Shown piece after piece: positions 1 through 25,729 of a stretch of 25,729 nt of DNA. The first letter of the stretch is position 1; each line of letters starts with the position of its first letter. The stretch spans positions 1 through 25,729 of the IMG/VR virus record IMGVR_UViG_3300006115_000064. One strand, written 5' to 3'. A model generated the notes under the pieces. The model searched no databases and had not been told where the DNA came from. It saw only the letters and a program-made list of their open reading frames with translations. The translations under genes and the position numbers were made by a program. This DNA is from a virus (taxonomy: Duplodnaviria > Caudoviricetes).

Positions 1-109
1 AGACCCAAACAAGGCGACCATCCAAAGCAAAAAAAAGATTCCTTTGCAATAAATTTTACACGGATGCACTGATGTTTGTTGCGTTCCATTATTTTGTTCG
101 ATGCTGGTG

Positions 110-413
110 GTGCAGGCCAGGTGCGTTTCCAACCGGAATTCACTTGATGTAGTTTTTACGGATTTTCCAAAAATTCCAACAAGCCTCCGACTTTACCTGC
201 ATTACCTGCATTTCATATCTTTTAAGTAGTTGTGTATAAGAGTAATAGAATTAGTGCAGGTGAGGGCAATGACCTTTGATCTCGGTGCCGGTGACCTGCA
301 CTTGATGGGGACATTGATTGTTCCATTCATCAAAACCCCGCCCCTTTCTTTACAATTCCAAACAACATAGTGCCGGTGACCTGCACTTGTGATCGATAAA
401 AAAGGGCGCGGGA
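110..413. other. Candidate replication origin (iteron-like repeats around an AT-rich spacer)
   Basis: ACCTGCA at 195, 204, 294, 379 and inverted at 255, with a near-match at 111. An AT-rich stretch at 211-254 is flanked by inverted copies. The region lies just downstream of the replication NTPase gene. Confidence 0.55.
285..389. repeat. Exact 20-bp direct repeat GTGCCGGTGACCTGCACTTG (285-304, 370-389)
   Basis: Read directly from the sequence. Confidence 0.95.
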
Positions 414-443
414 ACGCAAAGCATGACGACAAGATCAGGACAC

Positions 444-480
444 AAAAAAACCCAATGTCAGCACATGCCGAAATTGGGTT
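444..480 (-). terminator. Intrinsic terminator of the early/replication operon
   Basis: Minus strand reads AACCCAAT-T-TCGGC-ATGT-GCTGA-C-ATTGGGTT then a T run, about 30 nt after the stop at 513. Confidence 0.65.
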
Positions 481-512
481 ATCTTGTGATGTAAGGATAG
501 ATCAATGAGCGA

Positions 513-1616
513 TCACGATACCCTGTAAAGTCGAGCATTACGATTGCCCACCCGCTCAAACTTCACCGAAGTCCGAGGCGAATCAAATCGAAAGACTCGG
601 CCATTGTATCCAGCAAAGAGTTTTCCCATTCGACTGCGGGACTTTGGGTAGATCTCAAACTCCCTGGACTCCTTATCAATCTTACCGGCTATACTATCTT
701 CAAAAAGGTTTTCGTTCCTGCAGATCCAGATCAGATCATCAAAGGTGATCCCATCCCTGCACGGGAACTCAATGGCGTCACGGAAATACCCGGCGGCCAG
801 CTTCTCCACCAGAGTCTTCATATCAATGCCATCTGGATCACCAAAGTCATCGGCCTCCGGTCGCCGTAATGGAGAACCAAATCCAGCATGCTCCACAATG
901 CCACCGATCACCCGACTCCAATCCTCAAACCCAACCAACCGACCAGAGCCAACCGGACGGCCAGCAACATCCCAGGCATGAACGAGTGACCACAGCGCCG
1001 AAAGAATCGACTGACGCACCTCCGGCCGTTCCAAATACTCATCACCGATAGGATTCTTGATCTCACGGGCTTGGGGATCGGCCTCAAGGTTGAACAAATC
1101 CACGAAAAGCATACGCCCGGCAACGTCAGGTGATACCTCGGCCTGATTGGAACTAAAAAGCACCACCATCTGTTTGCGGATCTCAAATCCCTTGTTTCCA
1201 CCGAGACGACGACCGGCATGGACAGAGGAAGTCGCAAATTGCTCCAAAGCCGACCCCTCCATCTTGTGCTTCACATTGTCGAAGATGAGGCTCGGATATC
1301 CCGAGAGAACGGCCGAGTCGAGCACCTTGGCCACCTCCTCCTTTTCCTCTGGAAGCGTCTGCATCTTGCAGTATCCGGCCACAGGGATTTCCACGATTTT
1401 GATCAAAAGAGATTTACCGGAGCGCGAGGAATTGGCATTCCAGCAGAAATAAGGAATCTGCGCCGACTTCGGCAACAGAGTGAAAGCAAACCTGCTCACC
1501 ATCGCGGCAATCTGAACCGAGAGAGAGCGCTCACCATCATCGGCAAAAGGAAACTCCGAAAGCAGATCTCGCAAAAACTTGGTTGCCAATGGCAACGGAA
1601 CGAGATCGTAGGTCAT
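513..1616 (-). CDS. P-loop NTPase/helicase domain of a phage primase-helicase-type replication protein (C-terminal part of an apparently split gene)
   Basis: Walker A-like NSSRSGKS, Walker B-like LIFDNV, GRRLGGN, FSSN motif, N-terminal LLSEFPF. AAGGAG Shine-Dalgarno and ATGA overlap with the upstream gene. Confidence 0.75.
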   Translation of the reverse strand: MTYDLVPLPLATKFLRDLLSEFPFADDGERSLSVQIAAMVSRFAFTLLPKSAQIPYFCWNANSSRSGKSLLIKIVEIPVAGYCKMQTLPEEKEEVAKVLDSAVLSGYPSLIFDNVKHKMEGSALEQFATSSVHAGRRLGGNKGFEIRKQMVVLFSSNQAEVSPDVAGRMLFVDLFNLEADPQAREIKNPIGDEYLERPEVRQSILSALWSLVHAWDVAGRPVGSGRLVGFEDWSRVIGGIVEHAGFGSPLRRPEADDFGDPDGIDMKTLVEKLAAGYFRDAIEFPCRDGITFDDLIWICRNENLFEDSIAGKIDKESREFEIYPKSRSRMGKLFAGYNGRVFRFDSPRTSVKFERVGNRNARLYRVS

Positions 1617-2362
1617 TTGATCTCCTTGAGTTTCTGGATCTCGTCTCGGAGGTAGTGGATTTCACCAGCAACTTCTTTGTTGATCTCCTCTTGAAGTCTC
1701 ATCCATGCGTGAAGGTCATCGGGAGCTTTCTCCAGCGGCATCTCCTCCTGCTTTGGGGCATTATTGGGGCATAACGGGCGGCGGGTGCGGTATCGCATAG
1801 CCTTTTGATCCCTTGGAGTTGCCCCTATCTCATGGCTCCAGATCCAGATCCACGCTCCTTTTCGATCGTGGTGCTTTGGCTGAACCTGATCCCCTTCGCA
1901 TATCACCTCGTCAGGGCCAAGCTCTCGCCATTCGGGTTGTTTGAACTTCGCATCGCCATTCCCCTCATGGGAGATTTTTGGTGCATGATCTAAACTGTCG
2001 GGTTCCTTGCAATCGCAATGGCTGAACTTGTGCGTGGTGTTGTGACAAGTCGGGTTAGCTGGTTCCTCTGGCGCGGGGGCGAGTGCGGCTTCTGCTTTGA
2101 GATCCGCTAGGTCTCTAGCTGTCTGCAAAACCATAGGAAGGTCATCTGCTCGGCTTCGCTGAACGGAACTGAATTTGTCAGCAATCTCAATCGTTCGGTT
2201 CAGAAGCTCACGGAGCCTTGCGACCTCGTTGTCATTGTTCGTTGTCATTTGTAAATTGTCTTCGTTCGTTGACATACTATCGGAGTGTAATAATTCGGTT
2301 TTATTAGCTTTGAGTAATTGCTTCCTGCGATGTCCTAGATCGTGGTAGATGTCAGATTCCAT
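1613..2362 (-). CDS. Mosaic hypothetical phage protein (NEVARLRE coiled-coil module, EWRELGPDEVICEGD module)
   Basis: 249-aa ORF whose stop overlaps the next start. Shares a 25-bp module with the neighbouring gene. Confidence 0.7.
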   Translation of the reverse strand: MESDIYHDLGHRRKQLLKANKTELLHSDSMSTNEDNLQMTTNNDNEVARLRELLNRTIEIADKFSSVQRSRADDLPMVLQTARDLADLKAEAALAPAPEEPANPTCHNTTHKFSHCDCKEPDSLDHAPKISHEGNGDAKFKQPEWRELGPDEVICEGDQVQPKHHDRKGAWIWIWSHEIGATPRDQKAMRYRTRRPLCPNNAPKQEEMPLEKAPDDLHAWMRLQEEINKEVAGEIHYLRDEIQKLKEIK

Positions 2363-2502
2363 ATTCTCGTATCCCTGCTTGGCAGAGTTCTTCGTGAGCT
2401 TTTGCTAATTGGGTTTATAGGTTGTAGATCCACTTGGGATCGACAAAGACCTTTCCTTGTTTTAGCTCGGAGTTCTCCTCACGGAGCCTTGCAACCTCGT
2501 TG
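2207..2502. repeat. 25-bp direct repeat CTCACGGAGCCTTGCRACCTCGTTG (2207-2231, 2478-2502) encoding NEVARLRE in two adjacent genes
   Basis: 24 of 25 positions identical, read from the sequence. Confidence 0.9.
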
Positions 2503-2624
2503 GTTTTCTCGGTCAGTTCGCGTTCTAGCTGACGGGATGTTTCTACTGGCACTACAAAGGCATTTAAGCCCATGGCCTCGCAAGCCTCATCCGTCCTTGG
2601 CGTTGGTGTGCTGTCGGGTTTCAT
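2415..2624 (-). CDS. TPRTD/LEREL-type coiled-coil phage protein, possibly truncated by a nonsense codon (frame continues to 2352)
   Basis: ATG at 2624 overlaps the upstream TGA. Protein reads MKPDSTPTPRTD...SRQLEREL. Confidence 0.65.
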   Translation of the reverse strand: MKPDSTPTPRTDEACEAMGLNAFVVPVETSRQLERELTEKTNEVARLREENSELKQGKVFVDPKWIYNL

Positions 2625-2887
2625 TTGTTTGTGTCTTGGAATTCCTCGATCGCCCATGCTAGGTGGTGAAGTTGTTGAATTAGTGCCTCGGCTTTCTCTG
2701 CTCGTTCTTTCCAATGAGCGGCCATCATGTCGCCACGCCTTGAGGCATCCATGAGCATCTCTTTGAGTTTGGTATTTTCCCGCTCTAGCTCACGGGCAAA
2801 CGAGGTAGGAACAGTGGCACAAGTCCAAAATCCAATAACAGAATTGGAATTACTATCTGTCCTGGGCGTTTCGCTGATTGTTCTCAC
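2621..2887 (-). CDS. TPRTD/FARELERE-type coiled-coil phage protein
   Basis: GTG at 2887 preceded by GGAGGT. SETPRTD...FARELERE is paralogous to the next gene. Confidence 0.65.
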   Translation of the reverse strand: MRTISETPRTDSNSNSVIGFWTCATVPTSFARELERENTKLKEMLMDASRRGDMMAAHWKERAEKAEALIQQLHHLAWAIEEFQDTNK

Positions 2888-2994
2888 TTTAGCACCTCCC
2901 GCCAGGCATGCACCGTTAGCTGGACGGATACCGAAATGATCGTGATGTAAATGCACACCATGGCCAGATCGACGAGGAAATGGGATTTTTTCAT
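2884..2994 (-). CDS. 36-aa single-TM microprotein (MKKSHFLVDLAMVCIYITIISVSVQLTVHAWREVLK)
   Basis: AGGAG Shine-Dalgarno, hydrophobic core, GTGA overlap with the next gene. Not in the ORF track. Confidence 0.55.
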   Translation of the reverse strand: MKKSHFLVDLAMVCIYITIISVSVQLTVHAWREVLK

Positions 2995-3027
2995 AAGACT
3001 CCTGCTCCGGGTTGTGATGATTTTCCT

Positions 3028-3333
3028 TTAGAATGGGCAATCCTCATCGGCCATATTTGGCACCTCTTGGCGGCGAGTCCCCATCGAGGGAGCGGGAGCG
3101 GCCGGAGTATCACGCGGCACATAGACCGTGAAGTTCCCGATGATCGGCATCTGCAGGTCAGGATTGGCCTCGCGTTCCTCCTTGGAGATTGACTGCTTGA
3201 TGAAGCCATCATATCCGAACTCATCGCGCCCGAATTTGTTCTCAATGAGCACCAGGTCGAGGTAGTTGTGCTTTTTCCCCCGGTGGATCCGGTTCTTATC
3301 GATAAGGTTGGTTTTGAGTTTCACAGTGATCAT
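3028..3333 (-). CDS. Putative single-stranded DNA-binding protein
   Basis: Small beta-rich domain, Pro/Ala linker and acidic C-terminal tail ADEDCPF resembling the SSB DDIPF tail. Replication-operon context. Confidence 0.6.
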   Translation of the reverse strand: MITVKLKTNLIDKNRIHRGKKHNYLDLVLIENKFGRDEFGYDGFIKQSISKEEREANPDLQMPIIGNFTVYVPRDTPAAPAPSMGTRRQEVPNMADEDCPF

Positions 3334-3485
3334 GATTTTTTCGCTTTGTATTCGTTTTGGTTCGGTTTGGTTTGTTTCTTCTTCCAGTTGATCGCCTCAT
3401 AGTTGGAGCGATACGACCGGCTGAAATTGTTTCGGGGAGAACTCCCCTTTCCGTTGTCGGCGGTTTTTTTGTTTGGATCGGTCAT
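3330..3485 (-). CDS. 51-aa basic phage protein (NGKGSSPRNNFSRSYRSNYEAINW)
   Basis: Fills the gap between 3496 and 3333 with an ATGA overlap to the downstream gene. Not in the ORF track. Confidence 0.6.
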   Translation of the reverse strand: MTDPNKKTADNGKGSSPRNNFSRSYRSNYEAINWKKKQTKPNQNEYKAKKS

Positions 3486-3495
3486 GGGGGGCTTT

Positions 3496-4341
3496 TTATT
3501 CCTTCACTAGGATCTGGCTGTCGTGGTCATAGCCCGGACCCTGCAGGACAAGTTTTCCATCCTTGAAGATCGGAAGCGGGATTCTTGAGATCATCCGCAA
3601 CGGACGCTGTTGCTTTCGGAACTCATGCGACTGCAGGACGGCCGCGCTGGCCATCTTGCCCATCGACTCATATCCCCGCTCATAAGTCGTCTTTCCATCC
3701 TCCCCCTTCTTCTTGATCGTTTTCCAGAAGAGCACATCCTTTTCCACATACGTTCGGAACGAATCAGCCGAAAGATCCTCCATCCGGTCGCTGTGCGGCT
3801 GGAGCACCACAGGCACCCCATCAAGCAGGAACACCCCGTTTCGGGAGCAAACAGCACCCACATCGCGGGAGAAATCCGACAGCAAACGATTCACCCTGGG
3901 CAATTCGATCTCCTCACGAAGCATCTTGCGTTCACCGGTGAGGGATTCCAGAGCTTCCTTGGCCGCGTCTGCGGTGATATTCCCCTCACCTAGCGACTTG
4001 GCAATGGCGGCCTTCTCACGTTCCAGATGACACGACCTGAGAGCTTCCAGAGAACTTGCCACCACCGGCCAGACATCATTGCCCGGAACGACCGTTGCAG
4101 GACCACCGACAAAATCCAGCTTACCCGACTCCATCAGAGCCTGGGTGATCGTGATCAGATTTGCCGTGCGACCTTTTTGTTCGATCTCCCGGGCATGGAG
4201 AAAAATCTCCGCCGTGATATCCAGCAACCATTGTGGGGAAAAATCCGAAAACTCCTCCACCACCTTCTGCGTCCCATGGGCAACCACCCACCCCCGGACG
4301 ATCGCATCCGCCTTCTCGTTAAAAAAATGTGCTCCCGCCAT
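3496..4341 (-). CDS. DnaB-like N-terminal domain protein; N-terminal part of the split replication protein
   Basis: AEIF...GRTANLITITQALMESGKLDFVGG resembles the DnaB N-terminal domain. Ends LPIFKDGKLVLQGPGYDHDSQILVKE. Strong AAGGAGG Shine-Dalgarno. Confidence 0.7.
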   Translation of the reverse strand: MAGAHFFNEKADAIVRGWVVAHGTQKVVEEFSDFSPQWLLDITAEIFLHAREIEQKGRTANLITITQALMESGKLDFVGGPATVVPGNDVWPVVASSLEALRSCHLEREKAAIAKSLGEGNITADAAKEALESLTGERKMLREEIELPRVNRLLSDFSRDVGAVCSRNGVFLLDGVPVVLQPHSDRMEDLSADSFRTYVEKDVLFWKTIKKKGEDGKTTYERGYESMGKMASAAVLQSHEFRKQQRPLRMISRIPLPIFKDGKLVLQGPGYDHDSQILVKE

Positions 4342-4482
4342 CTGAATGATTCCTCCTTAAAGTTGTGCTCTTTTTTTTGACCGACTTGGTAGAGAGAGCG
4401 AGCGAGTCAAATGAGCCGCCACACCCTTTCTTGCAGACCTCCCGCCGACCGCTACTGGTGGTGGATGGTTGATTTGTGACTT

Positions 4483-5310
4483 CTATGGATTGGGTCTGGC
4501 ACCCTGTTTGAATTTGAGTTGCCGTGCACCGCAGTCCGCCAGGCACAGATCATCCCGTTGCATCAGATAGACCGGCTGGAAGAGTTTCCCCTTGGCCGTT
4601 GCGTAGAGATACTGCACCTCAATGATCTCACCGGGATAAGGCATGCGCGTCGTGCCAGGGATCGTCACCGATCCGACTGCAAAAGAGCGCCCATTTTCCC
4701 AAATGCCGATTTCGACCGACCGCTTGGCGGCATGGCGTGCATGCACGACGACCGAGGCCGAAGTGATGAATTTGCATTTTTGCCAATCCTTTGAGCGGCC
4801 TCCGCGATAAGAGGACTCCTTTTTCTTGAAAATCACCCCCTCACCTCCCGATTTCAGAATACGGGTGAAAGCCACCTTTTTTTCATCATCTTCAAGGATT
4901 GGGATAATCTGAAGAGGTGAATCAATCCGGCGGAAATCATCCGGTATCGCCGCATGACGGAACCAGAGCGGCTCCTCACTGAGCGATCCCGATTCTCCGA
5001 GGAAATCGAAGCACCAGAAAACATCCCCAACCAACTCCCCGTCGGCCGTCCAATCTCCGGTGCAGATATCATTTAGGTACTCCTTCAAAACATCAGGAAG
5101 AGACTTTGTGACGTTTTTCCCTTGTCGATTTTCAGCAACAAAACGAAAAGAAAAATTCATCCCCTCGTTTCGGCGATGAATCATAATCCGCTTTCCATCC
5201 ATTTTTTCCTGAATGATCCATTCGGGATCATTTAACAGACGCTTCACCTGACCCGCCTCCACCTCGCTGGCCAGTTGCGCTTTCAGAGTATCGATGATGA
5301 GCGTGCTCAT
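4483..5310 (-). CDS. Small ATP-dependent DNA ligase (nucleotidyltransferase plus OB fold)
   Basis: Motif I QEKMDGKR, DGEL, FWCFD, EGVIFK, RSKDWQKCK and a C-terminal OB-fold-like region (EVQYLY...LFQP). Confidence 0.85.
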   Translation of the reverse strand: MSTLIIDTLKAQLASEVEAGQVKRLLNDPEWIIQEKMDGKRIMIHRRNEGMNFSFRFVAENRQGKNVTKSLPDVLKEYLNDICTGDWTADGELVGDVFWCFDFLGESGSLSEEPLWFRHAAIPDDFRRIDSPLQIIPILEDDEKKVAFTRILKSGGEGVIFKKKESSYRGGRSKDWQKCKFITSASVVVHARHAAKRSVEIGIWENGRSFAVGSVTIPGTTRMPYPGEIIEVQYLYATAKGKLFQPVYLMQRDDLCLADCGARQLKFKQGARPNP

Positions 5311-5516
5311 TGGACACCTCCCAGGAGCAGATCGGACTTTTGTGGGGCTTTTTCAATATCGTCCAGTTTTCTCCAGACGCCAACATCCGACCGGGCATGA
5401 TAAGGCCGAAGACAGACCTCACGGGTCTTCAGATGCACCTGGAGCACCTCGACCATAATCCGATCGGACTTGGTCAGCACCAGATCACCGACAATAGGGA
5501 TCCACTGAGTGCTCAT
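5307..5516 (-). CDS. Hypothetical protein (small, possibly SH3-like beta barrel)
   Basis: 69 aa, ATGA-coupled on both sides, GGAGG Shine-Dalgarno. Confidence 0.65.
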   Translation of the reverse strand: MSTQWIPIVGDLVLTKSDRIMVEVLQVHLKTREVCLRPYHARSDVGVWRKLDDIEKAPQKSDLLLGGVQ

Positions 5517-5863
5517 TTGGAGACCTCCTGAATTGACTGAAATGCTAATTTCAAAATTCCAGAAATTAGATTCGGATCATCTTTCTGATGATAAAATTTG
5601 CGATGCGTCCTAAAACGCCCTTCTTTTTGCTGAATTGTGATATTAAAACACTGACTCGGGCTTTCGTTGAAATCGGCATCCGACCATACAATAGCTCTCC
5701 CCCTAACAGGAGATCCCTCAACCTCAATCAATACAGAAGAAACCGAACTATAGTATCCTCGGCAAATTCCTATTTTGAGCTTTCTTGAATAGCCTTCAGC
5801 GGAACAACCATATCCCATTTTTCGCATGAGATATGATTGAATTTCTAGAATTTCTTTGCTCAT
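5513..5863 (-). CDS. Hypothetical protein, AT-richer than its neighbours
   Basis: Start MSKEILE at 5863 overlaps the dnaN stop, with a GGAGG Shine-Dalgarno. Confidence 0.65.
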   Translation of the reverse strand: MSKEILEIQSYLMRKMGYGCSAEGYSRKLKIGICRGYYSSVSSVLIEVEGSPVRGRAIVWSDADFNESPSQCFNITIQQKEGRFRTHRKFYHQKDDPNLISGILKLAFQSIQEVSK

Positions 5864-6990
5864 TTGGAACCTCCCGAGGTACGGATCGGCATCAGGACAT
5901 GGGTCCAACGGATCGGATCTGCATCAGTTTGGTTTGGCATCGTCATCACGACCGGCTCACCCGACTTGCCAGGTAGGAAAGCCGCCTTGATCGACGGCGC
6001 GGCCTTGAGCGCCTCGAGGAGGTAGCGGGGATTGAGCGTCACTTCCTCGGCATCCGTAGGGGAAACCTCCATCCAGGCACTTCCAATTTCGGGAGCCTCA
6101 AGGGAAATCCTGTTTCCGGCAATCGTCAGCTTATTCTCCTCGGATCCGATGGCCAGCACCCCGGCCACGGCCTTCTGCCATTCCTCGACCACGATCACGA
6201 CCGACTGGCGATCAGCGTAAGAAGGGATCACCTGCTTGTAGTTTGGGAACTCCGCATCTTGGAGTTTGGAACGTAGCCACCAATCACCCCACCAGAGATC
6301 CACCCCGCGCTCATCAGCGTAGAGCTGTATCTGCGAATCAGCGGCATCCGAAGCCAACGACTTCATTGCCTTGATAGCCGCCGAGGGAATCAAAAGCGAC
6401 CCCTTGGAAGCCGAACCACTAGCAAGATCGCGGTCAATGATCGAAAGACGGCGACCATCGGTGGTCACCATACGGATTGCCTTGGGAAAAACTTCCAACT
6501 TCACCGAATGAAGGGCAAACCGACCATCATCCTTGCAAAGGGAGAAATCAACCGCTTCGATTGCCGAAGCAAGGAAATTTCCCGTACAGGAAAAGGAAAC
6601 CGTTCCATCCAGACCCGCAGGGACGGCCGCTGGCTCCGCAGGAAACTCACCTGCAGGAAGCACGGCGAAAGTATAAGAAGCAAATTTACCCTTCAGAGAT
6701 AAACCCTTTTGAGTCTCTTCCAACGTGATTTCCTCATCCTCAAGCAATCCGACCGCCTTGGAAAAACGATCCGCATTGACCAGGACGCCACCCCCCGAGG
6801 AAACATCAGCGGGAAAAGTGACTTTTTGCCACTGGTCGAGATTGGTGAAGTCCAGAGTCAGGTGCCCCTCCTCATCGGCTTCCAGACGCACGGTTTCAAG
6901 GACAGGAACCGAGGATCGGCCACCCTTGATGTTTTTCATGACCCTCGTCAGCCATAGCTTTAGAGAGGCGGTTTTGAGTTTAAGTTTCAT
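5860..6990 (-). CDS. dnaN: DNA polymerase III beta subunit (sliding clamp)
   Basis: 376 aa with PVLETV, FTNLD, EFP, TTDGRRL, FPNYKQVIP, LNPRYLLEAL and VLMPIR, all typical beta-clamp motifs. Confidence 0.93.
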   Translation of the reverse strand: MKLKLKTASLKLWLTRVMKNIKGGRSSVPVLETVRLEADEEGHLTLDFTNLDQWQKVTFPADVSSGGGVLVNADRFSKAVGLLEDEEITLEETQKGLSLKGKFASYTFAVLPAGEFPAEPAAVPAGLDGTVSFSCTGNFLASAIEAVDFSLCKDDGRFALHSVKLEVFPKAIRMVTTDGRRLSIIDRDLASGSASKGSLLIPSAAIKAMKSLASDAADSQIQLYADERGVDLWWGDWWLRSKLQDAEFPNYKQVIPSYADRQSVVIVVEEWQKAVAGVLAIGSEENKLTIAGNRISLEAPEIGSAWMEVSPTDAEEVTLNPRYLLEALKAAPSIKAAFLPGKSGEPVVMTMPNQTDADPIRWTHVLMPIRTSGGSK

Positions 6991-7097
6991 CTATTCTGCT
7001 CCTTTTTTTTGGGTTGTCGTTGTTAGTTGTTGGCCGTCTTTCCGACCTGTCAGCACCCTTCCCAGTCACACCGGGGCGCCCGGCGGTTCCCTTCCCG

Positions 7098-7661
7098 TCA
7101 GGGTTGACTGAGAATTTCCTCCTGGGCAGTTTGGGCATCTGGCCGATTCTTGATCCGGTTATTGTTTCCCATCTGCGCCTCGGCATAAGCCAGGGACGCC
7201 GTTTCCGACTTCTGTCCACGGCCACGGATGCCGAATTCCTCGTTGAACTTCACCAGCCGGTGGTGCATCCGTTGCTTTGAGATTCCAAGAATCCGGGCAA
7301 GATCGGTCAGGGATCGTCCATCGACCAGGTCGGGATGGATCGCAAAAAGACTCACGAACATGTTCGTCGTCATGTAGAGGCAAAGATCAGAAGGGTTTTT
7401 AAACTCCTTCCACTCATTGCAAATCCACTCGATGTATCCCTTCAGACCGGCCGCCGATTCCGATCGGATCATCTTTGGGCAAAACTGGATCGCCTCGCGG
7501 AAATCCTGCTCCATTTCCAGCACGATCATTTCCGAAAGCCGGGAACGATCCATCCGGGTATTGCGATCTCGCATGGCCAGCACCCGTTCAATAAGAAGCT
7601 GAAGATCGATGTCATCTTCCATGCGCGGCCAGTAAGAAGAGTTTTGGGTGTCGGCGATCAT
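7098..7661 (-). CDS. HTH DNA-binding protein (possible transcriptional regulator)
   Basis: SLTDLARILGISKQRMHHRL helix-turn-helix. Start at 7661 from the ATGA overlap. Confidence 0.7.
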   Translation of the reverse strand: MIADTQNSSYWPRMEDDIDLQLLIERVLAMRDRNTRMDRSRLSEMIVLEMEQDFREAIQFCPKMIRSESAAGLKGYIEWICNEWKEFKNPSDLCLYMTTNMFVSLFAIHPDLVDGRSLTDLARILGISKQRMHHRLVKFNEEFGIRGRGQKSETASLAYAEAQMGNNNRIKNRPDAQTAQEEILSQP

Positions 7662-7846
7662 CGGATTCCCATCGCCTCCTGTTTGCGGCGCTCTTGGGAA
7701 AGTGCCTTGGATTTGGCGGCGCGATTGCGACCGGCAACAAGGCCGCCGCGACGCCCAAGCACCGAACACGCCTCCCACCACGTTTCCCCGGTGGATTTCA
7801 TCCGCGCCTGAACCTTGAGAGACCAGAGGGAGTCGGCCGTCTTCAT
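7658..7846 (-). CDS. Hypothetical basic protein
   Basis: 62 aa, translationally coupled on both sides. Confidence 0.6.
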   Translation of the reverse strand: MKTADSLWSLKVQARMKSTGETWWEACSVLGRRGGLVAGRNRAAKSKALSQERRKQEAMGIR

Positions 7847-8055
7847 AGACTGTTACCCCCTTTGCGTGCCTGCTCTTCCTCGCGAGACATCGGCCGAAGC
7901 CCCAAATGGGCGACCGCCTTGTAAAAAGCATACTCCTCACGGGCATGCAGAACGCACAGATGACGGGCACCGACAACCACCGAAGCGGTCACCTCGCACC
8001 CCTCGTCATCACAGCAAGCCATCAGGCCGGTGGCGAGGCGAAGCGTGCCGTTCAT
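7843..8055 (-). CDS. Hypothetical Cys/His-containing protein (possible zinc binding)
   Basis: CCDDEGC...HLCVLH, with ATGA coupling. Confidence 0.6.
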   Translation of the reverse strand: MNGTLRLATGLMACCDDEGCEVTASVVVGARHLCVLHAREEYAFYKAVAHLGLRPMSREEEQARKGGNSL

Positions 8056-8144
8056 CGCCCACCCCCCTTGGATAGGAAATTCCACGAAAGGGCAACGATC
8101 ACCCCGGCACCCAGGACGACATAAAAGCGGGTCAGATCATTCAT
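8052..8144 (-). CDS. 30-aa single-TM microprotein (MNDLTRFYVVLGAGVIVALSWNFLSKGGGR)
   Basis: Overlaps both neighbours and has a hydrophobic core. Confidence 0.5.
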   Translation of the reverse strand: MNDLTRFYVVLGAGVIVALSWNFLSKGGGR

Positions 8145-8265
8145 CGGATCTTCCCGGATAGCAGGTGGACTGGATCTTCAGACCCGTGCGGGACTGAAGC
8201 ATCGCCTTCTCATAACCGGTCACCCGGCAATAGCCGTTCCAGAGAGATCGGAGTAAGCGCCTCAT
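8137..8265 (-). CDS. 42-aa microprotein (MRRLLRSLWNGYCRVTGYEKAML...)
   Basis: ATGA overlap with the upstream gene and an 8-nt overlap downstream. Confidence 0.5.
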   Translation of the reverse strand: MRRLLRSLWNGYCRVTGYEKAMLQSRTGLKIQSTCYPGRSDE

Positions 8266-8363
8266 CGGAAAAAACGGCTCATGGCCTCGGCTAAAATCTC
8301 CGCAAACTCCCTCCGCCCAATAAACAGGACGAAGCCAAGAACTCCGAAGAAAAGCGGGATCAT
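8262..8363 (-). CDS. 33-aa hydrophobic microprotein, first gene of the early operon
   Basis: GGGAGG Shine-Dalgarno. MIPLFFGVLGFVLFIGRREFAEILAEAMSRFFR. Confidence 0.5.
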   Translation of the reverse strand: MIPLFFGVLGFVLFIGRREFAEILAEAMSRFFR

Positions 8364-8381
8364 AAAACCCCTCCCGCGCAA

Positions 8382-8577
8382 TTTGCTACTGTGCTACGGT
8401 TTTGGCACCCCCCTGATGCCCCTCCATCCCTGATGCCAACAAGCTCTGTTGGCATCGCCACGGGGAATCGAACCCCGATTATGCGGGCGGTCGATTTCGT
8501 ATGTTTGTTTTTGCGTTTCTCTGTAGGTGTATGCATTTATTTGCGTTTATTTGCGTGTTTTGCTACGGTGTGTACGG
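8382..8577. promoter_or_regulatory. attP arms: candidate integrase arm-type and Xis-binding repeats
   Basis: TTTGCTAC and TGCTACGGT occur on both sides of the core (8382-8400 and ~8559-8569). TTTGCG/TTTATTTGCG repeats lie at 8510-8555, and CCCTGATGCC occurs twice (8411, 8428). Confidence 0.5.
8450..8480 (-). other. attP core: 3' fragment of a tRNA (T-arm, acceptor strand, CCA), most like tRNA-Glu
   Basis: Minus strand AAT-CGGGG-TTCGATT-CCCCG-TGGCGAT-G-CCA. No 5' tRNA half upstream. Lies about 100 bp from the integrase start. Confidence 0.85.
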
Positions 8578-8581
8578 AAAA

Positions 8582-9667
8582 ATGGCGACTATATATCGAC
8601 GTAAGGATTCAAAGTTTTATTGGCTCCGAATTAAACGCGGAGGCCGGTGGAAATGTGAGAAAACCGACTGGCTTATCGGCGACCGCGCCGGTGAGAAAAA
8701 AGCCCGTGCTTTGGCCGCCAAACGCACCCTTGAGGAAATGGCAAAAGGCCGCCAGCTTGCCGGTGATTTTGACGATTGGGTGGAAGCCTGGATGATGGAG
8801 CGATACGGCGCCCTGACGACCGCCACTTACAGCAATTACCAACTCATGTGGGGATGGCTGAGTAGTTGGATGAAAGAAGTCAATATCTCCCACCCGTGCG
8901 ATCTCACCCGCGCTCACCTGAGCCAATACCGGCAATGGCGAGCACCAGAAAACCAAAAGGGACACAATCCAGGCGGCAAAAGCGGCACAAGACGCAAAGG
9001 TGCCAGACTGAATACGGTCATCAAAGAAATACGCTTTTTGGGACTGGTGCTTGGAGAGGCCAAAGCTCGCGAATATTGCACCGACATTGTCACCTTGAAG
9101 CTTGGATGGCGCTCGGAAGAGCGACGCGAATTTGAACCCTGGACGGACGAAGAGGTCACCAAGGCGCTGAAAGCCTCCGAAAACCTTCCCAAAAAAATCC
9201 AATGGATCCGTCCGGCGCTCATTCTCGGAACCTTTCAGGCCAGTCGGGGCGCTCAGACGGCCGTTCCCCTCACCGCCTTCAACTTTGAGACCGGCATGAT
9301 CCATTGGCCACGCCATGTCATGAAAGGAAAGAAACGCGACTGGGTGCAACCCCTTGATCCGCGAGCGGCCGCACTGCTGAAGCCAATCGTGGAGGCTCGA
9401 CGAGCCGCCGGAAAGAAGACCCTTGCCGATATGCCCACCATTCTCAAAAGTCTCGACATGCGGCATTTCCTCGACGGACTTGGCATTCCCAAAGTCCATC
9501 ATGGACTCCGAGCGACTTGGATCACCAAGGCCGCCCTTGCCAATGTCCCCCAGGCGGCGGCGATGGCGTTCGTTCATCATGCCAGTGATTCGGTGCATCG
9601 GATCTATCAGAGGGTCAAACCGTCGCAGTCTGCAGAGTTTCTGAAACAGATTTCCTTCGGGAATTGA
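8582..9667 (+). CDS. int: Tyrosine recombinase (phage integrase)
   Basis: N-terminal arm-binding-like MATIYRRKDSKFYWLR. Catalytic residues R (ASRG), K (MKGK), HGLR, H (VHH) and Y (RIY). Adjacent to attP. Confidence 0.92.
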   Translation: MATIYRRKDSKFYWLRIKRGGRWKCEKTDWLIGDRAGEKKARALAAKRTLEEMAKGRQLAGDFDDWVEAWMMERYGALTTATYSNYQLMWGWLSSWMKEVNISHPCDLTRAHLSQYRQWRAPENQKGHNPGGKSGTRRKGARLNTVIKEIRFLGLVLGEAKAREYCTDIVTLKLGWRSEERREFEPWTDEEVTKALKASENLPKKIQWIRPALILGTFQASRGAQTAVPLTAFNFETGMIHWPRHVMKGKKRDWVQPLDPRAAALLKPIVEARRAAGKKTLADMPTILKSLDMRHFLDGLGIPKVHHGLRATWITKAALANVPQAAAMAFVHHASDSVHRIYQRVKPSQSAEFLKQISFGN

Positions 9668-9869
9668 TCGGTTTGATTTTGGAAGAAGGCGGATAGGCGT
9701 CCGCCATGCGAAAGTCGGGGTTTTTGGCCATCCATTCCATGGCCGCTTTGAGCGTCGTGCGACCACAGGGTACTGGAAATCCTGCCCGGCACATGGCCGA
9801 GACATACCCGTTGGAACGACCGAGACGTTCCGCTAGCTGAGACTTATTGAGCAGTTCGCTGTTGTTCAT
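9615..9869 (-). CDS. Excisionase/AlpA-like HTH protein
   Basis: LLNKSQLAERLGRS...AGFPVP...AAMEWM. Convergent with int and overlaps its 3' end by 53 bp. Confidence 0.7.
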   Translation of the reverse strand: MNNSELLNKSQLAERLGRSNGYVSAMCRAGFPVPCGRTTLKAAMEWMAKNPDFRMADAYPPSSKIKPINSRRKSVSETLQTATV

Positions 9870-9886
9870 TGGTTAATGTGCTTAGT

Positions 9887-9943
9887 TTTGTATAAGGGTT
9901 TTCCTTATTCGTCAACCGATTTTATCAAAAAAGGTGATAAAAT
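9887..9943 (-). promoter_or_regulatory. Putative leftward promoter with two palindromic operators
   Basis: Minus strand TTGACG-N17-TACAAA (9915 to 9887). Inverted repeats ATAAGG-N5-CCTTAT (9892-9908) and ATTTTATCA-N7-TGATAAAAT (9919-9943). Confidence 0.55.
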
Positions 9944-10233
9944 TTGAAAGAGTGTCAAAAGCGGTGGAAATTCCCATTGTGGCAAAGCCTAGAAATCCCA
10001 ACGCAAAACTCTATACCGTCCAAATCCCGCAAGAACTCATCGGTTATTTGAAGGCACGTTCCTCTGAACTTGACCTCTCCATGCCGCAATATGTGGCACG
10101 ACTGATCCGCGAGGACAGCATCCACCAGGGAACACCCAGGGTTGATTATCCCATCCACTATTCGGGACCGGTGATGCAACTCAAAGCAACTGATTCGACG
10201 CGGTTGATCACACCCAAGAAATCAAAGAAATAA
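9934..10233 (+). CDS. Ribbon-helix-helix (Arc/CopG-like) regulator, candidate repressor; true start may be GTG at 9979
   Basis: YTVQIPQELIGYLKARSSELDLSMPQYVARLIRED fits the RHH pattern. Divergent from the xis-like gene. Confidence 0.65.
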   Translation: MIKFERVSKAVEIPIVAKPRNPNAKLYTVQIPQELIGYLKARSSELDLSMPQYVARLIREDSIHQGTPRVDYPIHYSGPVMQLKATDSTRLITPKKSKK

Positions 10234-10277
10234 TTTTTTTGTTTTGAAAAAGTAAACTGTTGTTCCACTACTAGGGG

Positions 10278-10664
10278 GTGATCACGCTATTCCGTAACGG
10301 CCAGAACGAAGGTCCGTTTTCCCTAGATCAGGTGAAGGCACAAATCAAGGGAGGCGTTTTATCACTCAATGATCCGGCATGGATTGATGCATGGAGCGAT
10401 TGGAAAACCGTGGCCGATCTCCCCGGACTCCTTGAAACAACTCCCCCACCCGCCACTTCGGTTCCAGCCGTTCATCAAAAACCAAAAATTGATCGCTCTG
10501 GATCATGGTGTCCGCATTGCGGAAACCGAAACAGCTTTAGAAAAACCGACGGCGTCGGGTGTTTGATCATGGGCATCCTTTTTATTTCCGTGCTTGGGAT
10601 TTTATTCATTCCGTTCCTGCCCAAGTCCTGGCATTGCCGATCCTGCGGCAACGTCTGGAAATAA
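10278..10664 (+). CDS. GYF_2 (DUF4339)-domain membrane protein with LITAF-like zinc ribbon
   Basis: GQNEGPFSLDQV...AW...DWKTV, followed by CPHCG, a hydrophobic stretch and CRSCG. Confidence 0.75.
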   Translation: MITLFRNGQNEGPFSLDQVKAQIKGGVLSLNDPAWIDAWSDWKTVADLPGLLETTPPPATSVPAVHQKPKIDRSGSWCPHCGNRNSFRKTDGVGCLIMGILFISVLGILFIPFLPKSWHCRSCGNVWK

Positions 10665-10667
10665 AAA

Positions 10668-11081
10668 TCAGTTTTTCAAATCGGTTTTCGATAGCGGCTT
10701 TTTCAGGCCAGCAAGGGCTTTTTTGGTCAGATGATCGACGATGTGTGCCAGAAGTTCGTTTTTTTCATTGTTCTCCTCAATGCCGTGGGCATGACGGATG
10801 AATGAAGCGGCGTGGGTCAGCTCATGGACTAAAACGTGGCGGTCGTAATCGTTGTTGCGCCATCGCTTCAAAAAAACCAAAGCTCCTTTTTTTTCGGTAT
10901 AGACGCAGGATCCCAGCGCTCCGTCTTTGTCGGAAAGAAGTTCCACATCCTTGATTTTTTTCTTTTCCAGCCATTTTTCCGCCGCACTTCTGGAATACGG
11001 CCAGAAAATCCAACACCGATCATTGATCAGCGGCACCCTGATATTGAGCACATTCATTCCGGTGACCTTGCGAGAAATCAT
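10668..11081 (-). CDS. Small zinc metallopeptidase-like protein
   Basis: VLVHELTHAA (HExxH) plus downstream NELLA. Start inferred from the ATGA overlap. Confidence 0.7.
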   Translation of the reverse strand: MISRKVTGMNVLNIRVPLINDRCWIFWPYSRSAAEKWLEKKKIKDVELLSDKDGALGSCVYTEKKGALVFLKRWRNNDYDRHVLVHELTHAASFIRHAHGIEENNEKNELLAHIVDHLTKKALAGLKKPLSKTDLKN

Positions 11082-11287
11082 TTTGTCTCCCGATAATGGG
11101 GAACCGGATAAAGACGATCGTGGCGCACCACCATGAATTTCTGTTTTTCCACCAACCCTTCTTTGATGGCCGCGCTTAAAAGATGAAGCGTGTGGGCGGT
11201 GGAACAATTCCACTTTTTTTCCAAATCCTCCCTTGAGAACCAACCCCGGGGAACTTTTTCGGCACGCAGGAGTGACGGTTTTTTCAT
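11078..11287 (-). CDS. Small winged-helix-like protein
   Basis: GWFSREDLEKKWNCS...LLSAAIKEGLVEK...PHY. Confidence 0.6.
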   Translation of the reverse strand: MKKPSLLRAEKVPRGWFSREDLEKKWNCSTAHTLHLLSAAIKEGLVEKQKFMVVRHDRLYPVPHYRETK

Positions 11288-11291
11288 AAAA

Positions 11292-12260
11292 TCATTGGAA
11301 TTTCGATGCCAGCGACCCAAGCAAGGATTTCCCCTCTAGGATTGGAATGTTGAGGTGAAGGAATTCGCCAGAGCGTGCCACAAGTTGCACTGCGTGTCCG
11401 TGGCTCCAAGTCACGGGATTGGTGTTTTGCCACAACGGCTGAAGTTCACAGAGGCAACCCGGATTCCATGCGGCGATCACCCCCGAATGCACCGGCCGAC
11501 CGGTGGAACTTTGCGCCCTGTGCGTGTGCCCAAAAACCAACGGTGCTCCAAATGCCGAAAGCATGACGGCCGTGGCATTGGCGGCGGTTTTGGATCCGTG
11601 CGTGAAATAGCATTTGCCGAGCTTGATCGTGCCCGGAAGTTTCAGGCCGTTGTAAAATTCCGCCTGCCGGTAATAGGGAATGCCGCGACCCTTGAGATCG
11701 AGCAGAAACTCGGGAGCGATGGCTTTCCGCAGGAATTCGGCATCTTTGGAATTGCGAAGCGCCATCGTCACACAAAGGGTTTCAGCTCTTTTTTCGTGAT
11801 TTCCCTCGATGTAATGGATCCGGGAACGCGGTGCCGCAGTCTGCAAAACGTCAAGGAATGCCCGGGTGGCGGCAATATCTTCCTCGTAGGTATAAGCGGT
11901 GTCCGCAACATATCCGAGAACATGGTGCTGGGCGAGCAGGCCGCCGCAATCGACATGATCACCCAAGAGCACCACTTCATGCGGATTCAGTGATTTAATG
12001 TCCCCCAGGCATGCCGCAAGCGCGGCCTTGTCGGCCTTGGATCCGTGGGTGTCGGGAATAATAACCCTGACAAGGTCATCTGCGGATCCTTTGCTGGGCT
12101 TGTGGGGAATGGGAACACGAGCCTTGGGAGTTGCCCTGGCACGCTCCAACGCTGAAGCCAATTTCTCTTTTTGGGTTTCCGAGGCTTTGAGCTGTTCTTT
12201 GAGGCGGCGAATTTCGGCATCCGCCGTGAGCAGTTTTACCTTGGAAGCCAGTTTTTTCAT
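11292..12260 (-). CDS. Calcineurin-like metallophosphoesterase with N-terminal coiled coil
   Basis: DTHG, GDHVD, GNHE, THG and GHTH motifs. Confidence 0.88.
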   Translation of the reverse strand: MKKLASKVKLLTADAEIRRLKEQLKASETQKEKLASALERARATPKARVPIPHKPSKGSADDLVRVIIPDTHGSKADKAALAACLGDIKSLNPHEVVLLGDHVDCGGLLAQHHVLGYVADTAYTYEEDIAATRAFLDVLQTAAPRSRIHYIEGNHEKRAETLCVTMALRNSKDAEFLRKAIAPEFLLDLKGRGIPYYRQAEFYNGLKLPGTIKLGKCYFTHGSKTAANATAVMLSAFGAPLVFGHTHRAQSSTGRPVHSGVIAAWNPGCLCELQPLWQNTNPVTWSHGHAVQLVARSGEFLHLNIPILEGKSLLGSLASKFQ

Positions 12261-12805
12261 TTGATCAGCACATCCAACTGGGCATGAAGCGAAGAAATCT
12301 CTTCGTCGTTGTCCAATGTCAGATCAACGTCAAATTCCTGCCCCTCACTGCGATGTGATGATCCGGTGCCAGAGCCGTTGCGACACATCCTGATGATGGT
12401 GAACCCCGCTTTTTTTAATCCGACCGCCTCATCGGCAAAGCGCAAATCATCCACCACCACCGGGTGTCCGGCCTGCATTTCCACCTTGTGAAGAAGGATT
12501 CTGCGCCAGATGTCCTGGGCAATCAGATCGCGTGCCCATTCCGTGCCAAGTGTTTGCAAAGCGTATCGGGGGCTTTTGCCTGCCAAAAACTCCGTGGGAA
12601 CTTCCTTGAGTTTGCCATCAACCATTTCCACGGCCTCCATGAGACCGGCTCCGGCTTCGATGAGCATGCACCGCATCATCCGTTTCATCGGTGAGGCATA
12701 CGAGAGCCGGTGAAACCTGTGCTTGGAGACAAGGTAATCGGCGGCGGTTGATTTTCCAGAACCGGCCAGACCTGTGAATGCAATGCGGCGGGCGGAAAAA
12801 TTCAT
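12257..12805 (-). CDS. Deoxynucleoside monophosphate kinase
   Basis: GLAGSGKST, SPRYALQTLGTEWAR, VVDDLRF..E and SHRSE. Confidence 0.88.
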   Translation of the reverse strand: MNFSARRIAFTGLAGSGKSTAADYLVSKHRFHRLSYASPMKRMMRCMLIEAGAGLMEAVEMVDGKLKEVPTEFLAGKSPRYALQTLGTEWARDLIAQDIWRRILLHKVEMQAGHPVVVDDLRFADEAVGLKKAGFTIIRMCRNGSGTGSSHRSEGQEFDVDLTLDNDEEISSLHAQLDVLIK

Positions 12806-12812
12806 AAAATCT

Positions 12813-13382
12813 TTATGCAAGAAGAGCCTTGGCGGCATTCAAACGATTTTCCCACCCGGATAAGAATTTTGCCTGAGACGGATTGTCGGCCACGATCGCC
12901 TCATAGTGGCGTTGCATTTTTTGCAAAAAGCCCATGCAGAGTCCGGTTGTGTCTGAAATGCAAAAGGCAGCGGATCGGGTCTGATCGCCTAACTTTGAAT
13001 CGGTCAAGAGCCTTGACCCATAATCATTGCAAGCCATCTGAAGGGCTAAAATGGCCGTGCCCATGCCGACATTGACCCCTTCAAAAAAAACCATCTCCTG
13101 AACCAGAATTGGAAGACCAATCAGGGGCGACCAATAGGCGCTGAAATAGCGTTGAACTATCCAATGAGGATCGGTAGCAAGCGAAATGGAAATGCCATCA
13201 TCATTGATCGTGAGACCCGCAAAAGTTGATCCTCCATGATCGGCTGGGTCATTTTCCCAACGGATCGTCTGATGATCGGCCTCATATTCACACTCCCATT
13301 CCAAGACAAGTGCCAGCGCCTTGCGGAATCCTGCAGGGAAACCACCCACCAACGCGGCGGTCAAAATGTCGCTTTTGGTCAT
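12813..13382 (-). CDS. Endolysin, glycoside hydrolase family 108 with C-terminal peptidoglycan-binding domain
   Basis: E...NDPADHGGSTFAGLT, YW, FFEGVNVG and QAKFLSGWENRL. Confidence 0.82.
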   Translation of the reverse strand: MTKSDILTAALVGGFPAGFRKALALVLEWECEYEADHQTIRWENDPADHGGSTFAGLTINDDGISISLATDPHWIVQRYFSAYWSPLIGLPILVQEMVFFEGVNVGMGTAILALQMACNDYGSRLLTDSKLGDQTRSAAFCISDTTGLCMGFLQKMQRHYEAIVADNPSQAKFLSGWENRLNAAKALLA

Positions 13383-13672
13383 GAAGTTGGCGTTTTCGGG
13401 TTAGCATTATCCGAGCTTTCCCCCCAAATGCGTTGGGCTACCTTGCCAGCACCGGCCGCGACAAAGATGTCACGCAACCCATCGCTAAGATTGCGAGGGA
13501 GGTCATAGACGTGTTCCGGGGTGTGGGCGTGCGTCCAGAGCGAGTAGATCAAAGCCGATAGAAAGGAAATACAGGTGGCGATCCCCACCATGAAAAAGAT
13601 CAGCCGAGACATGGAATCAGCGGTTCCCTCCTGAAGCACCGATCTGAGCCATGATAAAAATCGCTCAATCAT
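13379..13672 (-). CDS. Putative holin
   Basis: 97-aa membrane protein (SMSRL, TM segment, GKVAQ) coupled directly to the endolysin. Confidence 0.6.
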   Translation of the reverse strand: MIERFLSWLRSVLQEGTADSMSRLIFFMVGIATCISFLSALIYSLWTHAHTPEHVYDLPRNLSDGLRDIFVAAGAGKVAQRIWGESSDNANPKTPTS

Positions 13673-14289
13673 TAGATCGGAAGGTGCGGGGTGAAGGCGG
13701 CCAGAAACCGGAGCGCCCACCGGGCAATCGTAAATCCAAGGGCGAACCCACCGACAAACACCCCGCCAAGGGCGACGAGTTGCCACGGCATCTGGATCAC
13801 CTGAAGAGCCGACCGGAATGTGGAAAGCGCCATGCCACCGCAGGCAATCGCAAAAATCCAGACCAGCGCATCACGCTCTTTCTCGGCCTGAACACGGGAA
13901 GCCTTGTCCTTGCCATCCTGATCTTGCCACCAGTCCCGCTGACCGATCACCAGATCATACTGCGCTTCGTACCAGGCGATCTTGCCAGTGGCGGTTTCGA
14001 GCTTGAGGCCAAGGTCGTTGATGGTCGTCTGTAATTGCTGGACTGCATGACGCGACTCCTCCCCAGTGACCAGTTGGGATAGTCGGGAGACCTGAGAAGC
14101 GGCCGATTGTTGGGAAAAGCGCACATCGGAAAGAGCCGCATCCACTTGGGCATGAGGCGAGGAAGAGACCCGAGTCATGACCGGAGAAGAAGCGCAACCG
14201 GTCATCCCCATGCAAATAACGGATGCCAAAATTGCCGAAAAAACGGCAAGAATCCAACCTGCGATCAGTTCTTTCTGAAATGGTGTCAT
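13672..14289 (-). CDS. Lipoprotein with coiled coil and C-terminal TM helices; spanin-like
   Basis: Signal peptide with lipobox-like MTGC, a central coiled coil and two C-terminal hydrophobic helices. Located in the lysis cassette. Confidence 0.55.
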   Translation of the reverse strand: MTPFQKELIAGWILAVFSAILASVICMGMTGCASSPVMTRVSSSPHAQVDAALSDVRFSQQSAASQVSRLSQLVTGEESRHAVQQLQTTINDLGLKLETATGKIAWYEAQYDLVIGQRDWWQDQDGKDKASRVQAEKERDALVWIFAIACGGMALSTFRSALQVIQMPWQLVALGGVFVGGFALGFTIARWALRFLAAFTPHLPI

Positions 14290-14534
14290 CCCTTACGGGA
14301 TGCAGTCAAAACATCAATATGATTACGGATCGAATTTACTTCCTCGGCAAGGTTATCAAGTTTGTTCACTTTTACCCCGGCGATATAAACCGAACCGATC
14401 AGTTGAAGGGCAACAATGGCCATGACGGTGCGGAGTAGGGTCGAGTTGCGATCCGTTGTCCTGGCACGTTCCTCCAAGACCGCTTTGAGCGCCGCGATGT
14501 CCTCTCGTAAAATGGAAACATCGTCGGCGCTCAT
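14286..14534 (-). CDS. Small coiled-coil, single-TM protein (holin/antiholin-like)
   Basis: 82 aa with one TM segment, first gene of the lysis cassette. Confidence 0.55.
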   Translation of the reverse strand: MSADDVSILREDIAALKAVLEERARTTDRNSTLLRTVMAIVALQLIGSVYIAGVKVNKLDNLAEEVNSIRNHIDVLTASRKG

Positions 14535-14548
14535 TACGGGTCAAATAA

Positions 14549-14770
14549 TTACACCCCGGCGGCGGCAATGATCGCCTGAAGGGCGGTCACATTAGCGGCT
14601 CCAAGAGCGGAAGTAATGTCAGCGGCGGTCACTGCAGGAAGGCTTCCCTGGGCAGGAACGCCCTCAGAAAGGGACTTCTTTGCCTGTGTAGCGACGTTGA
14701 CGATCCCTGTGAGGATCTGGTTGGCGACGAGAGCGGCGCGGGTGGCCTCGGTTGGTACAAGTGCTGGCAT
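14549..14770 (-). CDS. Hypothetical Ala-rich protein
   Basis: 73-aa ORF in operon orientation. Confidence 0.65.
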   Translation of the reverse strand: MPALVPTEATRAALVANQILTGIVNVATQAKKSLSEGVPAQGSLPAVTAADITSALGAANVTALQAIIAAAGV

Positions 14771-14888
14771 GGTATTGGTGTCCGGTTTTAGCAGTTGGAC
14801 TCATCTGTATGTCCCTGCTGGAAAGTCGTTGCGTCCGAATAGCGTAGGCTAGGGGATGGCATTGGGTGTTTCATGGCTGGGAAAGTTT

Positions 14889-15695
14889 TTAAGAAGCCGA
14901 AGTGGAGGCCAGTAGGTAATAGGTCGTCCCGTTGATGACGATTTCAACCTTGGAATCAACCGAATTATCCGTAGATGAAGAAACGGAATTGCCTATTGAT
15001 AAAATTCCGCTTGTGTCTATTGTAGCCGCGCCGCTTGCAAAAGATGCGGAGCCGTCGGGTAGTAATGCAATCGGGGTAAGGGTACTATACCAAAATGAAC
15101 CAACGGTAATTGCTCCGGACTGGTTAAGAGATGAGACATTTCCATCCCACCCTCCCCATCCGACTACACCGTAAAAATTAGGCCAAGAATTACCGGTTAT
15201 ATACCCAACGTCGTTGTAAAATTCGGAAACATTGTCTCCCGCAGATACGATATTTGTTCCGTTTACTGTAACAGACGCAAAATCCGCATTATCGCCTTGC
15301 TTGAAATAGCGATTCCCACCGTTATCTGTGATATAAGTGGCTATTATTGAGGGAGCTTGAATAGCCATCGCATACAAATCCCCAGTTATCGTAATGTCGC
15401 CATAAGATCCGCCTGGATTGAATGTAATTCCAGTTAGATCAAGTCCCGCAAAATTGGTACTGGAAACCTGCACCCAACACTCAGGGCGACTATCGGGAGG
15501 GTATCCCGCTGAAAGATTTGCAGAAGTGTAGCAATACCAGAGTCCGCCGTTGTAAAGCACTACGTCCGAGGTGTTATACGATACGCCGTTGTCGTAGGCT
15601 CCTAGATAAAGCCAGTTGGAAGAAGATGAGCTTCCAGAACCCGATGGAGCATCGAGGTCCAGGGAAAAACCTCCGAGATTCAGTAAGAGTGCCAT
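14889..15695 (-). CDS. Putative tail fibre/adhesin with carbohydrate-binding-module-like segment
   Basis: GAYDNGVSYNTSDVVLYNGGLWYC...PPD...W resembles CBM5/12-type repeats. Beta-rich fibre-like repeats, and AT-richer DNA. Confidence 0.6.
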   Translation of the reverse strand: MALLLNLGGFSLDLDAPSGSGSSSSSNWLYLGAYDNGVSYNTSDVVLYNGGLWYCYTSANLSAGYPPDSRPECWVQVSSTNFAGLDLTGITFNPGGSYGDITITGDLYAMAIQAPSIIATYITDNGGNRYFKQGDNADFASVTVNGTNIVSAGDNVSEFYNDVGYITGNSWPNFYGVVGWGGWDGNVSSLNQSGAITVGSFWYSTLTPIALLPDGSASFASGAATIDTSGILSIGNSVSSSTDNSVDSKVEIVINGTTYYLLASTSAS

Positions 15696-15698
15696 AAA

Positions 15699-15902
15699 TT
15701 ACGCCGTCCTCTGAATTCTTCGATTACCGTCTGAAATCGTAACCGTCAGTTGGGCAACTTGGTTTTCAGATTTGTAAAAAGTAATCGTACCACCGGAGGA
15801 AGCGGCTCCCTGCGGTGATTCAACCACCGTGTCGTATTCTGGAAGGTCGAATGGGTTGGAAATCAACAACGAACCTTTGTTGGAAAAAGGGATGGTACTC
15901 AT
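15699..15902 (-). CDS. Small hypothetical virion-associated protein
   Basis: MSTIPFSNKG...ITFYKSENQVAQLTVT, 3 nt from the next gene. Confidence 0.6.
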   Translation of the reverse strand: MSTIPFSNKGSLLISNPFDLPEYDTVVESPQGAASSGGTITFYKSENQVAQLTVTISDGNRRIQRTA

Positions 15903-15916
15903 TGTAAATCGACAAA

Positions 15917-16013
15917 TGTCAAACAAGCCTCTGGGAAGAGGCGCGTAAGACTATTTCGACAGAAATAGCCCGTAGGGCGGCACCGCTTTGTGGGAGCAAA
16001 GTGCCGTCAAAAG
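15917..16013. ncRNA. Structured intergenic element, copy 1 (candidate ncRNA, cis-regulatory RNA or ssDNA structure)
   Basis: Four hairpins whose stems covary with copy 2 at 24771-24866. Confidence 0.7.
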
Positions 16014-16044
16014 GGGGACGATCGGCAACCAACAACAAACTCAC

Positions 16045-17067
16045 CTACAGCGCCACAAACGGTTGTTCCCGTTGCCGTAAATGTCCAAAGTGTTCGGGAG
16101 TCGTGTCATGCCAAGCGACATGGTGGACGATCTCGTTTTTCCCATTGTGTTCGCGCCGCTTGATATGGTCGCAGGCGACATGGGGAACAGAGGCAATGCG
16201 CAGTCCGGCCGGATGGAAGCGGAACCAGCAAAGAAACAGATCCTGAGTGCCCTTGCCGACGTAGCCGTTGAAATCTGCCAGCGCCAAAGCTTTCTTGGAC
16301 AATAAAGTGCATCCTAATCCGCACCAATCAGAAGGAACCACCGCGCCCAAGCCAATGCCAGGGTAAGCAAAATCCATCCACCCCCTGCGCCTCCACCCAT
16401 GTTTTGCGGTCACTTCCCAAATCGTGCCATCCGGCGGTGATTTCTTGACCCATTCCCGCAGTCTCCCCATCCGCTTCATTTCCTTTTCCGCAACATTGCG
16501 GTCTTTGGTTTCCTTGAGCCGAGACTCACACGCCTCGAGGAGGATCGTCAGCCGGGGCTTGAGCTTGCGTTCTTTGGGCAAGAAATCTTCATTGATTTGG
16601 GATTGATACGATCCGAATCCTCCAAGGAAAAGTCCATTGGGATAGGTGGCCGCCGCAATGTGGTAGTAGGGATCACCCAAGGCGTCGGGCATTTGGAGTG
16701 TCCATTCCAGCACCCGAAGCGCATCGGCTGGGGGGATCGTGTCGCTTTCGACCGACCAGCAGAGATCGCTCTTGATCCGACGGGCAAACTCAAATGCCGC
16801 CCCCTGAAGCTGGGCGATCCGAATCTGAGCCGCTTCCTTGTAGCTTTTCTCATCCTCGGAGATTGGAAGGTTGAGCGTGGTGATTTTCCACCCCTCGGGC
16901 AACCTGCCCTTGGCGTATTCCGCCGCCTTCTTGGCTTCCTCGCTCTTGTCGGTGGCAAAAATGAAGTGGGCTTCCTCGTGGTGAGCCGCCGATGTGGCGA
17001 TGGCCCTGATCAGTTGAGGCCAGACATGGAGATAAGAGCGGGTTGCCGCAATAACTATCGAAATCAT
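16045..17067 (-). CDS. GT-A fold (family 2-like) glycosyltransferase; alternative start 17082
   Basis: ISIVIA N-terminal strand, VESDT (DxD-like), GLGCTLLS, TQDLFLC and CDH. Confidence 0.7.
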   Translation of the reverse strand: MISIVIAATRSYLHVWPQLIRAIATSAAHHEEAHFIFATDKSEEAKKAAEYAKGRLPEGWKITTLNLPISEDEKSYKEAAQIRIAQLQGAAFEFARRIKSDLCWSVESDTIPPADALRVLEWTLQMPDALGDPYYHIAAATYPNGLFLGGFGSYQSQINEDFLPKERKLKPRLTILLEACESRLKETKDRNVAEKEMKRMGRLREWVKKSPPDGTIWEVTAKHGWRRRGWMDFAYPGIGLGAVVPSDWCGLGCTLLSKKALALADFNGYVGKGTQDLFLCWFRFHPAGLRIASVPHVACDHIKRREHNGKNEIVHHVAWHDTTPEHFGHLRQREQPFVAL

Positions 17068-17104
17068 GGGATCGTTACCCATGAATTGATGTCAATTTTT
17101 ACAT

Positions 17105-18535
17105 TTAAAAATATCCTGAATATCCATACACCTCTGCGATAAGCCCTTTGGGACTTGCCACGACATCAATTCCTGGTTCTCCTATGGTCATTGCATGGGT
17201 TGAAACTGTATAAAAAGAATTTCCATAGGTGGTGGAAAAATGCGTCGAGGCGGTTGACGTGCCGGTTGAATAGTAAGAAGTAAATCCCCACATTCCAGCC
17301 AGGGTGGCTGGAATCGTTCCATTGATGGCTATGGCAGTTGCCCAATTACTTGTGGAATAAGTTACCGCTTCTCCAGCGTATTGATTTTCAAAAGTGGTGC
17401 TGGAAACAACAGATTTTGTCGTGTCTGATCCGCTGGTCGTCGTTTGCCAATAAAGCGCCATGCTTTTTTCCAACGCATCATAACTTCCCACGTCATAACT
17501 GAACCCGCTTTGAAATCCATATTCGTAGGGAACGCCAAAATAGTTATTGGGAACGATTAACTGAAGTTGCGGGGTAACATTTGCAATTTCGACCCAGTTG
17601 TTGGTTGAATCTGAAATCCCAAAAGAAAAACCTTTGTAATTGGAACCATCCAAAACAAACCCCTGGGTAATTGTGGTGGCCGTTGTTGCAACTCCATTTT
17701 CAAAAACAAACTTTGCCATGCTATCAGGTACAAGATTTGGCGGATAAATTGGAAGAGTAACTTGATCAAATGTAAACAGTTGGTTGGCCCCTCCTGTATA
17801 TTTATAGCCCGTTGATTGGTTACCATGTCTCTTATACAATCCATAGAGTTCGGTGTAGGATGAACCAGAAGAATTTGTGGAAAATCCCGTTGTCAATGTC
17901 AACGTTTCCATTTGCGGCGCCTGAACAGGAGTCATGTGATATCGATCTTCATTCCTCCAATCACCAGTTTCAGAATAAGGATATTCGGTAAAAATATCCC
18001 CCCCAACAAATCCCCCCATCAATTCCACAGAAGATGTCAGATAAATTGTTTCAGCGGGCGGATAAACCGTGACAACAGTTGTTGAATACGAATTGGCCAA
18101 CCCCACATCCGTATCCCAAATTGTGGCCACGTCATAGCGGGTCACATAAGAATTCCAGTTAGGATCTGAATCATACGAATTGGTAAAAATTACAAATCCC
18201 TGTTCCCAGCTTGAATCGGTTGATAGCTCCAAAAGATGTCCCTGAAAATTTGCAGGGATATTTGTAAAATTACCTACATGAGTAATCGGATGCGGAGATG
18301 TCTCGGTGTCGGTTTGCGCCGTGAATGTCTCGTAAGATGTGTATGCCCATGACGTTGAGGAACTGCTATCAGATCCGATGGCTAATCCAGTTGCCGTTTG
18401 ATTGCCGCCGGTCAAATCCTGATACACATACGATCCGGCCTGAACTGTTGGGAACGTCATCGCATACGATCCCGTCACCTCATAGCTCGAGCTTGACGTT
18501 ACGTTATGTCCGTCCAGATCGTAAAAGGCCGCCAT
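17105..18535 (-). CDS. Ser/Thr/Tyr-rich putative tail tip or receptor-binding protein
   Basis: 476 aa, beta-rich and very S/T-rich, AT-richer DNA, located after tape measure and hub genes. Confidence 0.6.
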   Translation of the reverse strand: MAAFYDLDGHNVTSSSSYEVTGSYAMTFPTVQAGSYVYQDLTGGNQTATGLAIGSDSSSSTSWAYTSYETFTAQTDTETSPHPITHVGNFTNIPANFQGHLLELSTDSSWEQGFVIFTNSYDSDPNWNSYVTRYDVATIWDTDVGLANSYSTTVVTVYPPAETIYLTSSVELMGGFVGGDIFTEYPYSETGDWRNEDRYHMTPVQAPQMETLTLTTGFSTNSSGSSYTELYGLYKRHGNQSTGYKYTGGANQLFTFDQVTLPIYPPNLVPDSMAKFVFENGVATTATTITQGFVLDGSNYKGFSFGISDSTNNWVEIANVTPQLQLIVPNNYFGVPYEYGFQSGFSYDVGSYDALEKSMALYWQTTTSGSDTTKSVVSSTTFENQYAGEAVTYSTSNWATAIAINGTIPATLAGMWGFTSYYSTGTSTASTHFSTTYGNSFYTVSTHAMTIGEPGIDVVASPKGLIAEVYGYSGYF

Positions 18536-18538
18536 GGA

Positions 18539-19105
18539 TCACCAGGTCCAGATGTAATGTGGCACCGGGGTGTTGGTATCCCCTTCGTAAGTCGTGTAAG
18601 CAACCACGGGAACGGGATTGACCCAATTTTTTGCCAGCAGATTCCACGGTTTTCCATCGATAATGACTCCGGCGGGAATCTGAAATTCCCCCGACGGTTC
18701 ATAAGCAGTTGGAGTTTGTCCCGTAAATGGATCCGTTCCCGCCATGATATTGACGGATGTTACCGATCCATTGGTGGCCGTGACGTTTAAAGAGACATTC
18801 ACTTGCTGGGTCAAATCAACTGTGATCGGAGTAAAAATGTTAGACGCTAAAAAACCGGATACGGTGCCTGGCATCAACAACATCTGATCTTCACCTGCAT
18901 TATTGACCGAAAGTATGATATCAAACGGAAGGGTTTTTTTCTGAAATGGGACGTTTGAAGAAACAATAAAACCGCCGGGAGTCTGCGAGACCCTTGTCCC
19001 CTCCCCCGCCATTGGCCTTAAGCTTGCCAGGGTATCCACCACTTTGTTGGCCCAGGCCGCAGTAACTTCATCACCCCGCGAAACTTTCGACGGAAGCGTG
19101 ATCAT
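18539..19105 (-). CDS. Minor tail protein
   Basis: MITLPSKVSRGDEVTAAWAN... N-terminus and tail-module position. Confidence 0.6.
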   Translation of the reverse strand: MITLPSKVSRGDEVTAAWANKVVDTLASLRPMAGEGTRVSQTPGGFIVSSNVPFQKKTLPFDIILSVNNAGEDQMLLMPGTVSGFLASNIFTPITVDLTQQVNVSLNVTATNGSVTSVNIMAGTDPFTGQTPTAYEPSGEFQIPAGVIIDGKPWNLLAKNWVNPVPVVAYTTYEGDTNTPVPHYIWTW

Positions 19106-19142
19106 GGCAAAAACTAAAAAATAAAATCTGGAATCAATCGGC

Positions 19143-19358
19143 TCACTTGAGCGCCAAAACCAATTTGCCAGCACCCGACGGGGTGATCGACAACGAGAAA
19201 AGAGTCAGATCCGAAGCCGTTTTATTTTCAGGAAACGCAATTACCGAAGCGGGGGCGTTTTGCAAAAGCTCCACAAGTCCATTGACCTGATCGGCGCTGA
19301 TGGACAATGAAACCTGGACGGGTTTGGACGGGATCGTGATCGTGATCGGTGTGGTCAT
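19143..19358 (-). CDS. Small hypothetical protein
   Basis: MTTPITITIPSKPV..., with start preceded by TTGACA-N14. Confidence 0.55.
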   Translation of the reverse strand: MTTPITITIPSKPVQVSLSISADQVNGLVELLQNAPASVIAFPENKTASDLTLFSLSITPSGAGKLVLALK

Positions 19359-19378
19359 TATAGAAGCCAAGATGTCAA

Positions 19379-20008
19379 TCAAACGTAAATTTTGCTGTTC
19401 CAACCGCCAGCTCCACTCAGCATCCAGGATTCGCTCACTTCAAACACGCCAGATCGAGACACAATCTTGGGGGTCAATTTCAACCAATTTCTCCAATCAA
19501 TCACCGGAATCGTGATCAAATCGTAGGTCGGACCCGAGATTTTGCCGATATTATCAAACAACCCATCCACAGAATCAAGGTTTCCAACGGATTGGTTTTT
19601 TCTAAAAGTCGCCGTCATCGCAAGATAACTGGTGCAACCATACAACGGATTGGGGGATCCATCCGGTTTTGTTTTGGCAAAGGAATTGGAGGCCGGATCG
19701 TATTTATACACGGCGGCGATGCCCGTATCTTTGGTCAGGAAATTGGGATGGCTCTGGATCGGTTCCTCGTGCATGGAAAAATCCAGTTCCTCGGTGATCA
19801 TCCCTTGGGCATCCGTGGATCGATATTCGCCAACCCAAAATGCACCACTCTCATCAACCGAGAAATTTGATTCTTCGTAAGCGGCGGCAAAGTTTTCCGC
19901 TTCGGTTGGCAATGCGCCATCCTGAGAGGGAAACGCATAGCGGTCGGTCTGTGTAAAAAGCCCCGTCCGATCAAGCGTAAAACTGCCACCGATGATTTCA
20001 ATACTCAT
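19379..20008 (-). CDS. Minor tail protein (distal-tail/hub-like), paralogue B
   Basis: Full-length similarity to 20016-20726, located after the tape measure gene. Confidence 0.7.
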   Translation of the reverse strand: MSIEIIGGSFTLDRTGLFTQTDRYAFPSQDGALPTEAENFAAAYEESNFSVDESGAFWVGEYRSTDAQGMITEELDFSMHEEPIQSHPNFLTKDTGIAAVYKYDPASNSFAKTKPDGSPNPLYGCTSYLAMTATFRKNQSVGNLDSVDGLFDNIGKISGPTYDLITIPVIDWRNWLKLTPKIVSRSGVFEVSESWMLSGAGGWNSKIYV

Positions 20009-20015
20009 AAATTCC

Positions 20016-20726
20016 TTAGTTGTCGGAAGTATTCAAAACGCTTAAAGCCACTTGAGAATAGATTTCGGGGATCCATCCAGTGCCAAATCCCGACAACATC
20101 CATTCCTGAGTGATTTGAAAAGCATTCCCTCGGGAGGCAATCTTGGGCGCCAAATATAGCCAGGTGCGCTCATCACCTTCCGCAGGATCGGCGATTTTTT
20201 GAAACGGCACGTTGTCGTCAATCGTGCCGATATTGTCGAAAATCGTCGAAGGTACCGATTCCAATGTTTGGATCTGACGATAGACGCATGAATAGGAAAG
20301 GAAATCGGTTGTTCCAAATACCGGGCTGTCATTTCCACCAGATATCTTTTTGGGAAACGATTGCGTTGCCTCATCCCATCCGTAAGTCGAAACAAGGTTT
20401 TGAAAATTGGGGCTTGTTTGAATGGGACTTTGAATCGAGCTGAAATCAAGCTCTTCAATCAATCCAATGTCGTTTGATGTATTTACTTCAGAAGAACCAG
20501 CAACCTTTTCGTAATTCCAGTTGCAAACCCAATTTCCGGCCTCATCCCCTTTCCCACCGCCACCCACAAAGAGCGCCCCATCATAGGTGTTGCCGACTTC
20601 TGCATACGTTCCTGTCACGGCTGATTCCTTGGATGAAAAAAAGACGTTTCGGGTAATTTTATAAAGACCCGTGCGATCAATGGATCGCTTTTCCCCCAAC
20701 AAAAATGATCCGTCAATCAGGCTCAT
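20016..20726 (-). CDS. Minor tail protein (distal-tail/hub-like), paralogue A
   Basis: Immediately downstream of the tape measure gene and paralogous to the next gene. Confidence 0.7.
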   Translation of the reverse strand: MSLIDGSFLLGEKRSIDRTGLYKITRNVFFSSKESAVTGTYAEVGNTYDGALFVGGGGKGDEAGNWVCNWNYEKVAGSSEVNTSNDIGLIEELDFSSIQSPIQTSPNFQNLVSTYGWDEATQSFPKKISGGNDSPVFGTTDFLSYSCVYRQIQTLESVPSTIFDNIGTIDDNVPFQKIADPAEGDERTWLYLAPKIASRGNAFQITQEWMLSGFGTGWIPEIYSQVALSVLNTSDN

Positions 20727-20735
20727 GGACGATCG

Positions 20736-22250
20736 TTATGCAAACCGAGCACCAAAGGGACCAGAACCGATGTCGGGATTTTTTCTTGTTGCCGCATCAG
20801 CAATCCGTTGAAGCAGTCCGGTCTGTCGCCTGTTTTCATCCAAAAGGGGGTCCCCTTGGCCACCGGCAAATCCTCCCCCGCCGATTTTCCGCAATGAGTC
20901 GGCAAAGGCATTTTTGTTTTTCCCAATGCCCTCCACCTCATCGTCACCGCTCAGGTTTTGAGCATATTTTTTGCGGTTCTTTTCCCGTGCCTCACTCAAG
21001 ACTGCGGTGCTCTTTTCCGTGGCCGTAAATGCCCCTTTGAATGCGCCAAGGCTTTGCTTGATGGAATCAACAATCAGACCCCCGCCTTCTTTCATGGTGC
21101 CGTTGGCATCCTGTGATCCCTGACGGGCAAGCTGCGTGGCTCCATTACCCTCGGCCTGAACCTGCTTGAGGTTTTCATCAAAGCTTGAGGCTTTGAATCC
21201 GGTGGTGCCGGTGAGGTTATTGAGTCCCGGGATATTTCCGACACCTTCCATCAGTTTCTCGATCGCGGTCTGGATCGCGGCCTGCAAGTAATCGAGCGGC
21301 GTATGAAACGCAAACAGGAGGGCGGCACCGAGCTTTTCGATAAGACCACCCAAGATACCGACCGCACCAACGATGAATTCAGGAATATGCCCCAAGAGAT
21401 CCCCAAGAAAATCGCCAAGCCCTTCAAAGACTTCTTCAAATTGTTTGTCGAAATCGGTGGCAAAGTTTTCCAAAAAATTCCCCATTTGCTCACCCACACC
21501 GGAAAGATCGATCTGGTCGCCAACTTCCAAAAGCGGTTCCAGGGCGGCCATGACCGGCCCCGCCAGTCCTATGAAAAGCCCTTGAAGCTTTTCACCCACA
21601 TGTTCCAACTGGTCATGCGCTTCCTTGAACAGATAAGCGTTTTCCCCAAGCTTTGCCGCTGTGGCGGAAATATCCCCTGCATTCTTGAAATCGGGGTTCA
21701 TGAAGATCTGAAGCAATTCGCTTCCCTGCTTGCCAAAGATGGCCAGTGCCGCCTTGGCGCGGTCTGAATCATTGCCAATCTGTGAAATGGCTGTCCCTAT
21801 GTCTCGGAACGCTTCATCTGGTTTTTTGTTTGCCTCTGCCTGGGCATCAATTCCCATGTTCTTGAGAACCGGGGTGCCACCCGTCGAAACGGCTTCGGAA
21901 AGATATTTCTGCATTTTCCCAATGCTGGGACCGATTTTTTCGGCCTCCACTCCACTGTCCCTGAACAGCCGCCGCATCATCATGAGCTGATCGACGGCAA
22001 TGCCCGTCCTGTTGGAAAGGTTGACCATGTCATCGCCCAATTCCACCGCTCCATGGATGCCTTCCATGATCCCGCCCAGCGTTGCCACGGAAGCCGTGGC
22101 CGCCGCAAGAGGTGCCAGAAGTTCGCCGATGCCGATCTTTTCCCCAAGCTTGGAAGCCGATTCGCTAAAATCTTTTAGCTCATGCTTGCTCTTGGCAATT
22201 TTTGAATCAAACGACCCGGTGATCAGGTCCAATGCAAATTCGACGCTCAT
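20736..22250 (-). CDS. Tail tape measure protein
   Basis: 504 aa, helical, Ala/Gly-rich. LSNRTGIAVDQL and ALAIFGKQGSELL are typical TMP segments. Confidence 0.85.
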   Translation of the reverse strand: MSVEFALDLITGSFDSKIAKSKHELKDFSESASKLGEKIGIGELLAPLAAATASVATLGGIMEGIHGAVELGDDMVNLSNRTGIAVDQLMMMRRLFRDSGVEAEKIGPSIGKMQKYLSEAVSTGGTPVLKNMGIDAQAEANKKPDEAFRDIGTAISQIGNDSDRAKAALAIFGKQGSELLQIFMNPDFKNAGDISATAAKLGENAYLFKEAHDQLEHVGEKLQGLFIGLAGPVMAALEPLLEVGDQIDLSGVGEQMGNFLENFATDFDKQFEEVFEGLGDFLGDLLGHIPEFIVGAVGILGGLIEKLGAALLFAFHTPLDYLQAAIQTAIEKLMEGVGNIPGLNNLTGTTGFKASSFDENLKQVQAEGNGATQLARQGSQDANGTMKEGGGLIVDSIKQSLGAFKGAFTATEKSTAVLSEAREKNRKKYAQNLSGDDEVEGIGKNKNAFADSLRKIGGGGFAGGQGDPLLDENRRQTGLLQRIADAATRKNPDIGSGPFGARFA

Positions 22251-22253
22251 GGC

Positions 22254-22955
22254 TTATTTCACCGGAAGTCCCGATGCTTTCATCTGTTTCTCCTCAAGGT
22301 TTTTCAAAATCTTGGTCATGTTTTTTATCTGCACATTCACGGCATAGGTGACGCGGCGTTGCATGTCTTTCATGTGACCGGCAAACTTGACCTCGTTCGA
22401 TGCTCGGAATGCGATCCCCTTTGGTCCGATGCTCAAATCACAATGACCAGGGGCGCTGTGACGGCCGATCCATGCGGGGTAACGAACTTTTCCCAATTTC
22501 TTTGCCGCCGGAATCCAACCGCTTGCCAAAAAACCGACCATTTTCTTCTTTTCCTGCTTGTAGGCACGAAGGATGGCCGTCGGTACTTTGAACCGCTGGT
22601 CTTTTTTTCCAGCTTTGTTCAATGATTTCTGGACGCGGCCGGTCGATGCCTGACGAAAGGATTTGTGAATTGAACCAGGCGAACTGGAATCGGGTTTCTT
22701 TCCGCTGTAGGCACGCATGATCTTTGCCAGATCATTCATGACGGCTTGTTCCCCACGTTTCCGAGCTTCGCCGCCGCTGGTCATTTCACCGGCTGAAGGA
22801 TCCCAACCGCTCGGAGGCGTCACGGCGATCACCGTGCGCAGAATGCCGCGTGCCTGGGTCTTCATGGCCTCCATGCGTGACCGCTTGGAATCGCGCATGT
22901 AGGTGTCGAAAGCCCGAAGGAATTTGTCGGTGTTGCGGGGTGTGATTCTTACCAT
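22254..22955 (-). CDS. Basic tail completion/neck protein (HK97 gp10-like)
   Basis: Highly basic, VIAVTPP and GFLASGW motifs, tail-module position. Confidence 0.5.
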   Translation of the reverse strand: MVRITPRNTDKFLRAFDTYMRDSKRSRMEAMKTQARGILRTVIAVTPPSGWDPSAGEMTSGGEARKRGEQAVMNDLAKIMRAYSGKKPDSSSPGSIHKSFRQASTGRVQKSLNKAGKKDQRFKVPTAILRAYKQEKKKMVGFLASGWIPAAKKLGKVRYPAWIGRHSAPGHCDLSIGPKGIAFRASNEVKFAGHMKDMQRRVTYAVNVQIKNMTKILKNLEEKQMKASGLPVK

Positions 22956-23194
22956 GGATCGTCTTCCACAGCAGGGGTGTCAAAGAATTCCAAAAGCGTC
23001 CCAAGCTCTTCCAACTGGATTTCTTTTGAAGGGCTGGCATCCACCGTCCAGATGTCGTGACTGCGGTAGCAAGCGTGCAGATACTGCAGGAGCCTGGCCA
23101 GCGGCATGCGCAAGATGTGGCGTTCCGGCCATCCCGTTTCCTTTGCGATCGTGAAGACCAGCGAGGCGGTACGGGATGGCTCCCTCAGTTTGGG
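22949..23194 (-). CDS. Tail assembly chaperone, -1 frameshift extension (gpT-like part)
   Basis: Slippery C CCA AAC at 23194-23188. The -1 frame reads KLREPSRTASLVFTIAKETGWPERHILRMPLARLLQY...EDDPW and stops at 22949. Confidence 0.75.
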   Translation of the reverse strand, partial: PKLREPSRTASLVFTIAKETGWPERHILRMPLARLLQYLHACYRSHDIWTVDASPSKEIQLEELGTLLEFFDTPAVEDDPW

Positions 23195-23604
23195 GGGGGT
23201 GTTTCCTTGGAAGACCCAATGCCCGGTTTGTCGTGAACATCAACGGTGGCCTCATGCACTCCGGCCACGATTTGTTCGACCACATCACGCAAGCCGACCA
23301 GACCGGTCATCGGGATTCTGCGGGCAAACTGACGAACCGCGCTCCGATAGCTTTCCGGCGAATCACTCTTAAACGGAACGGCATCGGGATCTGTCCCATG
23401 AATATACAGGAATTCCGTCATTTGCTGGATTTGTTCGGTCACCGAAAGTTTCACCGATGGGTCGTAAAGGAATGTCAGCTCCGCATCCATCACGATAAGT
23501 TGCGTTTCCAAAGAAAACCGATGAAAGGTCAGTCCGTTCCAAATAATCGGCGAGTCGCGGAATGCTTTGTTCAACACGGAAGGAGTTTTCTTGCTCATGA
23601 TCAA
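23185..23604 (-). CDS. Tail assembly chaperone (gpG-like)
   Basis: Ends ...KETPPPN with a slippery heptamer just before the stop, upstream of the tape measure gene. Confidence 0.75.
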   Translation of the reverse strand: MIMSKKTPSVLNKAFRDSPIIWNGLTFHRFSLETQLIVMDAELTFLYDPSVKLSVTEQIQQMTEFLYIHGTDPDAVPFKSDSPESYRSAVRQFARRIPMTGLVGLRDVVEQIVAGVHEATVDVHDKPGIGSSKETPPPN

Positions 23605-24071
23605 AAAAGTTCCAAAAGCTTGCGACCGCGCTCGGTAGGCACCAGTTTCCCATCAGGCCCGCGAGTCGTCGAGACATAAGCGCTCCGGCCGCTCTTCTGG
23701 ATGTGTAGTTGCGGTGGATTATCCCGGATGGCATCGCGCAATTTGCCGATCTTTTCCATGTAAGTGCGCAGGTAGGTGATCGGGTGATCAAGGTTGGCCG
23801 CGAGCCATGACCGGTCGTTCCACCGGCGCAACAGTTCCTGAGTGCTGATTGTCTCACCGGAAAAAGCCGAAAATTCAATTTCACGCTCTTCCGCAACCCA
23901 AACAACCGTCCTGGTCGGTTTGCCATCCTGAGTGCCGATTGCATTAAGGTATCCCCCTTCCTTGACAAGTTGCCCGCCGCAAGTAAGAAGCGCTCCGATG
24001 GCTTGGGTGTTGGGCGATTTGAGCGGATCCTCTTCGTCCCGCAGATAATGGTATGTCTGGCCTGTTTTCAT
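23601..24071 (-). CDS. Hypothetical protein in the tail operon
   Basis: 156-aa ORF, ATGA-coupled to the chaperone. Confidence 0.7.
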   Translation of the reverse strand: MKTGQTYHYLRDEEDPLKSPNTQAIGALLTCGGQLVKEGGYLNAIGTQDGKPTRTVVWVAEEREIEFSAFSGETISTQELLRRWNDRSWLAANLDHPITYLRTYMEKIGKLRDAIRDNPPQLHIQKSGRSAYVSTTRGPDGKLVPTERGRKLLELF

Positions 24072-24096
24072 TCTAAAATGTCACCGCGCTTAACGA

Positions 24097-24420
24097 TTAT
24101 GCGCCGGGAAAGATTTTGGCGGTGTATTTGAACGCACGGAAATCGTCGTTCTTTTGCGTGGTTTCCACCATATCAACGATGATCTTGCCCGAAGTAAGTC
24201 CGGTGGGACCTGTGGTTGGAGTGGCAATCGTGGCCGGATTTGTGTCGCCGTACCCTTCGCAGGACATTTCTCCGGTTGGATCAAATGTGGCAAAACCGCC
24301 AAACCCTCCCTTGTAATCCATGTAGGTTTTTGTCTCCAATTTATTGGTGACACTTACCTTGGTAAGAGCCGTGGCCGAGAGAAGGTTGATTCCGATACCA
24401 CCTGTATAAGTTGCGCTCAT
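24097..24420 (-). CDS. Small tail-tube-like protein, paralogue B
   Basis: 107 aa, Thr/Gly-rich beta protein similar to 24436-24756. Lies between the terminator and the chaperone. Confidence 0.6.
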   Translation of the reverse strand: MSATYTGGIGINLLSATALTKVSVTNKLETKTYMDYKGGFGGFATFDPTGEMSCEGYGDTNPATIATPTTGPTGLTSGKIIVDMVETTQKNDDFRAFKYTAKIFPGA

Positions 24421-24435
24421 GTAATGATAAAAAAA

Positions 24436-24756
24436 TTATGAGGCGTTTGCGCTGTAGGCGACTGCTTCGATTTTTGTTTTTGGAAAATCATCGTTGGTGT
24501 CGTCCTGAGACACGGAAATGACCGTCAGTGTTCCACTTCCTATTGAAGAATTGTGCGTCAGACCAAAGGTTGCCGTACCGACCACATCGATCGAAACCTT
24601 GTGCTCTACCATCGGTACCGGCAAAGCCGCAACCGTAACGCCAGATTCGTCGCGGTAGGTTTTGATCGTGGCGGTTGTCGTCTCCGTGAAAGACTGCACG
24701 TTGCCCGTGTAATTGGGAGTGATCGGAAGGGTTCCGACGCCAAAGGTTGCGCTCAT
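24436..24756 (-). CDS. Small tail-tube-like protein, paralogue A
   Basis: MSATFG...KTYRD...NDDF matches MSATYT...KTYMD...NDDF of the next gene. Confidence 0.6.
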   Translation of the reverse strand: MSATFGVGTLPITPNYTGNVQSFTETTTATIKTYRDESGVTVAALPVPMVEHKVSIDVVGTATFGLTHNSSIGSGTLTVISVSQDDTNDDFPKTKIEAVAYSANAS

Positions 24757-24770
24757 ATCCCTAAGTGCGG

Positions 24771-24866
24771 TGTCAAACAAGCCGGTGGGAACCGGCGCGT
24801 AAGACTACGACGTAGGAGTAGCCCGAAGGGCGGCACCGGTCGCCGGGAGGCGACTGCCGTCAAAAG
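24771..24866. ncRNA. Structured intergenic element, copy 2
   Basis: Same linkers and loops as 15917-16013, with compensatory stem changes. Confidence 0.7.
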
Positions 24867-24877
24867 CCAACATCCCA

Positions 24878-25306
24878 TCACGCCACCACCGGGGTCACAC
24901 CGATATCGATTTCAATGTCGATCACATGACGTTCGTGATCCACCTGCTCCCTGACGGTCATCCCTGCCAAGCCCGCGTAGCTCCATGATGTTTGTGCGGC
25001 ATTGAAATCAGATGCCAGGGAAGATGACGGACCCTGACCATACTGGTCAAAGAGCGCGACGATCGCCGAAGCCCGGTGACGATGGAGCGCCAAATCACTG
25101 CCGGCGGCCGGAGTGGTCAGACGAAGAGGACAAGTCGATTTCCAGAGTCCCAAGGCCGTGCGCTGGGCATTGGTAGCCTCCACAATGAGTAGCGGTTGGC
25201 CATTGGGAATTTGTTCGGCACTTGTGCCTGGATGAATGATCAGTCCATCTAGGGATGCTTGGGTAGAAAGGATGCCAATGAGGCCAAGTTCGATATCTGC
25301 GGTCAT
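24878..25306 (-). CDS. Putative tail terminator protein
   Basis: 142 aa with P-LIV motif, located between head-tail joining and tube genes. Confidence 0.5.
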   Translation of the reverse strand: MTADIELGLIGILSTQASLDGLIIHPGTSAEQIPNGQPLLIVEATNAQRTALGLWKSTCPLRLTTPAAGSDLALHRHRASAIVALFDQYGQGPSSSLASDFNAAQTSWSYAGLAGMTVREQVDHERHVIDIEIDIGVTPVVA

Positions 25307-25317
25307 GGCGTTGAAAA

Positions 25318-25644
25318 TTATGGAGTTTTCAGGGTGACGCGGGTTTCGGTTGCCCGAGCCGGGTCACCGCTTGCCGGAATGATATCCAGAATCTGATAGG
25401 TTTCGCCCGTGGACTGAAGGGTCACAAGTTCCCCCAAGGTGGGAACCGGCGTAATAACACGAAGGAACCGGCACTCAAAGCTGGCATCGCTACGATACCC
25501 TCCGAGTTGCAAATCAAACTTGGGATCCGGTGTGGAAAGAACCGCCCGTTCGGTGTTGCCACGATAAGTGACATTGCTTGCCAGGGCATCCCTGGCGGCG
25601 GTGCTCCTTGCGGCCATGGCCGCTATGCTGTCGGAAAGTGCCAT
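25318..25644 (-). CDS. Putative head-tail joining (head closure, FII-like) protein
   Basis: 108-aa beta protein (VTYRG...PTLGELVT...GETYQI), consistent synteny. Confidence 0.55.
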   Translation of the reverse strand: MALSDSIAAMAARSTAARDALASNVTYRGNTERAVLSTPDPKFDLQLGGYRSDASFECRFLRVITPVPTLGELVTLQSTGETYQILDIIPASGDPARATETRVTLKTP

Positions 25645-25647
25645 GAC

Positions 25648-25728
25648 TTAGATGCCCCGTGCCTTGGAAACCAATTTGCTAAAAAAATTGCCAAGCCAAT
25701 GGTTTGATTTTTTTGAAATCATTGTTGT
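25648..25728 (-). CDS. C-terminal end of an upstream gene, truncated by the window edge
   Basis: Open frame from the edge (...HWLGNFFSKLVSKARGI*) stopping 3 nt before the next ATG. Confidence 0.35.
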   Translation of the reverse strand, partial: TTMISKKSNHWLGNFFSKLVSKARGI

Positions 25729-25729
25729 T

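Follow-up and report, generated by a model that had tools for sequence, protein, structure and literature searches.

Two four-hairpin inserts before late genes

The window, a stretch of 25,729 nucleotides of phage DNA, contains two copies of a four-hairpin insert of 87-88 nt, which lies before structural genes and is either present or cleanly absent in related phages. Copy 1 (plus strand, 15923-16010, 88 nt) scores 106 bits with the type I model, and is composed of hairpin A (15927-15942), a linker (15943-15950), hairpin B (15951-15968), hairpin C (15969-15977), a bulged hairpin D (15978-16006), and a terminal TCAA (16007-16010). Copy 2 (plus strand, 24777-24863, 87 nt, 111 bits) has hairpin A at 24781-24796, the linker at 24797-24804, hairpin B at 24805-24821, hairpin C at 24822-24830, the bulged hairpin D at 24831-24859, and the terminal TCAA at 24860-24863. 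The two copies are 78% identical to each other.

The initial annotation had placed two four-hairpin sequences at 15917-16013 and 24771-24866, and they are present as it wrote them, including the stem changes of two compensatory pairs in hairpin 1 and of four compensatory pairs plus one wobble-to-canonical change in hairpin 4. The boundaries are corrected here: six bases at the start of each drawn sequence are part of the target site, and three at its end are flank. The target pentamer GTCAA precedes copy 1 at 15918-15922 and copy 2 at 24772-24776 (both on the plus strand), and reads on the minus strand as TTGAC, part of a late-gene start motif, 15 nt upstream of an ATG. The reported 14-nt gap between the originally drawn end and a minus-strand start is found at both copies, with CAT at 15900-15902 and 24754-24756.

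A 67-aa gene with no function assigned (minus strand, 15699-15902) starts behind copy 1; its homologues have an empty site in one genome (G010) and a decayed copy in another (G005). Upstream of copy 1 is a 345-aa gene (minus strand, 16045-17082), whose homologues precede near-identical copies in genomes G004 and G009. At 16014-16032 (plus strand) lies a right-end remnant of a sister element (type II), 14 nt of which equal an intact type II copy at locus L224 in a by-eye comparison.

Behind copy 2 is a 106-aa gene (minus strand, 24436-24756), possibly tail tube-like (a high-scoring lead only), and its orthologues at L241 and L242 have an empty site. The 142-aa gene upstream of copy 2 (minus strand, 24878-25306) has no family match. 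A tape measure protein gene (minus strand, 20736-22250; phrog_8462, E 2.6e-13) lies between the copies. That they bracket the tail module, as first described, is incidental, for relatives have copies before many other late genes. Unoccupied TTGAC sites are found on the minus strand at 19374-19378 and 14305-14309, each 15 nt before an ATG (at 19358 and 14289, respectively).

Occupied and empty sites in related phages

About 30 distinct copies were collected, and they precede at least eight different late genes of related siphoviruses. One copy-bearing contig looks bacterial, with Chthoniobacterales as its nearest named relative. The starts behind type I copies (n = 25) fall into nine protein families, two of which are probably homologous. 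Empty-classed members occur in 7/9 families; among these members, L232 turns out to be filled, with an additional spacer.

When copies were removed in silico and the flanks compared with an empty allele, 64/64 bases were identical for L273 vs L270 and for L079 vs L043, 62/64 for L031 vs L267, and 52, 47, and 38 of 64 for three more distant pairs, the last being copy 2 vs L242; this comparison reports presence or absence and is neutral between gain and loss. Phages carry one to four copies at unrelated sites. Four copies at four sites of one genome (G002) are 86-93% alike, and the mean identity is 73% for the 262 copy pairs differing in genome and site. One copy is decayed, and L054 has a partial copy with a duplicated target. 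The element tree has support on 4/22 branches. In relatives, tRNA genes are also found at the intergenic positions that copies occupy.

Copy 1 is 96-98% identical to the copies of G004 and G009 (98% for G009), with the same upstream gene and a different downstream gene. To this extent the earlier idea of a structured module boundary is partly supported, as a by-product. We give a very low probability to a recombination joint kept for tail-module swapping, either as a boundary sequence or as an attC-like site. The shared upstream and switched downstream genes at copy 1 would agree with it, as would the tyrosine integrase encoded by several relatives. On the other hand, copies also lie before portal, protease, and capsid-region genes with gene order unchanged, the window copies are no closer than stated above, and the simple attC hairpin described in an excerpt of PMC5737381 does not resemble a set of four short hairpins. 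Shared sequence probably accounts for the module mosaicism at copies as a side effect.

The strict type I pattern, by which divergent subtypes would be missed, gave no true match in 185,579 species genomes, and one host-like locus among 23 matches in metagenomes. A single genome-contig match (Nitrosomonas) was rejected as chance, having neither the stems nor a model match. The type I model gave no match over 151 genomes from the phylum of G011 (Proteobacteria) in a run without a positive control. BLASTN of the element found no match in GenBank phages and short partial matches only in plasmids. A joint skipping the element was sought in the assembled DNA contigs, and none was found there. None of the listed sequencing runs that hold the element is an RNA run, which is uninformative about expression.

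The target is a late-gene start motif

On the plus strand the element stands after GTCAA and has TCAA as its right end. The target is GTCAA in 29/29 type I and 6/6 type III copies, and CACAA in 12/12 type V copies. The right end reads GTCAA or ATCAA in 24/29 type I copies, while the portal-lineage copies (n = 5) end in GTCCA or GTCCC. One host copy has no target on its left, and one contig has a different left flank. The repeat shared by the junctions is CAA, extending up to 5 nt in type I, which could equally be a 3-5-nt target duplication or a recombination core. We rejected a 6-bp duplication of TTTGAC at the target, since the heads of sister types are different and, in one pair, the T at this place is carried by the element.

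The target, TTTGACA-N13-17-ATG, is found generally at late-gene starts of these phages: 247/813 TTGAC sites on the late strand are at gene starts, vs 4/803 on the other strand. The motif occurs without the element at 515/557 distinct starts. The fixed distance to the ATG is set by this target motif. A sigma-70 scan gave 9 sites vs 11.3 expected, none of them at the element. The analysis exposes a strong gene-start motif in phages whose host class has few Shine-Dalgarno genes.

These results bear on the functions proposed initially. A required put-like or processing RNA, an antisense sRNA or protein sponge, and a required hairpin promoter all lack support, given near-identical phages without the element at the same gene, the decayed copy, and an ATG spacing that belongs to the target motif, which mostly stands alone. 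The initial interpretation is therefore upheld in part, and polymorphic site-specific insertion was absent among its readings.

A DNA-hairpin signal that is merely useful to the phage, acting as an N4-like template-strand promoter aid or as a primase or primosome loading site, also seems very improbable. GNA-loop hairpins do lie on the template strand just upstream of the gene-start motif, and GNA-type mini-hairpins are in use in N4 promoters and G4/ssiA priming sites, according to part of PMC13037366. However, the great majority of motif-bearing starts do without the element, the scanned ORFs gave no match to an RNA polymerase, and the copies are few, at unrelated sites, and sometimes decayed or nested.

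Fold, covariation and strand

The helices of the initial annotation are paired in 95.8% of 780 cells over 30 distinct copies, vs 79.6 ± 0.8% in shuffles and 36-47% with slid helices. Both-sided changes occur at 17/26 pairs, a count inflated by relatedness of the copies. This covariation supports the earlier view that secondary structure is under selection. The stem lengths and the bulge are fixed and the loops are invariant. Against dinucleotide shuffles, the folding z-scores of the two window copies are -3.64 and -2.87 for plus-strand RNA, -4.66 and -3.47 for minus-strand RNA, and -3.76 and -3.04 for plus-strand DNA. We also rejected a perfect four-way junction with GAC/GTC as its closing helix, since the third pair is G.G in 10/28 copies and only two base pairs are general.

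The fixed stems have 5 G.T vs 0 A.C on the plus strand, and the hairpin-C triloops are GNA in 23/25 copies; for these reasons folding of the plus (template) strand as DNA is favoured. With DNA parameters the plus strand gives the better fold in 28/28 copies. Excerpts of PMC13037366 describe DNA mini-hairpins as forming only with GNA triloops, and a GAAA-loop RNA counterpart as much weaker. The suggestion that plus-strand loops suit single-stranded DNA is borne out by this strand analysis. Against a DNA-only reading, RNA folding also favours the plus strand (26/28 copies) and GGGA is a GNRA loop, and in the divergent copy L110 the wobble sits on the mRNA strand, which counts against plus-strand folding. 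On balance we favour DNA rather than RNA as the folded form.

The strong minus-strand RNA z-scores are what would be expected of a plug-in transcription insulator, in which hairpin A, followed by UUGUUUG, would terminate or process the late mRNA and so uncouple the next gene, itself equipped with its own start motif; such a unit would be gained and lost by recombination and kept for tuning virion protein levels. Both window copies are terminator-like on the minus strand, and types I-III keep one orientation and one placement relative to the gene start. Yet the match is weak (21 terminator-like sites vs 14.8 ± 3.8 in shuffles), the U run is partly target-derived, and wobbles and loops favour the other strand. 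An insulator also leaves hairpins B-D, the exact ectopic junctions, and type V copies inside unrelated repeats unexplained, and we regard it as distinctly unlikely.

Similarly doubtful is an element that moves or processes itself as RNA, in the manner of a small intron or a self-cleaving RNA, and from which a host reverse transcriptase would make the plus strand as cDNA. The position inside late transcripts, the fixed stems, bulge, and loops as in tertiary RNA folds, the partial L054 copy, which fits aborted synthesis, and the tRNA genes in the same slots are in its favour. It is opposed by GNA triloops with any N, a DNA feature, by ends that misfit the group I and group II splice-site rules, and by the lack of a reverse transcriptase in 5/5 complete phages. 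Rfam models gave the element no match at E<=5, so that the family is unrecognised, as had been noted initially. The whole window gave one unrelated Rfam match (E 4) and eight sister-type loci two (E 0.6-0.7), with no ribozyme or intron for any type. For RNA-motif screens the case is a caution that strong covariation upstream of genes can mark mobile DNA and not regulatory RNA.

Sister types and guide bases

With the type I model, sister types reach 24-41 bits; their layout is that of type I. Their families pile up in nested arrays, short footprints are seen, and type V copies occur inside unrelated repeats. The insertion point is after TCAA in type II and after ACAA in type V.

Across types, the foot of hairpin B has a dinucleotide that changes together with the first half of the terminal tetranucleotide. 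The foot/terminal pair is GA/TC in types I, III, and V (29+6+12 copies) and GT/AC in 8/8 type II copies; the type II register was set by hand, and the tracking rests on about two independent changes. The scan, covering types II and V, left the junction bases under test free. A GC/GC pair was seen by eye in one variant. The guide tetranucleotide varies in its fourth base (GACT 11, GATC 9, GAGC 5, GAGT 5, GACC 1). The guide bases do not track the left target in any type.

A candidate mobile DNA element

Directly seen are presence and absence with exact junctions, a fixed target, a fixed right end, a conserved four-hairpin fold, many independent sites, and nested arrays. The explanation we prefer, with somewhat better than even confidence, is a non-autonomous, site-specific, non-coding mobile element that folds as single-stranded DNA and would be served in trans by an HUH/Y1-type transposase, probably supplied by the host. 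The plus (template) strand would fold as single-stranded DNA, and the folded element would be cut out and re-inserted by the putative transposase. Intact stems may be kept since only folded copies move. The late-gene motif could offer a safe landing site, as insertion would spare both the motif and its spacing to the ATG.

No Y1 transposase was found in 10/10 phage records and no HUH-like motif in the ORFs of 398 loci; nor did the scan matches include a longer, coding element with these ends. A 398-aa ORF (minus strand, 8609-9805) was considered as a candidate enzyme and rejected, as it appears from relatives to be the shadow of a plus-strand frame; that frame has no Pfam or NCBIfam match.

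Ends-only hairpin elements are already known from bacterial chromosomes. So small a family, which has exact empty sites in phages and ends like IS608 but lacks a visible parent, points to a new mobilising enzyme, and the copies are ready substrates for finding it. We also conceived, as an unlikely extension, a superfamily of sub-100-nt single-stranded DNA elements common to Chthoniobacterales and their phages, in which each element would be closed, as a multi-hairpin junction, onto its own end by a short internal guide. It would involve an undescribed HUH enzyme and land on TTTGACA, lying 13-17 nt ahead of the start codon as an undescribed start signal of late genes, adding a terminator and a recombination joint that rewires virion modules.

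Comparison with known systems

Like classical MITEs, the element is short, non-coding, and multi-copy with empty sites, but its ends are without terminal inverted repeats. The put RNA of the temperate phage HK022 likewise has several adjacent stem-loops near gene starts; unlike put, the element favours the non-transcribed strand, and has sporadic sites and exact empty alleles; the strand asymmetry and the empty alleles speak indirectly against a put-like antiterminator. A likeness to the palindromes that insert into gammaproteobacterial tRNA genes was considered, and a literature search gave no confirmation of it. GNA mini-hairpins on the template strand are shared with N4 virion RNA polymerase promoters and G4/ssiA priming hairpins. 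Unlike N4 promoters, the element is dispensable and polymorphic, no virion polymerase was found, and the downstream motif occurs alone.

The closest likeness in ends is to IS200/IS605 ends-only elements (PATEs), with IS608 as the model. IS608 is described in parts of PMC5027513, PMC3201880, and PMC5934647 as inserting 3′ of a tetranucleotide and excising precisely, on one strand, with ends TCAA and guide GAAT. PATEs and the element both have one-strand hairpins, insertion after a fixed short motif, and precise empty sites, and neither codes. The element is inserted 3′ of an element-specific pentanucleotide, its in silico excision leaves the target and rejoined flanks, and its subterminal hairpins are strand-specific by covariation, wobbles, and loops, presumably as DNA. 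Its right end TCAA and the GA at the hairpin foot parallel TCAA (CR) and GAAT (GR) of IS608. Unlike IS608, it has 85-100 nt and four stacked hairpins, the terminal one touching the end (10 nt away in IS608). Unlike IS200/IS605, no left guide, parent element, or TnpA/TnpB was found, and the target coincides with a phage gene-start motif. With no enzyme found that would mobilise it, and with a guide rule that holds only in part, we stop short of assigning the element to IS200/IS605.

REP/BIME/REPIN sequences, thought to be moved in trans as single-stranded DNA according to part of PMC8266576, differ in being a single 20-50-nt palindrome instead of four hairpins, and the type I linker is GCGTAAGA, with no GTAG/CGTC tag at the hairpin foot. 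Unlike REPINs, copies are tandem and same-strand instead of inverted pairs, copy number is low, and no RAYT lies beside any copy. Shared with REP/BIME/REPIN are small extragenic hairpins and mosaic arrays, and GTAG stands before hairpin B in most type V copies.

Two element copies in a temperate phage

The window belongs to a temperate siphovirus-like phage whose late genes all lie on the minus strand, with the tape measure gene between copy 1 and copy 2 of the element. The initial annotation had placed these copies at 15917-16013 and 24771-24866, each 14 nt from a minus-strand ATG, with stem differences that keep pairing. Positions, spacing and stem differences were all confirmed, and the Rfam check that it proposed left both copies without a match and the family unrecognised there. 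Both copies fold better than shuffled sequences on both strands. The same two copies are present in a related 33.6-kb record (G001), whose terminase is nearest, among named phages, to that of Akkermansia phage Moulinsart (39.5%).

The window phage carries its own ATP-dependent DNA ligase and DnaN-like sliding clamp (4483-6990, minus strand). The replication region contains a 25-nt direct repeat (2207-2231 and 2478-2502) whose units are 271 nt apart and 96% identical. At the integrase position of relatives, two long frames overlap on opposite strands (8501-9667, plus; 8609-9805, minus), neither with a Pfam match.

A family of four-hairpin elements

Pattern scans found 10, 12, 60 and 111 stretches in IMG/VR, where matches without the 6-bp stem were discarded as chance, and 23 in JGI metagenomes; the only match in a species-genome collection was also judged chance. 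When 30 distinct copies were aligned, pairing was kept in 95.8% of 780 cells vs 36-47% in slid controls, and both sides changed in 17 of 26 pairs, both figures being inflated by relatedness. The lengths of hairpins A and D are constant and their GGGA loops hardly vary. The linkers are conserved too; hairpin B differs freely among copies in both length and sequence.

The element matched nothing in Rfam, GenBank phages or plasmids, and no description was found in open-licence papers. It gave no hit in six supplementary files of PMC10690425, which catalogues candidate RNAs of IMG/VR viruses; other files of that paper (1, 2 and 4) may list the motif. According to a passage of PMC5737381, such RNA-motif screens cannot separate ssDNA motifs from RNA motifs. 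The family is real and apparently undescribed, and is best read as non-autonomous ssDNA hairpin elements.

Presence and absence at the same site

The element is very probably a mobile insertion. Near-identical phages differ at the site by exactly the element. With the element removed in silico, three pairs matched the empty allele at 64, 64 and 62 of 64 flanking bases. Three further pairs, more distant, matched at 52, 47 and 38 of 64, the last being copy 2 against locus L242. From these matches, the element ends were set at 15923-16010 and 24777-24863.

This element (type I) precedes nine protein families, two of them probably homologous. One relative (G002) holds four copies at four sites, 86-93% alike, vs 73% for pairs differing in both genome and site; the element tree is mostly unresolved. 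Another (G005) has one decayed copy, a partial copy with duplicated target lies in L054, and contigs from other DNA runs gave further flanks.

The landing site is a late-gene start motif

The distance from element to ATG belongs to the target, not to the element. In ten phage records, 49 sites have TTGAC followed by an ATG at 14-17 nt, vs 7.5 for control pentamers. Among 80 related portal-centred loci, an ATG frame follows 14-18 nt downstream of 247/813 late-strand TTGAC vs 4/803 on the other strand; there the consensus at motif-bearing late starts is TTTGACA, with no second box. G001 has the motif at 7/23 late starts vs 0/9 post-lysis or early starts. The 557 distinct starts that bear the motif were sorted into 515 empty ones, 25 with type I and 17 with sister types. 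In the window, TTGAC also occurs on the minus strand at 14305-14309, 19374-19378 and 22979-22983.

The motif may be a leaderless promoter or a translation signal. About 10% of genes in Spartobacteria are Shine-Dalgarno genes, as given in part of PMC10783764. No description of a TTTGACA start motif was found in open-licence papers, and none of 19 starts of phage Moulinsart carries the motif. Many late genes of the phage group (loci L246-L325) have TTTGACA 13-17 nt before the start codon; the motif-bearing ones mostly lack a Shine-Dalgarno site, which several early genes have instead.

Strand and molecule

The element probably folds as ssDNA, on the plus strand, which is antisense to the late genes. 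In 28 copies, the fixed stems read on this strand contain five G.T wobbles and no A.C; the other mismatches are T.T (1), C.T (1), A.G or G.A (4) and G.G (1), and 10 copies additionally have G.G at hairpin B's foot. The plus strand folds better in 28/28 copies with DNA parameters and 26/28 with RNA parameters. Hairpin-C triloops are GNA in 23/25 (GAA 12, GGA 6, GTA 5), a signature of DNA mini-hairpins in the relevant section of PMC13037366. Two points speak against this reading: one divergent copy has its wobble on the mRNA strand, and GGGA also fits an RNA GNRA loop.

Candidate mechanism of movement

On the plus strand, type I follows GTCAA in 29/29 cases, and its right end is GTCAA or ATCAA in 24/29 and GTCCA or GTCCC in five portal-lineage copies. 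Passages on IS608 describe action on one ssDNA strand, insertion 3' of a tetranucleotide and precise excision, with TCAA as end and GAAT as guide (PMC5027513, PMC3201880, PMC5934647), and ends-only copies moved in trans are described in parts of PMC7290912 and bioRxiv 2023.03.14.532601. From type to type, the dinucleotide at the foot of hairpin B changes together with the first bases of the terminal tetranucleotide: types I, III and V have GA/TC, type II has GT/AC and one variant has GC/GC. This amounts to about two independent changes, and the left target is not tracked. Instead of a guide, the pair could simply form a 2-bp helix.

The phages yielded no Y1 transposase, no reverse transcriptase and no HUH-like ORF (one scan covered 145 ORFs, cluster representatives of at least 95 aa). 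Overall, we lean towards an HUH/Y1-type enzyme that would be supplied in trans to move the element. The element would behave like a PATE, an ends-only IS200/IS605 element, and is a candidate member of that group. It fails the REP tests made from parts of PMC8266576, PMC3733652 and PMC6006769.

Sister types

The layout common to types II, III and V is a hairpin, a purine linker, two hairpins, a GGGA-type hairpin and NCAA; against the type I model, type V reaches 24-41 bits. Sister types form tandem arrays, the intact copy usually closest to the gene and short footprints upstream; a type II remnant (16014-16032) adjoins copy 1. One gene start can be occupied by different types in different phages. 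Type V has inserted behind CACAA within a short tandem repeat, in many cases away from any TTTGAC; it lies in 9-nt tandem repeats of other phages (L326-L381), including two inverted copies 0.8 kb apart (L377:1933-2020 and 2778-2864). A short hairpin unit (type IV) lies inside type II or before type III elements (L008, L013, L197, L230:5550).

Five hairpin elements, of three kinds, form a nested array (L199:55-678 and L200) in front of an iron-sulfur assembly gene (TIGR00049). That gene shares 82% identity with a cluster named Chthoniobacterales bacterium, and TTGAC stands 31 nt before the ATG there, an ordinary -35 distance. From this ~1.3 kb of contig, we infer host chromosome and the host order Chthoniobacterales.

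Possible effects on the phage

Insertion does not disturb TTTGACA or its spacing, the likely reason why the phage tolerates it. In both copies, hairpin A and the T run after it are scored as a terminator when read on the mRNA strand; the terminator scan showed no enrichment (21 sites vs 14.8 ± 3.8). G004 and G009 have copies, 96-98% identical to copy 1, that share its upstream gene and differ in the downstream one, so the element or its target may be a crossover point. Both roles would possibly be side effects.

Seven-base tandem repeats occur at several late-gene starts (L003, L359 and, before the tape measure gene, L224); they presumably resemble repeats around four-helix-bundle genes, no such gene being found there by motif. 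In L257 and L259, another kind of long hairpin sits upstream of the portal gene, inserted ahead of the portal start motif. In some relatives, tRNA-Trp and tRNA-Met genes (L267:2795-2870, L271:2923-2998, L315:250-323) occupy the slot that separates the portal start motif from the small gene following terminase.
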